Shown: positions 1 to 64,000 of the stretch, one piece after another
How positions within the stretch are numbered: the stretch's first letter is position 1
How the letters are laid out: the number at the start of each line of letters is the position of its first letter
Assembly (NCBI RefSeq): GCF_036507355.1
Contig: NZ_AP027877.1
Length of the DNA: 64,000 nucleotides
Origin: Escherichia coli
GTDB lineage: Bacteria > Pseudomonadota > Gammaproteobacteria > Enterobacterales > Enterobacteriaceae
Direction: 5' to 3' (one strand)
Notes under the pieces: generated by a model
Told to the model about the DNA's origin: nothing
The model's database searches: none
The model's input: the letters and a program-made list of their open reading frames with translations, nothing else
Made by a program: the position numbers and the translations under genes

Positions 1-1199
1 ACCGTAAAATCGGTAAACAGCTCGACCTGTACCATATGCAGGAAGAAGCGCCGGGTATGGTATTCTGGCACAACGACGGCTGGACCATCTTCCGTGAACT
101 GGAAGTGTTTGTTCGTTCTAAACTGAAAGAGTACCAGTATCAGGAAGTTAAAGGTCCGTTCATGATGGACCGTGTCCTGTGGGAAAAAACCGGTCACTGG
201 GACAACTACAAAGATGCGATGTTCACCACCTCTTCTGAGAACCGTGAGTATTGCATTAAGCCAATGAACTGTCCGGGTCACGTGCAGATTTTCAACCAGG
301 GGCTGAAGTCTTATCGCGACCTGCCGCTGCGTATGGCCGAGTTTGGTAGCTGCCACCGTAACGAGCCGTCAGGTTCGCTGCATGGCCTGATGCGTGTGCG
401 TGGTTTTACCCAGGATGACGCACATATCTTCTGTACCGAAGAACAAATTCGCGATGAAGTTAACGGATGTATCCGTTTAGTCTATGATATGTACAGCACT
501 TTTGGCTTCGAGAAGATCGTCGTCAAACTCTCCACTCGTCCTGAAAAACGTATTGGCAGCGACGAAATGTGGGATCGTGCTGAGGCGGACCTGGCGGTTG
601 CGCTGGAAGAAAACAACATCCCGTTTGAATATCAACTGGGTGAAGGCGCTTTCTACGGTCCGAAAATTGAATTTACCCTGTATGACTGCCTCGATCGTGC
701 ATGGCAGTGCGGTACAGTACAGCTGGACTTCTCCTTGCCGTCTCGTCTGAGCGCCTCCTATGTGGGCGAAGACAACGAGCGTAAGGTACCGGTAATGATT
801 CACCGCGCAATTCTGGGGTCGATGGAACGTTTCATCGGTATCCTGACCGAAGAATTCGCTGGTTTCTTCCCGACCTGGCTTGCGCCAGTTCAGGTTGTTA
901 TCATGAATATTACCGATTCACAGTCTGAATACGTTAACGAATTGACGCAAAAACTATCAAATGCGGGCATTCGTGTTAAAGCAGACTTGAGAAATGAGAA
1001 GATTGGCTTTAAAATCCGCGAGCACACTTTGCGTCGCGTCCCATATATGCTGGTCTGTGGTGATAAAGAGGTGGAATCAGGCAAAGTTGCCGTTCGCACC
1101 CGCCGTGGTAAAGACCTGGGAAGCATGGACGTAAATGAAGTGATCGAGAAGCTGCAACAAGAGATTCGCAGCCGCAGTCTTAAACAATTGGAGGAATAA
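1..1199 (+). CDS. thrS: Threonyl-tRNA synthetase, C-terminal part (5' end lies outside the window)
   Basis: Open frame from base 3 with no start in window; translation ([23 protein letters not shown]...) recognised as ThrS. Confidence 0.95.
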
Positions 1200-1745
<546 letters not shown>

Positions 1746-1764
1746 GGCCTTCAAGTAGCACTGT

Positions 1765-1800
1765 CTGTGGAGCCTTCGGGCTTCACAGGCTTTGTTCGCC
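1765..1800 (+). terminator. Stable 10-bp hairpin with UUCG tetraloop plus T-rich tail between infC and rpmI (attenuator/terminator-like)
   Basis: ctgtggagcc-ttcg-ggcttcacag followed by gctttgttcgcctttgtttcgttt. Confidence 0.5.
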
Positions 1801-1817
1801 TTTGTTTCGTTTATTAA

Positions 1818-2039
<222 letters not shown>

Positions 2040-2064
2040 GCCGTTAACGTTTTTAACTTTTTAA

Positions 2065-2448
<384 letters not shown>

Positions 2449-2457
2449 GCCAGTTGA

Positions 2458-2486
2458 AAGAGGGAGCTAGTCTCCCTCTTTTCGTT
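2458..2486 (+). terminator. Rho-independent terminator after rplT
   Basis: Hairpin agagggag-ctagt-ctccctct followed by tttcgttt. Confidence 0.7.
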
Positions 2487-2570
2487 TCAACGCCATCAAA
2501 ACATTGACTTTTATCGCCGTAGCCTTTTCAATAAAGGTCTTTTGAAGAGTACCAAAAGGTAACGCAAGCA

Positions 2571-2615
2571 ATGAATGCTGCTATTTTCCGCTTCTTTTTT
2601 TACTTTAGCACCTGA
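2571..2615 (+). CDS. pheM: pheST attenuator leader peptide (14 aa, 5 Phe)
   Basis: atgaatgctgctattttccgcttctttttttactttagcacctga = [14 protein letters not shown]. Confidence 0.9.
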
Positions 2616-2663
2616 ATCCAGGAGGCTAGCGCGTGAGAAGAGAAACGGAAAACAGCGCCTGAA

Positions 2664-2688
2664 AGCCTCCCAGTGGAGGCTTTTTTTG
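2664..2688 (+). terminator. pheST attenuator terminator
   Basis: Hairpin agcctcc-cagt-ggaggct followed by a T7 run, downstream of the pheM leader. Confidence 0.8.
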
Positions 2689-2856
2689 TATGCGCGTTTT
2701 GAAAAATAAAAAGCCTGTCTCATCAGGTGTAATTGTCGCAGCCAGCCTGGACACGGCCAGCGCGGAGAAACCGGAGCGTATTTAAGTACGTGAGAATTTC
2801 GAGCACTGCCCGGGACCAAAATGGCAAGTAAAATAGCCTGATGGGATAGGCTCTAA

Positions 2857-3882
<1,026 letters not shown>

Positions 3883-3893
3883 GGCAGGAATAG

Positions 3894-6284
<2,391 letters not shown>

Positions 6285-6288
6285 ACCT

Positions 6289-6588
6289 ATGGCGCTTACA
6301 AAAGCTGAAATGTCAGAATATCTGTTTGATAAGCTTGGGCTTAGCAAGCGGGATGCCAAAGAACTGGTTGAACTGTTTTTCGAAGAGATCCGTCGCGCTC
6401 TGGAAAACGGCGAACAGGTGAAACTCTCTGGTTTTGGTAACTTCGATCTGCGTGATAAGAATCAACGCCCGGGACGTAACCCGAAAACGGGCGAGGATAT
6501 TCCCATTACAGCACGGCGCGTGGTGACCTTCAGACCCGGGCAGAAGTTAAAAAGCCGGGTCGAAAACGCTTCGCCCAAAGACGAGTAA
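6289..6588 (+). CDS. ihfA: Integration host factor alpha subunit
   Basis: 99-aa [52 protein letters not shown]... Confidence 0.95.
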
Positions 6589-6602
6589 TCTGATCTAACT
6601 AA

Positions 6603-6628
6603 AAAGGCCGCTCTGCGGCCTTTTTTCT
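6603..6628 (+). terminator. Rho-independent terminator after ihfA
   Basis: Hairpin aggccgc-tct-gcggcct followed by ttttttc. Confidence 0.8.
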
Positions 6629-6688
6629 TTTCACTGTCGAAGAGTCACCGTAAAATCAACGCCATGACACTTCAGCAGAACGGATACC

Positions 6689-7669
6689 ATGCTGACACTT
6701 GCCCGCCAACAACAGCGACAAAATATTCGCTGGTTATTATGCCTGTCAGTTTTGATGCTGCTGGCGCTTCTCTTAAGCCTTTGCGCCGGTGAACAATGGA
6801 TCTCGCCAGGTGACTGGTTTTCTCCTCGTGGCGAACTGTTCGTCTGGCAAATTCGCCTGCCACGTACGCTGGCTGTATTGCTGGTTGGTGCGGCGCTGGC
6901 TATATCCGGCGCTGTAATGCAGGCGTTGTTTGAAAATCCTCTGGCAGAACCTGGACTACTTGGCGTCTCTAACGGCGCAGGCGTGGGGCTTATCGCCGCG
7001 GTATTGCTTGGGCAAGGGCAACTCCCCAACTGGGCGCTAGGGCTGTGTGCGATTGCTGGGGCGCTTATCATCACTTTAATACTCTTACGTTTCGCCCGTC
7101 GTCATCTTTCGACCAGTCGGTTATTGCTGGCTGGCGTTGCATTAGGGATTATCTGTAGCGCACTAATGACGTGGGCTATCTACTTTTCCACCTCTGTTGA
7201 TTTACGTCAGCTGATGTACTGGATGATGGGCGGTTTTGGCGGCGTAGACTGGCGGCAAAGCTGGCTGATGCTGGCATTGATCCCCGTGTTGTTGTGGATC
7301 TGTTGTCAGTCCAGGCCGATGAATATGTTAGCACTTGGCGAGATCTCGGCGCGGCAACTGGGTTTACCCCTGTGGTTCTGGCGCAATGTGCTGGTGGCAG
7401 CGACCGGCTGGATGGTTGGCGTCAGTGTAGCGCTGGCGGGTGCTATCGGCTTTATTGGTCTGGTGATCCCACATATTCTTCGGTTGTGTGGTTTAACCGA
7501 TCATCGCGTATTACTTCCCGGCTGCGCGCTGGCAGGGGCGAGCGCATTGCTGCTGGCCGATATTGTAGCGCGCCTGGCATTAGCTGCCGCAGAGCTGCCT
7601 ATTGGCGTGGTCACCGCAACGTTGGGTGCGCCGGTGTTTATCTGGTTATTGTTAAAAGCAGGACGTTAG
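6689..7669 (+). CDS. btuC: Vitamin B12 ABC transporter permease
   Basis: 326-aa hydrophobic protein [34 protein letters not shown]... Confidence 0.93.
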
Positions 7670-7731
7670 CCGCAAAAAGACGGTCTATGATTAAAAGCTA
7701 AGATTTTTACTGACCACACCCAGGAGAAACG

Positions 7732-8283
7732 ATGCAAGATTCCATTCTGACGACCGTAGTGAAAGATATCGACGGTGAAGTGACCACGCTGGAGAAGTAC
7801 GCCGGTAATGTGCTGTTGATTGTCAATGTCGCCTCAAAGTGTGGCTTAACGCCGCAATATGAGCAGTTGGAGAATATTCAGAAAGCCTGGGCCGATCGAG
7901 GTTTTGTGGTGCTGGGATTCCCGTGCAACCAGTTTCTGGAACAAGAACCGGGCAGCGATGAAGAGATTAAAACTTACTGTACCACCACATGGGGGGTGAC
8001 GTTCCCGATGTTCAGTAAGATTGAAGTTAACGGCGAAGGACGCCATCCGCTGTATCAAAAATTGATTGCCGCAGCGCCGACCGCAGTCGCGCCGGAAGAG
8101 AGCGGATTCTATGCCCGTATGGTCAGCAAAGGTCGTGCACCGCTGTACCCTGATGATATTTTATGGAATTTTGAGAAATTTTTAGTTGGCAGGGACGGAT
8201 TGGTCATCCAGCGTTTTTCCCCGGATATGACGCCGGAAGATCCCATTGTGATGGAAAGCATTAAACTGGCGTTGGCAAAATAA
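7732..8283 (+). CDS. btuE: Glutathione peroxidase-family peroxiredoxin
   Basis: 183-aa protein with the CGLTPQY peroxidase motif. Confidence 0.92.
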
Positions 8284-9032
8284 TGTCTATTGTGATGCAG
8301 TTACAGGATGTTGCGGAATCTACCCGCCTGGGGCCGCTTTCTGGCGAGGTTCGGGCTGGGGAGATCCTGCATCTGGTGGGGCCGAATGGCGCGGGTAAGA
8401 GTACCTTACTGGCGCGAATGGCCGGAATGACCAGCGGTAAGGGAAGCATTCAGTTCGCGGGGCAACCACTGGAAGCATGGTCCGCAACAAAACTCGCGCT
8501 GCATCGCGCCTATCTTTCACAACAGCAGACGCCGCCGTTTGCAATGCCGGTCTGGCACTACCTGACACTGCATCAGCACGATAAAACGCGTACCGAACTA
8601 CTGAATGATGTCGCAGGGGCGCTGGCTCTTGATGACAAACTCGGACGTAGCACCAATCAACTTTCCGGCGGTGAATGGCAACGCGTACGTCTTGCTGCGG
8701 TGGTGCTGCAAATCACACCACAAGCCAATCCCGCAGGCCAATTGCTGCTTCTTGATGAGCCGATGAACAGTCTTGATGTTGCGCAACAAAGTGCGTTAGA
8801 CAAAATTCTGAGCGCGCTGTGTCAGCAAGGACTGGCGATTGTGATGAGCAGTCACGATCTCAACCACACATTGCGTCATGCGCATCGGGCGTGGTTGCTA
8901 AAAGGTGGAAAAATGCTGGCCAGTGGACGCAGAGAAGAGGTGCTCACGCCGCCAAATCTGGCGCAGGCCTATGGGATGAATTTTCGCCGTCTGGATATCG
9001 AAGGTCACAGAATGCTGATTTCGACCATCTGA
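8283..9032 (+). CDS. btuD: Vitamin B12 ABC transporter ATPase
   Basis: 249 aa with Walker [10 protein letters not shown] and signature LSGGEWQR; ATG overlaps the btuE stop (ATAATG). Confidence 0.93.
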
Positions 9033-9109
9033 TTTCATCAGTATCTTGAAAATCGGGTAATTACGACGCTAAATTAATGCAAGAATAAAAAACAGAGGAA
9101 CCGTACGGA

Positions 9110-9574
9110 ATGCGTTTCTGCCTTATTTTGATCACAGCACTGTTTCTGGCCGGGTGTAGCCACCATAAAGCACCGCCGCCAAATGCCAGACTTTCTGATT
9201 CGATTACCGTTATTGCCGGTTTGAACGACCAGCTACAAAGCTGGCATGGCACGCCGTATCGTTATGGTGGCATGACGCGGGGCGGTGTGGACTGTTCGGG
9301 ATTTGTGGTTGTGACGATGCGCGATCGTTTCGATTTGCAGCTGCCCCGAGAAACCAAAGAACAAGCCTCTATCGGCACGCAAATTGATAAAGACGAGTTG
9401 CTGCCTGGTGACCTGGTCTTTTTCAAAACGGGTTCCGGACAAAATGGTTTGCATGTAGGTATTTACGATACCAACAACCAATTTATCCACGCCTCTACCA
9501 GCAAGGGAGTGATGCGTTCCTCACTTGATAATGTCTATTGGCAGAAAAATTTCTGGCAGGCGAGACGAATCTAG
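9110..9574 (+). CDS. nlpC: NlpC/P60-family lipoprotein (peptidoglycan endopeptidase)
   Basis: 154 aa; lipobox LFLAGCS and catalytic Cys context DCSGFV. Confidence 0.9.
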   Translation: MRFCLILITALFLAGCSHHKAPPPNARLSDSITVIAGLNDQLQSWHGTPYRYGGMTRGGVDCSGFVVVTMRDRFDLQLPRETKEQASIGTQIDKDELLPGDLVFFKTGSGQNGLHVGIYDTNNQFIHASTSKGVMRSSLDNVYWQKNFWQARRI

Positions 9575-9820
9575 TATGTCGAAAAATGGACGGTGATGAT
9601 ACATCGCCGTCCATTTACTCCTGAATACAGTAGTATTTTGCAGACAACAATTCCGTAAATGGATTATTCGTTTATAATCAGGATAATCTAAAAAAAGGAC
9701 CCCTGAAAAAGTGGTTAACATGGAACAAATGAAAGTTACTCCTTATGTAATTGTTATGTCTTATGGCCTCATCCCTTTTAGCCGGATACTGAAAAACATC
9801 CTTCGAGAGGGACGGTTACC

Positions 9821-10534
9821 ATGAAGATTTTTTTGGAGAATCTTTATCATTCTGATTGCTATTTCCTGCCGATAAGAGATAACCAGCAAGACCTTGTCGG
9901 CGTTGAGTTAATTACCCATTTCTCCAGTGAAGATGGTACGGTTCGTATCCCGACGAGTCGGGTTATAGCGCAACTTACCGAGGAGCAACATTGGCAATTA
10001 TTTTCAGAGCAGTTGGAATTACTAAAATCATGCCAACATTTTTTTATTCAACATAAACTCTTTGCCTGGCTTAATTTAACGCCACAAGTGGCTACATTAT
10101 TATTAGAGAGGGATAATTACGCAGGCGAACTATTAAAATATCCGTTTATTGAACTGTTGATTAATGAGAATTACCCGCATCTCAATGAAGGAAAAGATAA
10201 TCGCGGTCTTTTATCCTTATCGCAAGTGTATCCCCTTGTGTTAGGTAATTTGGGAGCAGGCAATAGCACAATGAAAGCGGTTTTTGATGGTCTTTTCACC
10301 CGCGTCATGCTGGATAAAAGTTTTATTCAGCAACAAATCACGCACCGCTCCTTCGAACCGTTTATTCGTGCGATCCAGGCGCAAATTTCCCCTTGTTGCA
10401 ATTGCATCATCGCGGGGGGCATTGATACGACAGAAATATTGGCACAGATTACCCCCTTCGATTTCCATGCTCTCCAGGGATGCCTGTGGCCTGCCGTTCC
10501 TATAAATCAGATAACGACGTTGGTTCAGCGATAA
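9821..10534 (+). CDS. ydiV: Degenerate EAL-domain protein, anti-FlhD4C2 factor
   Basis: 237-aa MKIFLENLYHSDCYFLPIRDNQQDLVGVELITHF...; AT-rich gene. Confidence 0.88.
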   Translation: MKIFLENLYHSDCYFLPIRDNQQDLVGVELITHFSSEDGTVRIPTSRVIAQLTEEQHWQLFSEQLELLKSCQHFFIQHKLFAWLNLTPQVATLLLERDNYAGELLKYPFIELLINENYPHLNEGKDNRGLLSLSQVYPLVLGNLGAGNSTMKAVFDGLFTRVMLDKSFIQQQITHRSFEPFIRAIQAQISPCCNCIIAGGIDTTEILAQITPFDFHALQGCLWPAVPINQITTLVQR

Positions 10535-10557
10535 CCCTCCTGTTTGCTGGTGTTTAA

Positions 10558-12033
<1,476 letters not shown>

Positions 12034-12036
12034 AGG

Positions 12037-12228
12037 CTACTTGGTCAACAGCAGCTTGCCAGCCTGAGTTTTACGGAGCAGATATTCTTGCCCGTCATGA
12101 TCGATAATCAGTTTGCCATCCGGACCTAACAGTGTCTGGCTGGAAATTCGCCGAATAGGCTGCGGGGAAGCGGTCTTGTGATTGGCATCCGTTTCAGGCG
12201 TGAGTTTTCTGCTATCCGTATAACGCAT
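12037..12228 (-). CDS. ydiE: HemP-like small protein
   Basis: 63-aa [27 protein letters not shown]...; track ORF extends 9 codons further upstream. Confidence 0.8.
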
Positions 12229-12236
12229 AAAAATTA

Positions 12237-12275
12237 ATAATAATTGATATAACAATGATTCTTATTATCAATATT
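12237..12275 (-). promoter_or_regulatory. Fur-box-like AT-rich hexamer array upstream of ydiE
   Basis: Minus strand reads GATAATAAGAATCATTGTTATATCAATTATTATT, i.e. GATAAT/ATTATC-type repeats. Confidence 0.45.
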
Positions 12276-12330
12276 ATGGCTGACCAGAGCAAGCAGTAAT
12301 GTGTTGAGAAGACAACAAGTTGCGCAGAAA

Positions 12331-12354
12331 TGCCCATTCCGTCAGGAATGGGCA
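12331..12354 (-). terminator. Hairpin immediately downstream of aroH (terminator-like, weak U tract)
   Basis: Perfect inverted repeat tgcccattcc-gtca-ggaatgggca abutting the aroH stop. Confidence 0.5.
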
Positions 12355-12359
12355 CGCAT

Positions 12360-13406
12360 TCAGAAGCGGGTATCTACCGCAGAGGCGAGTTTTTCGACCA
12401 GGCGTTCGGTATCTTCCCAGCCCAGACACGGGTCGGTAATGGATTGACCGTAAGTGAGCGGCTGACCGCCGACGATTTTTTGCGTTCCTTCGCGCAGGAA
12501 ACTTTCCGCCATAATTCCAGCAATCGCCGTAGAGCCATTGCGGATTTGCTGACAAATATCCTCACAAACTTCTAACTGGCGACGGTGCTGCTTCTGGCAG
12601 TTACCGTGGCTGAAATCCACCACCAGATGTTCAGGTAAATCAAACTCGTGCAGCGTATCGCAGGCTGCGGCGATATCATCGGCATGATAATTCGGTTTTT
12701 TGCCGCCACGCATAATAATGTGGCCATACGGGTTGCCGCTGGTCTGATAGATGGTCATCTGACCATTTTTGTCTGGCGAGAGGAACATATGGCTGGCGCG
12801 GGCTGCGCGGATAGCATCCACAGCAATCCGCGTGTTGCCATCGGTACCATTTTTAAAACCTACCGGACAGGAGAGTGCCGAAGCCATTTCGCGGTGGATC
12901 TGACTTTCGGTAGTACGTGCGCCAATCGCGCCCCAACTGATTAAATCAGCAATAAACTGACCGGTCACCATATCGAGGAACTCGGTCGCGGTTGGGACGC
13001 CCAGCTCATTTACCTGTAAAAGTAATTTGCGCGCCAGTTCCAGACCGTGATTTACCCGATAGCTGCCGTTTAAATCTGGATCGGAGATTAGTCCTTTCCA
13101 GCCGACAACAGTTCGTGGTTTTTCAAAATAGGTGCGCATTACGATTTCCAGCCGTGACTGGTACTGGTTGCGCAGCGACTGCAGACGGGTGGCGTACTCC
13201 ATTGCAGCGGTGAGATCGTGGATCGAGCAGGGGCCAATAATGACCAACAGTCGCTTATCTTCACCATTGAGTATTTTTTCAATTCTGCGGCGGGAGTCGG
13301 TGACATGGGTGGCGACGCCAGGCGTTACGGGATACCGTAGCGCGAGTTCGGCGGGCGTTACCAGGCTCTCAATACGCGCAGTACGGAGTTCGTCAGTTCT
13401 GTTCAT
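12360..13406 (-). CDS. aroH: DAHP synthase, tryptophan-sensitive isozyme
   Basis: 348-aa MNRTDELRTARIESLVTPAELALRYPVT...; track ORF extends 41 codons upstream. Confidence 0.93.
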   Translation of the reverse strand: MNRTDELRTARIESLVTPAELALRYPVTPGVATHVTDSRRRIEKILNGEDKRLLVIIGPCSIHDLTAAMEYATRLQSLRNQYQSRLEIVMRTYFEKPRTVVGWKGLISDPDLNGSYRVNHGLELARKLLLQVNELGVPTATEFLDMVTGQFIADLISWGAIGARTTESQIHREMASALSCPVGFKNGTDGNTRIAVDAIRAARASHMFLSPDKNGQMTIYQTSGNPYGHIIMRGGKKPNYHADDIAAACDTLHEFDLPEHLVVDFSHGNCQKQHRRQLEVCEDICQQIRNGSTAIAGIMAESFLREGTQKIVGGQPLTYGQSITDPCLGWEDTERLVEKLASAVDTRF

Positions 13407-13551
13407 TACAAGTCTCAGAAATTTGTTGCTTCTACGGCAGGACTGCCGGGAAGTGATGCGCATCACGATAAACCAATCGCTGCTGATTTCAAGTGCGAGG
13501 TGTGTCACACCTCGCCGGGTGGTTAGCATGATAACAAAAAAATAAGCTAAT

Positions 13552-13569
13552 GCACTAGTTCTCTAGTAC
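13552..13569 (-). promoter_or_regulatory. TrpR operator of the aroH promoter
   Basis: Minus strand GTACTAGAGAACTAGTGC matches the trp-repressor palindrome; overlaps the ppsR stop codon. Confidence 0.8.
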
Positions 13570-14396
13570 ATTCGGCGACTAAGGCCCATGATATCGAGGA
13601 TCTTGGTGGCAATCTCTTCTACCGAATAATTGGTACTGTTAATCCACGGGATCTGATTTTTACGGTACAAGGCTTCCACTTCCGCGACTTCCATCCTGCA
13701 CTGACGAAGCGAGGCATAGCGACTGTTCTCCCGACGTTCCTCGCGAATCGCCGCCAGACGTTCCGGGTCGATAGTCAGGCCGAACAATTTATGCTGAAGC
13801 GGTTTGAGCGACGCGGGTAGCACCAGATTATCCATATCGTCGGCAATAAAGGGGTAGTTTGCCGCGCGGATACCAAATTGCATTGCCAGATACAGACTGG
13901 TGGGGGTTTTACCACAGCGAGAAACACCGAGCAGGATCACCTGAGCCTGATCCAGATTGCGCAACGAAATGCCGTCATCGTGGGCGAGGGTGTAATCAAT
14001 CGCCGCAATGCGCGCATCATATTTATTGAGATTATTAGGGTTAAGGCCATGGGTACGATGAGCAATCGGCGTTGGATCCAGTTTCATCTCTTGTTGTAGC
14101 GGGGCAACCAGCGCCTGAACGATATCCTGGCAAAAGCCTTCACTTTGCAAGATGATGGCGCGAATCTCCGGCAACACGATGGAGTAGAAGACCAGCGGGC
14201 GCACGCCTGTCTGGTGATAAATTGCGTCAATCTGATCCTTCACTGCCCGTGCTCGGCTCTCATTTTCGACAAACGGCAGCGTGATGCTGCTGATAGTGAC
14301 GGGAAATTGTGACATTACTGCGTGTCCTAATACCTCCGCAGTTATTGCCGTACCATCAGAAATATAAAAAACGTGGCGATCAACAGCATTATCCAT
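13563..14396 (-). CDS. ppsR: PEP synthetase regulatory protein (bifunctional kinase/pyrophosphorylase)
   Basis: 277-aa [32 protein letters not shown]... Confidence 0.92.
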
Positions 14397-14627
14397 TTTG
14401 TTCTTCCCGTGATGCAGACATAATTCTATGAAAGCATAAATTAAAAACGCACAGAAGCGTAGAACGTTATGTCTGGTTTATAAAATGAACCTTCAATTTT
14501 ATTTTTTATGAAAACAGTATTTCATTTTTATGGTTTCGTTTATACCGATGGTTTATGTGGAAATTGTCGAAGAGAGCAGATTTGCGCAACGCTGGGATCA
14601 GTCTTAAAAAGTAAAAAAATATATTTG

Positions 14628-14642
14628 CTTGAACGATTCACC
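14628..14642. promoter_or_regulatory. Cra (FruR)-like site in the ppsR/ppsA divergent region
   Basis: cTTGAACGATTCAcc resembles the TGAAWCGWTTCA Cra half-palindrome. Confidence 0.45.
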
Positions 14643-14728
14643 GTTTTTTTCATCCGGTTAAATATGCAAAGATAAATGCGCAGAAATGTGTTTCTCAAAC
14701 CGTTCATTTATCACAAAAGGATTGTTCG

Positions 14729-17107
14729 ATGTCCAACAATGGCTCGTCACCGCTGGTGCTTTGGTATAACCAACTCGGCATGAATGATGTAGACAGGGTT
14801 GGGGGCAAAAATGCCTCCCTGGGTGAAATGATTACTAACCTTTCCGGAATGGGTGTTTCCGTTCCGAATGGTTTCGCCACAACCGCCGACGCGTTTAACC
14901 AGTTTCTGGACCAAAGCGGCGTAAACCAGCGCATTTATGAACTGCTGGATAAAACGGATATTGACGATGTTACTCAGCTTGCGAAAGCGGGCGCGCAAAT
15001 CCGCCAGTGGATTATCGACACTCCCTTCCAGCCTGAGCTGGAAAACGCCATCCGCGAAGCCTATGCACAGCTTTCCGCCGATGACGAAAATGCCTCTTTT
15101 GCGGTGCGCTCCTCCGCCACCGCAGAAGATATGCCGGACGCTTCTTTTGCCGGTCAGCAGGAAACCTTCCTCAACGTTCAGGGTTTTGACGCCGTTCTCG
15201 TGGCAGTGAAACATGTATTTGCTTCTCTGTTTAACGATCGCGCCATCTCTTATCGTGTGCACCAGGGTTACGATCACCGTGGTGTGGCGCTCTCCGCCGG
15301 TGTTCAACGGATGGTGCGCTCTGACCTCGCATCATCTGGCGTGATGTTCTCCATTGATACCGAATCCGGCTTTGACCAGGTGGTGTTTATCACATCCGCA
15401 TGGGGCCTTGGTGAGATGGTCGTGCAGGGTGCGGTTAACCCGGATGAGTTTTACGTGCATAAACCGACACTGGCGGCGAATCGCCCGGCTATCGTGCGCC
15501 GTACCATGGGGTCGAAAAAAATCCGCATGGTTTACGCGCCGACCCAGGAGCACGGCAAGCAGGTTAAAATCGAAGACGTACCGCAGGAACAGCGTGACAT
15601 CTTCTCGCTGACCAACGAAGAAGTGCAGGAACTGGCAAAACAGGCCGTACAAATTGAGAAACACTACGGTCGCCCGATGGATATTGAGTGGGCGAAAGAT
15701 GGCCACACCGGTAAACTGTTCATTGTGCAGGCGCGTCCGGAAACCGTGCGCTCACGCGGTCAGGTCATGGAGCGTTATACGCTGCATTCACAGGGTAAGA
15801 TTATCGCCGAAGGCCGTGCTATCGGTCATCGCATCGGTGCGGGTCCGGTGAAAGTCATCCATGATATCAGCGAAATGAACCGCATCGAACCTGGTGACGT
15901 GCTGGTCACTGACATGACCGACCCGGACTGGGAACCGATCATGAAGAAAGCATCTGCCATCGTCACCAACCGTGGCGGTCGTACCTGTCACGCGGCGATC
16001 ATCGCTCGTGAACTGGGCATTCCGGCGGTAGTGGGCTGTGGTGATGCAACAGAACGGATGAAAGACGGTGAGAACGTCACTGTTTCTTGTGCCGAAGGTG
16101 ATACCGGTTACGTCTATGCGGAGTTGCTGGAATTTAGCGTGAAAAGCTCCAGTGTAGAAACGATGCCGGATCTGCCGTTGAAAGTGATGATGAACGTCGG
16201 TAACCCGGACCGAGCTTTCGACTTCGCCTGTCTGCCGAACGAAGGTGTGGGACTTGCGCGTCTGGAATTTATCATCAACCGTATGATTGGCGTCCACCCA
16301 CGCGCACTGCTTGAGTTTGACGATCAGGAACCGCAGTTGCAAAACGAAATCCGCGAGATGATGAAAGGTTTTGATTTTCCGCGTGAATTTTACGTTGGTC
16401 GTCTGACTGAAGGGATCGCGACGCTGGGTGCCGCGTTTTATCCGAAGCGCGTCATTGTCCGTCTCTCTGATTTTAAATCGAACGAATATGCCAATCTGGT
16501 CGGTGGTGAGCGTTACGAGCCAGATGAAGAGAACCCGATGCTCGGCTTCCGTGGCGCGGGACGCTATGTTTCCGACAGCTTCCGCGACTGTTTCGCGCTG
16601 GAGTGTGAAGCAGTGAAACGTGTGCGCAACGACATGGGGCTGACCAACGTTGAGATCATGATCCCGTTCGTGCGTACCGTAGATCAGGCGAAAGCGGTGG
16701 TTGAAGAACTGGCGCGTCAGGGGCTGAAACGTGGTGAGAACGGGCTGAAAATCATCATGATGTGTGAAATCCCGTCCAACGCCTTGCTGGCCGAGCAGTT
16801 CCTCGAATATTTCGACGGCTTCTCAATTGGCTCAAACGACATGACGCAGCTGGCGCTCGGTCTGGATCGTGACTCCGGCGTGGTGTCTGAACTGTTCGAT
16901 GAGCGCAACGATGCGGTGAAAGCACTGCTGTCGATGGCGATTCGTGCCGCGAAGAAACAGGGCAAATATGTCGGGATTTGCGGTCAGGGTCCGTCCGACC
17001 ACGAAGACTTTGCCGCATGGTTGATGGAAGAGGGGATCGATAGCCTGTCTCTGAATCCGGACACCGTGGTGCAAACCTGGTTAAGCCTGGCTGAACTGAA
17101 GAAATAA
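14729..17107 (+). CDS. ppsA: Phosphoenolpyruvate synthase
   Basis: 792-aa [34 protein letters not shown]... Confidence 0.95.
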
Positions 17108-17115
17108 AATAAATA

Positions 17116-17138
17116 CCCGGCGGCGTTTTGTCGCCGGG
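17116..17138. terminator. Hairpin between convergent ppsA and fadK
   Basis: cccggcg-gcgttttgt-cgccggg. Confidence 0.5.
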
Positions 17139-17163
17139 TTTATGTGATCCCCGAAGATGAAAC

Positions 17164-18810
17164 TTATTCAATCTCTTCACAGGCATCCTGAGTTAACCGC
17201 CGCATAATATCTTTTCTTAACAAAAACTTTTGTATTTTACCTGAGGCAGTGCGCGGTAGTTTTTCGATTACCACGATATGTTCAGGATATTTATATTTTG
17301 CGACCCGTTTACGGCTAAAAAAAGCCACCACCTCTTCCAGCGATAATGAATGATGCGGCGCTTTCAGCACGACATAAGCGCATGATCGTTCACCTAAACG
17401 TTCATCGGGCATTGCAACCACACAGGCATCGTGAATTTTAGGATGCTGCAATAAAATATCTTCCACTTCACGGCTGCTAATATTTTCGCCGCCGCGGACA
17501 ATAATATCTTTTTTGCGTCCGGTAATTTTTATATAGCCAGCCTCATCCATGCGGCAGAGATCGCCGCTGTAATACCAGCCTTCTTCATCCAGGGCACGGG
17601 CGGTTAATTCAGGTTCATCAAAATACCCCATAAACACATTGGGGCCACGCGAGGCTTCTTCACCTTCGCAACCTGGCGGTAAGGTCTTGCGTGCGTCATC
17701 GACCACTTTAATCTCTACACCTGCGGCAGCGTAACCATCGGTGTGCATAAAGCGCGACAAAGGATCATCGAGATTCACCACCGCATGCGGCGAACTTTCT
17801 GTGGAACCATAAACACTTAATAATTTAATGCCGCGCTGCTGGCATTCACGTGCCACTTTTTTGGGGATTGTGGTACCGCCGCAAAGAAAGAAACGCAGCG
17901 CTGAAAGGTCTGCGGGCTGTTTCTCTAGTAAATTCAAAAGATCATAGACAAACGGCGTTGCGCCGAGCATACAGGTGCAACGCTGCTGCTCAAGCAGCGC
18001 GAGACACGCATCAGGAGTGAAAATATCTAACAACACGCTGCGAGCGCCAATTAAGAATGGTGCCGTTACGCCATGCAGAAAGCCCGTTGCGTGACCAAGT
18101 GGCGCAGGCATCATAAAGACATCCTGCCAGGTCAGATTCAGCCGCGCGCAATAAGCTCGCTCACTGGCGAGAATATTGTTATGCGTTAGCATCACGCCCT
18201 TTGGCAGGCCCTCGGTTCCGGAGGTAAACAGCACCGCGGCTAATTCATCGCCGTGGGTCGTTATCGCCGTGGTCAGTGGGGTATTGTCGGCGATAATCTG
18301 ACTTAATGAGAGGGAAGAGGTGGCGGGAGCCAGTTTGTCCACGCCGACAATTTGTTGTAGTTGTGGAAGCTGATTTTGCAGCGGCAGGATTAAATCTACC
18401 GGACGCGTTTGTTTAAACAACGTCGGTGCAAAGAACATTTTTGCCTGACACTTATTGAGCACCCACACCAGTTCTGCTTCTCGCCAGGAAGGCAACAACG
18501 GCACGGAAACCGCACCGGTTTTCAGGCAGGCAAGATAGATAACAGTAAATTCACACCAGCCAGGCAGCTGAAAAGCGATGCGATCGCCCGATTCAATACC
18601 GTTAGCCAGTAACCAGCTTGCCAGACAGTTCGCGGCGTGATCGAGTGCGCTATAGGTGTACGATGCACCATGATTATCGACCACGGCAATTTTGTCAGGC
18701 ATCGCACGAGCGGTCTGCTGCCAGTAATCAGCCAGCGAAGCATCGCCCCATAACCCTTGCTGACGATACGCCGCACGACGTTGTTCGTTAAACGTTAATG
18801 TCACTTTCAT
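17164..18810 (-). CDS. fadK: Short-chain acyl-CoA synthetase (anaerobic)
   Basis: 548-aa AMP-binding-family protein; start as given by the track, not independently verified. Confidence 0.85.
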   Translation of the reverse strand: MKVTLTFNEQRRAAYRQQGLWGDASLADYWQQTARAMPDKIAVVDNHGASYTYSALDHAANCLASWLLANGIESGDRIAFQLPGWCEFTVIYLACLKTGAVSVPLLPSWREAELVWVLNKCQAKMFFAPTLFKQTRPVDLILPLQNQLPQLQQIVGVDKLAPATSSLSLSQIIADNTPLTTAITTHGDELAAVLFTSGTEGLPKGVMLTHNNILASERAYCARLNLTWQDVFMMPAPLGHATGFLHGVTAPFLIGARSVLLDIFTPDACLALLEQQRCTCMLGATPFVYDLLNLLEKQPADLSALRFFLCGGTTIPKKVARECQQRGIKLLSVYGSTESSPHAVVNLDDPLSRFMHTDGYAAAGVEIKVVDDARKTLPPGCEGEEASRGPNVFMGYFDEPELTARALDEEGWYYSGDLCRMDEAGYIKITGRKKDIIVRGGENISSREVEDILLQHPKIHDACVVAMPDERLGERSCAYVVLKAPHHSLSLEEVVAFFSRKRVAKYKYPEHIVVIEKLPRTASGKIQKFLLRKDIMRRLTQDACEEIE

Positions 18811-18866
18811 TTTGGACTCTCGAAACAGAACGTCAGGCCCGATGTGCGGGCCTGTGGGATGCGTGA

Positions 18867-19160
18867 TTAGCCGTAACGGAAATCAATACCGAAGGTGCCT
18901 GCGGGGTATTGCCATTGTTCGAGAATAGTGTTGCCACACAGCACCCGACAGGTGCCGCACTCCAGACAACCGGCAGAATCAAAATGAATGTTTCCTGCAT
19001 CATCCTGCTTATACAGTCCGGCAGGGCAGGCTTTCATTAATTTTTGAAATTCTTTGATGTCGGGATTTGCCGCCAGAATGATATGCGGATGGCCCTCATC
19101 AACATGGAATTTATTGACGCCTAATTTGACGTCAACGTTGACCGTAGCGTTCTGGCTCAT
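18867..19160 (-). CDS. ydiT: Ferredoxin-like protein (FixX-like)
   Basis: 97 aa with CxxC/CGxC pattern; start overlaps the ydiS stop. Confidence 0.85.
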   Translation of the reverse strand: MSQNATVNVDVKLGVNKFHVDEGHPHIILAANPDIKEFQKLMKACPAGLYKQDDAGNIHFDSAGCLECGTCRVLCGNTILEQWQYPAGTFGIDFRYG

Positions 19161-20446
19161 AGCGCGGTTGCTCCCTTAATGCCATCTTTCAGCAGATTGA
19201 TCAGCCCGATTTTCTTCGCATGTCCAAGAATCATTTTTCGTACCGGCTGGTTTGGTTTGCCGTCAATGGTGAACATATCGTTCATGATGTCGGCGACCAT
19301 GCGCGGATACTGACTAAACAGGCGCGGGTTTTCCATCAGCGCCGGGATCTTGCGAAAATGCTGCATATCACGCATGACGCAGCTTTGTTCCAGCTCACGT
19401 TTGTATTGCGCCAGACTGCTGGCGGAGAAATCCGCGCGTTCTTTGGCGGCGATCACCGTTGTGGCGGCAGCCTGAGCCGATGCAATGGCTAAATCCATGC
19501 CGCGGACCGTAAAACCCAAATTCAGGCAGAAGCCTGCGGCGTCACCAACGATCATCACGCCCTCGTTAACCAGTTGTGGCACCATTGCCAGACCGCCTTC
19601 CGGCACCATATGCGCGGAATATTCAAGCAGTTTGCCGCCGCTAATCAGCGGGCGAATGGCGGGGTGTTGTTTAAAATCTTCCAGCATTTGCGGCACGCTT
19701 TTTTGCGCATGGGCGATATCACCCAATCCACAAACCAGCCCCAACGATATGGAATCCTTATTGGTATAGAGGAATCCGCCACCCATCAGACCGTCAGAAG
19801 GGGAACCGGCAAACAGCCAGGCGGCACCTTCCTCGCCCGTAATATTAAAGCGATCGTTGATCTGTTCTGGTGTAAGGCCAATAACCTCTTTAACACCAAC
19901 AGCGTAATGATGCGGATCGGAAGCGGGAACCATTCCCAGCGAGCGGCCAAGCATCGAGTTAACGCCATCAGCCAGAATCACCACATTCGCTTCGAGAATA
20001 TCATCCCCAGCCTGCACGCCAGTGACCTTGTTTCCTTCACGAACCAGCGCATCGACGCGAACGCCTGGGATAAACTGCGCGCCCGCCTGCTCGGCTTGTT
20101 CCATCAACCACGGGTCCAGACGATTACGCAATACGGTATAAGATGCGTGTTGCGGAACATCTGGTTGCTCGCGGTGAAAATCGAGGGTAACGGCGCTTTC
20201 TTCGGTTAAGAAGGAGATTTTCTCGCGTGTGACCTTGCGTTCTACCGGCGCTGATACTGCAAAGCCTGGAATGATTGCTTCAAGTGTGTGGGCATAAAGA
20301 CGCCCGCCGGTCATGTTTTTACATCCGGCACTGTCGCCGCGTTCTATCACCAGGACATCCAGCCCGGCACGCGCCATGACCAGTGCGGCAACGCTACCAG
20401 CAACGCCCGCACCGACCACAATGGCATCAAATTTGTCATCCGACAT
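19157..20446 (-). CDS. ydiS: FAD-dependent ETF-quinone oxidoreductase-like (FixC-like)
   Basis: 429 aa with N-terminal FAD fold FDAIVVGAGVAGSVAALVMA. Confidence 0.88.
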   Translation of the reverse strand: MSDDKFDAIVVGAGVAGSVAALVMARAGLDVLVIERGDSAGCKNMTGGRLYAHTLEAIIPGFAVSAPVERKVTREKISFLTEESAVTLDFHREQPDVPQHASYTVLRNRLDPWLMEQAEQAGAQFIPGVRVDALVREGNKVTGVQAGDDILEANVVILADGVNSMLGRSLGMVPASDPHHYAVGVKEVIGLTPEQINDRFNITGEEGAAWLFAGSPSDGLMGGGFLYTNKDSISLGLVCGLGDIAHAQKSVPQMLEDFKQHPAIRPLISGGKLLEYSAHMVPEGGLAMVPQLVNEGVMIVGDAAGFCLNLGFTVRGMDLAIASAQAAATTVIAAKERADFSASSLAQYKRELEQSCVMRDMQHFRKIPALMENPRLFSQYPRMVADIMNDMFTIDGKPNQPVRKMILGHAKKIGLINLLKDGIKGATAL

Positions 20447-20501
20447 GCGTTATGCTCCCTTCCCGCTGCGTTTACAGCGGGAGATGTGGTTGAAAGGGGA
20501 A

Positions 20502-21440
20502 TTAGCGGCTCAACTGGCTAATCAGGGCAGGGACGACTTTGTAGATATCGCCCACCAGACCGTAGTCGGCATAGTTGAAGATTGGCGCATTTTTATCTTT
20601 ATTGATGGCGACAATCACTTTTGCGCCGTTGCCGCCAACCATATGTTGGATCTGCCCGGAGATCCCCAGCGTCAGGTAGAGATCGGATTTCAGCAACACG
20701 CCGGAGACACCGATATAACGTTCACGCTCCATCCAGTTCTCGCCTTCGGCAATTGGACGTGAACAGCCGACTTCAGCATTCAGCACCGCCGCCAGTTCGT
20801 GGACCATTTTCAGGTCATCCTGCGCCGCCAGACCACGACCGACGCCAACCACACGTTTTGCTTTGCTCAGGTCCACGCTGCTTGCGGCTTTCGCACGGCG
20901 TTCGCGACAGAGAATTTCATGACGCGGAGCAACGTAAGGTACCGTTTCTGTCGGGCACTGATGAGAGGTATCACTGGTGCACGGTTCCTGAACACCGGGT
21001 GCAAGGGTAATGATCGCCAGCGAGCTGTTGATCTTTTCCTGAGCGAACGCTAACCCGCCATACATCCGGTGTTCGACGCAAATGTGACCATCGACAATAT
21101 CCACCGCCGTGGCATCGTTCACCAGCGCCGCATTCAGTTGCACACTTAACCGTGCTGCCAGAGCTTTACCACGTTTCGTCGCGGCCAGTAGCAACATAGC
21201 GGGGTGTTTATCTTTCAGCAGAGCAGCAATGCTTTCGGCGTAATTTTCAGTGCGTTGCAGCGCGTCGTTTTGCGCAAGAACATAAATACATTTTGGCCCA
21301 TAAGGCATAACTGCCTGCGCCTGGTCGGTATTTTGTACAATGGCATACACCTGTTGGCCCCATTGCTGAGCGCCGCCAAACAGTTCAGCATAACGTTCAG
21401 GATTATCGCTAAAGACCCAGACGCTGTTTAATTGACTCAT
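20502..21440 (-). CDS. ydiR: Electron transfer flavoprotein alpha subunit (FixB-like)
   Basis: 312 aa, ETF-alpha-like. Confidence 0.88.
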   Translation of the reverse strand: MSQLNSVWVFSDNPERYAELFGGAQQWGQQVYAIVQNTDQAQAVMPYGPKCIYVLAQNDALQRTENYAESIAALLKDKHPAMLLLAATKRGKALAARLSVQLNAALVNDATAVDIVDGHICVEHRMYGGLAFAQEKINSSLAIITLAPGVQEPCTSDTSHQCPTETVPYVAPRHEILCRERRAKAASSVDLSKAKRVVGVGRGLAAQDDLKMVHELAAVLNAEVGCSRPIAEGENWMERERYIGVSGVLLKSDLYLTLGISGQIQHMVGGNGAKVIVAINKDKNAPIFNYADYGLVGDIYKVVPALISQLSR

Positions 21441-21459
21441 CGTTTCTTCTCCGTAGGCT

Positions 21460-22224
21460 TCAGTTCAGGGCTTTCTTCAGATGTTCCGCCAGCTCGGCAA
21501 TGGCCTCCGGCGAATCGTTATCGAGAATGATGTGCTTACGTTCTGTTTGCGGCGGTACGCGAATGCCGGTCAGTTCAGCAAGTGGTGCGCTCTGGCTCCA
21601 GCCAATATCACTTGCCTGCCACTGATTTACCGGTTTTTTACCCGCGCCGAGAATGGCTTTCATCGAAGGAATGCGTGGCACGTTAATATCGGAGGTGACG
21701 CAGAGCACGGCTGGAACAGAGAGTTCAATAACTTCAACGTTATCTTCAAGCGTGCGTTCAATCACCAGTGTATTTCCCTGACGCTGAATAGCACTCACTG
21801 CATTAATCACCGGAAGTTGCAGAATTTCTCCGACCAGCAAGCCAACCTGCTGGGCATAAAGGTCGCCGGAACCTTCACCAAAGATCAGTAAATCGAAGCC
21901 GATCTTTTCAACTGCTGCCGCCAGCGCTTTTGCGGTATCGAGAGGCAGTGCATGTTCAAGTTGCGCATCCTGCACCAAATACAGGCTGTGCGGCCCGCGA
22001 GATAGCACGTCTTTGCGCACTTTCGAGTTCTGCAACAATGAGCCGCCAACGGTCAGCGCGGCTATCTCATCGTCATCTGTTGCAAGCTGGCTTGCAGCTT
22101 CAATGGCATTGAGATCGAACTGGCTGATTTTGGCGTCGGCATTGTCGAAATTCAGGGTGTATTCTGGAGTGACAACAATGTCCTGTTCTTCAGGCACCAG
22201 CTTAAAGCAGGTTATTATTTTCAT
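21460..22224 (-). CDS. ydiQ: Electron transfer flavoprotein beta subunit (FixA-like)
   Basis: 254 aa from MKIITCFKLVPEEQDIV...; track ORF extends 33 codons upstream. Confidence 0.85.
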   Translation of the reverse strand: MKIITCFKLVPEEQDIVVTPEYTLNFDNADAKISQFDLNAIEAASQLATDDDEIAALTVGGSLLQNSKVRKDVLSRGPHSLYLVQDAQLEHALPLDTAKALAAAVEKIGFDLLIFGEGSGDLYAQQVGLLVGEILQLPVINAVSAIQRQGNTLVIERTLEDNVEVIELSVPAVLCVTSDINVPRIPSMKAILGAGKKPVNQWQASDIGWSQSAPLAELTGIRVPPQTERKHIILDNDSPEAIAELAEHLKKALN

Positions 22225-22538
22225 GATTTCTCCTGTGAGTCGCATACGGAACCATCTCCGATGGAAGGTAAAAATGGCCTGAAAATAGTGTGCGATAGCG
22301 GTGCGGGGTTTTCGACGGAGCAAGCTGTTTTCCTTGCCAACAATCTTGCAAAAAAATGCGATCGCTAAAACAAAAGTGCAATTTGCGGCAATATAGTTAT
22401 TCCATGACCGTACAATCTTGCATTCAGGGTAAATAATCTTGTTTAGCTCTCGCTAAACGCGGTTGTATAACCGCAATACACGCCGTATTTTATCCGGCAT
22501 ATATTGTTTTTGCTTGCTCATGGAATAGGGAGGTTGTC

Positions 22539-23450
22539 ATGTATCAACGCTGTTTTGATAATGCCAGTGAAACGCTGTTTGTCGCCGGTAAAACGCCACG
22601 GCTTTCACGTTTTGCATTTAGCGATGATCCAAAATGGGAGTCTGGACATCACGTTCATGACAATGAAACCGAGCTGATTTACGTCAAGAAAGGGGTGGCA
22701 AGGTTTACCATCGATTCTTCGTTATATGTCGCGCATGCAGATGATATAGTGGTGATAGAACGCGGCAGGCTGCATGCGGTGGCCTCTGACGTTAACGATC
22801 CGGCAACGACGTGTACCTGTGCGCTGTACGGCTTTCAGTTTCAGGGGGCTGAGGAAAATCATCTACTGCAACCGCATTCTTGTCCGGTAATTGCCGCGGG
22901 GCAGGGAAAAGAAGTCATTAAAACCTTATTTAATGAGCTAAGTGTGATTTTGCCGCAAAGTAAAAATAGCCAAACATCTTCGTTATGGGATGCATTTACC
23001 TATACATTAGCAATTCTTTACTACGAAAACTTTAAAAATGCTTATCGTTCGGAGCAGGGGTATATTAAAAAAGATGTTCTGATAAAAGATATTCTTTTCT
23101 ATCTGAATAATAATTATCGCGAAAAAATCACTTTAGAACAGTTATCGAAAAAATTTCGTGCCAGCGTCAGTTATATTTGCCATGAATTTACCAAAGAGTA
23201 TCGTATTTCCCCAATTAACTATGTTATTCAACGGCGTATGACGGAAGCAAAATGGTTACTCACTAATACTGAATTATCACAGGCAGAGATCTCCTGGCGT
23301 GTGGGTTATGAAAATGTCGATCACTTTGGCAAACTGTTTTTGCGCCATGTCGGCTGTTCACCCAGCGATTACCGCAGGCAATTTAAAAACTGTTTTGCGG
23401 AACAAGAAATCCTATCTGAATTTCCTCAACCGGTAAGTCTTGTTGGATAA
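22539..23450 (+). CDS. ydiP: AraC/XylS-family transcriptional regulator
   Basis: 303 aa with C-terminal AraC-type HTH; divergent from ydiQ. Confidence 0.85.
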   Translation: MYQRCFDNASETLFVAGKTPRLSRFAFSDDPKWESGHHVHDNETELIYVKKGVARFTIDSSLYVAHADDIVVIERGRLHAVASDVNDPATTCTCALYGFQFQGAEENHLLQPHSCPVIAAGQGKEVIKTLFNELSVILPQSKNSQTSSLWDAFTYTLAILYYENFKNAYRSEQGYIKKDVLIKDILFYLNNNYREKITLEQLSKKFRASVSYICHEFTKEYRISPINYVIQRRMTEAKWLLTNTELSQAEISWRVGYENVDHFGKLFLRHVGCSPSDYRRQFKNCFAEQEILSEFPQPVSLVG

Positions 23451-23492
23451 ATCTGGCGGCGCAGTTTGTTAAGAAGCTGCGCCGCCTGCAGA

Positions 23493-24644
23493 TTATTTGT
23501 TCTGATAGTCTTTCAGGATCTGCCGACCTGCTACGTAAATCATAATTTCGTCTGTACCGCCGCCGATACGTTCACAACGGACATCACGCCAGAAGCGGGA
23601 GACGCGCGCCTCATCGGTATAGCCCAGACCGCCCATGATTTGAATCGCATCATCAATGACTTCCATTGCGGTACGTGCGCAATACAGTTTTGCCAGCGCC
23701 GCGCTGGTGCGCAGTGACTGATGCTGATCGGCTTGCCATGCCACTTTCAGCACCATGTTGCGCATGTTGTCGATCTTAATCGCCATCAGCGCCAGTTTTT
23801 CCTGGATCATCTGGTTATGCCCAATGGGTTTACCAAAAGCGATACGCTGGTTGGCATAGCGAGCGGCATCTTCAAAGGCACACTCGGCAAAGCCGGTGCT
23901 GCGCGCGGCGTTGATCAGGCGCTCCATCTCAAAGTTGTACATCACATTGAGGAAACCCATTCCTTCTTCGCCCACCATGTCGCTCTCTTCAACTTCCACG
24001 TTGTCGAGATAGACTTCGCAGGTGCTGAGCATATGCCAGCCGATTTTATGCAGCGGGTTAATCTTAATGCCGGGCTTACTGGAGTCGACCCACCACAGGG
24101 TGAAGACTTTTTTGGGATCTTTCGGTTCAGGATCGCGCGCCAGCACCAGCATATACGGGTACTCTTTCGCACCGGTAATAAAGGTTTTCTGTCCGTTGAT
24201 GTAAACCTTGCCGTTTTTACGCGTGTAAGTGGTGGTGGCACTGTTGTTATCTGAGCCAGCACCTGGTTCCGTCAACGCTAGGGCATAGGCGGGGTCGCCG
24301 GTTTCCAGGGTGCTTTCTGCCGTTTTACGTAGCTGCTCTGCAGAACCGAAACGGCGCATACTGTGAATACATTGACCGTTGGTGATCAAAAATGCCGGAG
24401 CACCGCATTTTGACACTTCCATCAGCGCCAGCATCTGGGTGACGTAATCCGCAGGGATACCACCAAATTCTTCCGGCACGCCAAGCATGGAAATACCGTT
24501 ATCCGCCAGTGCCCGCATAAATTCACGCGGGTATGTCCCGTTTTGATCGCAGGTGCGGAAATACTCTTCCGGAAAGTTAGTCGTAATCAGTTCGCGAATA
24601 CTGGCCAGCAGCAGTTCTTGTTCTTCAGTTAAAGAAAAATCCAT
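23493..24644 (-). CDS. ydiO: Acyl-CoA dehydrogenase-family protein
   Basis: 383 aa from MDFSLTEEQELLLASIRELITTNFPEEY...; good RBS (aggagt) upstream; track ORF extends 18 codons. Confidence 0.88.
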   Translation of the reverse strand: MDFSLTEEQELLLASIRELITTNFPEEYFRTCDQNGTYPREFMRALADNGISMLGVPEEFGGIPADYVTQMLALMEVSKCGAPAFLITNGQCIHSMRRFGSAEQLRKTAESTLETGDPAYALALTEPGAGSDNNSATTTYTRKNGKVYINGQKTFITGAKEYPYMLVLARDPEPKDPKKVFTLWWVDSSKPGIKINPLHKIGWHMLSTCEVYLDNVEVEESDMVGEEGMGFLNVMYNFEMERLINAARSTGFAECAFEDAARYANQRIAFGKPIGHNQMIQEKLALMAIKIDNMRNMVLKVAWQADQHQSLRTSAALAKLYCARTAMEVIDDAIQIMGGLGYTDEARVSRFWRDVRCERIGGGTDEIMIYVAGRQILKDYQNK

Positions 24645-24657
24645 CGTGATACTCCTG

Positions 24658-26253
24658 TTAATGAGCCGCTTCAGGCAGGACAAAACCCATCGCCGCATCG
24701 ATAAATAATCTTTCGTCCATCAGTTTGAGTTCTGGCGAAATCACTGGGGTGAAATCCATTTTGTCGAGAATATCTTTTTGTAAATCGACGCCAGGGGCGA
24801 TTTCGATTAAATGCAGGCCGTCTTCTTTCAGCGTGAATACTGCGCGCTCAGTGATATAACGAACATCCAGCCCTCGCTCGAGAGCGATTTTTCCGCTGAA
24901 AGTAATTTCCGGTAGTTCCCGAATAAATTTCTTCACCCGTCCTTCCTGGACGATATTTAATTTGCCGTCGGTAATTTCTGTTTTTAAACTGCCCGCAGTT
25001 AATGTGCCGCAGAAAATGATTTTCTTCGAAGTGGCACTGATATCAATAAATCCACCGGTGCCCATGATTTTACCATTGAATTTATGCACGCCGACGTTAC
25101 CGTGCTGGTCGACTTCAGCAAAACTCAAATAACAAACATCCAGACCACCACCGTGATAAAAATCAAACTGGGACGTCATATCCAGAATGGCACGGGTATT
25201 CACGTTCGCGCCAAAGGCGATACCCTGTGAAGTAATTCCGCCAATCGGACCTGTTTCTACCGTCAGAATAAAGTCATCAGCACAACCTTCTTCCCGGGCG
25301 ACCAGGCCAATGCCGTCAGCAATACCGACGCCGACATTCCCCACCGCGCCTTTACGCATTTCGAATAATGCACGCCGCGCAACTAATTTACGTTGGTTTA
25401 GGGGCAGGCTAAGTTTGGTGCTGTCATCAAGGGTGAAGTCACCAGAAATAAAGCGGTTAACCGGCGCACCGCCATACAGTTGGGTTTGATCCGGATCGAC
25501 CACCACAATATCCACCAGATAACCCGGAATACGGACAGATTTAGGATGCAGCGTGGCTTTCTTAACCATTTTCTGCACCTGCATCATCACAATACCGCCG
25601 TTATTGTGCACCGCCTGGGCAATAACCAATGCGTCGAGATACATCACCTCATCTTCAAAAGTGGCGTAGCCTTCGCTGTCGCAGGTGGTAGCGCGAATGA
25701 AGGCGATATCTGGCGCAATCGCTTTGTAATAGAGATATTCTTTGTTATCAAACTCGACCAGTTTAATCAGGTCTTCTTTAGTGACTTCATTCAGTTTGCC
25801 GCCTTGCTGGCGTGGATCGACAAATGTCCCGATGCCAATATCACTAATAATACCTGGCTGGTGGGCTGCGGCGGCGCGTAAGGTTTGTGTAAGTACACCT
25901 TGTGGATAGTTATAAGCAATAATTTTATTTTGTTCTGCGAGATCAGAAATACGCGGCGATTGTCCCCAGTGACCGCATAATGCCCATTTCACCAGACCTT
26001 CTTGCGCCAGCGGACTAATACCGCGGTCGGCGCGATCGCCAAGCCCTGTTGGACTAATAATCGATAAATTACGTGGCGTTTGAGTCTGTTTATATTTATC
26101 AGCAAGAGCAGTAATTAACGTGGTGGCTTCCAGAATACCGCCGCCAGCGCCTAACACACAAAGTGTTGCTTCGTCGGGAATATAATTCACCGCTTCCTGT
26201 GCCGACAGGACCGGCACTCGTCCATTAATACGAGGTGGTTTTACAGGTTTCAT
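24658..26253 (-). CDS. ydiF: Acetate/acyl CoA-transferase (fused alpha/beta)
   Basis: 531-aa MKPVKPPRINGRVPVLSAQEAVNYIPDEATLCVLGAGGG... Confidence 0.88.
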   Translation of the reverse strand: MKPVKPPRINGRVPVLSAQEAVNYIPDEATLCVLGAGGGILEATTLITALADKYKQTQTPRNLSIISPTGLGDRADRGISPLAQEGLVKWALCGHWGQSPRISDLAEQNKIIAYNYPQGVLTQTLRAAAAHQPGIISDIGIGTFVDPRQQGGKLNEVTKEDLIKLVEFDNKEYLYYKAIAPDIAFIRATTCDSEGYATFEDEVMYLDALVIAQAVHNNGGIVMMQVQKMVKKATLHPKSVRIPGYLVDIVVVDPDQTQLYGGAPVNRFISGDFTLDDSTKLSLPLNQRKLVARRALFEMRKGAVGNVGVGIADGIGLVAREEGCADDFILTVETGPIGGITSQGIAFGANVNTRAILDMTSQFDFYHGGGLDVCYLSFAEVDQHGNVGVHKFNGKIMGTGGFIDISATSKKIIFCGTLTAGSLKTEITDGKLNIVQEGRVKKFIRELPEITFSGKIALERGLDVRYITERAVFTLKEDGLHLIEIAPGVDLQKDILDKMDFTPVISPELKLMDERLFIDAAMGFVLPEAAH

Positions 26254-26396
26254 TGTTAATTCCTGATTCAGGTGTGATTTTCCCTATGCCAGATGGATAA
26301 TTAGCGCACAGAGACTCACGAAATATTTTTATTAAATACGGTTGAATATATTTTTTAGTTCGGCGGGGGAGGATATTCCCGCCGAAATATTATTGC

Positions 26397-27155
26397 TTAT
26401 GCCTGATGTAAAATAGTTAATACTGTGCGCAAATCATTTACCGAGATTTGCCCTGGCGCAGAGGCTTTTTTTACCGCACCAAAAGTTGCCGCCGAGCCAA
26501 ATACTTCACCAGCCAGACGAGAAATTACGCCAGTTTTTGCCATCGACATCGTGATGATTGGACGATCGGCATACTGCTCCTGCATCTCCAGGGTCGCGGC
26601 AAGCAACGTCAGCACATCGCTGGTACTTTGCGGCATCAGCGCAATCTTAGGAATATCGGCGTCGAAGGATTGCATTTTGCGCAGACGGGCAATGATTTCT
26701 TCGGCTTCCGGCGTTTTATGGAAGTCATGGTTGGACATGACAACTTTCACATCATGCGCGTGGGCGTAGGCGACGGTTTCTTTAACCTGATCATCGCCGG
26801 TAAATAACTCCAGATCGATCATATCAACCAGGCCGCTGTCGATGGCTGCACGATTGAGTGCAATATAAGCCTCGGTGGAAATCGCCTGCTCGCCGCCTTC
26901 TTTGGCACTGCGGAAGGTAAACAGCAGCGGTTTTTCTGGCATGGTTTCACGGAGAATTTTTGCCGCCGCCATGACAGACTCCACATTGGAGAGGTCGGCA
27001 AAGTGGTCCACACGCCATTCCAGAATATCAAAGTCCGCTTCACGATAGGCGAGAGCTTCGGATTTCACGCGGGCGATATCTTTCGCCATCAGCGAGACGA
27101 TGATTTTAGGTGCGCCCGTACCAATGACGAGATCTTTTACAGTTACGGTTTTCAT
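26397..27155 (-). CDS. aroD: 3-dehydroquinate dehydratase (type I)
   Basis: 252-aa [39 protein letters not shown]... Confidence 0.93.
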
Positions 27156-27185
27156 TTTTTACCCTTTCTGCACGCGGTCAGCCTG

Positions 27186-28052
27186 TCAGGCACCGAACCC
27201 CATGACCTGTTTAACATATTCCAGAGGGAAATCTTTGCCAGTCCATAACGTGAACTGTTCAGCCCCTTGCCACAACAACATGCCGTATCCATCAATCGTT
27301 TTGCAACCAGCTTGTTGCGCCTGCCGCAATAACTTCGTCATATGCGGGTTATACACGCATTCAGTGACCAGCAGTCCCGGATGTAACAGACTGATATCAT
27401 TAACTAATGATTCATTCTCAAGGGGTTTCATACCCACTTTTGTGCCATTGGTTAAAATGTCGGCGGAAGCCAGGGCTTCAGCAAAGGCTTGCTGATCGGC
27501 GAGATCGGTAACCGTGACGACACAATCGGTGTTTTCGTTAACCCGCTGCGCGAAGGCGAGGGCTTTATCGAAGAACTCATCCCGACGGTTAAAGAGTTTA
27601 ATTTCTTTTAAACCTTCAATTGCCCCCTGCGCGCCAATCGCCGTTGAGGCACCTCCGGCCCCTAACAGCACCATCGTTTTGCCTTTGATATCAAAACCGC
27701 TCTCTTTAATGGCGCGAATATGGCCCGTGCCGTCGGTGTTATAGCCACGCAGATAGCCATCATCATTAACGATGGTGTTGATGGCACCCACCAGTTTGGC
27801 TGCTGGCGTTAATTCATCAACATATTCACACGCCAGTTGTTTGTTCGGCATTGATACGCCAGTTCCGCGCATTTTTAGAGCTTTTAATCCTTCAATTGCT
27901 CCGGGAAAGCTATCGTTATCCACTTCGAAGGCCATATAGGTAAATGGCAATCCCGCTTTTTCTAAGGCTTTATTCTGCATTTCAGGCGATAAACTGTGGC
28001 GGATAGGATAAGCCATCAACCCAATCAATTCGTATTTTGCGGTAACATCCAT
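27186..28052 (-). CDS. ydiB: Quinate/shikimate dehydrogenase
   Basis: 288-aa [39 protein letters not shown]... Confidence 0.92.
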
Positions 28053-28063
28053 AATTAACTCCT

Positions 28064-29065
28064 TTAACCTCTATGCTTAATTGTGTTTAACCGGGTGCTA
28101 AATTTGCGCTCGCCAAACCGCACATCATTCTCAGGAATAATAAAAACGCGGTAATAGCGGATAAAAACAATAATTGCGGTAATCAGGGCCAGCAGCGCGA
28201 AAGTAAAATCGAGAACAATGATATATTGCAGGCCGATGTTCGACAGATAACCGGTAATCAGCGGAATAACAAAGTTAGCCAGTCCACCCATCATCATATA
28301 AATACTGGTGACTTTGGCTTTGCTTTTTGGGAAAAACTCTGACATGACCGAAACACCGAGCTGTAAAATGCCGCCAGCTGCTGAGAAACCGATAACAAAG
28401 GCGCCGGCATTACACACCAGTGGAGAAGGGTACAGGTAGATAATGGCTGCTGTTATTGTTGCCAGTGCAGAGTTAAATACATTAGCCCAGATGGGCCGGA
28501 CCATTTTTTTCAGTAGTGCGGCAAAAATAAAGACACAGACCAACGAGCCCATACTGTAATAAGAGATGGTTTTTAATGCCTCAGCTTCTGACATACCAGC
28601 AAAAGCCATCGCATATTTGGGCATCCACACCACAATCACATAAAAGGTCGAGAATGCGGCTACACCGAACAGTACCGATGAAACACCTTCCAGCCAGACT
28701 AACGGTTTGCTGTTCATTTGCGGTAATTCATTAGCTACGCTGGCGTCCACCAACTGGCTGGGGAATTTGCTTTTCAACAGCATCAGCGTGATCAGTACAA
28801 ACAGAATACCCGGAATAATCAGCCCATAGCCGTACCAGATATTATTGAGCAACATATAGCTCACCAGCATTGGGTAGAACATTTGCCCGAATGACACCAT
28901 CGCTTTAACCAGTATGACCGCCGAACCAGAGGCTTTCGGAAAGCATTCCATGAGCGCGGGGTAGCCACCCGTATCCAGCGCTGAGTTAGCGATACCTACG
29001 CACACTGCCAGACCGTAGGCGAGAGTTAAATTCGGGCAAGCGGGAATACCAAAGAAGAATAGCAG
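28064..29065 (-). pseudogene. ydiN: MFS transporter ydiN, 5'-truncated by IS1 (C-terminal ~330 codons remain)
   Basis: The MFS reading frame runs without a stop straight into the IS1 left end at 29066 (...LLFFFGIPACPNLTLAYGLAVCVGIANSAL...); the track 'start' at 29005 is an internal GTG. Confidence 0.8.
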
Positions 29066-29120
29066 GGTGATGCTGCCAACTTACTGATTTAGTGTATGAT
29101 GGTGTTTTTGAGGTGCTCCA

Positions 29121-29396
29121 GTGGCTTCTGTTTCTATCAGCTGTCCCTCCTGTTCAGCTACTGACGGGGTGGTGCGTAACGGCAAAAGCACCGCCGGACA
29201 TCAGCGCTATCTCTGCTCTCACTGCCGTAAAACATGGCAACTGCAGTTCACTTACACCGCTTCTCAACCCGGTACGCACCAGAAAATCATTGATATGGCC
29301 ATGAATGGCGTTGGATGCCGGGCAACAGCCCGCATTATGGGCGTTGGCCTCAACACGATTTTACGTCACTTAAAAAACTCAGGCCGCAGTCGGTAA
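29121..29396 (+). CDS. insA: IS1 InsA
   Basis: 91-aa [43 protein letters not shown]... Confidence 0.95.
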
Positions 29397-29818
29397 CCTC
29401 GCGCATACAGCCGGGCAGTGACGTCATCGTCTGCGCGGAAATGGACGAACAGTGGGGCTATGTCGGGGCTAAATCGCGCCAGCGCTGGCTGTTTTACGCG
29501 TATGACAGGCTCCGGAAGACGGTTGTTGCGCACGTATTCGGTGAACGCACGATGGCGACGCTGGGGCGTCTTATGAGCCTGCTGTCACCCTTTGACGTGG
29601 TGATATGGATGACGGATGGCTGGCCGCTGTATGAATCCCGCCTGAAGGGAAAGCTGCACGTAATCAGCAAGCGATATACGCAGCGAATTGAGCGGCATAA
29701 CCTGAATCTGAGGCAGCACCTGGCACGGCTGGGACGGAAGTCGCTGTCGTTCTCAAAATCGGTGGAGCTGCATGACAAAGTCATCGGGCATTATCTGAAC
29801 ATAAAACACTATCAATAA
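29315..29818 (+). CDS. insB: IS1 InsB frame, expressed as the InsAB' transposase by -1 frameshift
   Basis: InsB reading frame; A6 slippery run at 29372-29377 inside the insA 3' end. The 5' boundary is frame-defined only. Confidence 0.85.
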
Positions 29819-29924
29819 GTTGGAGTCATTACCCAGCTTGCTGACGGCTTGAAGAGAGTCACAGTATCTTGTGCAACATTATTGGAAAGAGTGAGGGGCG
29901 AGGTAGCGAAGCGGAAAAATGTTA

Positions 29925-30029
29925 AAAAAAAGCCCATCGTGGGAGATGGGCAAAGACTACACACAGCAATTCGTTGTTTCACTCAGGGGATTTCCATGCT
30001 TATAAATCAATATGTTGATTTATAACCGT
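29925..30029 (-). ncRNA. rprA: Small RNA RprA (positive regulator of rpoS translation)
   Basis: Minus strand ACGGTTATAAATCAACATATTGATTTATAAGCATGGAAATCCCC...CCCACGATGGGCTTTTTTTT recognised as RprA, with -10 TACTAT at 30036-30041 and an intrinsic terminator. Confidence 0.85.
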
Positions 30030-30064
30030 GAGCTAATAGTAGGCATACGGACTTTTTGCGTCGA

Positions 30065-30078
30065 TCAGATTCGTCTCA
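30065..30078 (-). promoter_or_regulatory. RcsB box upstream of rprA
   Basis: Minus strand TGAGACGAATCTGA, about 36-49 nt upstream of the RprA 5' end. Confidence 0.6.
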
Positions 30079-30214
30079 TTAGTTTAAAAACTGTAAAGAA
30101 TTTGCGACAGGTACTACCAGCTGAATGGCGGTACGCAGGAAAATATGGGGAAGAGCAAGCAAATATCAATTAGCGGTGGTTAACAATCAGGCGGCAGAGC
30201 CGCCTGATGAGAAA

Positions 30215-31327
30215 TTACTTATTCGGTTTCTCGATTTCGCCAAGTTCTTCGAGAATTTCTTCCGGTTGGTCCGTCGGCGGCGGGACTTCTTCCACCCACG
30301 CGGCAAACAGACGCCAGGAAACGGCTAACAGAACCGGACCAATAAACAGACCGATCATCCCGAAAGCAATCAAACCACCAATAACGCCAGAGAGGATCAG
30401 GATCAGCGGTAAATCGGCACCCATGCGAATTAACATTGGGCGGATGACGTTATCCAGCGTGCCAACCACACCGCTCCACACTAACAATACCGTTCCCCAG
30501 GTGGTATCGCCGGTCCAGTAGAGCCAGATAATCGCCGGAATCAGTACCGGCAACGGGCCAAGCTGGACAAGGCAGGAGAGGATCATTAACACCGTTAGCA
30601 ACGTTGCATAAGGTACGCCGGATACGGCGAGGCCGATACCGCCAAGCACTGCCTGTACTAACGCCGTCACCACCACACCCAGCGCCACCGCGCGGATAGC
30701 CTGTGCCGCCAGCAGCACGGCGGCATCTCCGCGAACGCCTGCCAGACGGGTTGCAAAATGGCGAATGCCTTGTGCCACCTGTTCACCGCGCCAGTACAGC
30801 AGGGCACTGAAGAGAAGCATCAGCGCACAATGCACCATAAAGCGCCCGATATGCGCCGCTTGCCCAACGAACCAGGTGGTGGTGGTGCCAATATAAGGGC
30901 GGACTTTCGCCATGATCGCCGTCCCCCCCATATCCAGCAAGTTGTGCCAGCCTGCATATAGCTTCGCGCCAATCACCGGAATGGTATTAAGCCACGCCAG
31001 ATCGGGTAACGTCATGTCACCGCTGGAAATGGCTTTAATTAGCGGGCCGCTGCCGTCGACGATACTGTTAACCAGCAAAGCAATAGGGATGATAAACACC
31101 ATCACTAATAACAGTGTCATCACCAGAACGGCGAGAGAGCGGCGGCCAAACATGATCTTTTGCAAACGTAACAATACCGGCCAGGTGGCGATAACCACCG
31201 TACCGGCCCATGCAAAGCCGAGAATAAAGGGTTGAACAATCCACAGACATGCCACAATCATGATGGCTAAAAACAGCACCGAAAGCAGAATTTGTGCGAC
31301 ATCCCTGGGCTGACGAACATTTACCAT
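30215..31327 (-). CDS. ydiK: AI-2E (PerM)-family membrane transporter
   Basis: 370-aa polytopic membrane protein MVNVRQPRDVAQILLSVLFLAIMIVACLWIV... Confidence 0.9.
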   Translation of the reverse strand: MVNVRQPRDVAQILLSVLFLAIMIVACLWIVQPFILGFAWAGTVVIATWPVLLRLQKIMFGRRSLAVLVMTLLLVMVFIIPIALLVNSIVDGSGPLIKAISSGDMTLPDLAWLNTIPVIGAKLYAGWHNLLDMGGTAIMAKVRPYIGTTTTWFVGQAAHIGRFMVHCALMLLFSALLYWRGEQVAQGIRHFATRLAGVRGDAAVLLAAQAIRAVALGVVVTALVQAVLGGIGLAVSGVPYATLLTVLMILSCLVQLGPLPVLIPAIIWLYWTGDTTWGTVLLVWSGVVGTLDNVIRPMLIRMGADLPLILILSGVIGGLIAFGMIGLFIGPVLLAVSWRLFAAWVEEVPPPTDQPEEILEELGEIEKPNK

Positions 31328-31715
31328 AACTACTTTTCACCTTTTTTGTGCGTCAAATCGTCGACGCGACGTGAACACGCGAAACTCACCTGCATAATGA
31401 TGAGCAATTTCAGCGGTTTTTAACAGGCCGATTCTGCCCTTAATTCTGATGGGCGTGTTAGAAAAAAATGTGGTACAACAACTCAGGCAACACGCAAACG
31501 ATTTACTCGTCGTATTTCAAGTTGCATATGCTGCGGCTACGTTCGTTCACCCCAGTTACTTACTGTTGTAAGCTCCTGGAGTTCACTCGCTTGCCGCCTT
31601 CCTGCAACTCGAAATCCATAGAGTAAATAAACATCACCTTTCTGTGCGCTATTGCAGCCGCCTGAAAGAACAGTGTATCGACCTACATCACAGACCGCAG
31701 GAAAGGGTCAATATA

Positions 31716-34700
31716 ATGATTCCACAGATTTCCCAGGCACCCGGCGTCGTTCAACTGGTGCTTAATTTTTTGCAAGAGCTGGAGCAACAAGGTTTTACCG
31801 GCGATACGGCGACAAGTTATGCCGATCGTCTGACAATGTCGACCGACAACAGTATTTACCAACTTCTCCCCGATGCGGTGGTATTTCCGCGTTCAACCGC
31901 AGATGTGGCGCTGATCGCCCGTCTTGCCGCGCAGGAACGCTATTCATCGCTGATCTTTACCCCCCGCGGCGGCGGCACCGGCACTAACGGTCAGGCGCTC
32001 AACCAGGGGATTATTGTTGATATGTCCCGCCATATGAACCGCATCATCGAAATTAACCCTGAAGAGGGCTGGGTGCGCGTTGAGGCCGGGGTGATAAAAG
32101 ACCAACTCAATCAGTACCTGAAACCGTTCGGCTACTTTTTTGCGCCGGAACTTTCGACCAGCAACCGGGCAACGCTCGGTGGGATGATCAATACCGATGC
32201 ATCCGGTCAGGGATCGCTGGTCTATGGCAAAACGTCAGATCACGTACTTGGCGTACGCGCGGTATTGTTGGGGGGCGATATTCTCGATACGCAACCTTTA
32301 CCCGTCGAGCTGGCGGAAACGCTGGGTAAATCCAATACCACAATCGGGCGAATTTATAACACGGTTTATCAACGTTGCCGTCAGCAACGCCAGTTAATCA
32401 TCGACAACTTCCCCAAACTTAACCGCTTTCTTACCGGTTACGATCTGCGTCATGTCTTTAACGATGAGATGACCGAGTTCGATCTGACGCGCATTCTGAC
32501 GGGTTCAGAAGGGACGCTGGCCTTTATTACCGAAGCGCGGCTGGATATTACGCGCTTGCCTAAAGTGCGCCGTCTGGTGAACGTCAAATATGACTCTTTT
32601 GACTCTGCGCTGCGTAACGCGCCGTTTATGGTTGAGGCGCGGGCGCTTTCGGTAGAGACGGTGGACTCAAAAGTGCTGAATCTGGCGCGGGAAGATATTG
32701 TCTGGCATTCCGTCAGCGAGTTGATTACCGATGTGCCTGACAAAGAGATGCTCGGGCTGAACATTGTGGAATTTGCTGGTGATGATGAGGCGCTGATTGA
32801 TGAGCGGGTAAATGCACTCTGTGCGCGGTTGGATGAGCTGATCGCCAGTCATCAAGCAGGTGTCATCGGCTGGCAGGTGTGCCGTGAGCTGGCGGGGGTT
32901 GAACGTATCTATGCAATGCGCAAAAAAGCCGTTGGTCTGCTTGGCAATGCCAAAGGTGCCGCTAAGCCAATTCCGTTTGCTGAGGATACCTGCGTACCGC
33001 CGGAACATCTGGCCGATTATATTGCTGAATTTCGCGCGCTGCTCGACAGCCACGGCTTAAGTTATGGCATGTTTGGTCATGTCGATGCTGGGGTGTTGCA
33101 CGTCCGTCCGGCGCTGGATATGTGCGATCCACAACAAGAGATTTTGATGAAGCAAATCTCTGATGACGTGGTTGCGCTGACTGCGAAATACGGTGGTTTG
33201 TTGTGGGGCGAACACGGAAAAGGTTTTCGTGCCGAATACAGCCCGGCGTTTTTTGGGGAGGAACTTTTTGCAGAACTGCGCAAAGTGAAAGCGGCATTTG
33301 ACCCGCATAACCGACTCAACCCAGGGAAGATTTGCCCGCCAGAAGGTCTCGATGCGCCGATGATGAAAGTGGACGCGGTGAAGCGCGGTACATTCGATCG
33401 GCAGATCCCCATTGCGGTACGCCAGCAGTGGCGCGGTGCGATGGAGTGTAACGGCAACGGTTTATGCTTCAACTTTGATGCCCGTAGTCCGATGTGTCCG
33501 TCGATGAAGATCACCCAGAACCGGATTCATTCACCGAAAGGGCGCGCAACGCTGGTGCGTGAATGGCTGCGTTTGTTGGCGGATCGCGGCGTTGACCCAC
33601 TCAAACTGGAACAAGAACTGCCTGAATCCGGCGTCAGTTTGCGGACGTTAATTGCCCGCACGCGCAATAGCTGGCATGCGAATAAAGGCGAATATGACTT
33701 CTCACACGAAGTCAAAGAGGCGATGTCGGGCTGTCTGGCCTGTAAAGCGTGTTCGACCCAGTGCCCCATCAAAATTGATGTGCCGGAGTTTCGCTCTCGT
33801 TTTCTGCAGCTCTATCACACCCGTTATTTACGCCCGCTGCGCGACCACCTCGTCGCTACGGTCGAGAGCTACGCGCCGCTGATGGCACGCGCGCCGAAAA
33901 CCTTTAACTTCTTCATTAACCAGCCGCTGATGCGCAAACTCTCGGAAAAACATATCGGCATGGTTGATTTGCCGCTGCTGTCGGTCCCCTCGCTACAACA
34001 ACAAATGGTGGGGCATCGCTCGGCAAACATGACGCTGGAACAGCTTGAAGCTCTCAATGCAGAGCAGAAAGCGCGCACGGTGTTGGTGGTGCAGGACCCC
34101 TTTACCAGCTATTACGATGCGCAAGTGGTGGCGGATTTTGTCCGTCTGGTCGAAAAATTAGGTTTCCAGCCTGTGTTACTGCCATTTTCGCCAAATGGCA
34201 AAGCCCAGCATATTAAAGGTTTTCTTAATCGTTTTGCGAAGACGGCGAAAAAGACGGCGGATTTCCTCAACCGTATGGCGAAGCTGGGTATGCCAATGGT
34301 AGGCGTCGATCCGGCGCTGGTACTTTGTTATCGCGATGAATATAAACTGGCACTGGGCGAGGAACGTGGCGAGTTTAACGTCTTACTGGCGAATGAATGG
34401 CTGGCAAGCGCACTTGAGTCACAGCCAGTGGCTACAGTCAGCGGTGAATCATGGTATTTCTTTGGTCACTGTACCGAAGTTACCGCCTTGCCGGGTGCGC
34501 CAGCACAATGGGCCGCGATATTTGCCCGTTTTGGCGCGAAACTGGAAAATGTCAGCGTGGGTTGCTGCGGCATGGCAGGGACTTACGGACATGAAGCGAA
34601 AAACCATAAAAATTCGCTCGGGATCTATGAGTTATCCTGGCATCAGGCTATGCAGCGACTGCCGCGTAACCGCTGTCTGGCGACCGGATATTCCTGCCGT

Positions 34701-34772
34701 AGTCAGGTCAAACGGGTTGAAGGCACGGGGGTACGCCATCCTGTGCAGGCTTTACTGGAGATTATTAAATGA
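31716..34772 (+). CDS. ydiJ: FAD-linked oxidoreductase with Fe-S domain (D-2-hydroxyglutarate dehydrogenase-like)
   Basis: 1018 aa from MIPQISQAPGVVQLV...; track ORF extends 24 codons upstream. Confidence 0.85.
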   Translation: MIPQISQAPGVVQLVLNFLQELEQQGFTGDTATSYADRLTMSTDNSIYQLLPDAVVFPRSTADVALIARLAAQERYSSLIFTPRGGGTGTNGQALNQGIIVDMSRHMNRIIEINPEEGWVRVEAGVIKDQLNQYLKPFGYFFAPELSTSNRATLGGMINTDASGQGSLVYGKTSDHVLGVRAVLLGGDILDTQPLPVELAETLGKSNTTIGRIYNTVYQRCRQQRQLIIDNFPKLNRFLTGYDLRHVFNDEMTEFDLTRILTGSEGTLAFITEARLDITRLPKVRRLVNVKYDSFDSALRNAPFMVEARALSVETVDSKVLNLAREDIVWHSVSELITDVPDKEMLGLNIVEFAGDDEALIDERVNALCARLDELIASHQAGVIGWQVCRELAGVERIYAMRKKAVGLLGNAKGAAKPIPFAEDTCVPPEHLADYIAEFRALLDSHGLSYGMFGHVDAGVLHVRPALDMCDPQQEILMKQISDDVVALTAKYGGLLWGEHGKGFRAEYSPAFFGEELFAELRKVKAAFDPHNRLNPGKICPPEGLDAPMMKVDAVKRGTFDRQIPIAVRQQWRGAMECNGNGLCFNFDARSPMCPSMKITQNRIHSPKGRATLVREWLRLLADRGVDPLKLEQELPESGVSLRTLIARTRNSWHANKGEYDFSHEVKEAMSGCLACKACSTQCPIKIDVPEFRSRFLQLYHTRYLRPLRDHLVATVESYAPLMARAPKTFNFFINQPLMRKLSEKHIGMVDLPLLSVPSLQQQMVGHRSANMTLEQLEALNAEQKARTVLVVQDPFTSYYDAQVVADFVRLVEKLGFQPVLLPFSPNGKAQHIKGFLNRFAKTAKKTADFLNRMAKLGMPMVGVDPALVLCYRDEYKLALGEERGEFNVLLANEWLASALESQPVATVSGESWYFFGHCTEVTALPGAPAQWAAIFARFGAKLENVSVGCCGMAGTYGHEAKNHKNSLGIYELSWHQAMQRLPRNRCLATGYSCRSQVKRVEGTGVRHPVQALLEIIK

Positions 34773-35179
34773 TATGGAAACGAAAAATCACCCTGGAAGC
34801 ACTGAATGCCATGGGTGAAGGAAACATGGTGGGGTTACTGGATATTCGCTTTGAACATATTGGTGATGACACCCTTGAAGCGACAATGCCAGTAGACTCG
34901 CGGACAAAGCAGCCTTTCGGGTTGCTACATGGAGGTGCATCCGTGGTACTGGCCGAAAGTATCGGTTCCGTTGCCGGTTATTTATGTACCGAAGGTGAGC
35001 AAAAAGTGGTTGGTCTGGAAATCAATGCTAACCACGTCCGCTCGGCACGAGAAGGGCGGGTGCGCGGCGTATGCAAACCGTTGCATCTCGGTTCGCGTCA
35101 CCAGGTCTGGCAGATTGAAATCTTCGATGAGAAAGGGCGTTTGTGCTGTTCGTCACGATTGACGACCGCCATTTTGTGA
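34769..35179 (+). CDS. menI: 1,4-dihydroxy-2-naphthoyl-CoA hydrolase (hotdog thioesterase)
   Basis: 136-aa MIWKRKITLEALNAMGEGNMVGLLDIRFEHIGDD...; ATG overlaps the ydiJ stop. Confidence 0.9.
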   Translation: MIWKRKITLEALNAMGEGNMVGLLDIRFEHIGDDTLEATMPVDSRTKQPFGLLHGGASVVLAESIGSVAGYLCTEGEQKVVGLEINANHVRSAREGRVRGVCKPLHLGSRHQVWQIEIFDEKGRLCCSSRLTTAIL

Positions 35180-35278
35180 CGTTGTCACCAGAAAAGTGTG
35201 ACGCATATTGCTTTTGGTCATTATCTGCACAGTAAACGGTGGTATACTGTGCAGGTCTTGTCTAAAAGCGAGGATGCT

Positions 35279-35467
35279 ATGTCTACTCAACTTGATCCCA
35301 CCCAGCTGGCCATTGAATTTTTACGCCGTGACCAGAGCAATCTTTCACCTGCCCAATATCTCAAACGTCTGAAACAACTAGAACTTGAATTTGCTGACCT
35401 GCTTACTCTCTCTTCTGCTGAATTAAAAGAAGAAATCTACTTTGCCTGGCGTCTGGGTGTGCATTGA
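35279..35467 (+). CDS. ydiH: Small protein of unknown function
   Basis: 62-aa MSTQLDPTQLAIEFLRRDQSNLSPAQYLKRLKQLELEF...; track ORF extends 27 codons upstream. Confidence 0.7.
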   Translation: MSTQLDPTQLAIEFLRRDQSNLSPAQYLKRLKQLELEFADLLTLSSAELKEEIYFAWRLGVH

Positions 35468-35692
35468 TCCTGACTTAATGCCGCAAGTTCGCCAAATCGA
35501 CCTGGATTAACCTCCGTCCAGGTTCGATGACCTTCTTAATACTGCTTATCTACCCGCCTGATATTGTTCAAAAATAATACTAATCGCAGTTTGTGTTAAA
35601 ACGGCGGCTTAGCTTTATGAGATTATTCTTATCGCCCCTTCAAGAGCTAAGCCACTGAGAGTGCCGGAGATAAGCGCCGGATGGGGTAGAAA

Positions 35693-35737
35693 CCCTTAAG
35701 CCTGTGTCGCACAGACTTAAGGGTTTTCTTATTTCTG
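35693..35737 (+). terminator. Intrinsic terminator about 230 bp downstream of ydiH; possible 3' end of a small RNA (RydB locus?)
   Basis: cccttaagcctgtg-tcg-cacagacttaaggg followed by ttttcttatttctg; too far from ydiH to be its own terminator. Confidence 0.35.
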
Positions 35738-35820
35738 AACGCTGCACTTTTTTACCTATCTCTTAAATAGTCAGTTTCAATACAACTTTTTCTTTTTCAT
35801 CACAGCCTTAATTCTCCTTA

Positions 35821-35839
35821 GATAATAACCATTATCTAA
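35821..35839 (+). promoter_or_regulatory. Fur box in the suf operon promoter region
   Basis: GATAATAACCATTATCTAA matches the GATAATGATAATCATTATC-type Fur consensus, about 180 bp upstream of sufA. Confidence 0.65.
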
Positions 35840-36015
35840 CAATGAGATACCTAATTCTTAGCGTGCCTGTTAACCCACACATCAGGGTCTATGCTTATTA
35901 AAAGCAGGCAAAAAGCATGTTTTACGGTAAAGCCCCTGCGTTTGCTGGGTTGAACTGATAATCATTATCACTAACATGCTGTTATACGCTGAAAGCGATG
36001 AAGTGAGGTAAATCG

Positions 36016-36384
36016 ATGGACATGCATTCAGGAACCTTTAATCCACAGGATTTCGTCTGGCAGGGCTTAACGCTGACACCCGCAGCGGCGATACACATCC
36101 GCGAGCTGGTGGCAAAACAGCCAGGTATGGTCGGCGTGCGCTTAGGTGTGAAGCAAACGGGCTGCGCGGGCTTTGGCTATGTGCTCGACAGTGTTAGCGA
36201 GCCGGACAAAGACGATCTGCTGTTTGAACACGACGGCGCGAAGCTGTTTGTCCCGCTGCAAGCGATGCCGTTTATTGATGGCACGGAAGTCGATTTCGTT
36301 CGTGAAGGACTTAATCAGATATTCAAATTTCACAACCCTAAAGCCCAGAATGAATGTGGCTGTGGCGAAAGCTTTGGGGTATAG
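36016..36384 (+). CDS. sufA: Fe-S cluster A-type carrier
   Basis: 122 aa with C-terminal CGCGESF motif. Confidence 0.93.
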
Positions 36385-36392
36385 GCGGTACT

Positions 36393-37880
36393 ATGTCTCG
36401 TAATATTGAAGCAACTGACGATGTCAAAACCTGGACCGGCGGCCCGCTGAATTATAAAGAAGGATTCTTCACCCAGTTAGCCACCGATGAGCTGGCAAAG
36501 GGGATAAACGAAGAGGTGGTGCGCGCAATTTCGGCGAAGCGTAATGAGCCGGAGTGGATGCTGGAGTTTCGTCTAAACGCCTATCGCGCATGGCTGGAGA
36601 TGGAAGAACCGCACTGGTTGAAAGCGCACTACGACAAGCTGAATTATCAGGATTACAGCTACTACTCGGCACCATCGTGCGGTAATTGTGACGACACTTG
36701 CGCGTCTGAACCCGGCGCGGTGCAGCAAACTGGCGCGAACGCCTTTTTAAGTAAAGAGGTGGAGGCGGCGTTTGAGCAGCTAGGCGTTCCCGTGCGGGAA
36801 GGCAAAGAGGTGGCGGTGGATGCCATTTTCGACTCTGTTTCGGTTGCCACCACTTATCGCGAAAAACTGGCGGAGCAGGGAATTATCTTTTGCTCCTTTG
36901 GTGAGGCGATCCACGATCACCCGGAGCTGGTGCGTAAATATCTCGGCACCGTGGTGCCGGGGAATGACAACTTCTTTGCCGCGCTTAATGCGGCGGTGGC
37001 CTCTGACGGTACGTTTATTTATGTGCCTAAAGGCGTGCGCTGCCCGATGGAACTTTCCACCTATTTTCGCATTAACGCGGAAAAAACCGGGCAGTTTGAG
37101 CGCACCATTCTGGTGGCCGACGAAGACAGCTACGTCAGCTACATTGAAGGCTGTTCCGCTCCGGTGCGTGACAGCTATCAGTTACACGCGGCGGTGGTGG
37201 AAGTCATCATCCATAAAAACGCCGAGGTGAAATATTCCACGGTACAAAACTGGTTCCCTGGTGATAACAACACCGGCGGTATTCTCAACTTCGTCACCAA
37301 GCGTGCTTTGTGCGAAGGCGAAAATAGCAAAATGTCATGGACGCAATCAGAAACCGGATCCGCGATTACGTGGAAATATCCCAGCTGCATTCTGCGCGGC
37401 GATAACTCCATTGGTGAGTTTTACTCAGTGGCGTTGACCAGCGGTCATCAGCAAGCGGATACCGGCACCAAGATGATCCACATCGGTAAAAACACCAAAT
37501 CGACCATTATCTCGAAAGGGATCTCTGCCGGACATAGTCAGAACAGTTATCGCGGCTTAGTGAAAATCATGCCGACGGCAACCAATGCGCGCAATTTCAC
37601 TCAGTGCGACTCAATGCTGATTGGCGCTAATTGTGGGGCGCATACCTTCCCGTATGTCGAATGTCGCAATAACAGCGCACAACTGGAGCACGAGGCAACG
37701 ACATCACGTATTGGTGAAGATCAACTGTTTTACTGCCTGCAACGCGGGATCAGCGAAGAAGACGCCATCTCGATGATTGTTAACGGTTTCTGCAAAGACG
37801 TGTTCTCAGAACTGCCGCTGGAATTTGCCGTTGAAGCACAAAAACTCCTCGCCATCAGTCTTGAACACAGCGTCGGATAA
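36393..37880 (+). CDS. sufB: Fe-S cluster assembly scaffold SufB
   Basis: 495 aa from [26 protein letters not shown]...; track ORF extends 13 codons upstream. Confidence 0.93.
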
Positions 37881-37889
37881 GGAATAAAC

Positions 37890-38636
37890 ATGTTAAGTAT
37901 TAAAGATTTACACGTCAGCGTGGAAGATAAAGCTATTCTGCGCGGATTAAGCCTCGACGTTCGTCCCGGCGAAGTTCACGCCATTATGGGGCCAAACGGT
38001 TCGGGCAAAAGTACCTTATCGGCAACGCTTGCCGGGCGAGAAGATTATGAAGTGACGGGCGGCACGGTTGAGTTCAAAGGCAAAAATTTGCTTGCACTGT
38101 CGCCGGAAGATCGTGCAGGCGAAGGCATCTTTATGGCCTTCCAGTATCCGGTGGAGATTCCAGGTGTCAGTAACCAGTTTTTCCTGCAAACGGCACTTAA
38201 TGCGGTGCGCAGCTATCGCGGCCAGGAAACGCTCGACCGCTTTGATTTTCAGGATTTGATGGAAGAGAAAATCGCTCTCCTGAAGATGCCGGAAGATTTA
38301 TTAACCCGTTCGGTAAACGTTGGCTTTTCCGGCGGCGAGAAAAAGCGCAACGATATTCTGCAAATGGCGGTGCTGGAACCGGACTTATGCATTCTTGATG
38401 AGTCGGACTCCGGGCTGGATATTGACGCATTAAAAGTGGTCGCCGATGGCGTGAACTCGCTGCGTGATGGCAAGCGCTCATTCATCATTGTTACGCACTA
38501 CCAACGCATTCTCGACTACATCAAGCCTGATTACGTTCATGTGCTATATCAGGGACGAATTGTGAAATCCGGCGATTTCACGTTGGTCAAACAACTGGAG
38601 GAGCAGGGTTATGGCTGGCTTACCGAACAGCAGTAA
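37890..38636 (+). CDS. sufC: Fe-S cluster assembly ATPase SufC
   Basis: 248 aa with Walker A GPNGSGKST. Confidence 0.95.
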   Translation: MLSIKDLHVSVEDKAILRGLSLDVRPGEVHAIMGPNGSGKSTLSATLAGREDYEVTGGTVEFKGKNLLALSPEDRAGEGIFMAFQYPVEIPGVSNQFFLQTALNAVRSYRGQETLDRFDFQDLMEEKIALLKMPEDLLTRSVNVGFSGGEKKRNDILQMAVLEPDLCILDESDSGLDIDALKVVADGVNSLRDGKRSFIIVTHYQRILDYIKPDYVHVLYQGRIVKSGDFTLVKQLEEQGYGWLTEQQ

Positions 38637-39882
38637 CGCACTGCAACAGTGGCATCATTTGTTTGAAGCTGAAGGGGTGAAACGTTCCCCGCAAGCACAA
38701 CAGCATTTACAACAATTGCTGCGTACCGGACTGCCGACACGTAAACATGAAAACTGGAAATATACGCCGCTGGAAGGGCTGACCAATAGTCAGTTTGTCA
38801 GCATTGCGGGAGATATATCCCCACAGCAGCGTGATGCCTTAGCGTTAACGTTAGACGCCGTGCGGCTGGTGTTTGTCGATGGACGTTACGTGCCCGCGCT
38901 GAGCGATGCAACTGAAGGCAGCGGATATGAAGTGAGCATTAACGACGACCGTCAGGGGTTACCCGACGCTATTCAGGCGGAAGTGTTTCTGCATTTGACG
39001 GAAAGCCTGGCGCATAGCGTGACGCATATCGCCGTGAAGCGCGGTCAACGGCCGGCAAAGCCATTGCTGTTAATGCATATCACCCAGGGCGTGGCAGGTG
39101 AAGAGGTGAACACTGCCCATTACCGACATCATCTGGATCTGGCGGAAGGTGCCGAAGCAACGGTGATCGAACATTTTGTCAGCCTTAATGATGCTCGTCA
39201 TTTTACCGGGGCACGGTTCACTATCAACGTCGCAGCGAATGCCCACTTGCAGCATATCAAGCTGGCGTTTGAAAACCCGCTCAGTCACCACTTTGCTCAT
39301 AACGATTTGTTGCTGGCTGACGATGCCACCGCATTTAGCCACAGTTTCCTGCTGGGTGGCGCAGTGTTACGACACAACACCAGTACGCAACTCAATGGCG
39401 AAAACAGCATGTTGCGGATCAATAGCCTGGCGATGCCGGTGAAAAACGAGGTGTGTGATACCCGTACCTGGCTGGAACACAATAAAGGTTTTTGTAACAG
39501 CCGACAGTTGCACAAAACTATCGTCAGCGACAAAGGCCGCGCGGTATTTAACGGTTTGATCAACGTCGCGCAGCACGCCATCAAAACGGATGGTCAGATG
39601 ACCAACAATAATCTGCTGATGGGCAAACTGGCGGAAGTGGATACGAAACCGCAGCTGGAAATCTATGCAGATGATGTGAAATGCAGCCACGGCGCGACGG
39701 TGGGGCGTATTGATGATGAACAGATGTTCTATCTGCGCTCGCGCGGGATCAATCAGCAGGATGCCCAGCAGATGATCATTTACGCCTTTGCTGCCGAACT
39801 GACGGAAGCACTGCGTGATGAGGGGCTTAAACAGCAGGTGCTGGCCCGAATCGGTCAACGGCTGCCAGGAGGTGCAAGATGA
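38611..39882 (+). CDS. sufD: Fe-S cluster assembly protein SufD
   Basis: 423 aa; overlaps the sufC 3' end by 26 bp. Confidence 0.92.
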
Positions 39883-41099
39883 CTTTTTCCGTCGACAAAG
39901 TGCGGGCCGACTTTCCGGTGCTTTCGCGTGAGGTAAACGGTTTGCCGCTGGCTTATCTCGACAGCGCCGCCAGTGCGCAGAAACCGAGCCAGGTGATTGA
40001 CGCCGAGGCCGAGTTTTATCGTCATGGCTACGCGGCGGTGCATCGCGGTATTCATACCTTAAGCGCCCAGGCGACCGAGAAAATGGAGAACGTGCGCAAG
40101 CGGGCATCGCTGTTTATTAATGCCCGTTCGGCGGAAGAGCTGGTGTTCGTCCGCGGCACGACGGAAGGGATCAATCTGGTCGCCAATAGCTGGGGCAACA
40201 GCAACGTGCGGGCGGGCGATAACATCATCATAAGTCAGATGGAGCACCACGCTAACATTGTTCCATGGCAGATGCTTTGCGCACGCGTTGGCGCAGAGCT
40301 GCGTGTGATCCCGCTCAATCCCGACGGTACGTTGCAACTGGAGATGCTACCTAATCTGTTCGATGAGAAAACTCGCCTGCTGGCAATTACTCATGTCTCC
40401 AACGTGCTTGGCACAGAAAATCCACTGGCGGAAATGATCACGCTTGCGCACCAGCATGGCGCAAAAGTGCTGGTGGATGGCGCTCAGGCGGTGATGCATC
40501 ATCCGGTGGATGTTCAGGCGCTGGATTGCGACTTTTACGTGTTCTCCGGGCATAAACTGTATGGCCCCACCGGAATTGGCATTCTTTATGTGAAAGAAGC
40601 CTTGTTGCAGGAGATGCCGCCGTGGGAAGGGGGCGGTTCTATGATCGCCACCGTCAGCCTGAGTGAAGGCACTACCTGGACCAAAGCACCATGGCGGTTT
40701 GAAGCCGGTACACCCAATACCGGGGGCATCATTGGTCTTGGCGCGGCGCTGGAGTATGTTTCGGCGCTGGGGCTTAATAACATAGCCGAGTATGAACAGA
40801 ATCTGATGCATTACGCGCTATCACAGCTGGAATCTGTACCGGATCTCACTCTCTATGGTCCGCAGAACAGGCTTGGCGTTATTGCTTTTAATCTCGGTAA
40901 ACACCACGCCTATGATGTTGGCAGTTTTCTCGATAATTACGGCATTGCTGTGCGTACCGGACATCACTGCGCTATGCCATTAATGGCCTATTACAACGTC
41001 CCTGCGATGTGTCGGGCGTCGCTGGCCATGTATAACACCCATGAAGAAGTGGATCGTCTGGTGACCGGATTGCAACGTATTCACCGTCTGCTGGGATAA
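39879..41099 (+). CDS. sufS: Cysteine desulfurase SufS (PLP-dependent)
   Basis: 406-aa [36 protein letters not shown]...; 4-bp overlap with sufD. Confidence 0.95.
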
Positions 41100-41111
41100 C
41101 AGGGAGGCACT

Positions 41112-41528
41112 ATGGCTGTATTGCCGGATAAAGAAAAATTGCTGCGTAATTTTTTACGCTGCGCCAACTGGGAAGAGAAATATCTCTACATTATTGAGCT
41201 GGGCCAGCGTCTGCCAGAATTACGCGACGAAGACAGAAGCCCACAAAATAGCATTCAGGGCTGCCAGAGTCAGGTGTGGATTGTCATGCGCCAGAATGCG
41301 CAGGGAATTATTGAATTGCAGGGCGACAGCGATGCGGCGATTGTGAAAGGGCTTATTGCGGTCGTCTTTATTCTCTACGATCAGATGACGCCGCAGGATA
41401 TTGTCAATTTCGATGTGCGTCCGTGGTTTGAAAAAATGGCGCTCACCCAACATCTCACCCCATCTCGTTCACAAGGTCTGGAAGCGATGATTCGCGCAAT
41501 TCGCGCCAAAGCCGCTGCACTTAGCTAA
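41112..41528 (+). CDS. sufE: Sulfur acceptor SufE
   Basis: 138 aa. Confidence 0.93.
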
Positions 41529-41676
41529 ACTAAAGGGACAGCTTTCATCCGGTTGGCTCACATTGCCGGATGGTCAATGTTTACACTGACCTGCACAGGA
41601 GTGTTTCGGTTTCAGGTGAACATAAGCGCCATCCGACGTTTCAGCGTGAGTCTCCGGCAAATACAGGAGGTTTACA

Positions 41677-42681
41677 ATGAAACGCGCGTCTTTGCTTACA
41701 CTCACGCTTATCGGCGCTTTTAGCGCCATCCAGGCTGCCTGGGCGGTTGATTATCCGCTACCACCAACCGGAAGCCGACTGGTTGGGCAAAATCAAACGT
41801 ATACGGTGCAGGAAGGGGATAAAAACCTTCAGGCCATCGCCCGACGTTTTGATACTGCGGCAATGTTGATCCTTGAAGCCAATAACACTATCGCCCCGGT
41901 GCCAAAACCCGGTACGACGATAACTATTCCTTCGCAACTGTTATTACCTGATGCGCCGCGTCAGGGGATTATCGTTAACCTTGCAGAGCTGCGCCTTTAT
42001 TATTATCCGCCGGGAGAAAATATCGTGCAGGTTTATCCGATAGGTATTGGCTTGCAGGGGCTGGAAACGCCAGTGATGGAAACGCGTGTGGGGCAGAAAA
42101 TCCCTAACCCAACCTGGACGCCTACGGCAGGCATTCGTCAACGTTCGCTGGAGCGTGGCATTAAATTACCGCCAGTCGTTCCTGCCGGACCAAATAACCC
42201 GCTAGGACGTTACGCACTGCGCCTCGCGCATGGTAATGGCGAATACCTCATTCATGGCACCAGTGCGCCGGACAGCGTCGGTTTGCGCGTCAGTTCAGGG
42301 TGTATTCGCATGAATGCACCGGATATTAAAGCCTTGTTCTCCAGCGTGCGGACGGGAATGCCGGTGAAAGTGATCAACGAACCGGTGAAATATTCCGTGG
42401 AGCCTAACGGGATGCGTTATGTTGAAGTACATCGACCACTATCGGCAGAAGAACAGCAGAACGTTCAGACAATGCCATACATACTGCCAGCAGGCTTTAC
42501 GCAATTTAAAGACAATAAGGCTGTAGATCAGAAGTTAGTCGATAAAGCGTTGTATCGTCGGGCAGGGTATCCGGTTGCGGTGAGCAGTGGAGCAACTCCC
42601 ACAGCCAGCAATGCGCCTTCAGTAGAGTCAGCGCAGAATGGTGAACCAGAGCAAGGGAATATGTTACGCGCGACGCAGTAA
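41677..42681 (+). CDS. ldtE: L,D-transpeptidase with LysM domain (YnhG)
   Basis: 334 aa with signal peptide and the YkuD catalytic motif [20 protein letters not shown]. Confidence 0.9.
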
Positions 42682-42695
42682 TGGTAAATAGCAGA

Positions 42696-42729
42696 CAAAA
42701 AAAATGGCGCACAATGTGCGCCATTTTTC
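42696..42729. terminator. Bidirectional intrinsic terminator between ldtE and lpp
   Basis: A8-atggcgcaca-a-tgtgcgccat-T5; A-run and T-run flank a perfect hairpin. Confidence 0.8.
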
Positions 42730-42744
42730 ACTTCACAGGTACTA

Positions 42745-42993
<249 letters not shown>

Positions 42994-43236
42994 CTAGATT
43001 GAGTTAATCTCCATGTAGCGTTACAAGTATTACACAAAGTTTTTTATGTTGAGAATATTTTTTTGATGGGAAGGCACTTATTTTTGATCGTTCGCTCAAA
43101 GAAGCATCGAACGCTGGGTTTTAGATAAAAAAATTGAGAGAAAACAGGATGCTTCCATCGGATTCATCTTAGATAAAGTGAGATTATATAGTGAAATCCG
43201 ATTTGATTTTTTATTGCTTCTGGTTATCGATTAAAT

Positions 43237-43262
43237 AAAAAAAGCGCCCATCAGGGCGCTTC
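43237..43262 (-). terminator. Rho-independent terminator of pykF
   Basis: Minus strand hairpin agcgccc-tgat-gggcgct followed by TTTTTTT. Confidence 0.8.
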
Positions 43263-43291
43263 GATATACAAATTAATTCACAAAAGCAATA

Positions 43292-44704
43292 TTACAGGAC
43301 GTGAACAGATGCGGTGTTAGTAGTGCCGCTCGGTACCAGTGCACCAGAAACCATAACTACAACGTCACCTTTGTGTGCCAGACCGCTCTGCAGAGCCAGT
43401 TCTTTACCCAGACGGTAGAAATCATCAGTAGAAGTGATCTCTTTAACCAGCTGCGGCACAACGCCTTTGCTCAGTACCAACTGATGAGCCGTTTTTTCGT
43501 TGGTGGTCAGTGCCAGGATGGTGGCATCCGGGAAGTATTTACGTACTGCGCGAGCAGATTTACCGCCCTGGGTAGCAACCACGATCAGCGGAGCATCCAG
43601 TTTTTCAGCAGTTTCAACGGCACCACGGCATACCGCTTCGGTAATGCGCAGTTTACGGTTGTCATTGTTGAACTCGAGACGGCTGTTCATCACGCGGTCG
43701 GTACGTTCGCAGATGGTCGCCATGATAGAAACCGCTTCCAGCGGGTATTTACCTTTTGCGGATTCACCAGACAGCATCACTGCGTCAGTACCGTCGAGGA
43801 TGGCGTTTGCAACGTCACCGGCTTCTGCGCGAGTCGGGCGTGGGTTTTTGATCATGGAATCCAGCATCTGGGTCGCAGTGATAACGACTTTACGTGCACG
43901 GATACATTTTTCGATCATCATCTTCTGGGCGAAGATAACTTCTTCTACCGGGATTTCTACACCCAGGTCGCCACGCGCAACCATGATGCCGTCAGAGGCT
44001 TCGAGGATTTCGTCGAAGTTGTTGAGGCCTTCCTGGTTTTCGATTTTGGAGATGATGTGGATGTTTTCGCCGCCGTGCGCTTTCAGGTGCTCACGGATTT
44101 CGATAACGTCAGAACGCTTACGAATAAAGGAAGCAGCAACAAAGTCTACGCCTTGTTCGCAACCAAAGATCAGGTCCTGTTTGTCTTTTTCAGCCAGTGC
44201 TGGCAGAGCAATGGAAACGCCAGGCAGGTTCACACCTTTGTTTTCGCCCAGGTCGCCGTTGTTCAGTACTTTACAGATAACTTTGTTACCTTCAATGGCG
44301 GTAACTTCCATACCGATCAGACCATCGTCAACCAGTACGGTGTTGCCAACAGACAGGTCAGTAGTGAAACCTTCATACGTTACCGCAACCATTTCGCTGT
44401 TGCCGATAACAGATTTATCAGTGGTGAAAGTAAAGGTCTGACCAGCTTTCAGAGAAACGTCGTTACCGCCTTCCAGTTTCATGGTGCGGATTTCCGGACC
44501 TTTGGTATCAAGCAGGATAGCGGCGGTTTTACCAGTTTTGCTCATCACGTTGCGCAGATTCTGAATGCGCTGACCGTGTTCTGCATAGTCACCATGAGAG
44601 AAGTTCAGACGCATAACGTTCATGCCAGCGTCCAGCATTTTAGCTAACATCTCTTCAGATTCGGTTTTCGGTCCGATGGTGCAAACAATTTTGGTCTTTT
44701 TCAT
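43292..44704 (-). CDS. pykF: Pyruvate kinase I
   Basis: 470 aa from [38 protein letters not shown]...; track ORF extends 72 codons upstream. Confidence 0.95.
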
Positions 44705-44909
44705 GACAGTCTTAGTCTTTAAGTTGAGAAGGATGGGAGAAACTTGCTTTCTGGGCGCACTGCCGGAAAGCGAATCCGGTATTACGAAAGTGGTGGTGCC
44801 TCGCTCTAAGGATAGGTGACATCGAAAAAGCGTGCAGAGGAATGTGTGCTTGTGTCTCAGCCCAACGTGAGTGCCTGTTTTTGAGTCGTTGAGTTCTACA
44901 GTCCAAAGT

Positions 44910-44923
44910 GCTGAAACCATTCA
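44910..44923. promoter_or_regulatory. Cra (FruR)-like box upstream of pykF
   Basis: GCTGAAACCATTCA against consensus GCTGAAACGTTTCA. Confidence 0.4.
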
Positions 44924-45260
44924 AGAGTCAATTGGCGCGTATTATACGCTGAAATTAATCCAAAAGGAAAACAAAAACAGCGTTTCAAAAAATATACAAC
45001 TTGTTAGACAATAAATTGTTATCAAAGATTTAACGTTCCAGGAAAAAGGTTACGCAAAAACTTCGCTGTTTGCGCAACGTCTGGTGCCGAAGTTGTCAGT
45101 GTGAGGATAAGTGAAAGTTCATCCGGTGTATAAATATATCATCGCTCAATTGCTACAGTTAAAATAATTTATCGCGTTATTTGTCTGATTTTGTTTGATT
45201 TTTGTTTAATTGGTTAGATTGATATATGCTGATAGTTGGCATGATAAATAGGTATAAAGA

Positions 45261-45470
45261 ATGGGAAATCGGACAAAAGAGGATGAACTGTACCGAGAAA
45301 TGTGCAGAGTTGTCGGTAAAGTTGTGCTGGAAATGCGCGATCTGGGGCAGGAACCAAAGCATATTGTTATCGCAGGCGTATTACGTACAGCATTAGCCAA
45401 TAAACGCATTCAGCGCAGTGAGCTGGAAAAGCAGGCGATGGAAACCGTCATTAACGCACTGGTAAAATGA
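45261..45470 (+). CDS. fumD: Small fumarase-like protein (YdhZ)
   Basis: 69-aa MGNRTKEDELYREMCRVVGKVVLEMRDLGQEPKHIVIAG... Confidence 0.8.
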   Translation: MGNRTKEDELYREMCRVVGKVVLEMRDLGQEPKHIVIAGVLRTALANKRIQRSELEKQAMETVINALVK

Positions 45471-45710
45471 CCATTCAGGATGAGGCGGTAAGCTTCATCC
45501 TGATATTCTTGCTTCAGTTGCGGTCCAGTTAATCATTCTAAATAACAACTGCTGAAATTATACGAATTTCGGTATGTATTTTAATTTATAGCGATAATGT
45601 TATTTTTATTTTCTGCAATGAACGTCACAAATAATTGTCGCTTAAGTTAAATTTATTTCAAATGATAATAAATATCAGTTCACTTATAATTTCTTGCTTT
45701 GTAATTTTAA

Positions 45711-45724
45711 TTGATAACGATCAA
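45711..45724 (+). promoter_or_regulatory. Consensus FNR box upstream of ydhY
   Basis: TTGATAACGATCAA is a perfect TTGAT-N4-ATCAA, about 200 bp upstream of the ydhY ATG. Confidence 0.75.
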
Positions 45725-45925
45725 TGTTAAGGGCTCAGAATAATCACATTATTTTTTCTCCTAACCATAAAGGATTAGTTTATCGGCGTTAAATCTTTTC
45801 TCATACACTATCAGGTTAGGGAAAATATCTGGTGTTGAGGACAGAGTCAGCAGCGTATTAGTTGAATGCTTAATATCAGTCTGCTGAATTGTCAGCACTG
45901 TGTTTGCGAAGAGGATGCGAAATAA

Positions 45926-48675
<2,750 letters not shown>

Positions 48676-48678
48676 GGA

Positions 48679-49326
48679 ATGGGTAAGATGAACCATCAGG
48701 ATGAATTGCCGTTAGCGAAAGTCAGCGAAGTTGACGAGGCGAAGCGGCAATGGTTGCAGGGGATGCGTCACCCCGTTGATACGGTAACCGAACCAGAACC
48801 GGCTGAAATCCTGGCAGAGTTCATTCGCCAGCATTCTGTGGCTGGGCAGCTGGTGGCGCGCGCCGTGTTTCTCTCGCCACCCTATTCAGTTGCAGAAGAG
48901 GAACTGTCAGTTTTGCTGGAAAGCATTAAGCAGAACGGAGACTACGCGGATATCGCTTGTATGACGGGAAGTCAGGATGATTACTATTACTCAACGCAGG
49001 CCATGAGTGAAAACTACGCGGCGATGTCTTTGCAAGTTGTGGAGCAGGACATTTGTCGCGCCATTGCACACGCCGTTCGTTTTGAGTGCCAGACGTATCC
49101 TCGTCCTTACAAAGTCGCCATGCTGATGCAAGCGCCATATTACTTCCAGGAAGCGCAGATTGAAGCCGCGATCGCCGCGATGGATGTTGCACCTGAATAT
49201 GCCGATATACGGCAGGTGGAGTCATCGACGGCGGTGTTGTACTTGTTTAGCGAGCGATTTATGACCTATGGCAAGGCTTATGGCTTATGCGAATGGTTCG
49301 AGGTAGAGCAGTTTCAGAACCCCTGA
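48679..49326 (+). CDS. ydhW: Protein of unknown function
   Basis: 215 aa; position and sequence within the ydhY-T cluster. Confidence 0.8.
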   Translation: MGKMNHQDELPLAKVSEVDEAKRQWLQGMRHPVDTVTEPEPAEILAEFIRQHSVAGQLVARAVFLSPPYSVAEEELSVLLESIKQNGDYADIACMTGSQDDYYYSTQAMSENYAAMSLQVVEQDICRAIAHAVRFECQTYPRPYKVAMLMQAPYYFQEAQIEAAIAAMDVAPEYADIRQVESSTAVLYLFSERFMTYGKAYGLCEWFEVEQFQNP

Positions 49327-49389
49327 AATTTCAGGGAGATGTCATGGATAGGGTGGACAGTTGCAGCCACTGCATTAGGGGATAATCAG

Positions 49390-50058
49390 ATGTCCTTCAC
49401 TCGACGCAAATTTGTTCTGGGGATGGGAACAGTAATCTTTTTTACTGGTTCTGCGTCTTCTCTGTTAGCGAACACGAGGCAAGAAAAGGAAGTTCGGTAT
49501 GCCATGATTCATGACGAGTCACGGTGCAATGGCTGTAATATTTGCGCCCGCGCATGCCGTAAAACTAACCACGTCCCCGCTCAGGGAAGCCGTTTATCGA
49601 TAGCACACATTCCAGTCACCGATAACGACAACGAAACGCAGTATCACTTTTTTCGCCAGTCATGTCAGCACTGCGAAGATGCTCCGTGCATCGACGTATG
49701 CCCGACAGGGGCGTCGTGGCGTGATGAGCAGGGGATCGTGCGGGTAGAAAAATCGCAGTGCATCGGCTGCAGTTATTGCATTGGCGCTTGTCCGTACCAG
49801 GTTCGCTACCTTAACCCTGTCACTAAAGTGGCAGATAAATGTGATTTCTGCGCTGAGTCCCGACTGGCAAAAGGCTTTCCGCCCATTTGCGTCAGCGCCT
49901 GCCCGGAACACGCATTGATCTTTGGTCGCGAAGATAGCCCAGAAATTCAGGCGTGGTTGCAGGATAATAAATACTATCAATATCAGCTACCTGGTGCCGG
50001 GAAACCGCATCTGTATCGCCGGTTCGGTCAACATTTGATTAAAAAGGAAAATGTATGA
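49390..50058 (+). CDS. ydhX: Tat-exported 4Fe-4S ferredoxin-like protein
   Basis: 222 aa from MSFTRRKFVLGMGT... (twin-arginine-like signal) with four Cys clusters; track ORF extends 17 codons upstream. Confidence 0.85.
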   Translation: MSFTRRKFVLGMGTVIFFTGSASSLLANTRQEKEVRYAMIHDESRCNGCNICARACRKTNHVPAQGSRLSIAHIPVTDNDNETQYHFFRQSCQHCEDAPCIDVCPTGASWRDEQGIVRVEKSQCIGCSYCIGACPYQVRYLNPVTKVADKCDFCAESRLAKGFPPICVSACPEHALIFGREDSPEIQAWLQDNKYYQYQLPGAGKPHLYRRFGQHLIKKENV

Positions 50059-50840
50059 ACCCGTCGCAACATGCTGAACAGTTTCAGAGCCAGTTAGCGA
50101 ACTATGTGCCACAGTTCACTCCCGAATTTTGGCCGGTGTGGTTGATCATTGCCGGAGTATTGCTGGTTGGGATGTGGTTGGTGCTGGGGCTGCACGCCTT
50201 GCTTCGTGCTCGTGGCGTGAAGAAATCAGCCACCGATCATGGTGAGAAGATTTATCTTTACAGCAAAGCGGTCAGATTATGGCACTGGTCGAATGCGTTA
50301 CTCTTTGTATTGTTGCTGGCAAGTGGGCTGATAAATCACTTTGCGATGGTGGGCGCAACTGCGGTTAAAAGTCTGGTTGCGGTGCATGAAGTTTGCGGAT
50401 TTTTGTTACTGGCATGCTGGCTCGGCTTTGTGCTGATCAATGCCGTTGGGGATAATGGTCACCACTATCGCATTCGTCGTCAGGGGTGGCTGGAACGAGC
50501 GGCAAAACAAACGCGATTTTATTTGTTTGGCATTATGCAGGGGGAAGAACATCCTTTCCCGGCAACAACCCAGTCTAAATTTAATCCCTTACAGCAGGTC
50601 GCCTATGTTGGTGTCATGTATGGATTGCTGCCGTTGTTACTATTGACGGGGCTGCTGTGTCTCTATCCGCAAGCCGTGGGAGATGTGTTTCCTGGCGTTA
50701 GATACTGGTTATTGCAGGCGCATTTTGCTCTGGCATTTATAAGCCTCTTTTTTATCTTCGGTCATCTTTATCTTTGCACCACGGGGCGTACGCCACACGA
50801 AACCTTTAAAAGCATGGTCGATGGCTATCACCGGCACTAA
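50055..50840 (+). CDS. ydhU: Membrane cytochrome b-like subunit (PhsC-like)
   Basis: 261-aa polytopic membrane protein; 4-bp overlap with ydhX. Confidence 0.85.
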   Translation: MNPSQHAEQFQSQLANYVPQFTPEFWPVWLIIAGVLLVGMWLVLGLHALLRARGVKKSATDHGEKIYLYSKAVRLWHWSNALLFVLLLASGLINHFAMVGATAVKSLVAVHEVCGFLLLACWLGFVLINAVGDNGHHYRIRRQGWLERAAKQTRFYLFGIMQGEEHPFPATTQSKFNPLQQVAYVGVMYGLLPLLLLTGLLCLYPQAVGDVFPGVRYWLLQAHFALAFISLFFIFGHLYLCTTGRTPHETFKSMVDGYHRH

Positions 50841-50843
50841 CGA

Positions 50844-51656
50844 ATGATCATTACACGAGCAGACCTGCGAGAATGGCGTATCGGAGCGGTGATGTATCGC
50901 TGGTTCCTGCGCCATTTCCCACGCGGCGGTAGTTATGCCGATATTCATCATGCACTGATTGAGGAAGGATATACGGACTGGGCGGAGAGTCTTGTTGAGT
51001 ATGCGTGGAAAAAATGGCTGGCTGATGAAAACTTCGCGCATCAGGAAGTTTCCTCTATGCAAAAACTGGCCACAGACCCCGGAGAGATACCATTTTGCAG
51101 TCAGTTTGCCCGCAGCGACGATCATGCTCGCATCGGCTGTTGTGAGGATAACGCCCGAATCGCAACCGCTGGGTATGCCGCGCAAATTGCGAGTATGGGT
51201 TATAGCGTGCGGATTGGAAGTGTCGGCTTTAACAGTCACATTGGCAGCTCCGGTGAACGCGCACGGGTTGCTGTAACCGGTAATTCTTCGCGGATAAGCA
51301 GCGCTGGAGATAGTAGTCGGATTGCGAATACCGGAATGCGAGTACGCGTTTGTACATTGGGTGAACGATGTCATGTCGCCAGTAATGGTGACCTGGTGCA
51401 AATCGCCAGCTTTGGCGCAAACGCCAGAATTGCCAACAGCGGCGACAATGTACACATCATTGCCAGCGGTGAAAATTCAACGGTAGTGAGCACGGGCGTG
51501 GTCGACTCAATTATTCTCGGGCCAGGGGGCAGCGCCGCACTGGCATATCATGACGGCGAAAGAGTTCGCTTCGCCGTCGCCATTGAAGGTGAAAACAATA
51601 TTCGAGCCGGAGTCCGCTATCGTCTTAATGAACAGCATCAGTTTGTTGAGTGCTGA
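50844..51656 (+). CDS. ydhT: Repeat protein of unknown function (last gene of ydhYVWXUT)
   Basis: 270 aa; the C-terminal two thirds consist of nonapeptide tandem repeats. Confidence 0.85.
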   Translation: MIITRADLREWRIGAVMYRWFLRHFPRGGSYADIHHALIEEGYTDWAESLVEYAWKKWLADENFAHQEVSSMQKLATDPGEIPFCSQFARSDDHARIGCCEDNARIATAGYAAQIASMGYSVRIGSVGFNSHIGSSGERARVAVTGNSSRISSAGDSSRIANTGMRVRVCTLGERCHVASNGDLVQIASFGANARIANSGDNVHIIASGENSTVVSTGVVDSIILGPGGSAALAYHDGERVRFAVAIEGENNIRAGVRYRLNEQHQFVEC

Positions 51657-51667
51657 TAGCTTTACCT

Positions 51668-53272
51668 TTAATCAAACGAAAGACGCCGACGAGCACGGGA
51701 TGCAGGCTTTACGACCGCCCGAGCCATCGCCTCACCAATTTCTGCACATGCCGTAAGTCCCTGAACGAAAGGCTGGTCGTGCATCAACCAGGGCAACGCG
51801 CCGAACGCTACGCGCCCACGAATATCTTCGGGTTGCTGTAACGTATAATCTTCGCCAACATCAGGGATTTCATCCCCTGTTTTCTGTAATTGTTCGCGTA
51901 GTCCATGGAAAGGAATATCTTTCATTTTAAGCGGACGCTGCCCGCGGGCATCAATAAAAACGTCAAACGAGTAGCTGTTGTCTTCCGTTTTCAGGACGGT
52001 GCGCGACTCATTAATTTCCATTTTGTAGTCTTCACCGAGGGCGAGAATATGAATGATTCCCGCTTCACGTAAGGCAAGTAGGCGACGAATAGACTCTGAA
52101 GGGATTGCCGCATAATTATCGATGAAAACCCGGGCAAGGCCTTTACTGAACCGTTTATGGTCGTGTTCATTCAGATGTGGAACAATTTCCTGTACTGCTT
52201 CATGCAGGCGCAGAATGACATAACGCCAGGGAACAGTATGTTTTTCTCGTTTATTGCGTTCGACTTCCTGGAGATTTTTTTCTGCCCAGTCAAATGGGTC
52301 GCGTTGTTTGCGCTCGGCAAACCAGGCTTGAGCAAAGAAATCGACATTCAGGCTCTCTAAGGCTATGCGTTGGCTCCAGTCTGGATCAGCAAACTTGATT
52401 TCCTCTACTATCAATCTAAATACCCGATCCAAAAGGCCATATTCGCCTTTTTGAATCTCAGCATTTAATGCCTGATCAGTGACGATGTGTAAGGGCTCGT
52501 AGGGAATAGGGCAATAGAAATCGGCTTCGGGTAAAATACCCGTGCGCGACATTAACGTAATATTTAGCTTTTCACTTGCGTTATCGCGGTGAAAAACGAC
52601 GTGTTGTTTATCATCTTCAATGAACGAACCATGCTGAATTGCCACTGCCATTGCCGCATCCAGTCCGCTCAAGGATGTTCCCATAATACCCACGTTACAC
52701 GCATCGACCTTTGCTTCCATCAGGCCTGACCACGGGCTGGGAAAATACGTTCGGATTGCTTCTTCTTCATCAGGCCAGACGTGACCCGTGGCAATCACCG
52801 CTAAATCAAACGTCTCGCTGGGTAAATCCTGATTTGTAGCGAGCATGACGCCAGCATTTGTAATTTGCAGATCGGTAACCTGGCATGATTCATAAACAGC
52901 CACTGCAAATTTTTGCTGTCGTGCCTGGTCTACTAATCGTAAAAATTGATCGCGGAAATATTCGCCCAGCAGAATTCGCGGTAAAAACTGACGATCGTGC
53001 AAGGTTTCTTTTTTAACGCCATAACGCTGGAGATGGCTGGCTTCTTGCTTTTGTAGCCATTCGAGATACGTACAATAAATCGGCGGTATTTCAATACTGG
53101 CAATATTTGCCAGCATCATTTTTGAGTTTTCCTCATCACTGTATGGCATCCCGACACCGGCCACATCAGCCTGCTCGAAGATAGAAATAGAAAGTGGAGT
53201 TTGTTGCTGTAGAAGCGAGAATAAGGTGTAGATCCCCGTAGGCCCGGCACCTACAATAGCAATTTTTTTCAT
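51668..53272 (-). CDS. ydhS: FAD/NAD(P)-binding protein of unknown function
   Basis: 534 aa with N-terminal Rossmann motif IAIVGAGPTG. Confidence 0.85.
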   Translation of the reverse strand: MKKIAIVGAGPTGIYTLFSLLQQQTPLSISIFEQADVAGVGMPYSDEENSKMMLANIASIEIPPIYCTYLEWLQKQEASHLQRYGVKKETLHDRQFLPRILLGEYFRDQFLRLVDQARQQKFAVAVYESCQVTDLQITNAGVMLATNQDLPSETFDLAVIATGHVWPDEEEAIRTYFPSPWSGLMEAKVDACNVGIMGTSLSGLDAAMAVAIQHGSFIEDDKQHVVFHRDNASEKLNITLMSRTGILPEADFYCPIPYEPLHIVTDQALNAEIQKGEYGLLDRVFRLIVEEIKFADPDWSQRIALESLNVDFFAQAWFAERKQRDPFDWAEKNLQEVERNKREKHTVPWRYVILRLHEAVQEIVPHLNEHDHKRFSKGLARVFIDNYAAIPSESIRRLLALREAGIIHILALGEDYKMEINESRTVLKTEDNSYSFDVFIDARGQRPLKMKDIPFHGLREQLQKTGDEIPDVGEDYTLQQPEDIRGRVAFGALPWLMHDQPFVQGLTACAEIGEAMARAVVKPASRARRRLSFD

Positions 53273-53397
53273 TGTTACTTACCTGTACGCATTCTTTCGA
53301 ATTTAGTGTTATCAGATAAGTTTGGTTGAAATTTTTAGAATTTGAGAAATTTCAGACAGGGATGAAAAGGGCGCTAACCGCCCTTGATTAAAATCTG

Positions 53398-53703
53398 TCA
53401 GGCGAGTTTTGCCTGATTGATTTGACTCAGTGGCTCATTGACATCGAAAACTTTGGCGACAACTTCCTCAACGCCGAGATTTTTCAGTCGGGCAGTGTGT
53501 TTTTCCAGATAGGCAAGGGCGCTTTTTTCATCAGTGAAAAGGTAGATCCCACCGGCTTCGTGGTTCTTTTCACTTTCGGTCCATACCTTCCACAGAAAAC
53601 CAGGTTCCTGATTAATCGACTCAGCAAGCGGTTTAAGCTGCTCAGCCATTGCGTCGCCAAATGGGCCATTGAAAGAAAAATGAAGTTGTAACAAAGTTGC
53701 CAT
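53398..53703 (-). CDS. ydhR: Small dimeric alpha+beta barrel protein (putative monooxygenase)
   Basis: 101-aa [41 protein letters not shown]... Confidence 0.85.
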
Positions 53704-53810
53704 AGCGATTCTCCTTCTGATAACGCATACGAAGACAGTGTAAATCTTTTAACGTATTGGATACAGAGAAGAAGCAGAGGGAAAAAGGAGAAGACCAGAT
53801 TAAGAAAATC

Positions 53811-53887
53811 TGGTGCGTCCGAGTGGACTCGAACCACCGACCCCCACCATGTCAAGGTGGTGCTCTAACCAACTGAGCTACGGACGC
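53811..53887 (-). tRNA. valW: tRNA-Val (anticodon GAC)
   Basis: Reverse complement GCGTCCGTAGCTCAGTTGGTTAGAGCACCACCTTGACATGGTGGGGGTCGGTGGTTCGAGTCCACTCGGACGCACCA; valV/valW assignment is by position only. Confidence 0.9.
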
Positions 53888-53891
53888 AGGA

Positions 53892-53968
53892 TGGTGCGTT
53901 CAATTGGACTCGAACCAACGACCCCCACCATGTCAAGGTGGTGCTCTAACCAACTGAGCTATGAACGC
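53892..53968 (-). tRNA. valV: tRNA-Val (anticodon GAC)
   Basis: Reverse complement GCGTTCATAGCTCAGTTGGTTAGAGCACCACCTTGACATGGTGGGGGTCGTTGGTTCGAGTCCAATTGAACGCACCA; 4-bp spacer to the second copy. Confidence 0.9.
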
Positions 53969-53994
53969 AACGTTGTAGGTGACAACGGGGACGA

Positions 53995-54023
53995 ATATTA
54001 GCGGCAGAGTGGGAAGGTGGCAA
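53995..54023 (-). promoter_or_regulatory. Sigma70 promoter of the valVW tRNA pair, with GC-rich discriminator
   Basis: Minus strand TTGCCA-N17-TAATAT followed by TCGTCCCCG. Confidence 0.6.
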
Positions 54024-54275
54024 GAGGCAAAACGTAATTTTCTGCGCTATTTCGACCGTTTGCAGAGCTTTTAAGCAAATTGGCTATATTTTGTTGATTT
54101 GCAAGGGCGATTTTTATTCAGGATCGCATTTACATCTGATACAACCCAATAATTCGTGTATCAGAGTTTAAACAGAGTTGTTTGCCACCATCTCAAATCT
54201 GTCGTGGATAAATCCTCCGTAGCCTTTACACTTAGGTAGCAATAAAGGCACACAGATGCAGCAAAGGAATAAATC

Positions 54276-55532
54276 ATGGGATCTGATGCGAAAAACTTGA
54301 TGAGCGACGGGAATGTGCAAATTGTTAAGACCGGCGAGGTCATTGGCGCGACGCAACTTACTGAAGGCGAGTTGATTGTTGAAGCTGGCGGAAGAGCCGA
54401 AAATACCGTGGTCACGGGGGCTGGCTGGTTGAAAGTGACAACCGGTGGGATCGCCAAATGCACACAGTACGGTAACAATGGCACGCTATCGGTCAGCGAC
54501 GGTGCCATTGCCACAGATATTGTTCAGTCCGAGGGAGGCGCAATTAGTCTCTCTACGCTCGCTACGGTTAATGGCCGCCATCCCGAAGGTGAATTCAGCG
54601 TTGATAAAGGTTATGCCTGCGGTTTGTTGCTGGAAAATGGCGGTAACCTGCGTGTACTGGAAGGCCATCGCGCGGAAAAAATTATTCTCGATCAAGAGGG
54701 CGGCCTGTTGGTCAATGGGACAACCTCAGCGGTCGTGGTAGATGAAGGTGGTGAATTGTTGGTGTATCCAGGTGGGGAAGCCAGCAATTGTGAGATTAAT
54801 CAGGGCGGCGTTTTTATGCTGGCGGGGAAAGCCAATGATACGTTGCTTGCTGGTGGCACCATGAATAATCTCGGTGGTGAAGACTCTGACACTATTGTTG
54901 AGAATGGAGCCATCTATCGTCTGGGGACGGATGGTCTTCAGCTCTACAGTTCCGGTAAGACGCAAAACCTGTCCGTTAATGTGGGTGGTCGGGCTGAAGT
55001 GCATGCCGGTACGCTGGAAAATGCGGTAATACAAGGTGGAACAGTGATCCTGTTGTCACCCACCAGCGCGGACGAAAATTTTGTCGTAGAGGAAGATCGC
55101 GCACCGGTTGAACTGACCGGGAGTGTTGCATTACTGGACGGCGCTTCAATGATTATTGGCTATGGCGCAGATCTGCAACAATCAACGATTACTGTACAGC
55201 AGGGCGGTGTATTGATTCTCGACGGCAGTACGGTAAAAGGTGACAGTGTCACTTTCAGTATTGGTAACATCAATCTGAATGGCGGAAAACTGTGGCTGAT
55301 CACTGGTGCGGCAACGCATGTGCAGCTGAAAGTGAAACGCCTGCGCGGAGAGGGAGCGATTTGCCTGCAAACCAGTGCGAAAGAAATTTCACCTGACTTC
55401 ATCAATGTGAAAGGGGAAGTTACCGGGGATATACACGTTGAGATAACAGATGCCAGTCGGCAAACTCTGTGTAACGCACTGAAACTACAGCCAGACGAAG
55501 ACGGGATTGGCGCAACGCTCCAGCCTGCGTAA
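54276..55532 (+). CDS. ydhQ: Glycine-rich beta-helix-like protein (autotransporter-passenger-like, no obvious beta-barrel)
   Basis: 418 aa with repeated G-G-x-x-x-V/L motifs. Confidence 0.8.
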   Translation: MGSDAKNLMSDGNVQIVKTGEVIGATQLTEGELIVEAGGRAENTVVTGAGWLKVTTGGIAKCTQYGNNGTLSVSDGAIATDIVQSEGGAISLSTLATVNGRHPEGEFSVDKGYACGLLLENGGNLRVLEGHRAEKIILDQEGGLLVNGTTSAVVVDEGGELLVYPGGEASNCEINQGGVFMLAGKANDTLLAGGTMNNLGGEDSDTIVENGAIYRLGTDGLQLYSSGKTQNLSVNVGGRAEVHAGTLENAVIQGGTVILLSPTSADENFVVEEDRAPVELTGSVALLDGASMIIGYGADLQQSTITVQQGGVLILDGSTVKGDSVTFSIGNINLNGGKLWLITGAATHVQLKVKRLRGEGAICLQTSAKEISPDFINVKGEVTGDIHVEITDASRQTLCNALKLQPDEDGIGATLQPA

Positions 55533-55538
55533 AAACAC

Positions 55539-55564
55539 AGGCGCAACCCGCGAAGGTTGCGCCT
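55539..55564. terminator. Hairpin terminator between convergent ydhQ and mdtK
   Basis: aggcgcaacc-cgcgaa-ggttgcgcct. Confidence 0.65.
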
Positions 55565-55572
55565 TGTCTTTA

Positions 55573-56967
<1,395 letters not shown>

Positions 56968-57160
56968 TTATATGAGAGACTAAAAAGCCGCCTGAATGGG
57001 CAGCAAAAAGAAGAAGCAGGGGAAATTCAGTCTATTGTAGCGAGGATTTATTAATTCTCCAGTGAAAAAATAGTCATTCTTACCCCTTCACTGGTAAGGG
57101 CGTTTGCCACCTGCTATTGTGCTGAACAGAATGTCTTAACTGATTTCAGGAGTTGTAAGT

Positions 57161-57802
57161 ATGTTTACGGGGATTGTACAGGGCACCGCAAAACTGGTGT
57201 CGATTGACGAGAAACCAAATTTTCGTACGCATGTGGTGGAGTTACCCGATCACATGCTGGACGGCCTGGAAACCGGTGCCTCCGTGGCGCATAACGGTTG
57301 CTGCCTGACCGTGACGGAAATTAACGGCAACCATGTCAGTTTTGACCTGATGAAAGAAACGTTGCGCATTACCAATCTTGGCGATTTAAAAGTGGGGGAT
57401 TGGGTAAACGTTGAGCGTGCGGCGAAATTCAGTGATGAAATTGGCGGACACTTAATGTCAGGTCATATTATGACCACCGCTGAAGTGGCGAAAATATTAA
57501 CCTCGGAAAATAATCGCCAGATCTGGTTTAAAGTCCAGGATAGTCAGTTGATGAAATATATCCTGTACAAAGGATTTATTGGCATCGACGGTATTAGCCT
57601 GACCGTCGGCGAAGTCACGCCAACGCGTTTTTGCGTCCATTTAATTCCGGAAACTCTGGAACGCACGACTCTTGGGAAGAAAAAACTCGGCGCACGCGTC
57701 AACATTGAAATTGATCCACAAACTCAGGCAGTGGTAGATACAGTAGAACGTGTGCTGGCGGCACGAGAAAATGCCATGAATCAACCAGGTACAGAAGCCT
57801 GA
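57161..57802 (+). CDS. ribC: Riboflavin synthase
   Basis: 213-aa [30 protein letters not shown]... Confidence 0.93.
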
Positions 57803-57808
57803 TCTGAA

Positions 57809-57831
57809 ATCGCCCCCGGAGAGGGGGCGAT
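57809..57831. terminator. Bidirectional hairpin terminator between ribC and cfa
   Basis: Perfect palindrome atcgccccc-ggaga-gggggcgat. Confidence 0.75.
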
Positions 57832-57841
57832 AGAATAGCCT

Positions 57842-58990
57842 TTAGCGAGCGACTCGAAGGCCGTTTTCAACACCGCGTGAGAACACCACCTGCCAGAGCT
57901 GAATATCACGGGCGCGGAAAGCACCTGCACAGGCATTCAGATAATAGGTAAACATTCGTTTAAAGCGTTCACTGTAGTTATCCGCAATTTCTGGCCATGC
58001 GGCGAGGAATCGTTCATACCACGCCATCAACGTAGTATCGTAATCAGCACCGAAGTTATGCCAGTCTTCCATCACAAAGTGGGGTTCGCTGGACTGAGCA
58101 ATCTGGCGTACAGAGGGCAGGCAACCGTTCGGAAAAATATATTTATTAATCCAGGGATCAACATTCAGATCGGTTTTTTTCGAACCGATAGTATGGAGCA
58201 GGAATATGCCTTCCGGTTTCAAATTACGATCCACCACCGCAAAATAGGTATCGTAATTTTTCGGTCCGACGTGCTCGAACATCCCCACAGAAACAATACG
58301 ATCAAACTGGTCGTTCAGGTCACGATAATCTTGCAGCAAAATGGTGACATCCAGGCCTTCACAACGTTCCTGAGCCATTTTTTGCTGTTCGGCAGAAATG
58401 GTGACGCCAACCACGCTTACGTCATAATTAGATGCCATGTAGTGCGCCAGTCCGCCCCAGCCGCAGCCAATATCCAGTACGCGCATCCCTGGTTTTAACT
58501 GCAATTTTTCACAAATCATTTTGAGCTTCGCCTGCTGGGCAGATTCCAGATTATCGGCATCTTTCCAGTAAGCGCAGGAATATTGCATGAAGGGATCAAG
58601 CATGCGGCTGAACAAGTCATTACCCAAATCGTAATGCTCTTTGCCGACTATCCAGGCACGTTTTTTACTCTGCAGATTGAAGAGACGAGCGCCGGCAATA
58701 CGCAGCGTGTCTTTGAAATGATGGGGGAGTTGGTTCTCGAGACCTGCGCGTAAGACTTTGCTAAAAAACATATCCAGTCGGTCACATTCCCACCAGCCAT
58801 CCATATAACTTTCGCCTAACCCCAAAGAGCCTTCTTGCAGAACGCGTTTAAAAAAATCGGGGTTTTTCACACGAATATCCGCCGGGGCAGAACCGTTAAT
58901 GGCTATACCGGCACGGCTAAGTAATTCGTTGGCGATACGGTACCAGTTGTCATCCGGTACACTGACTTCTTCTATACACGATGAACTCAT
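57842..58990 (-). CDS. cfa: Cyclopropane-fatty-acyl-phospholipid synthase
   Basis: 382 aa with SAM-binding motif VLDIGCGWGG. Confidence 0.95.
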   Translation of the reverse strand: MSSSCIEEVSVPDDNWYRIANELLSRAGIAINGSAPADIRVKNPDFFKRVLQEGSLGLGESYMDGWWECDRLDMFFSKVLRAGLENQLPHHFKDTLRIAGARLFNLQSKKRAWIVGKEHYDLGNDLFSRMLDPFMQYSCAYWKDADNLESAQQAKLKMICEKLQLKPGMRVLDIGCGWGGLAHYMASNYDVSVVGVTISAEQQKMAQERCEGLDVTILLQDYRDLNDQFDRIVSVGMFEHVGPKNYDTYFAVVDRNLKPEGIFLLHTIGSKKTDLNVDPWINKYIFPNGCLPSVRQIAQSSEPHFVMEDWHNFGADYDTTLMAWYERFLAAWPEIADNYSERFKRMFTYYLNACAGAFRARDIQLWQVVFSRGVENGLRVAR

Positions 58991-59280
58991 AGTTTCTCCA
59001 TCACTGGTCGGTGATCAGAACCTTAAAACAGCGTAGACGCTTTTTGGGCTTTGTGAGAAATCTCGCAGAAAAAACCGCGAGTCTATAATCCGACGTAGAA
59101 CAGAGGGAAAGGAGGAACCCTTGCCGAAATGACCATCCATAGTGAGTCGGGAACGATCCTGTCCCCGTAAAAACATAATATTTATCGTAGCTTTAACAAC
59201 TCGAAATTAGTATAGGCCGCTAATTTCAATCATACAACAAAATTTTGTTAGCAGCCTAAGTATAAGTATATCGATATAGA

Positions 59281-60492
59281 TCAGTGTGATTCGCTATGAG
59301 CGACTTCGGCATTGCCATGATTCTGGCAGCCAACTTCTTCACAACGTTGCATCATGTAACCCAGCGCGACCAGCACTACTGTTGATAACATCACGCTGGT
59401 GGTGGTGAGCAATGGCGTGCTGATACTGATCAGCCAGGAAACTACCAGACTTGCGAGGAAGCACAGACCCAGTTGTAGAGTGTTCTGCAACGCTGCGGCG
59501 CGACCAGTTGCGTGTGGGAAGGGACGCAGCGCCTGGGCGACAACAATAGGGTAGATCGCGCCATTGGCAATCGCCATCACACAGAATGGGATCAGGATTT
59601 CGACCAGCGACACATGGCTAATGAAGCCCGCAGCCCAGGTCGCAATGACGCTGACAGCAAACAGCACCAGCAACCACGGTAATAACTGCTTGCCTTGCCA
59701 TTTCTGCAGCGCGGCGCGACAGCCATAACCACCAATCAGAAACGCGATAGTTTGCGGGACATAACTTAAACCAATTACTGCCGGGCTGTAGCCCATTTCA
59801 CTAAGGATGAACGGTGAACCGGTCAGCCATGCAAAAAAACTGGCTGAACAGGCTGCGTATATCAGCACGTTGCCGCGATAGGTTTTAGAACGTAGCAGGT
59901 CGGTAAAGGTCAGACCATCCTGACTATTGTTACGGGCCTTCGTCGTGGGTTTGAGCCAGAAAATAGGCAGAATCAGCACCACGGTAATGGCAAAAAGGGT
60001 GGCGAAAATCGCCTGCCAGGAAAAATGGACCAGCAGCCAGCTTCCTAACAGAGGAGCCAGGGCCGGAGATAGACCCACCAGCGGCATGATGGTCGCAAAA
60101 ATTCGGTTAACTTTCTGTGAAGGATAATAATCCGTCACTAACGCTTGCCAGATAACCGCCGCGGCGCAGACACCCACAGCCTGTACAAAACGCAATACCA
60201 GCAGCATAGCGGCGTTTTCTACCCACAGCATCCCCAGACTACCTAACGCAAAAATTGTCAGGCCGATTAATAATACCGGTTTACGACCATAACGGTCGGA
60301 GAGCGGCCCCCACAGAAGTTGGGCTGCGGCAAAACCGGCAAGGAACAGACTAAGGCTGGCACTGACAGCAGACGCAGGCGTTTGCAGGTCGGCCTGTATG
60401 GCGGCGAAAGCAGGCAGATACATATCGGTTGCCAGAAAACCGAGTACGCTCAAACCCGCCAGCCAGACTAAAAATCTTTTCCCAGGTTGCAT
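59281..60492 (-). CDS. ydhC: MFS transporter (purine nucleoside transporter PunC/YdhC)
   Basis: 403-aa 12-TM-like MFS protein. Confidence 0.88.
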
Positions 60493-60604
60493 GTATATTC
60501 TCTAAATCTCTCAATTAAACACCGCCGCAAAGTGTAGGGAGTGAAATTAGTGTTGTGAAACGGTAATATTTGATGACTGGTTTCAAAAATTTTGCAGGCA
60601 GACT

Positions 60605-61537
60605 ATGTGGTCAGAATATTCACTCGAAGTTGTTGATGCGGTAGCGCGTAATGGTAGTTTTAGCGCTGCAGCCCAGGAGTTGCATCGCGTTCCTTCTGCG
60701 GTCAGCTATACCGTGCGTCAGCTGGAAGAGTGGCTGGCGGTGCCGCTCTTTGAACGACGGCACCGTGATGTGGAGCTGACCGCTGCCGGAGCGTGGTTTC
60801 TCAAAGAAGGGCGCTCTGTTGTCAAAAAAATGCAGATCACCCGCCAGCAATGTCAGCAGATAGCGAACGGCTGGCGTGGTCAGTTAGCTATCGCAGTGGA
60901 TAATATTGTCAGGCCAGAACGTACACGGCAGATGATCGTTGATTTTTATCGCCATTTTGATGATGTCGAACTTCTTGTCTTTCAGGAAGTGTTCAACGGT
61001 GTCTGGGATGCGCTTTCCGACGGGCGCGTGGAACTGGCGATTGGCGCAACACGCGCGATTCCGGTAGGCGGTCGTTATGCCTTCCGGGATATGGGGATGC
61101 TAAGCTGGAGTTGCGTTGTTGCCAGTCACCACCCGCTGGCGTTGATGGATGGCCCGTTCAGCGATGATACGTTGCGCAACTGGCCGTCGTTGGTGCGCGA
61201 AGACACCTCGCGAACGCTACCTAAACGTATTACCTGGTTGCTGGATAACCAAAAAAGAGTTGTCGTGCCTGACTGGGAATCATCGGCAACCTGTATCTCG
61301 GCAGGATTATGCATAGGGATGGTGCCAACACATTTCGCCAAACCGTGGCTTAATGAGGGGAAGTGGGTAGCACTTGAATTGGAAAACCCCTTCCCGGATT
61401 CGGCATGTTGTCTGACATGGCAGCAAAATGATATGTCGCCTGCGTTAACCTGGCTGCTTGAGTATCTCGGCGATAGTGAGACGCTGAATAAGGAGTGGCT
61501 GCGGGAGCCGGAAGAGACTCCCGCAACGGCTGATTAA
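60605..61537 (+). CDS. ydhB: LysR-family transcriptional regulator (PunR/YdhB)
   Basis: 310 aa with N-terminal LysR HTH; divergent from ydhC. Confidence 0.88.
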
Positions 61538-62559
61538 CGACGATAGTCGCGGAACGGGCCGTCAGCCACGGAGCGGCGTTCAATCAAACGCGGATGCACT
61601 TCAATGGACTGCGGTTCTTCACGTTTGTTGACGATACGATCCAACAGCATGTTGAACGCTGTTTCACCCAGCGAATCTTTTGGCTGATGGATCGTGGTCA
61701 GCGCCGGCGTAAAATAGCGGGCGTTGCGCACGTTATCATAACCAATCAGCGAAACATCCTGCGGGACGCGCAGGCCCATTTCATCAGCAGCACAAAGTGC
61801 GCCCATTGCCATGATATCGCCACCACAGAAAACGGCAGTAGGGCGATGCGGCTGCGACAGGATTTGCTGCATGGCGCGATAACCGGATTCAGGTTCAAAG
61901 TCACCCTGCACAATCCAGCTTTCCGGCACCTTGATCATTGCTTCTTCCATCGCCTTCATAAAACCGGCAAGGCGGCCTGCGCCAGTGTTACGTTCCAGCG
62001 GGCCGGGGATAACGCCGATTTCGCGATGGCCGCGTTCTATCAGATAACGCCCGGCCATGTAGCCGCCTTCGAACGCGTTATCAATGACCGCATCGGTGAA
62101 GTCAGCTTTTGCTTCACCCCAGTCCATCACCACCATTGGGATATGGCGATACTCTTCCAGCATCGCCAGCAACGGCTCTGGGTACTCAGAACACATTACC
62201 AGCAGACCATCGACGCGTTTTTGCGCCATCATCGACAGATAAGCCCGCTGTTTCTCAAGATTGTTCCACGCATTGCCCAGAATCAGGGTGTAACCTTTCT
62301 GGAAGCAATTTTTTTCAACTGCTTCAATGATCTCGGCAAAATAGGCCGCTTCGCTGCTGGTCGCCAGCAAACCGATAGACTTGGTGTGGTTAACCTTCAG
62401 GCTACGCGCCACCGCGCTAGGGGAGTAGTGTAATTCTTTAATCGCTGCCCACACGGCGTTGCGCGTTTCTTCAGCGACGAAACGTGTTTTGTTGATCACG
62501 TGTGACACAGTTGTAGTGGAAACGTTTGCTCGTTTCGCTACATCTTTTATTGTTGCCAT
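61534..62559 (-). CDS. purR: Purine repressor (LacI family)
   Basis: 341-aa [47 protein letters not shown]... Confidence 0.97.
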
Positions 62560-62602
62560 TCCATTTCACTCCAGACCCTAACTTCAGCTCCTGCAAAATC
62601 GC

Positions 62603-62618
62603 AAGGTAAACGTTTGCC
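62603..62618 (-). promoter_or_regulatory. PurR box (autoregulatory operator) in the purR 5' region
   Basis: Minus strand GGCAAACGTTTACCTT against PurR consensus ANGCAAACGTTTNCNT. Confidence 0.65.
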
Positions 62619-62857
62619 TTTACACACCTTACGCACAACAAAAGTGTTGCGGTACGCCGGAAAAACGACACGGAGCGTCAGGAAGGGGTCAATGGCCAGT
62701 ACGCAAATAGTGTAAGCGTGGAATTTTGGCCGATCTTGACGAAAAGGGGAAGTGGTAAAAACACTTATCATTATAAATGACGGGAGATTTTTTCATCACA
62801 GTGTGTAAAAATGCGTAATATCACTTTTTGTGTGGTAATAAAAAAGGAGAAAACTTG

Positions 62858-62947
62858 ATGAGCACCGACCTTAAATTTTCACTGGTAACAACGATTATCG
62901 TCCTCGGTTTGATCGTAGCCGTGGGTTTGACTGCCGCGCTGCACTGA
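62858..62947 (+). CDS. ynhF: Small membrane protein (29 aa)
   Basis: MSTDLKFSLVTTIIVLGLIVAVGLTAALH* preceded by RBS aaggaga and followed by hairpin cgagggag-cgcgtt-ctccctcg. Confidence 0.75.
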   Translation: MSTDLKFSLVTTIIVLGLIVAVGLTAALH

Positions 62948-63112
62948 TTTCCTCTCGAGGGAGCGCGTTCTCCCTCGCATCTCCTTCCTGTTTGTTAGCA
63001 AAATGGCAAAAGTGTTTTCTCTTTTTGTTATTTTCATTTTTTTGTGATTGCTGTCATGCTTTCGCCACTTTAATGAATATCGCGTAATGACGCGAAGAGG
63101 TGGAGATAAGGC

Positions 63113-64000
63113 ATGAAAATTAACTATCCGTTGCTGGCGCTGGCGATTGGCGCGTTTGGTATCGGGACAACGGAGTTCTCGCCAATGGGCTTGTTGCCCG
63201 TCATTGCGCGCGGTGTGGATGTCTCGATTCCCGCTGCCGGAATGTTAATCAGTGCCTATGCAGTTGGCGTAATGGTTGGCGCGCCGCTGATGACGCTTCT
63301 ACTTTCTCATCGTGCCCGCCGCAGTGCGTTGATTTTCCTGATGGCAATTTTCACGCTAGGCAACGTACTTTCCGCCATCGCGCCGGATTATATGACCCTG
63401 ATGCTTTCACGCATTTTGACCAGCCTGAATCACGGAGCATTTTTTGGTTTGGGTTCAGTCGTGGCCGCAAGCGTGGTGCCAAAACATAAACAGGCCAGCG
63501 CAGTTGCCACTATGTTTATGGGGTTAACCCTGGCAAATATCGGTGGCGTGCCGGCGGCGACCTGGTTGGGTGAAACCATCGGCTGGCGGATGTCATTTCT
63601 GGCAACGGCGGGGCTGGGCGTGATTTCAATGGTAAGTCTGTTCTTCTCATTACCTAAAGGTGGTGCAGGGGCACGACCTGAAGTGAAAAAAGAGCTGGCG
63701 GTATTAATGCGTCCGCAGGTGCTGTCTGCATTGCTGACGACGGTACTGGGAGCTGGTGCAATGTTTACTCTCTACACCTATATCTCTCCGGTACTGCAAA
63801 GTATTACCCACGCAACACCAGTGTTCGTCACGGCAATGCTGGTGCTGATTGGTGTCGGATTCTCTATCGGTAACTATCTCGGCGGCAAACTGGCAGATCG
63901 TTCAGTTAACGGCACGTTGAAAGGCTTTTTGTTGTTGTTGATGGTGATTATGCTGGTAATCCCGTTCTTGGCCCGCAATGAGTTCGGCGCAGCTATTAGC
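63113..64000 (+). CDS. ydhP: MFS transporter, N-terminal part (3' end outside the window)
   Basis: ATG at 63113 with RBS gagg; hydrophobic frame open to the window end (MKINYPLLALAIGAFGIGTTEFSPMGLLP...). Confidence 0.85.
   Translation, partial: MKINYPLLALAIGAFGIGTTEFSPMGLLPVIARGVDVSIPAAGMLISAYAVGVMVGAPLMTLLLSHRARRSALIFLMAIFTLGNVLSAIAPDYMTLMLSRILTSLNHGAFFGLGSVVAASVVPKHKQASAVATMFMGLTLANIGGVPAATWLGETIGWRMSFLATAGLGVISMVSLFFSLPKGGAGARPEVKKELAVLMRPQVLSALLTTVLGAGAMFTLYTYISPVLQSITHATPVFVTAMLVLIGVGFSIGNYLGGKLADRSVNGTLKGFLLLLMVIMLVIPFLARNEFGAAIS

What the first reader, a model, noticed from the sequence alone, without database searches (positions are those of the whole stretch)
17164..26253. Cluster for a putative anaerobic short-chain acyl-CoA oxidation route
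fadK (acyl-CoA synthetase), ydiT (ferredoxin-like), ydiS (FixC-like), ydiR and ydiQ (ETF alpha and beta), ydiO (acyl-CoA dehydrogenase) and ydiF (CoA transferase) are grouped around the AraC-type regulator ydiP. Only fadK has a reasonably defined role; the electron acceptor for the ETF/YdiS/YdiT chain is not evident from sequence.
Basis: partly seen in the sequence, partly recalled or inferred. Interest (0 to 1): 0.4.

Follow-up and report, generated by a model that had tools for sequence, protein, structure and literature searches.

The report
E. coli ydi redox cluster, probably quinate/shikimate-linked
The genes are the known, poorly characterised E. coli ydiF-ydiO-ydiP-ydiQRST-fadK cluster, but its conserved neighbours and a shared control sequence suggest it handles the plant acids quinate and shikimate, probably as an anaerobic electron sink, rather than fatty acids.

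Summary
Window 17164-26253 holds intact fadK, ydiT, ydiS, ydiR, ydiQ, ydiP, ydiO and ydiF. They are 96-99.8% identical to the K-12 proteins, and the block is present in 5346 of 5426 complete E. coli genomes.

The "anaerobic acyl-CoA oxidation" reading is the textbook annotation (Campbell 2003), but recent reviews say it lacks experimental support. My evidence points elsewhere.

1. The closest characterised paralogue is a reductive CoA-loop system, CaiA/FixABCX (45-64% identity).
2. All 41 genome loci with a YdiO orthologue of at least 80% identity and enough flank keep ydiN-ydiB-aroD-ydiF-ydiO contiguous. This includes Sutterella.
3. In three rearranged low-GC metagenome operons the dehydroquinase gene, and in two of them ydiB, sits between the ETF genes and what follows them.
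4. A 21-bp-spaced GCAAGAT box pair occurs exactly twice in the K-12 locus, upstream of ydiN and upstream of ydiQ.
5. After its own model, FadK's next-best NCBIfam family is cyclohexanecarboxylate-CoA ligase.

The best reading (about 0.5) is a CoA-dependent reduction of shikimate's enoate group, with quinate feeding in through YdiB and AroD and electrons coming from the quinol pool through YdiST and YdiQR. This is genomic inference, not proof.

In this strain an IS1 insertion has deleted ydiL, ydiM, the 5' end of ydiN and the ydiN promoter.

The parts
17164..18810 (-). fadK, AMP-forming acyl-CoA ligase (548-aa form). Proposed role: the ligase that primes the CoA loop.
   Evidence: ORF and Pfam AMP-binding plus AMP-binding_C. 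98.2% identical to K-12 FadK. The upstream ATG annotated in K-12 is ACG here, so the 548-aa start applies. NCBIfam: own equivalog at 1086 bits; next-best family is cyclohexanecarboxylate-CoA ligase TIGR03208 at 420 bits, below its cut-off.
18867..19160 (-). ydiT, FixX-type ferredoxin-like protein
   Evidence: 64% identical to FixX. The FixX NCBIfam model scores 147 bits. The motif C45-P ... C65xxC68xxC71xxxC75 can be read directly from the translation.
19157..20446 (-). ydiS, FixC-type ETF:quinone oxidoreductase flavoprotein
   Evidence: 62% identical to FixC. Pfam ETFQO_UQ-bd at 37.7 bits, above the 27.7 cut-off. Best PDB matches are 7KOE_C FixC (E 9e-70) and then 2GMH ETF-QO.
20502..21440 (-). 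ydiR, ETF alpha subunit (FixB-like)
   Evidence: Pfam ETF plus ETF_alpha. 45% identical to FixB. The best PDB matches are ETFs of bifurcating enoyl-CoA reductase complexes (5OL2, 6FAH, 7QH2, 7KOE), ahead of the canonical ETFs.
21460..22224 (-). ydiQ, ETF beta subunit (FixA-like)
   Evidence: Pfam ETF. 56% identical to FixA. The best PDB match is CarD of the caffeyl-CoA reductase-Etf complex, 6FAH_B.
22225..22538 (.). ydiP-ydiQ divergent control region with three conserved GCAAGAT[T/A][G/A]T boxes on the ydiQ-sense strand, at 22433-22442, 22412-22421 and 22340-22349. Putative YdiP operator.
   Evidence: The boxes are invariant from Escherichia to Yersinia, Serratia and Dickeya, while the rest of the spacer is not conserved. 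The 21-bp-spaced pair occurs only upstream of ydiQ and upstream of ydiN in the 22-kb K-12 locus, against 0 pairs in 200 shuffles. It recurs in Citrobacter, Prodigiosinella, an Enterobacterales MAG, Sutterella and L011.
22539..23450 (+). ydiP, AraC-family regulator with a cupin-type ligand domain
   Evidence: Pfam HTH_18, Cupin_2 and AraC_binding. 98.7% identical to K-12. A 45%-identical homologue lies next to the box pair in L011.
22674..22687 (-). FNR-like site inside the 5' coding part of ydiP (TTGACGTAAATCAG; K-12 has ...ATCAA)
   Evidence: An FNR ChIP-chip target is listed as ydiP/ydiQ with the site TTGACGTAAATCAA. The window copy has one mismatch.
23493..24644 (-). ydiO, acyl-CoA dehydrogenase-family flavoenzyme. 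Proposed role: enoyl-CoA (shikimoyl-CoA) reductase.
   Evidence: Pfam ACAD N/M/C domains. 48% identical to CaiA. The catalytic Glu is at the isovaleryl-CoA dehydrogenase position (E241 aligns with IVD E254), and Gly replaces the MCAD-type Glu (IGGG). E241 is invariant in 14 relatives.
24658..26253 (-). ydiF, family I CoA transferase (fused alpha/beta). Proposed role: the transferase of the CoA loop.
   Evidence: Pfam CoA_trans. Full-length match to the YdiF crystal structure 2AHU/2AHV/2AHW at 1190 bits. The catalytic Glu333 is present in TVE333TG.
26397..27155 (-). aroD, type I 3-dehydroquinate dehydratase.
   Evidence: Annotated aroD in the best-matching E. coli genome. NCBIfam TIGR01093 at 293 bits. 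Always adjacent to ydiF-ydiO, and placed after the ETF genes in L011, L091 and L093. There is no U-tailed terminator on the coding strand between aroD and ydiF.
27186..28052 (-). ydiB, NAD(P)-dependent quinate/shikimate dehydrogenase
   Evidence: NCBIfam quinate/shikimate dehydrogenase equivalog at 668 bits, cut-off 349. The copies in L011, L046 and L093 also pass this model and fail the AroE models.
28064..29065 (-). ydiN, MFS transporter, 5'-truncated in this strain
   Evidence: The alignment to K-12 stops at K-12 ydiN codon ~88. YdiN orthologues (64-97%) precede ydiB or ydiF in all orthologous loci, including Sutterella and L011.
29066..29830 (+). IS1 element that replaced ydiL, ydiM, the ydiN promoter and the first ~88 codons of ydiN
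   Evidence: 765 bp absent from K-12 and from the best E. coli match, replacing 2.2 kb. It encodes InsA-like and InsB-like ORFs at 29121-29396 and 29315-29818.

Best explanation
The cluster is one half of a larger regulon, ydiN-ydiB-aroD-ydiF-ydiO / ydiP / ydiQRST-fadK, that processes hydroaromatic acids of the shikimate pathway as CoA thioesters.

Proposed mechanism:
1. YdiN imports quinate or shikimate.
2. YdiB and AroD convert quinate to shikimate through 3-dehydroquinate and 3-dehydroshikimate. This conversion is redox-neutral.
3. FadK makes the first shikimoyl-CoA, or product-CoA, at the cost of ATP.
4. YdiF then runs a CoA loop, passing CoA from product to incoming substrate.
5. YdiO reduces the C1=C2 enoyl bond of shikimoyl-CoA (or 3-dehydroshikimoyl-CoA) to the cyclohexane-carbonyl-CoA, giving dihydroshikimate as the product.
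6. The electrons are delivered by the ETF YdiQR. YdiQR is reduced from the quinol pool through the split ETF:quinone oxidoreductase YdiS/YdiT, possibly also by NADH.
7. YdiP senses the substrate and activates both promoters. FNR adds anaerobic control.

Shown here: gene identities, paralogy to Cai/Fix, conserved linkage, the shared operator, and the catalytic residues.
Inferred: the substrate, the direction, the electron route, and the roles of YdiP, YdiN and FadK.
For: 1. Architecture. The set is a CoA transferase, an AMP-ligase, an ACAD-family enzyme, ETF alpha/beta and FixCX. It has no hydratase, 3-hydroxyacyl-CoA dehydrogenase or thiolase. This is the parts list of the carnitine/crotonobetaine reductase system. 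The paralogues are YdiO-CaiA 48%, YdiQ-FixA 56%, YdiR-FixB 45%, YdiS-FixC 62%, YdiT-FixX 64% and FadK-CaiC 29%.

2. ETF type. YdiQ and YdiR are closest to the ETFs of the caffeyl-CoA reductase and butyryl-CoA dehydrogenase complexes. NCBIfam also hits the acryloyl-CoA reductase subunits.

3. Linkage. In all 41 genome loci with a YdiO orthologue of at least 80% identity and enough flank, ydiN-ydiB-aroD-ydiF-ydiO are contiguous and on the same strand. The loci span about a dozen enterobacterial genera plus the betaproteobacterium Sutterella.

4. Rearranged operons. Three metagenome operons from a 42-44% GC lineage keep the link in different gene orders:
- L011: ydiN-F-O-Q-R-ydiB-aroD-S-T
- L093: ...F-O-Q-R-ydiB-aroD...
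- L091: ...F-O-Q-R-aroD-S-T-fadK
The dehydrogenases in L011 and L093 pass the YdiB equivalog model, not the AroE models.

5. Specificity. Paralogous clusters with YdiO-like proteins at 62-70% identity lack ydiB and aroD, so the link is specific to the YdiO orthogroup.

6. Co-regulation. The 21-bp-spaced GCAAGAT box pair occurs only upstream of ydiN and of ydiQ in K-12, against 0 in 200 shuffles. The same placement is seen in other genera and next to the AraC gene in L011.

7. Enzyme hints. FadK's next-best family is cyclohexanecarboxylate-CoA ligase. YdiO scores on the cyclohexane-1-carbonyl-CoA dehydrogenase models, below their cut-offs. YdiO and CaiA share the IVD-type catalytic Glu, which in IVD and LCAD goes with bulky or branched substrates.

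8. Physiology from the literature.
- Shikimate's enoate is a respiratory electron acceptor in gut bacteria, including Sutterella wadsworthensis, which carries this cluster (locus L046).
- ydiQ, ydiR, ydiS and ydiT were among the few dozen genes significantly up-regulated in late stationary phase of a shikimate-accumulating E. coli.
- ydiB, aroD and ydiN rise together in another shikimate producer.
- FNR binds at ydiP/ydiQ.
Against: - No biochemical or genetic test links these genes to quinate or shikimate. Everything here is context, homology and circumstantial expression data.
- aroD is E. coli's only biosynthetic dehydroquinase (my own knowledge), so its position there could be historical. 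Within Enterobacterales the conserved order could be vertical inheritance.
- FadK is active in vitro on C6-C8 fatty acids, and a fadD fadK double mutant fails to grow on fatty acids.
- As I recall, Campbell et al. 2003 reported a fatty-acid growth role for ydiO. The paper could not be read here.
- YdiF was characterised with short-chain acyl-CoAs (from memory).
- S. wadsworthensis also has many flavin reductases, any of which could be its shikimate reductase.
- The stationary-phase induction could be unrelated to shikimate.
- The box motif upstream of ydiN is more degenerate than the one upstream of ydiQ.
- No ACAD-type shikimoyl-CoA reductase is known.
Confidence: 0.5

Rival explanations
1. 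The classical reading, which is also the first reader's. YdiO is the anaerobic counterpart of FadE. It oxidises short- and medium-chain acyl-CoAs made by FadK and passes the electrons through YdiQR and YdiST to quinone and on to nitrate or fumarate reductase. FadIJ supplies the remaining beta-oxidation steps.
For: - This is the standard annotation and review statement.
- FadK activates C6-C8 acids in vitro, and a fadD fadK double mutant cannot use fatty acids.
- ydiO is cited as important for fatty-acid use in a fadE background.
- ETF, ETF-QO and quinone is the canonical oxidative route.
- Salmonella comparative genomics groups these genes with anaerobic respiration.
Against: - The cluster has no hydratase, dehydrogenase or thiolase, and a CoA transferase is not needed for beta-oxidation.
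- A 2022 review says evidence for YdiQR is lacking, fadK is not anaerobically induced in transcriptomes, and no FadR or CRP control is known.
- The closest paralogue system is reductive.
- This reading does not explain the strict linkage and shared operator with ydiN-ydiB-aroD.
- It also does not explain the IVD-type catalytic Glu shared with CaiA rather than the straight-chain SCAD/MCAD type.
Confidence: 0.2
2. The same hydroaromatic substrates, but in the oxidative direction. YdiF/FadK and YdiO oxidise dihydroshikimate or a related cyclohexanecarboxylate released by other gut microbes back to shikimate. Electrons go through ETF and YdiST to quinone. The shikimate then feeds aromatic biosynthesis through AroK/L, or is interconverted with quinate.
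For: - The same linkage evidence applies.
- ETF to ETF-QO to quinone is the usual direction for this module.
- Hydroshikimate is produced by other gut bacteria.
- YdiO retains a catalytic base.
Against: - The closest characterised relatives (CaiA/Fix, CarCDE, Bcd-Etf, acryloyl-CoA reductase) all work reductively in vivo.
- FNR binding suggests anaerobic use, when quinone reoxidation is limiting.
- S. wadsworthensis reduces shikimate.
- The pairing of a CoA-loop transferase with a priming ligase is typical of reductive sinks (my own knowledge of Cai and Car).
Confidence: 0.13
3. A generic short-chain enoyl-CoA reductase (crotonyl-, acryloyl- or another small enoyl-CoA) or a detoxification module. 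On this reading the neighbourhood with aroD and ydiB has no functional meaning.
For: - YdiO was proposed as a crotonyl-CoA reductase in engineered reverse beta-oxidation.
- NCBIfam shows similarity to acryloyl-CoA reductase AcrABC.
- YdiF belongs to the propionate/acetate CoA-transferase type of family I (family knowledge).
Against: - Deletion or overexpression of ydiO had minimal effect on butyrate formation.
- This reading cannot explain why ydiB and aroD are retained inside rearranged operons and after transfer to Sutterella.
- It cannot explain the operator shared by the ydiN and ydiQ promoters.
Confidence: 0.1

Closest known systems
E. coli carnitine/crotonobetaine reductase system caiTABCDE-fixABCX
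   Same: Paralogous component by component: CaiA/YdiO 48%, FixA/YdiQ 56%, FixB/YdiR 45%, FixC/YdiS 62%, FixX/YdiT 64%, CaiC/FadK 29%. Both have an ACAD-family enzyme with an IVD-type catalytic Glu, a priming ligase plus a CoA transferase, a dedicated transporter, and an enzyme that generates the enoyl substrate. In the cai system that enzyme is the CaiD dehydratase; here it would be AroD with YdiB.
   Different: The CoA transferase here is family I (YdiF), not family III (CaiB). The regulator is AraC-type YdiP, not CaiF. The associated substrate-supply genes are quinate/shikimate dehydrogenase and dehydroquinase, not an enoyl-CoA hydratase. The substrate is unproven.
Acetobacterium woodii caffeate respiration CarABCDE (caffeyl-CoA reductase-Etf complex, PDB 6FAH)
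   Same: The same logic: a CoA-loop transferase, a priming ligase, an ACAD-type enoyl-CoA reductase and ETF alpha/beta, reducing a plant-derived enoate. YdiQ's best solved relative is CarD. YdiR and YdiO also match CarE and CarC.
   Different: Car has no FixCX module. It bifurcates NADH electrons to ferredoxin. The ydi cluster carries an ETF:quinone oxidoreductase instead, which implies coupling to the quinone pool.
EtfABCX/FixABCX electron-bifurcating ETF:quinone oxidoreductase (Thermotoga maritima 7KOE; Azotobacter FixABCX)
   Same: YdiQRST has the same four subunits. YdiS matches FixC of 7KOE at E 9e-70. YdiT has the FixX cysteine motif.
   Different: Those complexes run NADH to quinone plus ferredoxin or flavodoxin with no acyl-CoA enzyme. 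Here an ACAD partner is encoded alongside. Whether YdiQR carries the second, bifurcating FAD was not tested.
Flavin-type shikimate reductase of Eggerthella lenta, and shikimate respiration in gut bacteria (Little et al., bioRxiv 10.1101/2022.12.26.521950)
   Same: The same proposed net chemistry (shikimate enoate to hydroshikimate) and the same ecological role as an electron sink in the gut. S. wadsworthensis, which shows this phenotype, carries the ydi-type cluster (L046).
   Different: That enzyme is a soluble or periplasmic fumarate/urocanate-reductase-like flavoprotein acting on the free acid. The ydi route would be cytoplasmic and CoA-dependent.
Alicyclic acyl-CoA enzymes: cyclohexanecarboxylate-CoA ligase (AliA), cyclohexanecarboxyl-CoA and cyclohex-1-ene-1-carbonyl-CoA dehydrogenases
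   Same: ACADs and ligases acting at C1-C2 of a cyclohexane or cyclohexene carboxyl-CoA, which is the unsubstituted skeleton of dihydroshikimoyl- and shikimoyl-CoA. FadK's second-best NCBIfam family is the AliA model, and YdiO scores on both dehydrogenase models.
   Different: All of these scores are far below the families' cut-offs, so FadK and YdiO are not members. Those pathways belong to benzoate and cyclohexanecarboxylate degradation.
Anaerobic fatty-acid beta-oxidation of E. coli (FadK, FadIJ, proposed YdiO; Campbell et al. 2003)
   Same: The same genes, and this is the function currently attached to them in databases and reviews.
   Different: Only FadK and FadIJ have experimental support. 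The roles of YdiO, YdiQRST and YdiF were inferred from proximity.

Membership tests
Acyl-CoA dehydrogenase family (YdiO) | Three ACAD domains (N, middle, C) | tested here: met
   Pfam PF02771, PF02770 and PF00441 all score above their cut-offs. 55 PDB ACADs match at E<1e-30.
Acyl-CoA dehydrogenase family (YdiO) | A catalytic glutamate base | tested here: met
   The MCAD-type Glu is replaced by Gly (RIGGGT). A Glu is present at the IVD E254 position (E241), as in CaiA, and is invariant in 14 relatives.
Family I CoA transferase (YdiF) | CoA_trans fold with the catalytic Glu that forms the glutamyl-CoA thioester | tested here: met
   Pfam CoA_trans at 168 bits. Full-length match to YdiF structures 2AHU/2AHV/2AHW. 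E333 is present.
FixABCX / EtfABCX-type module (YdiQRST) | ETF beta and alpha subunits, a FixC flavoprotein with a quinone-binding domain, and a FixX ferredoxin with a Cys motif | tested here: met
   Pfam ETF, ETF_alpha and ETFQO_UQ-bd above their cut-offs. 45-64% identity to E. coli FixABCX. 7KOE_C matches at E 9e-70. The CxxCxxCxxxC motif is present in YdiT.
FixABCX / EtfABCX-type module (YdiQRST) | A second (bifurcating) FAD and an NADH site in the ETF | not tested
   The only indication is the ranking of PDB relatives, with bifurcating ETFs above canonical ones. No residue-level check was made.
CoA-loop enoate reductase systems (Cai/Fix, CarABCDE) | Co-encoded ACAD-type reductase, ETF, CoA transferase and priming AMP-ligase | tested here: met
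   All four are present in the cluster. FadK-like ligases are also present in the Sutterella-type (L092) and L091 clusters.
CoA-loop enoate reductase systems (Cai/Fix, CarABCDE) | Dedicated enoate substrate with linked transporter and substrate-supply enzymes | tested here: inconclusive
   YdiN, YdiB and AroD are strictly linked and share an operator with ydiQRST. The substrate itself is inferred. ydiN is truncated in this strain.
CoA-loop enoate reductase systems (Cai/Fix, CarABCDE) | Net reduction of the enoyl-CoA in vivo | not testable with these tools
   This needs physiology and enzymology.
[quoted passage not shown]
   No such genes lie in or next to the cluster. According to the review, no FadR or CRP control of fadK is known. 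The shared operator instead links the cluster to ydiN-ydiB-aroD.
Anaerobic fatty-acid beta-oxidation pathway | YdiO oxidises straight-chain acyl-CoA with YdiQR as acceptor; mutants fail on fatty acids anaerobically | not testable with these tools
   The primary papers are not held. Reviews disagree on the strength of the evidence.
Cyclohexanecarboxylate-CoA ligase (TIGR03208) and cyclohexane-1-carbonyl-CoA dehydrogenase (NF043006, TIGR03207) | Score at or above the curated NCBIfam cut-off | tested here: not met
   FadK scores 420 against a cut-off of 792. YdiO scores 185 against 650, and 140 against 575. This is resemblance only, not membership.

The most novel reading that the evidence does not exclude
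E. coli, Salmonella, Citrobacter, Yersinia, Serratia, Dickeya and Sutterella use dietary quinate and shikimate as an anaerobic electron acceptor. They would do so through a cytoplasmic, CoA-thioester-dependent shikimoyl-CoA reductase (YdiO-YdiQR-YdiST) with a YdiF/FadK CoA loop, fed by YdiN, YdiB and AroD and controlled by YdiP.

This would assign a function to about ten long-standing y-genes. It would explain YdiB's dual quinate/shikimate specificity. It would reclassify FadK and the "anaerobic beta-oxidation" genes. It would also identify an enzyme route for the old observation that gut and lactic bacteria reduce quinate and shikimate to dihydroshikimate and cyclohexanecarboxylates, which are precursors of urinary hippurate. 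That last point rests on my own knowledge of the older literature.
Probability: 0.45. Interest if true: 0.75.

Novelty: new member of a known kind. Interest (0 to 1): 0.55.

Why it matters

The evidence assembled here makes a different and specific function testable with off-the-shelf mutants. The evidence has three parts:
- strict linkage with ydiN-ydiB-aroD that survives rearrangement and inter-class transfer;
- a shared operator at the two promoters;
- paralogy to reductive CoA-loop systems.

If the proposal is right, it would resolve several open points.
- It would give physiological roles to YdiB, YdiF, YdiO, YdiP, YdiQRST, YdiN and probably FadK.
- It would add quinate and shikimate to the electron acceptors of Enterobacteriaceae in the gut.
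- It would correct metabolic models and engineering work that treat YdiO/YdiQRST as fatty-acyl enzymes.
- It would bear on by-product formation in industrial shikimate production.

Tried and rejected
1. I looked for an FNR site in the ydiP-ydiQ spacer. There is none. The published ChIP site lies inside the ydiP coding sequence and has one mismatch here.
2. I looked for conserved elements or a terminator between aroD and ydiF. The spacer is not conserved beyond the ribosome-binding site, and its hairpin has no U-tail on the coding strand. It gives no evidence for or against an internal promoter.
3. The generic sigma-70 and terminator scans gave fewer or no more hits than shuffles, so they are uninformative.
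4. Rfam finds only RprA at 29922-30029 and no RNA element in the cluster.
5. A YdiO-like protein at 74% identity (P0027) stands alone with no cluster, so its context is uninformative.
6. The NCBIfam YdiO equivalog model also accepts the 62-70% paralogues, so it cannot separate the two cluster types.
7. The primary papers (Campbell 2003, Morgan-Kiss 2004, Rangarajan 2005, Vick 2015, Walt and Kahn 2002) are not held. Their content is cited through reviews or marked as memory.
8. Literature searches for dihydroshikimate, shikimoyl-CoA, or any paper joining ydiB/ydiN with ydiF/ydiO/ydiQ found no prior statement of the proposed link. Subscription literature is not covered.
9. I did not attempt a residue-level analysis of the YdiO pocket or of the ETF bifurcation motifs, because no coordinates or reference sequences were available in the sandbox.

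Full report
**1. What is there**

The interval 17164-26253 contains eight intact genes, seven on the minus strand and ydiP on the plus strand:
- fadK 17164-18810
- ydiT 18867-19160
- ydiS 19157-20446
- ydiR 20502-21440
- ydiQ 21460-22224
- ydiP 22539-23450 (+)
- ydiO 23493-24644
- ydiF 24658-26253

The stretch aligns over its full length at 98.5% to annotated fadK...ydiF in E. coli chromosomes, and at least 80% of it is present in 5346 of 5426 complete E. coli genomes. Against K-12 the proteins are 95.9-99.8% identical over their full length. This is the well-known ydiFO-ydiP-ydiQRST-fadK locus between ppsA and aroD.

**2. What the literature says**

The "anaerobic beta-oxidation" label goes back to Campbell, Morgan-Kiss and Cronan (2003) and is repeated in reviews and comparative-genomics papers. 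More recent assessments are cautious.
- The y-ome paper cites ydiO as having limited functional information.
- A 2022 review states that YdiQR were proposed only because they lie near fadK, that "experimental evidence is lacking", that anaerobic induction of fadK was not seen in transcriptomes, and that no FadR or CRP control is known.
- A 2026 review summarises that deletion or overexpression of ydiO hardly changes crotonyl-CoA reduction in vivo.

The primary papers are not in the held library.

**3. The proteins themselves**

YdiO is a complete ACAD. It lacks the MCAD/SCAD-type catalytic Glu: "RIGGGTDE" aligns with "IYEGTSE". It has a Glu (E241) exactly at the position of Glu254 of isovaleryl-CoA dehydrogenase. 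I verified the IVD fragment against 1IVH and aligned it with YdiO and CaiA. CaiA shares this arrangement, and E241 is invariant in 14 YdiO relatives.

YdiF is the crystallised family I CoA transferase (2AHU) and has the catalytic E333.

YdiS passes the ETF-QO ubiquinone-binding domain cut-off. It is most similar to FixC of the Thermotoga EtfABCX complex (E 9e-70) and then to ETF-ubiquinone oxidoreductase. YdiT carries the FixX cysteine motif. The chain's redox partner is therefore the quinone pool, and only the direction of flow is open.

YdiQ and YdiR rank ETFs of enoyl-CoA-reducing, bifurcating complexes (CarDE 6FAH, Bcd-Etf 5OL2, Lct 7QH2, 7KOE) above the canonical ETFs.

**4. Paralogy**

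Component by component the cluster is a paralogue of the E. coli carnitine system: YdiO/CaiA 48%, YdiQ/FixA 56%, YdiR/FixB 45%, YdiS/FixC 62%, YdiT/FixX 64%, FadK/CaiC 29%.

The cai/fix system reduces crotonobetainyl-CoA and uses a CoA transferase plus a priming ligase (established knowledge; cites Walt and Kahn for fixAB). The ydi cluster likewise combines a transferase and a ligase with the ACAD and ETF, and it has no hydratase, dehydrogenase or thiolase. That is the anatomy of a CoA-loop enoate reductase, not of a beta-oxidation cycle.

**5. Comparative genomics**

A protein search found YdiO relatives in two identity bands. A scan of one genome per species returned 79 loci, which I mapped with tblastn using the window's proteins.

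*Orthologues at 80% identity or more.* All 41 loci with enough flank have ydiN-ydiB-aroD-ydiF-ydiO contiguous on one strand. They cover Escherichia, Citrobacter, Kosakonia, Intestinirhabdus, Yersinia, Serratia, Dickeya, Brenneria, Symbiopectobacterium, Prodigiosinella and others. They also include Sutterella seckii and S. wadsworthensis (Betaproteobacteria, 57-60% GC), where fadK-ydiTSRQ lie divergently upstream (L042, L046, L092).

*Three metagenome contigs from a 42-44% GC lineage, about 70% identical to each other, carry further gene orders*:
- L011: AraC <> ydiN-ydiF-ydiO-ydiQ-ydiR-ydiB-aroD-ydiS-ydiT
- L093: AraC-MFS-MFS-ydiF-ydiO-ydiQ-ydiR-ydiB-aroD-ApbA-MaoC
- L091: MFS-ydiF-ydiO-ydiQ-ydiR-aroD-ydiS-ydiT-fadK

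The embedded dehydrogenases pass NCBI's quinate/shikimate dehydrogenase (YdiB) equivalog and fail the AroE models. The dehydratases are type I dehydroquinases.

*Paralogues at 62-70% identity.* These occur in E. albertii, Citrobacter youngae, Phytobacter, Budvicia, Pectobacteriaceae, Desulfovibrio and others. They sit in a different cluster (a second ACAD, a family III CoA transferase, an MFS transporter, ETF, usually FixCX, and a ligase) that has no ydiB or aroD.

The association with the quinate/shikimate enzymes is thus specific to the YdiO orthogroup. It has survived at least five rearrangements and a transfer between classes.

**6. Shared control sequence**

The ydiP-ydiQ spacer is poorly conserved except for three GCAAGAT[T/A][G/A]T boxes, at window 22433, 22412 and 22340 on the minus strand. 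They are invariant from Escherichia to Dickeya.

The distal two boxes form a direct repeat with 21-bp spacing. In the 22-kb K-12 locus this pair occurs exactly twice, against 0 in 200 shuffles. One copy is upstream of ydiQ. The other lies immediately after ydiM, upstream of ydiN. Both are on the sense strand, and each is followed about 70 bp later by a related proximal box.

The same two placements are seen in Citrobacter, Prodigiosinella and an Enterobacterales MAG. One copy lies in the divergent ydiQ<>ydiN spacer of Sutterella, and one lies between the AraC gene and the single operon of L011.

Direct repeats 21 bp apart are what AraC-type dimers bind (established knowledge). The inference is that YdiP co-regulates ydiN-ydiB-aroD(-ydiF-ydiO) and ydiQRST-fadK. 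The aroD-ydiF spacer carries no conserved element and no U-tailed terminator on the coding strand, which is compatible with read-through.

**7. Enzyme-family hints**

After its own model, FadK's best NCBIfam family is cyclohexanecarboxylate-CoA ligase (420 bits). This ranks ahead of all fatty-acid ligase families, and the same holds for the L091 ligase. YdiO scores on CaiA, acryloyl-CoA reductase and cyclohexane-1-carbonyl-CoA dehydrogenase models. All of these scores are below the cut-offs, so they are resemblances only.

Shikimate is a 3,4,5-trihydroxy-cyclohex-1-ene-1-carboxylate, that is, an enoate. Its CoA ester would be an enoyl-CoA of about the size of the C6-C8 acids that FadK accepts in vitro.

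**8. Physiological hints from the literature**

- Little et al. showed that shikimate's enoate group is reduced to hydroshikimate and supports formate-dependent respiratory growth in Eggerthella lenta and in Sutterella wadsworthensis, and that shikimate is present in faeces. S. wadsworthensis DSM 14016 carries the ydi-type cluster (L046). Its responsible enzyme was not identified in that text, and the species has many flavin reductases, so this is circumstantial.
- In a shikimate-accumulating aroK aroL E. coli, ydiQ (EXP/STA2) and ydiQ, ydiR, ydiS and ydiT (STA1/STA2) were among the 37-50 significantly up-regulated genes.
- In another shikimate producer, ydiB, aroD and ydiN rose together.
- FNR ChIP-chip lists ydiP/ydiQ as a target. 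The site is inside ydiP, and at window 22674-22687 it has one mismatch.

**9. Synthesis**

The best-supported reading (about 0.5) has these steps.
1. Quinate or shikimate enters through YdiN.
2. YdiB and AroD convert quinate to shikimate without net redox change.
3. FadK primes and YdiF recycles the CoA thioester.
4. YdiO reduces the ring C1=C2 bond.
5. Electrons come from YdiQR, which is reduced from quinol through YdiST.
6. Dihydroshikimate leaves the cell.

The substrate, direction and electron route are inferred. Linkage, co-regulation, paralogy and catalytic residues are shown.

The rivals are:
- the classical fatty-acyl oxidation (about 0.2);
- the same substrates run oxidatively for shikimate salvage (about 0.13);
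- a generic small enoyl-CoA reductase whose neighbourhood is accidental (about 0.1).

**10. This strain**

The window is about 1.5% diverged from K-12. An IS1 element at 29066-29830 has replaced 2.2 kb. The lost DNA comprises ydiL, ydiM, the ydiM-ydiN spacer with the box pair, and the first ~88 codons of ydiN. If the model is right, this strain has lost the transporter and the regulated promoter of the ydiB-aroD-ydiF-ydiO half, while keeping all the enzymes intact.

**11. Novelty and verdict**

As submitted, the finding is an already annotated cluster with a 20-year-old hypothesis. The re-reading is a new member of a known kind, the ACAD/ETF CoA-loop enoate reductases such as Cai/Fix and CarABCDE. 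I found no prior statement of it in the searchable open-access literature, but subscription literature is not covered.

Interest is 0.55. The mechanism is unproven, but it is specific, cheap to test, and would reassign about ten E. coli genes.

Noticed in passing
window 29066-29830 (with 28064-29065 and 29831-30029): An IS1 element (InsA/InsB ORFs) replaces 2.2 kb present in K-12 and other E. coli. The lost DNA holds ydiL, ydiM, the ydiN promoter and the first ~88 codons of ydiN. RprA (29922-30029, Rfam 118 bits) is retained just beyond it. This is the only IS1 copy in the window.
   Followed up: yes
window 18811-18866: The ATG that K-12 annotates as the fadK start (566-aa form) is ACG here, so only the 548-aa form can be made. 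The ydiT-fadK spacer also holds a GC-rich hairpin (18834-18854, minus strand) without a clear U-tail, which could be an attenuator or processing site.
   Followed up: partly
L008/L052 (E. albertii), L048-L049 (Phytobacter), L057 (Citrobacter youngae), L053/L083 (Budvicia), L059, L054, L004-L005/L058/L060 (Desulfovibrio): A paralogous "type-2" cluster whose substrate is unknown. It contains a YdiO-like ACAD (62-70% identity), a second divergent ACAD (~27-29%), a family III CoA transferase, an MFS transporter, ETF beta/alpha, usually FixCX and a FadK-like ligase, often an AraC or LysR regulator, and sometimes a desulfoferrodoxin-like gene. It has no ydiB or aroD. In E. albertii it is inserted between ung and trxC.
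   Followed up: partly
L006/L007, L047+L051 (Pectobacteriaceae CE70, Prodigiosinella), L029+L050 (Citrobacter sp. NCU1): In these genomes the type-2 module (AraC-MFS-ACAD2 <> YdiO-like) lies directly downstream of fadK of the type-1 cluster and has no ETF genes of its own. The two reductases may share one ETF/FixCX set.
   Followed up: no
L093 15197-17125: In one low-GC operon the ydiF-ydiO-ydiQR-ydiB-aroD genes are followed by an ApbA/ketopantoate-reductase-like oxidoreductase, a MaoC-type (R)-hydratase and a glyoxalase-fold protein, instead of FixCX. This hints at further processing of the CoA ester (dehydration and reduction) in some lineages.
   Followed up: no
L031 ~1907, L033 ~671 and ~1485: Single GCAAGAT boxes also occur near ydiL and ydiM in Yersinia and Dickeya, so the MFS gene ydiM may belong to the same regulon in some genera.
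   Followed up: no
L009/L010: A 74%-identical YdiO-like gene stands alone next to an aldo-keto reductase and an NrfD/4Fe-4S/cytochrome c3-like set, without ETF, transferase or ligase genes.
   Followed up: no
window 22225-22538 compared with L016, L031, L033 and L036: The ydiP-ydiQ spacer is 314 bp in Escherichia and Kosakonia, but 470-880 bp in Citrobacter, Yersinia, Serratia and Dickeya, because of an insertion between the distal box pair and the proximal box.
   Followed up: no

Follow-up and report, generated by a model that had tools for sequence, protein, structure and literature searches.

MarA, SoxS and Rob are monomers that lack a sensor or dimerisation domain and act at single sites, and their one AraC-family DNA-binding domain works from both site orientations at different distances (class I and class II). 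MelR activates a catabolic operon from tandem sites and represses melR from a single site, R. AraC uses two co-oriented half-sites, araI1 and araI2, which lie 21 bp apart with the proximal one reaching the –35 region, as well as a distal half-site, araO2. This description of AraC is reportedly the one given by Schleif in 2010.

Direct repeats with the same periodicity have been described for FoxR and XylS. At foxA in Salmonella, the FoxR boxes (CGCATAG-N14-CGCATAG) lie at –62/–56 and –41/–35, giving a 21-bp periodicity, and their inversion abolishes activation (PMC9804782). The XylS repeats at the Pm promoter of Pseudomonas putida lie at –70/–56 and –49/–35 (PMC9804782).

The genes ydiQRST-fadK, with ydiF and ydiO, have been proposed to carry out anaerobic beta-oxidation of short-chain fatty acids, and in Salmonella ydiQRSTD is described as a route for the anaerobic beta-oxidation of butyrate that favours colonisation of the gut. 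A 2022 review of fatty-acid degradation reported no evidence that FadR or CRP controls fadK, no known regulator, and conflicting data on the anaerobic induction of this gene. YdiP, encoded next to ydiQ, is listed among the uncharacterised AraC-family regulators (Ishihama 2016). Here we describe short repeated boxes in the spacer between ydiQ and ydiP, which are most likely a previously undescribed operator of YdiP. Two of the boxes (P1 and P2) form a tandem pair on the ydiP side, a third (Q) lies on the ydiQ side, and a degenerate fourth (Q′) is probable. None of the papers searched mentions the box or describes how this spacer is regulated. What is new here is the operator motif; this kind of site is already known.

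The ydi locus resembles ara in that a cupin-type AraC-family regulator is divergent from a catabolic operon, and a 21-bp co-oriented pair is accompanied by an isolated half-site. It resembles melR–melAB in having several putative sites for one AraC-family protein across a divergent spacer, which would serve both promoters, with one site that may overlap a core promoter. The ydi layout is mirrored relative to melR–melAB: the strong tandem pair lies at the regulator's own promoter, whereas in ara, mel and xyl it lies at the catabolic operon. In further contrast to ara, Q is in the promoter region of the operon, the distance from Q to P1 varies between genera, and the boxes show no sequence relation to the ara half-sites. 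MarA, SoxS and Rob differ in that YdiP has a cupin domain and its boxes come in 20/21-bp pairs. The predicted YdiP cores, at –63/–58 and –42/–37, closely match the FoxR and XylS sites in position, although the transcription start site used for this numbering is predicted and the core sequence differs.

The spacer and its repeats

The window analysed is a 64-kb stretch (64,000 nucleotides) of E. coli DNA. In the annotation of a K-12-like genome, fadK-ydiT-ydiS-ydiR-ydiQ lie on one strand and ydiP on the opposite strand, followed by ydiO-ydiF. The two genes that flank the spacer are as follows.

21460–22224, minus strand: ydiQ coding sequence (K-12-like genome annotation), electron-transfer flavoprotein subunit, first gene of ydiQRST-fadK
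22539–23450, plus strand: ydiP coding sequence, AraC/XylS-family regulator with an N-terminal cupin and a C-terminal double HTH

A 471-nt query across the repeats matched 5,366 of 5,426 complete E. coli genomes at 95–100% identity, and the matches always fell over ydiP (AraC family transcriptional regulator) and ydiQ (electron transfer flavoprotein). RefSeq annotation and conservation of the N-terminus place the ydiQ start at ATG 22224, which gives a protein of 254 amino acids with an AGGAG Shine-Dalgarno sequence; tblastn alignments begin at residue 1 in all related loci. Because ydiQ starts at this ATG, the spacer is 314 bp long (22225–22538). The 215-bp length given in the initial annotation was not borne out and came from a TTG-extended open reading frame ending at 22323. 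Conserved elements at 22282–22331 fall outside that shorter interval.

The same annotation had pointed to an exact 11-bp direct repeat, ACAATCTTGCA, at 22340–22350 and 22412–22422. We confirmed this repeat, and the two copies are the only ones in the window. A third copy of AATCTTG and the inverted repeat GCGGTTgtatAACCGC are likewise present, each displaced by one nucleotide from its reported position (22435–22441 and not 22434–22440 for the former, 22459–22474 and not 22458–22473 for the latter). Exact direct repeats of 11 nt or longer arose in 1.2% of dinucleotide shuffles of the region (P ~0.012 per region) and were found in 8 of 406 314-nt tiles of the window (~2%), while three copies of some 7-mer arose in 2.8% of shuffles. 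Inverted repeats with perfect 6-bp arms arose in 47% of shuffles, so that GCGGTTgtatAACCGC is not above chance. Such single-sequence statistics are weak for a scan of many regions, and on this basis the direct repeats would be a suggestive lead.

Conservation of the boxes across Enterobacterales

A scan for YdiP in one genome per species yielded 40 loci, 38 of them usable, from Escherichia (several species), Citrobacter, Kosakonia, Serratia, Symbiopectobacterium, Brenneria, Dickeya, Prodigiosinella and Yersinia; the Salmonella locus was added via the protein database. All 38 usable loci have ydiQ and ydiP in divergent orientation with ydiO converging on ydiP, and the ydiQ/ydiP divergence is also present in Salmonella. 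The ydiQ–ydiP spacers range from 314 to 911 bp in length and are largely unalignable between clades.

An unbiased word count over 36 non-redundant spacers returned ATCTTGCA as the top 8-mer (36/36), with AATCTTG next (35/36). A 15-nt matrix was derived from the collected sites and scanned over the spacers and over the whole window, and the P1–P2 pair can be written as the pattern ATCTTGCA-N13-ATCTTGTT. Exactly three strong matrix matches, all on the plus strand, were found in 37 of the 38 spacers and in Salmonella. Their core consensus is ATCTTG(C/T)(A/T), flanked by A-rich sequence on the 5′ side. Their positions in the window are as follows:

22338–22352 (core ATCTTG, 22343–22348), plus strand: box Q, CAACAATCTTGCAAA, ydiQ-proximal, 20.7 bits
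22410–22424 (core 22415–22420), plus strand: box P1, GTACAATCTTGCATT, distal box of the tandem pair, 19.3 bits
22431–22445 (core 22436–22441), plus strand: box P2, AAATAATCTTGTTTA, proximal box of the tandem pair, 20.2 bits

The window boxes thus score 19–21 bits, against 13.5 bits for the next-best match in the entire window, and no box above 13.5 bits was found upstream of the other window genes, including ydiF, the first gene of ydiFO.

The P1–P2 pair is kept in every locus (the 38 and Salmonella), and Q in all but one, always on the plus strand. The exception is the MAG L035 (58% identity), which has a diverged P1–P2 pair only and no Q. The core of Q is invariant in 34/34 collected sites, ATCTTGCA within P1 is essentially invariant (36/36), and the flank of P2 is conserved as AAAyAATCTTGTTTyG. 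All loci have the ATCTTG core in both P1 and P2 on one and the same strand, in direct (head-to-tail) orientation, and the start-to-start spacing of the two boxes is exactly 21 bp in 36/36 spacers. These cores are essentially invariant, and the 7-nt gap between P1 and P2 varies freely. The distance between Q and P1 falls into three ranges, with 72–74 bp in Escherichia, C. amalonaticus and Kosakonia, 241–251 bp in Salmonella and the C. freundii group, and 327–354 bp elsewhere.

Conservation of the repeats across Enterobacteriaceae had been proposed as a check in the initial annotation, and the direct-repeat boxes proved to be kept in about ten genera. Because the boxes are invariant, co-oriented and held at a fixed 21-bp spacing amid unalignable spacers, we take them to be functional sites and not chance matches, and it is very probable that they are sites for a transcription factor. 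The earlier proposal that the direct repeats are operators is thereby strongly supported in so far as it concerns functional protein-binding sites, on the strength of their conserved orientation and 21-bp spacing. At the loci of YdiP homologues with 47–52% identity, where the gene follows an MFS transporter gene in a GC-rich genome, we saw neither convincing boxes nor 21-bp repeats. The lack of boxes there can be held against YdiP as the binder, but given the different gene context we regard these homologues as uninformative.

Placement of the boxes at the two predicted promoters

On the ydiP side, three features lie downstream of the tandem pair.

22466–22471, plus strand: predicted ydiP –10, TATAAC, the best conserved –10-like position downstream of the pair
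22486–22491, plus strand: alternative ydiP –10, TATTTT, with TTGTAT (22463–22468) as –35, the second-best conserved position
22459–22474, no strand assigned: inverted repeat GCGGTT-gtat-AACCGC (GCGGTTgtatAACCGC), enclosing the predicted ydiP –10

The TATAAC position has a mean score of 3.8 bits, with 10 of 15 representatives at 3 bits or more, and in pair-anchored loci the hexamer begins 51 nt from the start of the P1 core and 24 nt after the P2 core. TGnTATA occupies this place in the Serratia/Dickeya/Yersinia group. The alternative TATTTT with TTGTAT lies 20 nt beyond TATAAC, has a mean total of 3.4 bits (8/15) and is missing in Yersinia; it would put the start of ydiP transcription near 22498. 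The start site predicted for ydiP transcription, near 22478, would place the P2 core at –42 to –37 and the P1 core at –63 to –58, with the whole P2 box extending from –47 to –33.

A generic promoter scan made its sole promoter call inside ydiP, and a terminator-like hairpin that it returned was rejected, being really an Escherichia-specific palindrome at 22441–22458. A leftward promoter abutting P1 was also rejected; its TATATT element in E. coli (22390–22395, minus strand) is unconserved outside the collinear group. In the supplements of Kim 2012, ydiQ and ydiP are absent.

On the ydiQ side, box Q is part of a larger conserved segment, and two models of the ydiQ promoter were considered.

22312–22357, minus strand: 46-bp ultra-conserved block upstream of ydiQ, containing Q and Q′
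22321–22331, plus strand: candidate degenerate fourth box Q′, CAAGCTGTTTT, located by anchored alignment 20 bp to the left of Q
22322–22351, minus strand: ydiQ promoter model A, –35 TTGCAA (22346–22351), 18-bp spacer, –10 CAGCTT (22322–22327)
22282–22287, minus strand: ydiQ promoter model B, –10 TATTTT without a recognisable –35, mean –10 score 1.7 bits

Read in the ydiQ orientation, the 46-bp block consists of a T-tract followed by TTGCAAGATwGTTGGyAAnnAAAACAkmTTrnCnnGTCG. Its information content is near-maximal from idx –6 to +39 among 16 genus-level representatives, and it is 100% identical from Yersinia to Dickeya, with unalignable flanks. Q is followed by a conserved A7 tract (22350–22356) and sits at a fixed distance from the ydiQ-proximal elements. 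Q′ has the same orientation as Q and reads CAATCTGTTTT in Citrobacter, Salmonella and E. whittamii, and TAATATGTTTT in Yersinia, Dickeya and Serratia. It resembles P2 (AATCTTGTTT) minus one T and scores below 6 bits with the 15-nt matrix, under the threshold. We infer that Q′ is probably a degenerate fourth box.

Of the combined sigma-70 scores across species, that of model A is the best (mean 4.4 bits). The –10 of this model is CATATT in the Yersinia/Dickeya group and very weak in E. coli. With model A the ydiQ transcription start site would be near 22315, and the boxes would overlap the core promoter. The TAT element of model B is 64 (±1) nt from TTGCAA in all genera, and the intervening 18 nt are unconserved. 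With model B the start site would be near 22275, with Q at –73 to –68 and Q′ at about –56 to –46, and the 46-bp block would extend from –83 to –38, as is usual for the footprint of an AraC-family dimer. The two models differ in what they predict of a bound YdiP, which would occlude the ydiQ promoter that the boxes overlap in model A, and would activate ydiQ from about –70/–50 in model B. Since both Q and Q′ run opposite to ydiQ transcription, and inversion of FoxR boxes abolishes activation, ydiQ cannot simply copy the ydiP arrangement. The precedent of MarA, SoxS and Rob may bear on this inversion.

Candidate binding proteins and a proposed regulatory scheme

YdiP is a cupin and double-HTH protein of the AraC/XylS family with no closer named family, and among regulator genes ydiP alone is linked to the boxes without exception (38 loci and Salmonella). 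Its HTH region is 78–89% conserved, compared with 58–81% for the N-terminal sensor domain. The orthologue that has diverged furthest, that of L035 (67% in the HTH region), goes with the boxes that have diverged furthest and with the absence of Q. These observations point to YdiP as the probable binder of the boxes. The initial annotation had named YdiP as a candidate, a reasonable inference from synteny, site geometry and conservation of the DNA-binding domain, and the published ChIP-exo data, which have no peak here, count against it. In that experiment (YdiP-8myc, glucose M9), five weak peaks were obtained (gltA/sdhC, uxaB, secG, cspA and yihQ), none of them in the ydiQ–ydiP spacer. We converted the peak coordinates from U00096.2 to U00096.3, fetched the MG1655 regions and scanned them with the box matrix, and no box was found in any of the five. 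A ChIP-seq study at 15 °C renamed YdiP 'CsiP', and its supplements never mention ydiQ. The only published targets of YdiP, which are cold-shock genes, have no shared motif like the box. Also to be set against YdiP are the position of the tandem pair, mirrored relative to ara, mel and xyl, and the inversion of Q and Q′ relative to ydiQ. One reading of the negative ChIP result is that YdiP is scarce or inactive under the ChIP conditions and that the peaks, which lie at highly expressed promoters, do not reflect sequence-specific binding; a second reading is that YdiP does not bind the boxes.

A rival explanation is that another transcription factor, an unlinked regulator conserved in Enterobacterales, binds the boxes and controls both promoters. 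Besides the ChIP-exo profile without a peak in the spacer and the published peaks without a box, an FNR ChIP-chip peak reported for 'ydiP/ydiQ' speaks for it; the predicted FNR site, however, is inside ydiP and not at the boxes. None of the FNR, CRP, FadR, ArcA, IHF and NarL consensus sequences occurs above chance in the spacer, their best matches being reached by 70–100% of shuffles. A sigma-54 near-match, TGCCAA-N5-TTGCA (9/11, reached by 9% of shuffles), was also rejected: it lacks the essential GG, it reads TACCAA in other genera, and sigma-54 ChIP-seq lends it no support, reporting only an intragenic site in fadK. A 21-bp tandem direct repeat abutting the –35 region is moreover a hallmark geometry of AraC/XylS proteins, and no regulator gene other than ydiP is invariably linked to the boxes. 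We consider binding by another factor unlikely.

It is decidedly improbable that GCGGTTgtatAACCGC, which the initial annotation counted among the candidate operators, is the operator of a dimeric repressor covering the ydiP promoter. GCGGTTgtatAACCGC is a perfect palindrome with 6-bp arms that overlaps the predicted –10, its inner GTTGwAyAAC (GTTGTATAAC) is retained by Escherichia, Citrobacter, Kosakonia and Salmonella, and a variant in some Citrobacter (ACGTT...AACGT) retains pairing. However, arms of this length are found in nearly half of the shuffles, as given above, and they pair 6/6 in E. coli only, with 2–5/6 in other taxa. In Serratia, Dickeya and Yersinia there is no palindrome at this place and the TATA-type element alone remains, which fits a –10 and not a symmetric operator. 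The conserved core of the inverted repeat, TTGTATAAC, coincides with the best conserved ydiP –10-like element. Since the arms are unconserved while the inner GTTGTATAAC is conserved, the inverted repeat is not supported as an operator, and the ydiP –10 is the best reading of its conserved core.

A role at the RNA level, with the boxes as protein- or sRNA-binding motifs in a long rightward transcript, would agree with their location on the same strand in every genome, but is very unlikely. A search of Rfam 15 with 22000–22800 on both strands gave no match with E up to 1. The boxes are isolated 8–15-nt elements at an exact two-turn DNA spacing, the sequence between them is unconstrained, there are no paired or covarying segments, and there is no conserved rightward promoter upstream of Q. 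Least probable of all are functionless chance matches in an AT-rich spacer: the repeat frequencies in this one sequence (P values of 0.012 for the 11-mer and of 0.028 for three copies of a 7-mer, ~2% of 314-nt tiles with a repeat of at least 11 nt) would leave room for them, but the boxes, their orientation and their 21-bp spacing are kept in about ten genera whose spacers are unalignable, and protein identities of 58–89% exclude recent horizontal copying.

We return to YdiP as the preferred binder. The repeats would be half-sites ('YdiP boxes') of a conserved cis-regulatory module for the divergent ydiQRST-fadK and ydiP promoters. A dimer of the adjacently encoded YdiP may occupy the P1–P2 tandem, with its promoter-proximal subunit abutting the –35 region of the ydiP promoter, so that YdiP would act as a class II activator of ydiP, much as AraC does at araI1-I2, XylS at Pm (Om) and FoxR at foxA, and give positive autoregulation. 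YdiP would also bind Q, probably together with Q′ 20 bp away, and control ydiQRST-fadK. As a whole explanation, this module of a dimer on P1–P2 together with control of ydiQRST-fadK through Q is one that we favour with moderate confidence. The cupin domain presumably detects some metabolite of the pathway; a short-chain fatty acid or acyl-CoA as that ligand is pure conjecture, drawn from the pathway itself.

AraC-like looping between Q and P1–P2 is conceivable but lacks support, since the distances vary fivefold (72–354 bp) and the phasing is not significant. At 10.5 bp, phasing of Q relative to P1 gave a Rayleigh p of ~0.05 on non-independent data, and it was absent at other periods.

More tentatively, and on balance doubtful, the YdiP regulon may be local and distinct from the cold-shock genes suggested by ChIP, with the Q′–Q and P1–P2 pairs used in opposite senses by one dimer. 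The two co-oriented 20/21-bp tandem pairs would then serve different ends: YdiP would activate its own gene from the class II position, and would either occlude the ydiQRST-fadK promoter or activate it from an inverted upstream position. A short-chain acyl metabolite might redistribute YdiP between Q′–Q and P1–P2. If true, the scheme would mirror the ara and mel layouts and provide the first regulatory logic for the anaerobic beta-oxidation/butyrate-utilisation cluster.

Because the expected mechanism is ordinary for the AraC family, the value of the finding is practical and not conceptual. A box with fixed geometry gives a search matrix with which YdiP as a local switch, its inducer and its ChIP-derived regulon can be tested, and the finding helps to de-orphan a y-gene regulator and a gut-relevant pathway.

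Spacer differences from K-12 and palindromes beside the boxes

Between the window strain and K-12, the divergent ydiQ/ydiP spacer differs in the A run beside box Q, the ATCTTG-core box nearest ydiQ, which is A7 in the window strain (22350-22356) and A8 in K-12. This places box Q 72 bp from the co-oriented box P1 in the window strain vs. 73 bp in K-12. The two strains also differ by a G/T SNP at 22428, where the sequence separating P1 from the third box, P2, is not conserved. Two palindromes adjoin the boxes:

22441-22458: perfect palindrome GTTTAGC-tctc-GCTAAAC, right after box P2 and abutting the inverted repeat of the initial annotation, which encloses the predicted ydiP -10
22358-22365: 8-bp palindrome GCGATCGC with a Dam GATC site, adjoining the A-tract of box Q on its right

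The palindrome after P2 is restricted to Escherichia and was called terminator-like on the minus strand in a promoter/terminator scan; two inverted repeats of this kind arise in 13% of shuffles. The GATC beside box Q is retained in Escherichia, C. amalonaticus, and Kosakonia, and is absent in more distant genera.

Transcription factor sites within ydiP and fadK

Genome-wide studies in the literature report a sigma-54 site within the fadK coding region (Bonocora 2015) and a FlhDC genomic-SELEX peak, classed as "inside genes", within ydiP. By their literature coordinates, neither overlaps the boxes. A further site lies in the ydiP coding sequence:

22674-22687: FNR-like site CTGATttacGTCAA, inside ydiP at codons about 46-50

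Its K-12 counterpart reads TTGATttacGTCAA, which was the predicted FNR site for the ChIP-chip peak "ydiP/ydiQ" (Grainger 2007). Since its left half hinges on the choice of a synonymous codon for Leu and is lost in other genera, the FNR-like site looks, from sequence comparison, fortuitous or E. coli-specific.

Variation of the locus in relatives and loss of ydiP

In the Pectobacteriaceae Brenneria, Dickeya, and Prodigiosinella (L024, L025, and L029), 200-350 nt of additional DNA separates ydiQ from the Q block, the ultra-conserved block containing box Q. Within it, an ATG with a Shine-Dalgarno sequence starts a short ORF (about 46-50 codons), which has a similar N-terminus in all three (M-x-QQ..SP..LLPA.GI.LN) and terminates at the ydiQ ribosome-binding site. 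The ORF may encode a leader or upstream peptide absent from E. coli.

More distant YdiP homologues (47-52% identity) occur at three loci on GC-rich metagenomic contigs (L049-L051), each with an MFS transporter gene immediately upstream; in L050, the homologue additionally adjoins fixC/fixX-like and fadK-like genes. This arrangement is a related gene set, ordered differently, and no ATCTTG pair is recognisable at the three loci.

Truncated YdiP or IS5/IS-fused products are encoded by many entries from Shigella and by some from E. coli (protein clusters P0010, P0055, P0062, and P0082), and one complete E. coli genome matches just the ydiQ third of a 471-nt query spanning the repeats, which together suggest that the ydiP regulator has been lost recurrently.

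Follow-up and report, generated by a model that had tools for sequence, protein, structure and literature searches.

Replacement of ydiL, ydiM and the 5' end of ydiN by a single IS1 in Escherichia coli: a probable IS1-mediated adjacent deletion

Introduction

Gene loss linked to IS1 has been known since the 1970s. IS1-promoted adjacent deletions were reportedly described in the classical gal and Tn9 systems by Reif and Saedler in 1975, and Turlan and Chandler are said to have described such adjacent, i.e. replicative, deletions in 1995 (cited in PMC12428005). Intramolecular target-primed transposition, which is typical of IS1 and Tn9, leaves the element without direct repeats (PMC9330008, section 5.2.1), while IS1 is known to transpose replicatively within the chromosome, with usual target-site duplications (TSDs) of 8–9 bp (PMC12428005). 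Missing TSDs are ascribed either to adjacent deletion or to recombination between two IS copies (PMC11708052). In the long-term evolution experiment, all IS150 deletions examined (14/14) arose stepwise, i.e. as two-step adjacent deletions, from an earlier insertion (PMC11708052).

Here we analyse an IS1 in a 64-kb stretch of E. coli DNA (64,000 nucleotides, hereafter the window), for which an earlier note had proposed that the element marks an adjacent deletion of ydiL, ydiM and the start of ydiN. No literature linking ydiM or ydiN with IS1 was found.

Structure of the rearranged locus

A complete IS1 of 768 bp with intact ends lies exactly at the coordinates given in the earlier note (Table 1), and its termini at 29066 and 29833 read GGTGATGCTGCCAACTTACTGAT ... 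ATCAATAAGTTGGAGTCATTACC, i.e. the canonical sequences. IRL and IRR are identical at 18 of 23 positions, as expected of the imperfect terminal inverted repeats of around 23 bp that characterize IS1. The −1 frameshift site A6C (AAAAAAC) is located at 29372–29378, and the reconstructed InsAB' fusion of 232 aa scores 245 bits against the NCBIfam model NF033558 ‘IS1 family transposase’ (cutoff 100). The element shares 99.74–99.87 % identity with the RefSeq ‘IS1-like element IS1A’ copies of W5-6 and strain 81, both of which show 9-bp duplications at the same termini as those of the window IS1. Judged from its sequence, i.e. both ends, insA/insB' and the frameshift site, the element looks transposition-competent. 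It is the only IS1 copy in the window, which harbours no other IS element.

The 9 bp on either side, GAATAGCAG and CAGCTTGCT, are unrelated, as had been noted, and have only CAG in common; a repeat search around the IS1 found no longer direct repeat between the flanks. Thus, the 8–9-bp TSD, a find of which the earlier note had listed as evidence against a deletion, was looked for and is absent. Since such a duplication marks the event of simple insertion and not the element itself, its absence signals a deletion. The shared CAG was considered both as a 3-bp duplication and as the trace of a microhomology join, and rejected in both roles, as both copies are kept and the flanks lie 2.2 kb apart in relatives.

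In E. coli K-12 MG1655 the gene order is indeed ydiK-rprA-ydiL-ydiM-ydiN-ydiB-aroD. The window flanks align to K-12 up to the last base before each IS1 terminus, window 29065 corresponding to K-12 1,772,776 and window 29834 to K-12 1,770,567 (the window minus strand is the K-12 plus strand). A BLAST overrun of 7 nt at the right junction is due to a chance similarity of the ancestral GATAATG to the IS1 end GGTAATG. According to this alignment, K-12 1,770,568–1,772,775 is absent and replaced by the IS1, which bears out the proposed loss of ydiL, ydiM and the 5' end of ydiN; its size, previously put at roughly 2 kb, is exactly 2,208 bp, made up of 47 bp of the rprA–ydiL spacer, ydiL, ydiM, the ydiM–ydiN spacer and ydiN codons 1–88. 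Two smaller figures had to be corrected, i.e. the loss from ydiN is not about 100 codons long, and the IS1 starts 90 bp, not 91 bp, past the annotated rprA 3' end.

What remains of ydiN are 333 codons without a start, preceded by an in-frame stop six codons upstream, within IS1. The longest ORF in this remnant encodes 313 aa from a GTG at 29005 and gives a weak match to the MFS; elsewhere it was found only in unrelated contexts, i.e. frameshifted ydiN and chimeric or adapter-ended contigs. For the 56-aa ORF across the right junction, no exact protein is on record. The strain has therefore presumably lost ydiL, encoding an Aca2/YdiL-like HTH protein, and ydiM, encoding an MFS exporter, while ydiN, encoding an MFS transporter, is probably inactivated. 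Downstream, ydiB would be deprived of any promoter upstream in ydiN, and since no outward promoter was predicted from IRL towards ydiN'-ydiB, it may be less expressed. In contrast, rprA, ydiK and aroD appear untouched by the rearrangement; RprA is full length, covering positions 1–108 of the Rfam model RF00034 (118.5 bits, gathering score 70).

Table 1. Features of the rearranged locus (window coordinates) and junctions of IS1-linked deletions in other genomes (positions on the K-12 locus L001, given as IRL-side / IRR-side junction)
Feature	Position	Strand	Remarks
aroD and ydiB, both intact	26397..28052	-	ydiB 27186–28052, aroD 26397–27155; downstream of truncated ydiN
ydiN remnant, codons 89–421 and stop	28064..29065	-	promoter, start codon and codons 1–88 gone
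Left 9-bp flank GAATAGCAG	29057..29065	.	inside ydiN; K-12 1,772,776–1,772,784, other strand
IS1, complete, IS1A-like, 768 bp	29066..29833	+	IRL 29066–29088, IRR 29811–29833
insA and insB'	29121..29818	+	insA 29121–29396, insB' 29315–29818; both frames open
Right 9-bp flank CAGCTTGCT	29834..29842	.	rprA–ydiL spacer; last kept base is K-12 1,770,567
rprA–ydiL spacer remnant, 90 bp	29834..29923	-	deleted part began with the region's most AT-rich tract
rprA small RNA gene, intact	29922..30029	-	terminator hairpin 29932–29951 (terminator scan)
ydiK, intact, 370 aa	30215..31327	-	right of the rearrangement
NH-21	5735 / 4559 (L001)		single IS1, non-matching flanks, deletion
HCP30S3_I2	4759 / 4557 (L001)		single IS1, non-matching flanks, deletion
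MB50	8436 / 4579 (L001)		single IS1, non-matching flanks, deletion
HH107	5841 / 5682 (L001)		single IS1, non-matching flanks, deletion
2017.17.03CC	5659 / 4784 (L001)		single IS1, non-matching flanks, deletion
LR-29-1	5046 / 4842 (L001)		single IS1, non-matching flanks, deletion
22AR0118	6919 / 5015 (L001)		single IS1, non-matching flanks, deletion
17MR471	7004 / 5918 (L001)		single IS1, non-matching flanks, deletion
2022CK-00450, second IS1	7390 and 6581 (L001)		inverted copy, deletion

Ancestral state and occurrence of the allele

The rest of the 64-kb window is collinear with K-12 1,736,403–1,801,840 at 98.7–98.9 % identity and, outside the IS1 site, shows only five indels, each of a single base and intergenic. 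Among the 17 listed contigs with a YdiJ or YdiF identical to that of the window, ydiL-ydiM-ydiN is in place in nearly all, the window's deletion is found in none (0 of 17), and the one contig checked (L019) has the same 2,208 bp between the two junction positions. This collinearity, together with the retention of ydiL-ydiM-ydiN in most of the contigs sharing YdiJ or YdiF, indicates that the window deletion is the derived state. That ydiL and ydiM might never have lain between rprA and ydiN in this lineage, the other objection foreseen in the earlier note, does not hold, since both are there in relatives. A Shigella origin was considered and is unlikely, given the single IS, the lack of frameshifts and the five intergenic single-base indels compared with K-12. 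A tandem pair of 81 bp with 92 % identity at 53811–53969 is ordinary, i.e. the adjacent tRNA-Val genes valV/valW of K-12.

Among 5,426 complete E. coli genomes, junction-centred searches gave no exact match to either window junction, and the exact junction patterns were also absent from the GTDB species-representative genomes and the JGI metagenome contigs. In the genome collections searched, we found neither a precursor with a simple IS1 insertion at either window junction nor a genome with two directly repeated IS1 at both window junctions, each with its duplication. As far as these collections reach, the window allele thus appears to be private, the type of event being common.

The best flank identity to any complete E. 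coli genome over 25 kb is around 99.2 %, and the contigs with the exact YdiJ or YdiF share 97.5–99.2 % DNA identity with the window over long alignments. The window's YdiJ (1018 aa) and YdiF (531 aa) each match a very common allele exactly at the protein level; therefore, the divergence in both genes is entirely synonymous. Going by these identities, the source lineage appears unrepresented in the genome collections searched.

Recurrent IS1 events between ydiL and ydiB

Many IS1 insertions were mapped onto the K-12 locus (L001), their positions being given as IRL-side and IRR-side junctions. IS1 is present in the ydiL–ydiN interval of at least 58 complete genomes, i.e. 32 with the element in the window's orientation and 26 with the opposite one. 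Between ydiL and ydiB, at least 14 independent IS1-linked deletions were found, each marked by one IS1 whose two flanks do not match (Table 1), and alleles with IS1 plus a deletion are about as common in the interval as simple insertions. An apparent orientation bias, i.e. deletions being commoner in the orientation of the window IS1, was dropped, as opposite-orientation deletions occur in ST361, in the YZ22PE strains, which provide further IS1-linked cases, and at the second IS1 of 2022CK-00450.

The clearest case is a nested series of five genomes that share an IS1A–ydiM IRL junction at L001 6060 and whose shared flanks are 99.9 % identical. Strain 81 (L028 4601–5368) carries a simple IS1A insertion in ydiM with the 9-bp TSD CTTTAGCGT, KMi029 and 2022CK-00450 (L014, L029) are deleted from the IRR end to 5484, and 1008S19 and N9 (L013, L030) from the IRR end to 5047. 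To judge by these junctions, the series has the textbook signature of IS-adjacent deletions, in which one end stays fixed while the other shifts.

In strain ST361 (L041 5313–6080), an opposite-orientation IS1A stands in place of ydiM, ydiN and the 5' portion of ydiB. The same spacer offset is occupied by an IS1 in around 40 complete genomes of the ST361 clone, most of them clinical, the deletion having been examined in one of them, and this site could serve as a lineage marker.

Two TSD-bounded IS1 copies within the interval were found in one genome only (L2_E1649). These copies are inverted and therefore cannot delete the DNA between them, and having been seen only once, such double insertions are too rare to have regularly preceded the deletions.

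Two of the genomes in Table 1 show additional rearrangements. HCP30S3_I2 (L004 2148–2261) has a second deletion from ydiM (L001 5811) to ydiB (8030), with no IS1 match and around 110 bp at the join that do not align to K-12. In NH-21 (L002 1501–2268), another IS1 whose flanks do not match separates aroD from a truncated gene for an AMP-binding enzyme, adjacent to ppsA; this implies a further IS1-linked deletion of DNA carrying ydiF through fadK in K-12.

Choice of end points

Of all 40-mers between ydiK and aroD, the richest in AT (80 %) directly adjoins the rprA-side junction of the window, and the ydiN junction lies within a 72 % AT stretch. In NH-21, HCP30S3_I2 and MB50 (L002 6806, L004 4081 and L005 4081), the IRR end of the deletion-linked IS1 lies 9–11 bp from the window's rprA-side junction, and the IS1 variants concerned share 96.7–99.2 % identity with the window IS1. 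As these three rprA-side deletions carry different IS1 variants and have different distal end points, they represent independent events. Four of the 11 IRR-side junctions thereby fall within 23 bp (window 29834–29856, corresponding to L001 4557–4579), with P ~0.001 under uniformity, a value inflated by the fact that two of the four were found by a junction-centred query. The edge of the AT-rich tract 3' of rprA hence looks like a preferred end point of IS1 deletions. Near-coincident junctions of independent events also occur at L001 5046/5047 and around 4784.

Simple insertions were found close to both sites. At the ydiN side, W5-6 (L003 4074–4841; window 29050–29058) has a simple IS1A insertion, in the same orientation as the window IS1 and with the duplication CAAAGAAGA, 7 bp from the window junction. 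At the rprA side, no simple IS1 insertion of either orientation turned up at a distance of up to 11 bp from the window junction, and simple insertions of both orientations lie at L001 4611–4618, on the far side of the AT tract. Given insertions and deletions near both sites, both junctions are ordinary IS1 targets, and target preference is therefore silent on which of the two came first.

As to local sequence, CTG is present at both end points of the ancestral sequence, in which the deleted segment begins with ATAATGT (K-12 L001 4569–4575) and ends with ATAATGTAT (6768–6774). ATAATG resembles the IS1 terminus GGTAATG, and ATAATG/CATTAT is found no more than 12 nt from six of the 26 IS1 junctions mapped, compared with a background of 5 % (post hoc, P ~0.002); this enrichment weakens when both junctions of the window itself are left out.

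Assuming uniformity and around 12.7 IS1 matches per genome, around 69 genomes would be expected to carry IS1 in the interval. The observed 58 argue for neutrality of its IS1 load. A convergent, selected loss of ydiL, ydiM and ydiN, e.g. of the Aca2-like YdiL regulator or of the two MFS transporters, is accordingly improbable in our view. That reading draws on the at least 14 independent deletions and dozens of simple insertions, including the globally spread ST361, as well as on the AT-rich tract 3' of rprA as a preferred deletion end point, which four independent lineages share within 23 bp.

Origin of the deletion

We consider that the window allele probably arose by IS1-mediated adjacent deletion, i.e. 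by intramolecular replicative transposition, as the earlier note had proposed. As expected of an adjacent deletion, the IS1 is intact, its termini coincide exactly with the end points of the deletion, and a duplication is lacking. In such an event, one of today's junctions, that in ydiN or that in the AT-rich spacer 3' of rprA, would first have received a simple IS1 insertion. Transposase would then have joined the IS1 ends to a second target on that chromosome, at a distance of around 2.2 kb. The circle released, unable to replicate, would have taken with it the 2,208 bp, one IS1 and a single copy of each target repeat, leaving one IS1 between unrelated sequences. Both the order of the two steps and the role of transposase are suggested by analogy with the nested series at the same locus. 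Adjacent deletion is favoured by this series, by deletions being about as common as simple insertions, by the lack of direct double insertions and by the literature.

The same end product could have come from homologous, RecA-dependent recombination between two direct IS1 copies, one in ydiN and one in the rprA–ydiL spacer, leaving one hybrid IS1. The outcome is indistinguishable, i.e. one IS1 between flanks that do not match, the deletion ending cleanly at its termini; both window sites are demonstrated IS1 targets, and recombination between IS copies is a frequent cause of missing duplications (PMC11708052). Nonetheless, we regard this route as rather unlikely, considering that the more than 58 genomes with IS1 in the interval include a single TSD-bounded pair, which is inverted, that deletion alleles rival simple insertions in number, and that the strain-81 series deletes successively from a fixed IS1 end with no second copy. 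Very unlikely is an assembly artefact, in which repeat collapse across the IS1 would have dropped the 2.2-kb segment, the true locus being intact or carrying two IS1. IS1 is multicopy and a classic site of collapse, and the evidence from the source genome is limited to 64 kb, but the full 768-bp element is resolved inside otherwise collinear sequence, and the same architecture recurs in many independently finished genomes. Equally remote is a one-step event in which a break in the DNA captured a new IS1 copy as the deletion formed, without a staggered target cut, a type of event proposed for IS5 and IS481 (PMC11708052). It would account for the missing duplication and for the lack of a precursor insertion at the rprA-side site, where all four same-orientation IS1 copies within 11 bp are deletion junctions, and CTG occurs at both ancestral end points. 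However, both CTG copies are kept, unlike in the product of a microhomology-mediated join, the mechanism is itself unproven and was proposed for IS elements other than IS1, and the two-step route is directly documented at the ydiL–ydiB locus by the strain-81 series.

The allele adds one more case of IS1 eroding non-essential parts of the chromosome. The many natural deletions, including that in a successful clinical clone, indicate that the ydiL–ydiB interval is dispensable. For the strain, the outcome is that three dispensable and poorly characterised genes, those for YdiL, YdiM and YdiN, are lost, and that ydiB expression has possibly dropped. Repeated IS1 events in this interval are useful as a strain marker and call for caution when annotating the region. 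The deletion itself raises no new question.

Comparison with known systems

The phenomenon is already known, and it recurs independently many times at the ydiL–ydiB locus. As in the classical IS1-promoted deletions, the window IS1 is intact, the deletion starts exactly at its terminus, the duplication is lost, and the missing DNA amounts to a few kilobases of neighbouring, dispensable sequence. Unlike those systems, the window represents a natural chromosomal allele for which no precursor was seen, so that transposase dependence and the anchored end can only be deduced.

A closer parallel is the series of strain 81, KMi029, 2022CK-00450, 1008S19 and N9, which shares the locus and the IS1 orientation with the window, its IS1 differing by 1 nt, and in which the deletions likewise run from the IRR end towards rprA. 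In contrast to the window, this series keeps a precursor with a 9-bp duplication and a shared IRL junction, its deletions extend from 6060 to 5484 or 5047, and ydiL and ydiN are intact. In NH-21, HCP30S3_I2, MB50 and ST361, part of ydiL–ydiB has given way to one IS1 with flanks that do not match, as in the window; however, the distal end points lie elsewhere, i.e. in ydiM (NH-21), ydiL (HCP30S3_I2) and ydiB (MB50), while in ST361 the IS1 has the opposite orientation and ydiL is kept.

The IS150 deletions of the long-term evolution experiment also lack duplications, and they were shown to arise in at least two steps from an earlier simple insertion, often growing with time (PMC11708052). They differ from the window allele in that IS150 belongs to the IS3 family, with another transposition chemistry, and in that they come from laboratory populations with a known time series (PMC11708052).

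Follow-up and report, generated by a model that had tools for sequence, protein, structure and literature searches.

IS1-associated loss of ydiL, ydiM and the 5' end of ydiN in an Escherichia coli genome, with aroD probably transcribed from its own promoter within ydiB

In E. coli, Duncan et al. are said to have described aroD as monocistronic in 1986, and EcoCyc reportedly lists both a ydiNB-aroD unit and a promoter for aroD. In K-12 MG1655, the transcription start map of Kim et al. 2012 places the primary start of aroD inside ydiB, at NC_000913.2:1772595 (+), with 63 reads and a 5' UTR of 115 nt (PMC3415461 Table S1). It should be remembered that this map, obtained by terminator-exonuclease-enriched 5' RACE sequencing, covers one condition only (mid-exponential growth in M9 glucose); it gives no share of the aroD mRNA coming from read-through, and a conditional ydiB promoter lies outside its scope. 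For K-12 grown in this way, no start site is entered in the map for ydiM, ydiN or ydiB, nor do these genes appear in the supplementary data of Conway 2014, Yan 2018 or Mendoza-Vargas 2009. In the passages of PMC4585142 and PMC10588857 that cite Johansson & Liden 2006, ydiN, ydiB and aroD are reported to be co-induced under carbon limitation.

The second system relevant here is the insertion sequence IS1. As summarized in the review PMC9330008, intramolecular transposition of IS1 gives rise to deletions in which the remaining element is found without direct repeats (Turlan & Chandler 1995). The same review relates, from Prentki et al. 1986, that fusion promoters form at IS1 ends when a correctly spaced -10 is present in the flanking DNA.

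We compared these systems with a locus lying in a 64-kb stretch of E. coli DNA (hereafter, the window), where the ydiN-ydiB-aroD cluster has the same order and spacings as in K-12, the same aroD promoter string and the same ydiB Shine-Dalgarno sequence. Unlike the K-12 cluster, that of the window is deprived of the ydiN promoter and 5' end, of ydiM and of ydiL, and only the aroD unit is demonstrably preserved. Our overall explanation, to which we give a probability of roughly 85%, is that an IS1 deletion left behind a dead remnant of ydiN (ydiN'), with aroD on its own promoter and ydiB probably orphaned, and that it is one of many such events. The features of the locus are listed in Table 1.

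Table 1. Position, strand and supporting evidence of the features at the rearranged ydiN locus (window coordinates).
Feature	Position	Strand	Evidence
aroD (type I 3-dehydroquinate dehydratase), intact, 252 aa	26397..27155	-	ORF; Pfam DHquinase_I 260 bits, full profile
ydiB (quinate/shikimate dehydrogenase), intact, 288 aa	27186..28052	-	ORF; Pfam Shikimate_dh_N + SDH_C
aroD promoter region, start at 27270, in the ydiB 3' end	27270..27320	-	51-nt string (-50 to start), 0 mismatches vs K-12
ydiN-ydiB spacer, 11 nt, AGGAGTTAATT	28053..28063	-	Read from the sequence
ydiN' pseudogene, codons 89-421 + stop	28064..29065	-	Translation, K-12 alignment, Pfam
IS1, intact, 768 bp	29066..29833	+	Inverted repeats, Pfam, identity to annotated copies
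insA	29121..29396	+	Pfam
insB frame	29315..29818	+	Pfam
Residual rprA-ydiL intergenic region, 88 nt; right breakpoint at NC_000913.3 1770567	29834..29921	.	BLAST vs K-12
rprA small RNA, intact with terminator	29922..30029	-	Rfam RF00034, 118.5 bits, model 1-108
ydiK, intact; bounds the rearrangement on its far side	30215..31327	-	ORF, protein look-up

The break in ydiN was located by BLAST against the K-12 locus (NC_000913.3 1767500-1778000, numbered below as L001). The left flank ends at ydiN nucleotide 265, and ydiN' is an uninterrupted stretch of 1002 nt, that is 333 codons and a stop, which aligns to residues 89-421 of the K-12 YdiN protein (421 aa). Beyond this point, 2,208 bp of K-12 DNA (NC_000913.3 1770568..1772775; L001 3069..5276) are replaced by one copy of IS1; the lost DNA comprises ydiL, ydiM, the 226-bp ydiM-ydiN intergenic region, the ydiN promoter and ydiN codons 1-88. 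The initial annotation had described ydiN as truncated at IS1, its promoter and 5' coding region being gone; the K-12 alignment, the BLAST breakpoint and Pfam all bear this out, and the loss extends to ydiL and ydiM. At its far end, IS1 is fused to the stretch between rprA and ydiL, the joint being 88 nt past the 3' end of rprA, whose terminator hairpin is found at 29951..29932, with ydiK beyond. Elsewhere the window follows the order of K-12 throughout, at about 98.7-98.9% identity. Among the genes lost together with ydiN, ydiL codes for an Aca2/YdiL-like HTH protein (PF08965), and ydiM is reported in a 2023 study to be needed for an active bo3 quinol oxidase in K-12 (PMC10588857).

The element itself has the size (about 768 bp) and the terminal inverted repeats (about 23 bp) of IS1, its ends reading GGTGATGCTGCCAACTTACTGAT (the left inverted repeat, from 29066, present in a single copy in the window) and ATCAATAAGTTGGAGTCATTACC. 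Zn_ribbon_InsA, HTH_Tnp_IS1 and DDE_Tnp_IS1 are all matched over their full Pfam profiles, and the A6C -1 frameshift motif TTAAAAAACTC lies near 29370, within the overlap of insA and insB, giving the insA plus insB' arrangement. Identity reaches 99.6-99.9% with copies annotated as IS1A-family in E. coli C and YZ22MPE54. The left inverted repeat adjoins ydiN', so the transposase reads away from it. Direct comparison of the two flanks revealed no 9-bp target duplication (GAATAGCAG on the left vs CAGCTTGCT on the right); as the two 9-bp flanks differ, this is not a simple IS1 insertion, and the identity of the element is not in question. What is seen instead is one IS copy standing for contiguous reference DNA, between collinear and co-oriented flanks and without direct repeats, as in an adjacent deletion. 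The likeness to the deletions of Turlan & Chandler covers the single retained IS1, the missing 9-bp repeat, the one anchored end and the collinear flanks, and nothing mechanistically different is visible in the window.

As a side observation, the last 7 bases of IS1 (CATTACC, 29827..29833) match 6 of the 7 replaced K-12 bases CATTATC (L001 3069..3075). Similarity between target and IS end has been reported for IS1 hot spots; the likeness seen here may be of that kind, or may be due to chance.

The same locus was surveyed in 5,426 complete E. coli genomes, taken as raw genome counts in which relatives are counted separately. The ydiN promoter and 5' region are wholly absent from 102 of them. 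IS1 in the same orientation is present in or beside ydiN, at many positions, in 47, and a net rprA-ydiB deletion larger than about 720 bp is present in 83, with at least 25 distinct structures, nearly all of which involve IS1. Two neighbouring control loci of the same size, made of non-essential genes and not GC-matched, yielded 0 genomes (ydhS-ydhU) and 1 genome (punR-cfa); the GC content of the ydiL-ydiM-ydiN interval is 44%, vs about 50% in the controls and 50% in the window. This interval corresponds to window positions 28064..29921 and to NC_000913.3 1770568..1773788 in K-12.

Several of these genomes are close counterparts of the window. Strain LF3-1 has lost ydiL, ydiM and ydiN entirely, and 21 nt separate its IS1 from the ydiB that follows, which is intact, as is aroD; YZ22MPE54 retains only 183 nt of ydiN, and its aroD is intact; in EC20 and related clinical isolates (ST361-like), ydiM and ydiN are missing along with the 5'-most 300 nt of ydiB, yet aroD is retained together with the 3' part of ydiB that carries the aroD promoter; in E. 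coli C, ydiN is interrupted by a simple insertion of IS1, oriented relative to the gene as in the window. These strains and NH-21 resemble the window in having IS1 in or next to ydiN with aroD always intact, and differ from it in their breakpoints in every case. The exact junctions (L001 3068 joined to 5277) were found as a single-piece match in 0 of the 5,426 complete genomes, and the exact left junction had 0 matches in the genome contig collection. Our search of the searchable literature found no paper mentioning ydiN together with IS1.

Insertion sequence ends also cluster on the far side of the locus. A 36-bp segment of the 137-bp rprA-ydiL region (window 29834..29870; L001 3058..3093) contains four independent junctions: the IS1 described here (L001 3068), that of NH-21 (3059, exactly 9 bp off), an IS3-family element in O145:H28 RM12761 (3058-3063) and the IS1 of LF3-1 (3093).

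How did the deletion arise? The likeliest route would be the insertion of an IS1 in the AT-rich interval, followed by intramolecular replicative transposition, the so-called adjacent deletion. Alternatively, instead of transposition in one step, two IS1 copies in direct repeat, the first lying in ydiN and the second between rprA and ydiL, may have undergone homologous recombination. We regard recombination as a real possibility, held at less than even odds. Both sites are indeed hit by insertion sequences in other strains (on the rprA side, the IS1 of NH-21 is 9 bp off, the IS3-family element of O145:H28 5 bp off and the IS1 of LF3-1 25 bp off), IS1 occurs at various ydiN positions in many strains, and several genomes have two IS1 copies within the locus. 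Against it, a simple IS1 insertion at either exact junction occurs in 0 of the 5,426 complete genomes, and neither these genomes nor the species-representative genome collection yielded a relative of intermediate structure. Either route leaves a single intact IS1 without target-site duplication, so that the end product is the same for both.

By the adjacent-deletion route or by recombination, what is left of ydiN is probably without function. A functional MFS transporter has twelve transmembrane helices in two sets of six, motif A being located between the second and the third; ydiN' has lost TM1, TM2, motif A (GVISDKFGRRAVIL, residues 69-82) and half of TM3, and it matches Pfam MFS_1 only from position 71 of the 347-position profile. 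Reading from IS1 into ydiN', a stop codon is encountered at 29083..29081. The first in-frame start within the remnant is a GTG at 29005, which would give a product of 313 aa, and all in-frame starts show weak Shine-Dalgarno pairing (-6 kcal/mol at best). Given this weak pairing, and since any product would be devoid of TM1, TM2, motif A and half of TM3, a functional transporter made from ydiN' is very unlikely; the idea that internal GTG or ATG initiation could provide a useful truncated MFS protein thus finds no support. A truncated ORF of 313 aa is present on 7 contigs, and was set aside as the product of unrelated events (frameshifts or other breakpoints) distinct from this IS1 junction.

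The remnant is also young. Over its 1002 nt, ydiN' is 100% identical to the intact ydiN of O145:H28 strains, and window positions 26358..29065, from aroD to ydiN', are base-for-base those of O145:H28 RM12761 and of four other loci with an intact ydiN. This identity to strains with intact ydiN implies that the event is recent relative to the divergence, and that downstream of the junction there has been neither decay nor any compensatory or promoter-creating mutation. We infer that ydiN' is a recent, undecayed pseudogene that has lost its function and has neither a promoter nor a good ribosome-binding site.

The surroundings of IS1 deserve a remark of their own. Identity to RM12761 is complete over two tracts, 26358..29065 and 29932..32039, and the rest of the window differs by about 1%; over the 20-kb flanks, the best identity to any complete RefSeq E. 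coli is 98.9-99.3%. Judged by these sequence comparisons, the lineage is a mosaic around IS1 and is unrepresented among complete RefSeq E. coli.

We now turn to the genes downstream. The exact AroD protein allele occurs in 21,044 blocks of the collection index and the exact YdiB allele in 4,667; look-ups of the exact YdiB, AroD and YdiK proteins in the collection returned only common alleles in ordinary contexts. The DNA of aroD is 100% identical to that of strains with intact ydiN. Its promoter region lies 1.8 kb downstream of the IS1 junction, with putative hexamers TTGCAA (-35, 27306..27301) and CATGTT (-10, 27282..27277) separated by an 18-nt spacer. Since the start is mapped in K-12 and the promoter string is identical here, aroD expression should be independent of the ydiN promoter. 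In this strain aroD would still be transcribed from its own promoter within ydiB, the activity being presumed from the K-12 mapping. The initial annotation had supposed that any aroD expression depending on the ydiN promoter would now have to come from outward transcription of IS1 or from internal promoters: the internal promoter does exist, as the mapped K-12 start and the conserved 51-mer indicate, and the concern over aroD is largely answered.

This does not mean that the three genes are strangers to one another. They share one strand, with gaps of 11 nt (ydiN-ydiB) and 30 nt (ydiB-aroD) and no convincing terminator between them, and these short gaps without a predicted terminator make read-through possible. 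The spacing of 11 nt had been taken as a sign of co-transcription, a proposal that holds and with which the reported co-induction fits, as for an operon-type arrangement. The one feature at odds with a plain operon is that aroD has a promoter of its own.

A rival reading would have the loss of the ydiN promoter, or polarity exerted by IS1, lower aroD and ydiB substantially, making the strain a leaky or full aromatic auxotroph. One argument for it is genetic: the Keio ydiN deletion mutant is reported to show auxotrophy for shikimate and aromatic amino acids (Hu et al. 2009, PMC2672614), and both the ydiN and the ydiB mutants are reported to behave like aroD and aroA mutants by auxanography on glucose minimal agar (Fig. 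4J and Fig. S3 of the same study). The co-induction under carbon limitation related in PMC4585142 and the read-through allowed by the 11-nt and 30-nt gaps point the same way. The mapped aroD start and its conserved promoter speak against it, and so do natural strains: E. coli C carries ydiN::IS1, and its strain C-1a is described in PMC3571907 as a prototroph, with M9 glucose as growth medium; an intact aroD also accompanies deletions of comparable or greater size in at least 83 complete genomes, an expanded clinical clone among them. The high-throughput Keio data are, moreover, unreliable here, as growth on glucose minimal medium was recorded even for the aroD mutant (Baba et al., as reported in PMC4086706). 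Because the high-throughput data at this locus are inconsistent, we still hold the strong form of the concern over aroD, as an unlikely outcome.

For the auxotrophy reported for the Keio ydiB mutant, the simplest explanation is not a role of YdiB but that the deletion takes the aroD promoter with it. Measured from the 3' end of ydiB, the aroD start is about 85 nt into the gene. Keio deletions are said to remove all but the last few codons of a gene, and a ydiB deletion of this design would take away both the promoter and the start of aroD. This account does not cover the ydiN mutant, whose auxotrophy may reflect a contribution of the upstream context to aroD expression in K-12.

With aroD taken to be expressed from its own promoter, ydiB is the gene more exposed to the deletion. 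Its ATG at 28052 follows the ydiN stop TAA (28066..28064) with a Shine-Dalgarno sequence in the spacer (TAA-AGGAG-TTAATT-ATG), and since this site stands directly after the ydiN stop, ydiB translation is independent of coupling to ydiN. Transcription is another matter. Scans of ydiN' with a promoter consensus and a PWM gave background-level candidates only (the best, TTTATC-17-TATTAT at 28165..28137, scores 8.4, and such scores occur about once per kb per strand), and we claim no ydiB promoter there. As no start has been mapped for ydiM, ydiN or ydiB, it is plausible that ydiB was silenced, or its expression reduced, once the ydiN promoter was lost. The sole plausible upstream promoter of the operon being lost, expression of ydiB would be weak, if any, and its induction by carbon limitation is probably gone. 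Little cost would be expected, since the shikimate dehydrogenase of biosynthesis is AroE: on minimal medium, cells that have ydiB still cannot do without aroE (PMC4086706), from which it follows that YdiB does not carry the biosynthetic flux and that its loss should cost little.

Could IS1 itself have taken over? In this scenario, ydiN' and ydiB are driven by a hybrid promoter, with a -35 in the left repeat and a -10 in the flank, or by an outward promoter internal to IS1, and ydiB becomes constitutive. The arrangement is indeed that of the fusion promoters of Prentki et al. 1986, with a -35-like IS1 end (TTGGCA, 29079..29074, - strand) abutting a promoterless gene in the outward orientation, and a weak candidate, TGGAGC-18-TACACT (29120..29091), is found within IS1. 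Unlike in the fusion promoters, the flank has no acceptable -10 at 16-18 nt: the hexamers at this distance from TTGGCA are CTTCTT, TTCTTT and TCTTTG, with at most 2 of 6 positions matching TATAAT, so the junction forms no consensus hybrid promoter. The internal candidate scores 6.1, and sites with such a score occur about 3.8 times per kb per strand across the window; the consensus scan found 0 promoter-like sites on the minus strand from the junction to ydiB. Outward transcription from IS1 into ydiN' and ydiB, evoked earlier as a possible replacement for the ydiN promoter, is thus unsupported, and we think a constitutive ydiB quite improbable. Any read-through from ydiK or rprA would have to cross the strong rprA terminator and the entire IS1.

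Finally, a false join made by the assembly across IS1, which is a multicopy repeat and whose two junctions here were found in none of the other genomes searched, is a highly improbable explanation, given that the flanks are collinear, in the same orientation as in K-12 and only 2.2 kb apart, as fits a real local IS1 deletion, and that events of this class have many examples among complete genomes.

The window is thus a further case of IS1-mediated deletion and pseudogene formation, in which the mechanism and the element are known and the breakpoints are new to the collections searched. At this low-GC, dispensable locus of E. coli, IS1 has inserted or caused deletions independently many times, and the present case is one of them. 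IS1 prefers AT-rich targets, and this preference, added to the dispensability of the genes, is the simplest explanation for losses that are far more frequent than at the two control loci. We consider it doubtful that the ydiL-ydiM-ydiN interval is, beyond a tolerated insertion site, a target of recurrent and possibly selected IS1-mediated loss. If it were, the deletions would free ydiB and aroD from a ydiN promoter inducible by carbon limitation and would cost the cell two transporters linked to shikimate, and the window would be another independent instance of parallel evolution.

Under the IS1-deletion reading that we favour, there is little new biology in the event itself, which is ordinary genome decay. 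Its meaning for E. coli is that ydiN, ydiM and ydiL are dispensable in nature, and ydiB probably too, and that the promoter embedded in ydiB would insulate the expression of aroD from upstream rearrangements.

Follow-up and report, generated by a model that had tools for sequence, protein, structure and literature searches.

A probable IS1-associated deletion junction beside an intact rprA gene in Escherichia coli

The insertion sequence that lies next to the small RNA gene rprA in this Escherichia coli genome is an intact, IS1A-like element, and we read it, with a probability of roughly 0.8, as the junction of an IS1-associated deletion that left rprA untouched and that cost the strain the function of ydiL, ydiM and ydiN, the antisense output of IS1 being too weak to affect RprA. 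The analysis covered a window of 64 kb, by which we mean the whole stretch of DNA under study, and compared it with the genome of K-12 and with 5,426 complete E. coli genomes. A preliminary description of the locus had concentrated on the possibility that transcripts leaving IS1 might run antisense to rprA. It had correctly noticed that the native DNA past the RprA terminator is replaced from a short distance onward (beyond 90 bp, K-12 1770568-1772775 being missing), but it overlooked that this replacement amounts to a 2,208-bp deletion, which removed ydiL, ydiM and the 5' end of ydiN, and that the element lacks a target-site duplication (TSD).

The IS1 element and the accompanying deletion

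The element shows the properties that are expected of the IS1 family: a length of ~768 bp, imperfect terminal inverted repeats (~23-30 bp expected), and the frames insA and insB' with an A6C motif. Both frames were recognized by Pfam, with Zn_ribbon_InsA and HTH_Tnp_IS1 on insA and DDE_Tnp_IS1 on insB', at E-values from 1e-21 to 2e-78. Its parts are arranged as follows:

29066-29833, plus strand: intact IS1, IS1A-like, 768 bp, 99.9% identical to annotated IS1A
29066-29088, plus strand: left inverted repeat (IRL), imperfect, from an inverted-repeat scan
29073-29100, plus strand: promoter-like CTGCCA-16-TATGAT, overlapping IRL, from a promoter scan
29121-29396, plus strand: insA, 91 codons, repressor of the IS1 promoter (PF03811, PF12759)
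29315-29818, plus strand: insB' frame, open in translation and entered by a -1 frameshift (PF03400, E 2e-78)
29371-29377, plus strand: A6C frameshift motif, in TTAAAAAAC at 29369-29377
29811-29833, plus strand: right inverted repeat (IRR), imperfect, the end that faces rprA, from the same inverted-repeat scan

The promoter-like site at 29073-29100 was the sole one that the promoter scan called on the plus strand within 28900-30400, and the IS1 promoter, PIS1, is described as partially overlapping IRL (PMC12428005). Two apparent extensions of the repeats were discarded as chance similarities, namely 5 nt by which the inverted repeat seemed to continue outside the element (AGCAG/CAGCT) and a 7-nt blast overhang into IRR.

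Alignment to K-12 revealed what surrounds the element. The segment K-12 1770568-1772775 (2,208 bp) is absent, with IS1 in its place, and its loss took the complete genes ydiL, whose product is an Aca2/YdiL-family HTH protein, and ydiM, the spacer between ydiM and ydiN, and the ydiN promoter together with 264 bp (88 codons) at the 5' end of ydiN. To its left, IS1 borders on ydiN from codon 89 onward (K-12 1772776), and to its right on the DNA between rprA and ydiL (K-12 1770567). What remains of ydiN is listed here:

28064..29065, minus strand: ydiN', an MFS transporter remnant, comprising the 3' 1,002 bp (333 codons and the stop; K-12 1773777..1772776; Pfam MFS_1, E 4e-21)

When the two flanks of IS1 were compared, no TSD of 8-9 bp was found around the element: the left flank ends in ..GAATAGCAG (also given as ..AATAGCAG), and the right flank begins with CAGCTTGCT. 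The TSD is missing because of the accompanying 2,208-bp deletion; as judged from these flanks, its absence argues against a simple insertion, and not against the identity of the element as IS1. The 64-kb window shows no rearrangement besides this one: it is otherwise collinear with K-12 1801840..1736403 (98.7-98.9% identity), and it includes, as in K-12, the sRNA gene rydB (35634-35694, plus strand; Rfam RF00118, 81.6 bits) and the tRNA-Val pair valV/valW (53811-53969). The K-12 matches at the locus are exact, and chance is therefore not a consideration.

On the ydiN side of the element, the genes ydiB and aroD remain, and the ydiN promoter upstream of the remnant, ydiB and aroD is gone. At 29060-29078 on the minus strand, TGCTATTCT, an extended -10 look-alike that was not called by the promoter scan, comes after the IRL end; the IRL junction itself lies within a weak terminator-like hairpin.

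Adjacent deletions, which are typical of IS1, begin exactly at an IS end and leave the IS without direct repeats (PMC9330008). The locus presents the same picture, as a contiguous block is gone, the edge of the gap is the exact IS terminus, and a single IS copy is found without direct repeats. The right-hand end of IS1 would have landed in an AT-rich stretch that is repeatedly targeted by IS1 in E. coli, and the deletion may have come about in either of two ways: by intramolecular replicative transposition of IS1, i.e., an adjacent deletion, or by a local hop of IS1 followed by recombination between the two copies in the same orientation. The two routes give the same product, and the same ambiguity between adjacent deletion and recombination of IS copies has been noted before (PMC5009759). 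AT-rich DNA is preferred as an IS1 target, with TSDs of 8-9 bp (PMC5009759). The GC content of the rprA-ydiL region is 37-50%.

We also considered that two IS1 copies around an intact ydiL-ydiM had been collapsed into one by the assembler, which we regard as barely credible. IS1 repeats often break or confuse short-read assemblies. The element is multicopy, and one contig (L020, GCA_017814635.1) indeed stops inside IS1 beside ydiL; however, after a collapse the unique 2.2 kb should still turn up, as an orphan contig, and the architecture of a deletion with a single IS1 is found in finished genomes as well.

The rprA gene and transcription across the IS1 end

On the other side of the element, the DNA between IS1 and ydiK is nearly that of K-12, and contains the following features:

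29834..29923, no strand assigned: native spacer between IS1 and rprA, of which 90 bp are kept (K-12 1770567..1770478), with one difference, at 29838
30029..29924 (K-12 boundaries), minus strand: rprA, 106 nt, identical to K-12 at 106/106 positions
29932-29951, minus strand: RprA terminator hairpin, a 7-bp stem with 5 GC pairs, then eight U, unchanged
30030..30133, minus strand: promoter region of rprA, unchanged from K-12 between -1 and -104, holding TGAGACGAATCTGA at 30065-30078
30215..31327, minus strand: ydiK, intact, encoding an AI-2E family transporter (ORF; PF01594, E 4e-64; synteny)

The Rfam model RF00034 matched 29922-30029 on the minus strand along its whole length (positions 1-108) with 118.5 bits, the gathering score being 70, and the position of the gene is conserved, with ydiK directly upstream. 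Only two differences from K-12 occur between the ydiK stop codon and IS1 (381 bp), at 30134 (-105) and at 29838, and the rprA promoter, including TGAGACGAATCTGA at 30065-30078, which we take to be the RcsB box, is therefore intact. The promoter of rprA is RcsB-dependent. The preliminary description had considered RprA and its promoter to be undamaged, and the comparison bears this out, with 100% identity to K-12 for RprA and no change in the terminator or in the promoter from -1 to -104. The 300 bp of 29915-30214 are moreover 100% identical to those of E. coli O145 RM9872, and of the 5,426 complete E. coli genomes, 5,423 contain this rprA segment. Judging from these identities, neither rprA nor its Rcs-dependent promoter or terminator has been touched, and the gene should function normally; it is strongly induced by Rcs and serves as a standard Rcs reporter (PMC8117528; PMC5736177). 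The difference at 29838, 5 bp off the IS1 end, is a C to T change relative to K-12 on the plus strand; this position is C in the other E. coli flanks examined that cover it.

The ORFs place insA and insB' on the plus strand, converging on rprA, which Rfam puts on the minus strand, at the coordinates that had been proposed, and the distance, which had been put at 91 bp, is right, with exactly 90 bp between the IS1 end and the 3' end of RprA. This convergent geometry allows antisense transcription: transcripts from the IS1 promoter would leave through IRR and, beyond the 90-bp spacer, be antisense to rprA and then to ydiK, so that RprA would be lowered by duplex formation or by polymerase collision. 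In favor of such read-through, the terminator scan predicted no plus-strand intrinsic terminator between insA and rprA, no rut-like C-rich stretch was found on the plus strand from the insA stop codon to ydiK, and a lacZ reporter after insAB' does register some transcription out of native IS1 (PMC12903888). The level of that transcription is what makes us think the scenario very unlikely to apply here. With lacZ immediately behind the insAB' stop in a native chromosomal IS1, just 1.1 units of beta-galactosidase were measured, as opposed to 18.5 without InsA, a 16.8-fold repression (PMC12903888), and insA is intact in the window. PIS1 has been termed 'extremely weak', and the copy that carried the reporter, IS1E, additionally gets read-through from co-directional upstream promoters (PMC12428005). 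To the left of IS1 in the window all genes are on the minus strand for ~5.6 kb, and the nearest plus-strand gene able to feed IS1 is thus ~5.6 kb upstream, which further argues against antisense read-through. Nor is a hybrid outward promoter predicted at the IRR junction, where no -35/-10 pair passes the consensus scan; read by eye, the -35-like TTGGAG of IRR is followed 16-18 bp on by hexamers of the GACGGC type. Finally, IS1 is found elsewhere in both orientations at the same sites, which gives no sign of orientation-dependent selection, in small numbers and with kinship ignored. The antisense output of IS1 is therefore taken to be too low to matter, because the promoter is weak and repressed by InsA, and by analogy with the K-12 reporter, which is at another locus, it would probably be negligible for RprA when set against the rprA promoter, the standard readout of Rcs activation (PMC8117528; PMC5736177). 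Antisense RNA would be made with a derepressed PIS1 or with input from an unrecognized upstream promoter.

Two ways in which read-through might be ended were tried and rejected. The RprA terminator does not appear to be bidirectional, as AAAGAC follows the hairpin on the plus strand and no plus-strand terminator is predicted; Rho termination of an untranslated insB' RNA was set aside given that G exceeds C throughout on the plus strand (C/G 0.4-0.95). A terminator is reportedly present inside IS1, on which we did not rely. Our literature search found nothing specific on IS1 near rprA or ydiL, and no usable numbers for absolute PrprA-lacZ values.

The effect could also run in the opposite direction, with convergent transcription of rprA and ydiK, or the altered downstream context, dampening transposase expression or transpososome assembly and making this copy of IS1 less mobile. 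Here, too, there is a precedent, as a convergent kanamycin-resistance gene downstream of IS1A lowered transposition ~3-fold (PMC12428005), and rprA is strongly induced by Rcs (PMC8117528; PMC5736177). Yet the authors of the former study ascribe the 3-fold drop to disrupted downstream DNA and not to transcription, and the strong intrinsic terminator of RprA (7-bp stem, 5 GC, eight U) should let little transcription reach IS1. We therefore hold such dampening to be unlikely.

IS1 near rprA in other E. coli genomes

The exact junctions of the window (K-12 1770567 and 1772776) were searched with megablast in the 5,426 complete E. coli genomes, where neither was found, and with an exact-pattern scan in the GTDB species representatives, which gave 0 matches. 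A close relative with an 'empty site' was not found among the 5,426 complete genomes either, the best match to a 25-kb query having 99.2% identity, and a look-up of identical YdiJ proteins led in all cases to loci in which ydiL-ydiN is intact (98.9-99.2% identity). The lineage of the window is thus not represented among the complete genomes; it may be Shigella or an E. coli lineage that they do not sample. IS1 as such, in contrast to these particular junctions, is common at the locus. It lies within ~580 bp of the rprA 3' flank in 85 of the 5,426 complete genomes, in ~25 combinations of site and orientation; these are counts of genomes that ignore kinship, obtained with queries anchored on the rprA flank. 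The hotspot spans the equivalent of K-12 1770556-1771130. The orientation of the window, with IRR toward rprA, occurs in 24 genomes at at least 15 distinct offsets, and the opposite orientation in 61 genomes at about 10 distinct offsets, one of which accounts for ~42 genomes that are presumably clonal. At +43, +50, +317 and +371 bp from the window junction, IS1 is found in either orientation.

Ten IS1-bearing loci were mapped onto K-12. Seven of them are given here, with orientations relative to that of the window:

MLI104K1 (same orientation) and F829 (opposite orientation): IS1 at CATCGTGTA over the ydiL start codon, identical 9-bp TSD, simple insertion with no deletion
CRE1493: opposite orientation, IS1 at TAATGGCTG, 9-bp TSD, simple insertion with no deletion
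HCP30S3_I2: same orientation, right junction K-12 1770556, no TSD, 0.2 kb leftward deletion that ends in ydiL
NH-21: same orientation, right junction K-12 1770558, no TSD, 1.2 kb leftward deletion that ends in ydiM
MB50: same orientation, right junction K-12 1770578, no TSD, 3.9 kb leftward deletion that ends in ydiB
C9: same orientation, right junction K-12 1770610, no TSD, 3.5 kb leftward deletion that ends in ydiB

IS1 was also encountered in ydiM, in HH107 and 1008S19 (each with a deletion), and, flanked by an 8-bp TSD, in ydiN of E. coli C. With its right junction at K-12 1770567, the window sits amid the cluster of HCP30S3_I2, NH-21, MB50 and C9. Relative to the window, the junctions of the other strains are shifted by 9-43 bp at the end near rprA and by kilobases at the far end; they are independent events. 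The window is, in other words, one more independent case of a common and understood event.

The five IS1 ends that are nearest to rprA (window, NH-21, HCP30S3_I2, MB50 and C9) lie 79-133 nt beyond the RprA 3' end, and all five are convergent with rprA, lack a TSD and have deletions that extend away from rprA. The opposite-orientation copies at +43 and +50 (CRE1493 and F829) are simple insertions. That the five nearest ends are all convergent and all deleted is a probable small-sample effect of target choice. Two further loci, each in a different assembly, were encountered: a DDE_Tnp_1/DUF772 transposase, IS5-like, lies inside ydiM in GCA_949768585.1 (L016, 2086-3078), and a draft contig of GCA_017814635.1 (L020, 1-77) ends in the first 77 bp of IS1 beside ydiL; other mobile elements and further IS1 events have therefore hit the same stretch.

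One could argue that this recurrence reflects selection and not a target hotspot alone, in that loss of ydiL, ydiM or ydiN (or of their AT-rich DNA) is favored in some lineages and deletions that reach rprA are disfavored. At least six independent IS1-linked deletions, that of the window among them, have taken parts of ydiL through ydiB, each ending 79-133 nt before rprA is reached; 5,423 of 5,426 genomes still have rprA; and loss of ydiM has measurable phenotypes, in copper uptake and bo3 oxidase (PMC10588857). However, simple insertions flanked by TSDs occur in both orientations at identical sites, which points to target preference, and the clustering of the deletion ends is explicable by IS1 target choice alone (PMC9330008). 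In addition, the queries needed the rprA flank, so that deletions which remove rprA were invisible to the search. We consider selection improbable on balance. A stronger version is that the combination of a convergent IS1 and loss of ydiL-ydiN is repeatedly selected, either for tuning RprA (through antisense transcription or interference, or through H-NS or supercoiling) or for removing the Aca2-like YdiL and the MFS transporters; we think there is only the slightest chance that this is so. If it were true, the convergent and deleted state of the five nearest ends would be meaningful, and not an accident of small samples.

Relation to known systems and consequences for the strain

The reading that we prefer, an IS1-associated deletion junction, finds close counterparts in what is described for IS1 elsewhere. 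Adjacent deletion by IS1 (Turlan & Chandler 1995, via PMC9330008) and recombination between IS copies after local hopping (PMC5009759) share with the window the start at the exact IS1 terminus, the single IS1 without direct repeats, the kilobase size, and the far end in an AT-rich target of the kind that IS1 prefers; the window differs from them only in its particular junctions, K-12 1770567/1772776. The IS1 copies of NH-21, HCP30S3_I2, MB50 and C9 resemble it in orientation, lack of a TSD, leftward deletion and intact rprA, and those of MLI104K1, F829, CRE1493, E. coli C, HH107 and 1008S19 in the element and the rprA-ydiN locus. Hybrid or outward promoters made by IS elements (for IS1, Prentki et al. 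1986, listed in PMC9330008) also involve an IS1 end that abuts a host region and might in principle promote transcription outward, but they differ from the window, in which no -35/-10 pair is found across the IRR junction. As for the convergent arrangement, K-12 itself has an IS1A by nhaAR (convergent) and rpsT (PMC12428005), a native IS1 in convergent position with no reported consequence for the host unit; the neighbor there is an operon, whereas here it is an sRNA gene. The feature is a known element with a known behavior beside a known and intact sRNA gene.

Beyond annotation the finding matters little. Its concrete consequence is gene loss, as ydiL, ydiM and a functional ydiN are gone and a wild-type rprA is kept; for one of the lost genes, ydiM, a deletion mutant has been described that takes up copper more slowly and is defective in active bo3 quinol oxidase (PMC10588857). 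A by-product of the comparison is that the region rprA-ydiL-ydiM-ydiN emerges as a recurrent IS1 target, with identical sites hit in both orientations and deletions often following, and these recurrent hits call for caution against a regulatory reading of any single insertion of this kind.

Follow-up and report, generated by a model that had tools for sequence, protein, structure and literature searches.

The ydiH-sufA gap of Escherichia coli as the site of the small RNA gene rydB, followed by a terminator-like hairpin

The 548-bp gap between ydiH and sufA in the stretch of Escherichia coli DNA analysed here (64,000 nucleotides, hereafter the window) is best explained as the site of a free-standing gene for the known small RNA RydB, a reading to which we assign a probability of about 0.9. 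A sequence-only reading of the window had proposed an independent short plus-strand transcript in this gap; such a transcript is indeed encoded here and is RydB, as indicated by an Rfam match, the annotation of E. coli K-12 and a conserved −10 element. The gene is already catalogued in E. coli, and its presence in the window is ordinary. What remains of interest is the function of RydB, together with how abundant it is, the processing of its 3′ end and the invariance of its hairpin module.

Position and identity of RydB

The genes of the region lie on the plus strand throughout, in the order ydiJ-menI-ydiH, gap, sufA-sufB, an arrangement as in E. coli. According to the open-reading-frame list and the K-12 annotation, ydiH (62 aa, plus strand, b1685 mapped by alignment) occupies 35279–35467 and its stop codon forms the left border of the gap, while sufA (36016–36384, plus strand) forms the right border. 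The gap occupies 35468–36015, with the ydiH stop immediately before it and the sufA ATG (36016) immediately after it, which agrees with the length of 548 bp given earlier. Of 5426 complete E. coli genomes, 5421 contain it, the best match being 99.5% identical. Pairwise alignment with K-12, where the gap is 547 bp, shows that a single-base indel near 35553 explains the difference in length and that 35609–35773 is identical base for base. Two minus-strand open reading frames, of 35 aa (35640–35747) and 31 aa (35882–35977), were dropped, there being support for neither.

A scan of the whole window at the gathering threshold (50 bits for RF00118) yields a match to Rfam family RF00118 (rydB) at 35634–35694 on the plus strand, which covers model positions 1–61 of 61 with a score of 81.6 bits and an E value of 9e-18. 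A permissive scan of the gap (E ≤ 1) returns rydB as the sole match, with no other Rfam family in the gap. In E. coli K-12, the ncRNA rydB (b4430; synonyms tpe7 and IS082) is annotated at the homologous site, on the same strand and between the same neighbours, ydiH and sufA, and the window carries the sequence of this RNA without any difference. The sequence-only reading was right to name RydB for this gap. Wassarman et al. are said to have originally reported RydB, in 2001, as a band of ~60 nt.

The annotated extents of RydB differ among sources. The abundant 61-nt form, GCCCCUUCAAGAGCUAAGCCACUGAGAGUGCCGGAGAUAAGCGCCGGAUGGGGUAGAAACC, is placed at 35634–35694 (plus strand) by the full Rfam model, whose two ends correspond to the start of helix P1 and to the 3′ end mapped by Term-seq in K-12. 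The K-12 RefSeq entry (b4430, 1764713–1764780(−), 68 nt) maps by alignment to window 35622–35689 on the plus strand, with a 5′ end 12 nt further upstream and a 3′ end 5 nt shorter than the Rfam and Term-seq limits. In Salmonella, rydB is given as 105 nt (1450415–1450519), a length that would take in the hairpin downstream (Sittka et al. 2008; PMC2515195). The stable RNA ends at the foot of that hairpin, and the limits given by K-12 RefSeq, Rfam and the Salmonella annotation disagree by 5–45 nt, which matters for the design of probes, deletions and overexpression constructs.

Fold and relatives of RydB

The first 54 nt of RydB would form a compact structured domain. Its closing helix is P1, in which the 5′ strand GCCCC (35634–35638, plus strand) pairs with the 3′ strand GGGGU (35683–35687, plus strand); a 7-nt single-stranded tail, AGAAACC (35688–35694), follows. 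The folded domain would carry an invariant junction element, AGAGCUAA (35643–35650, plus strand), identified in alignments of family members, and an invariant 22-mer, GAGUGCCGGAGAUAAGCGCCGG (35659–35680, plus strand), which holds the hairpin P3 (CCGG-A-G / AUAAG / C-G-CCGG, 35664–35680). RNAalifold, run on a plain MAFFT alignment of 36 diverse family members, returns the Rfam fold.

P1 is a proven helix. In the 36-copy alignment, compensatory changes occur at five of its five pairs, and 97.4% of the cells are paired, compared with 90.2% after shuffling (0 of 500 shuffles reach the observed value) and 38–51% when the partner strand is slid. Double changes number 44, compared with 12.8 expected. 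Model-based alignments, one with 95 and one with 65 distinct sequences, agree with this, and over all alignments 97–98% of the cells are paired versus 34–54% with the partner slid, with 0 of 500 shuffles matching either the pairing or the covariation score. The helix ranges in sequence from GCCCC/GGGGC to CGUUCA/UGAACG. A partner-swap test (own partner 15.2, swapped partner 12.5) discriminates weakly, most P1 helices being C4/G4, and was replaced by the pair counts on alignments. Over 180+ related loci P1 covaries strongly and P3 is invariant; the RF00118 consensus fold, with a closing helix P1 backed by covariation, applies here.

The three-pair 'P2' helix GCU/AGU and P3 never vary, so covariation is uninformative on both. 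The 61-nt RNA alone folds at −14.7 kcal/mol, with z = 0 against shuffles and hence no extra stability; support for the fold comes only from the covariation of P1. As a check that the constancy of P3 was not produced by the search word, metagenome contigs were scanned with a pattern in which five bases of the P3 5′ strand, those preceding GAUAAGC, and the entire P3 3′ strand could vary: P3 is canonical in 65 of 65 instances on 59 contigs. The only departures are two weak copies, L014:6793–6853 (24 bits) and L178 (E 0.47), which are probably decaying. The junction motif AGAGCUA, which the genome scan left unconstrained and the metagenome scan required, is invariant among the genome-scan matches listed, with the one exception of GGAGCUA in L072. 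Copies differ freely in P1 and in the variable P2 hairpin, but every full-scoring copy has the same P3. P3 and the junction appear to be under constraint at the level of sequence, which suggests a role in specific recognition rather than a merely structural one. A possible resemblance of P3 to the P4 region of RNase P RNA was considered and set aside.

Two candidate elements within or next to the domain were rejected. A pseudoknot between CUUAUC (35628–35633) and the P3 loop GAUAAG would need an upstream 5′ end, and the hexamer is not kept in Pantoea and Erwinia though the loop is. A mini-ORF, AUG GGG UAG (35681–35689), was dropped because other subtypes have no start codon there.

An exact-match scan with the P3 22-mer (GAGTGCCGGAGATAAGCGCCGG), using one genome per species, returned at least 120 loci. 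The rydB-type matches listed all lie in Enterobacterales, and their genera include Escherichia, Salmonella, Citrobacter, Klebsiella, Raoultella, Enterobacter, Kosakonia, Pantoea, Erwinia, Rouxiella, Hafnia, Sodalis, Mangrovibacter and others. Several of the genomes among these matches have two copies, and some have two to three. The copies form subtypes that differ in the junction and in the variable hairpin. Eleven of 12 non-E. coli-type examples score above the Rfam rydB threshold, at 51–72 bits, so these relatives already fall inside the known family, and almost all of the 180+ related loci score as Rfam rydB.

The terminator-like hairpin and the 3′ end

Folding and conservation define an intrinsic-terminator-like hairpin at 35689–35736 on the plus strand, with a stem at 35689–35727 and a T-rich tail at 35724–35736. 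Its sequence is AAACCCUUAAG.CUGUG-UCG-CACAG.CUUAAGGGUUU (35689/35690–35726/35727), followed by UUUUCUUAUUUCU up to 35736. The hairpin alone (35686–35740) folds at −22.0 kcal/mol, compared with −9.0 ± 2.8 kcal/mol in 200 dinucleotide shuffles (z = −4.6), none of which folds as well. It is conserved in 24 distinct enterobacterial versions, from Escherichia, Salmonella, Citrobacter, Silvania and relatives, in which RNAalifold finds 16 pairs, five with compensatory changes (e.g. CCCUCAAG/CUUGAGGG); the upper stem varies by genus and the T run always comes next. The element has the make-up of an intrinsic terminator, a stable G+C-containing hairpin directly before a U-rich tract. The strong plus-strand hairpin that the sequence-only reading had noted about 230 bp past the ydiH stop is thus real, its start being measured at 226 nt after the stop. 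A simple consensus terminator scan reported 0 sites; the scanner demands a perfect stem and the hairpin has one C/A mismatch, so this null says nothing against the hairpin. An alternative in which CUUAAGGG, from the 3′ arm of the hairpin, would pair with CCCUUCAAG, from the 5′ strand of P1, was considered and rejected, because in Silvania-type sequences P1 becomes CUCC/UUCC without a matching change in the hairpin. The hairpin is presumed to be the transcription stop of the rydB primary transcript, which would end at the hairpin and T-run (35689–35736).

The position of the mature 3′ end comes from K-12, where Term-seq lists one dominant rydB 3′ end, at 1764708(−) (Adams et al. 2021, PMC7815308, Supplementary file 1), with the flanking sequence ...GGGGTAGAAACC|CTTAAGCCTG (PMC7815308). 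Coordinate mapping and the printed sequence agree on window 35694 for this end. The Rfam model stops at the same base, which lies 7 nt beyond P1 and 5 nt inside the hairpin's 5′ arm. Mean reads at the rydB end are 2,174,030 and 4,136,120 in two growth conditions; the same tables give 7.5M/8.6M for ffs, 2.2M/0.93M for ssrA, 1.2M/3.9M for csrB, 0.39M/0.46M for ssrS, 24M/12M for rnpB and 0.18M/0.08M for the lpp terminator (PMC7815308). Because the dominant Term-seq end lies at 35694, the stable RNA measures ~61 nt, and the dominant RydB species is therefore very abundant and without the hairpin. The earlier prediction of a plus-strand RNA ending near 35737 needs correcting, as Term-seq places the dominant end at 35694. 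The U-tract has no end in the curated K-12 list, which keeps the strongest peak per 100 bp, and the tract is 37 nt from the main peak; the list would hide a weaker end there and is silent on whether precursor ends exist. A ~100-nt terminated form would be at most a precursor.

The hairpin is probably removed after termination. Most likely an endonuclease would cut at or in its base and a 3′ exonuclease would then trim the RNA until it stalls 7 nt beyond P1, which would leave the very abundant 61-nt RNA ending at 35694. A 7-nt tail past a stable helix fits the stalling of 3′ exonucleases (RNase II, PNPase). A cut by RNase III within the stem, or by RNase E at CC|CUU, would be an equally possible route. 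Separately, 43 of 120 copies have AACC in the 14 nt that follow P1, as do 17 of 355 control windows, a weak signal that comes mostly from one related group.

An alternative that we regard as unlikely holds that RydB is a conventional ~100-nt Hfq-type base-pairing sRNA, which keeps the hairpin and U-tail and ends near 35737, and that the 61-nt species is a breakdown product. It would account for a hairpin and T-run directly after the structured domain, for the 105-nt annotation in Salmonella and for the 2.5-fold enrichment of RydB in Salmonella Hfq co-immunoprecipitation (PMC2515195), and a weaker end 37 nt downstream of the main peak would go unlisted in the curated Term-seq data. Against it, the end at 35694 is among the strongest 3′ ends of K-12, level with those of tmRNA and CsrB, and equals the end of the Rfam model; the Salmonella enrichment rests on 4 versus 10 reads (PMC2515195); and RydB has been classed among the Hfq-independent sRNAs (PMC3933206). 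Instead of the retained terminator hairpin, U-tail and Hfq association of an Hfq-dependent sRNA, RydB has a dominant 3′ end, at 35694, upstream of the hairpin body and the U-tract. Furthermore, Klebsiella, Raoultella and other genera have a terminator of unrelated sequence 40–90 nt further downstream. Because terminator position and sequence differ in these genera, the conserved unit is the 5′ domain and not the domain plus hairpin. Given the Salmonella annotation, the full-length, hairpin-bearing form may be stable in some species or conditions.

Promoter, neighbouring genes and function

An extended −10 element, TGAGATTAT, is read from the sequence at 35618–35626 on the plus strand (TG at 35618–35619, one base, and the hexamer GATTAT at 35621–35626), 7 nt upstream of P1; a good −35 element upstream of it is absent. 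The search for a promoter upstream of the hairpin, which had been suggested earlier, thus yields a conserved −10 element ~65–70 bp upstream. At this promoter, σ70 RNA polymerase would initiate at ~35633/35634, the predicted rydB start, which coincides with the first base of P1 and of the Rfam model. The RefSeq 5′ end, 12 nt further upstream, counts against this start; at window 35622, it falls inside the proposed −10 hexamer. The pattern TGAGAnnAT is kept upstream of E. coli-type (type-A) copies in Escherichia, Salmonella, Citrobacter, Klebsiella and Pantoea, and each of the other RydB subtypes has a −10-like hexamer of its own. Counted over 120 distinct family members, such a hexamer ends 3–12 nt before P1 in 101, mostly at 5–8 nt. 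Because the −10 element is conserved whatever gene lies upstream in other genera, rydB is read as a free-standing gene.

The genes that flank rydB vary: they are ydiH and sufA in Escherichia, a LysR-type gene and sufA in Citrobacter, and others in Klebsiella, Pantoea and Erwinia, and one Rouxiella copy adjoins osmC. In Salmonella, the gene next downstream of rydB is on the opposite strand (PMC2515195). These varied neighbours argue against both an origin of RydB in the ydiH 3′ untranslated region and a cis-acting leader. The former, in which there would be no separate gene, the hairpin would be the ydiH terminator and RydB would be cut from the ydiH transcript, seems improbable. It is in keeping with the location of RydB on the ydiH strand, and the only hairpin just after ydiH (35496–35528; the segment 35468–35560 folds at −17.8 kcal/mol, z = −2.2) has no T run, so ydiH transcripts may read on to 35736. 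Three observations oppose it: the extended −10 element is conserved at a fixed distance from P1, the same RNA and upstream element are present where ydiH is not upstream (Citrobacter, Klebsiella, Pantoea, Erwinia), and the other subtypes each have a −10-like hexamer of their own. We consider it very improbable that the domain and hairpin form a cis-acting leader, a riboswitch-like attenuator controlling read-through into sufABCDSE: the layout is that of an aptamer plus terminator (a P1-closed multi-helix domain, invariant junction bases, a terminator and a same-strand operon downstream), but the downstream gene or pathway is not constant across genera and subtypes (opposite-strand in Salmonella, unrelated in Klebsiella, Pantoea and Rouxiella), ~280 bp with suf control sites and a perfect Fur box separate the hairpin from sufA, RydB accumulates very highly as a discrete species, and the candidate alternative pairing that would join the hairpin 3′ arm to the 5′ strand of P1 shows no covariation in Silvania-type sequences.

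The only reported effect of RydB is that rydB in multicopy lowers rpoS expression, an effect on rpoS being cited in bioRxiv 10.1101/310631 and in 10.64898/2025.12.22.696124. In addition, RydB is SoxR-dependent in a paraquat array study (PMC2064960), ppGpp-repressed in Salmonella (PMC3963941) and without known targets (PMC11230228), and our literature search returned no mechanism for it. Because the mature RNA is without the terminator U-tail, RydB would most likely act in trans as a structured RNA that works through its invariant parts, P3 and the junction, and not as a classical Hfq-bound sRNA that pairs through a seed. Tentatively, RydB, which is conserved across Enterobacterales and has been duplicated, sometimes in tandem, may be no seed-pairing sRNA but a very abundant, 3′-processed, compact structured RNA whose P3 and junction serve as a sequence-specific module that recognises a protein, a ligand or a conserved RNA.

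RydB can be set beside two kinds of known RNA. It shares with 4.5S RNA (ffs), tmRNA (ssrA), 6S RNA (ssrS) and RNase P RNA (rnpB) very high 3′-end reads in the same Term-seq data, a mature 3′ end that lies off the terminator T-tract and close to the terminal helix, and a place among the Hfq-independent sRNAs (PMC3933206). This likeness is one of behaviour only: RydB resembles these RNAs in neither sequence nor structure, and neither a protein partner nor an essential role is known for it. With classical Hfq-dependent sRNAs such as RprA, which Rfam places in the same window at 29922–30029 on the minus strand, RydB shares a free-standing intergenic gene, its own promoter, a downstream intrinsic terminator and a reported effect on rpoS. 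In contrast, the RprA model takes in the terminator hairpin and U-tail whereas the dominant form of RydB is without the terminator; the association of RydB with Hfq is at best weak, and its most conserved part is a hairpin and not a single-stranded seed. RydB is an orphan RNA, and its Term-seq abundance, like that of tmRNA and CsrB, its order-wide conservation and its invariant 22-nt hairpin module make it a candidate for pull-down and structure probing.

The remainder of the gap holds the control region of suf. The sequence GATAATAACCATTATCTAA at 35821–35839, in the far-upstream suf control region, consists of the half-sites GATAAT and ATTATC 4 nt apart and had been called a Fur box. This assignment is not borne out: the site agrees with the 19-bp consensus GATAATGATAATCATTATC at 11 of 19 positions, or at 13 of 19 when shifted by 3 nt, and has no match to the 7-1-7 motif TGATAATNATTATCA at ≤2 mismatches. 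The sole strong Fur box of the gap is instead the canonical box TGATAATCATTATCA at 35956–35970 in the sufA promoter, 46 bp upstream of the sufA ATG, which matches the 7-1-7 motif at 15 of 15 positions (chance expectation at ≤2 mismatches, 0.24 in the whole window) and is also the best 19-mer Fur match in the gap (15–16 of 19). Lee et al. reportedly described, in 2004, OxyR and IHF sites far upstream of the suf promoter, which would put both between the hairpin and ~35860 and the IHF site at around 35821–35839. The hairpin may also shield the suf control region, with its upstream sites and the Fur box at 35956–35970, from rydB and ydiH transcription. As the rydB terminator abuts the far-upstream suf control region, rydB deletions, as used in persister and stress studies, could alter suf regulation in cis. 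A review likewise describes the suf OxyR site as lying far upstream and needing IHF (PMC8593673). The same region holds a promoter-like match, ATCACA-16-GATAAT, at 35799–35826, which a SELEX-chip study assigned to sufA (PMC3946193).

Annotated limits and 3′ tail of RydB

The annotated limits of rydB conflict. In the K-12 RefSeq annotation, rydB is 68 nt long and corresponds to window positions 35622–35689, whereas the Rfam model covers 35634–35694. Specifically, the RefSeq 5′ end (35622) falls within the predicted −10 hexamer, while the RefSeq 3′ end (35689) lies 5 nt short of 35694, the position at which the Rfam model stops and to which published Term-seq assigns the 3′ end. The Salmonella annotation, at 105 nt, is unlike both the K-12 RefSeq and the Rfam limits.

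The 3′ end of E. coli RydB lies directly after an AACC motif (tail 35688–35694). AACC is present in the tail following the closing helix P1 in 43 of 120 RydB copies, compared with 17 of 355 control windows, a count that provides weak evidence because one related group supplies most of the cases. The motif could be a processing signal.

Tandem, divergent and possibly misassigned RydB copies

Two RydB-family copies are arranged in tandem, ~176 nt apart, on a metagenome contig (L129:8477–8719), and tandem pairs are also found on metagenome contigs L135, L142, L146, L160 and L168. In the tandem pair, each copy has a −10-like element of its own and the inner hairpin P3 is the same, while P1 is CGUUCA/UGAACG in the first copy and GCCCC/GGGGC in the second. 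Pantoea sp. AS-PWVM4 carries a divergent copy with a weak score of 24 bits (L014:6793–6853), located ~1 kb upstream of a canonical copy (L014:7812–7873). The junction of the divergent copy is degraded (AAUAACUAAG), and its P3 keeps the AUAAG loop with a G-C replaced by a U-A pair; this copy is probably a decaying duplicate.

Three further RydB-family copies (L057:3983–4049, L058:3514–3584 and L058:6743–6809) are located on contigs labelled Martelella alba, an alphaproteobacterium. These copies are of the Sodalis/Enterobacterales type, suggesting that the assembly is contaminated or mislabelled. One of the three has GAGCG in place of GAGUG, which converts the G·U pair of the small inner helix to G-C.

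Elements flanking rydB

Directly 3′ of ydiH is a hairpin, AUCGACCUGGA...UCCAGGUUCGAU, at 35496–35528 (z = −2.2 for the fold of 35468–35560), which is followed by no T run; between ydiH and the rydB hairpin there is no canonical ydiH terminator. On the minus strand, TTAACA-17-TATTTT (35571–35599) resembles a promoter directed back to ydiH; the scan places this match at chance level.

Immediately 3′ of the rydB T-tract, a CTAT-N7-ATAG palindrome (ACCTATCTCTTAAATAGTCA) lies at 35745–35781 and is kept in Citrobacter and Escherichia relatives. Of the 20 positions in the OxyR tetranucleotide pattern, the palindrome matches 13. It may be suf's upstream OxyR site, and rydB deletions may therefore disturb this candidate site.

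Other elements in the window

The full RprA sRNA model, including its terminator, matches at 29922–30029 (−; Rfam RF00034, 118.5 bits). Three other Rfam matches, all on the plus strand, exceed the threshold: STnc550 (62560–62950, 396 bits), STnc540 (6530–6688, 67 bits) and the phenylalanine leader (2565–2689, 75 bits). A plus-strand 'HPnc0260 antisense RNA' match overlaps one of two minus-strand tRNA genes (53814–53887 and 53895–53968; region 53687–53968) and looks like the tRNA complement, not a separate gene. The window also has a second site resembling a Fur box, TGATAATAAATATCA at 45663–45677 (+), which is near-perfect, with one mismatch to the 7-1-7 inverted-repeat motif.
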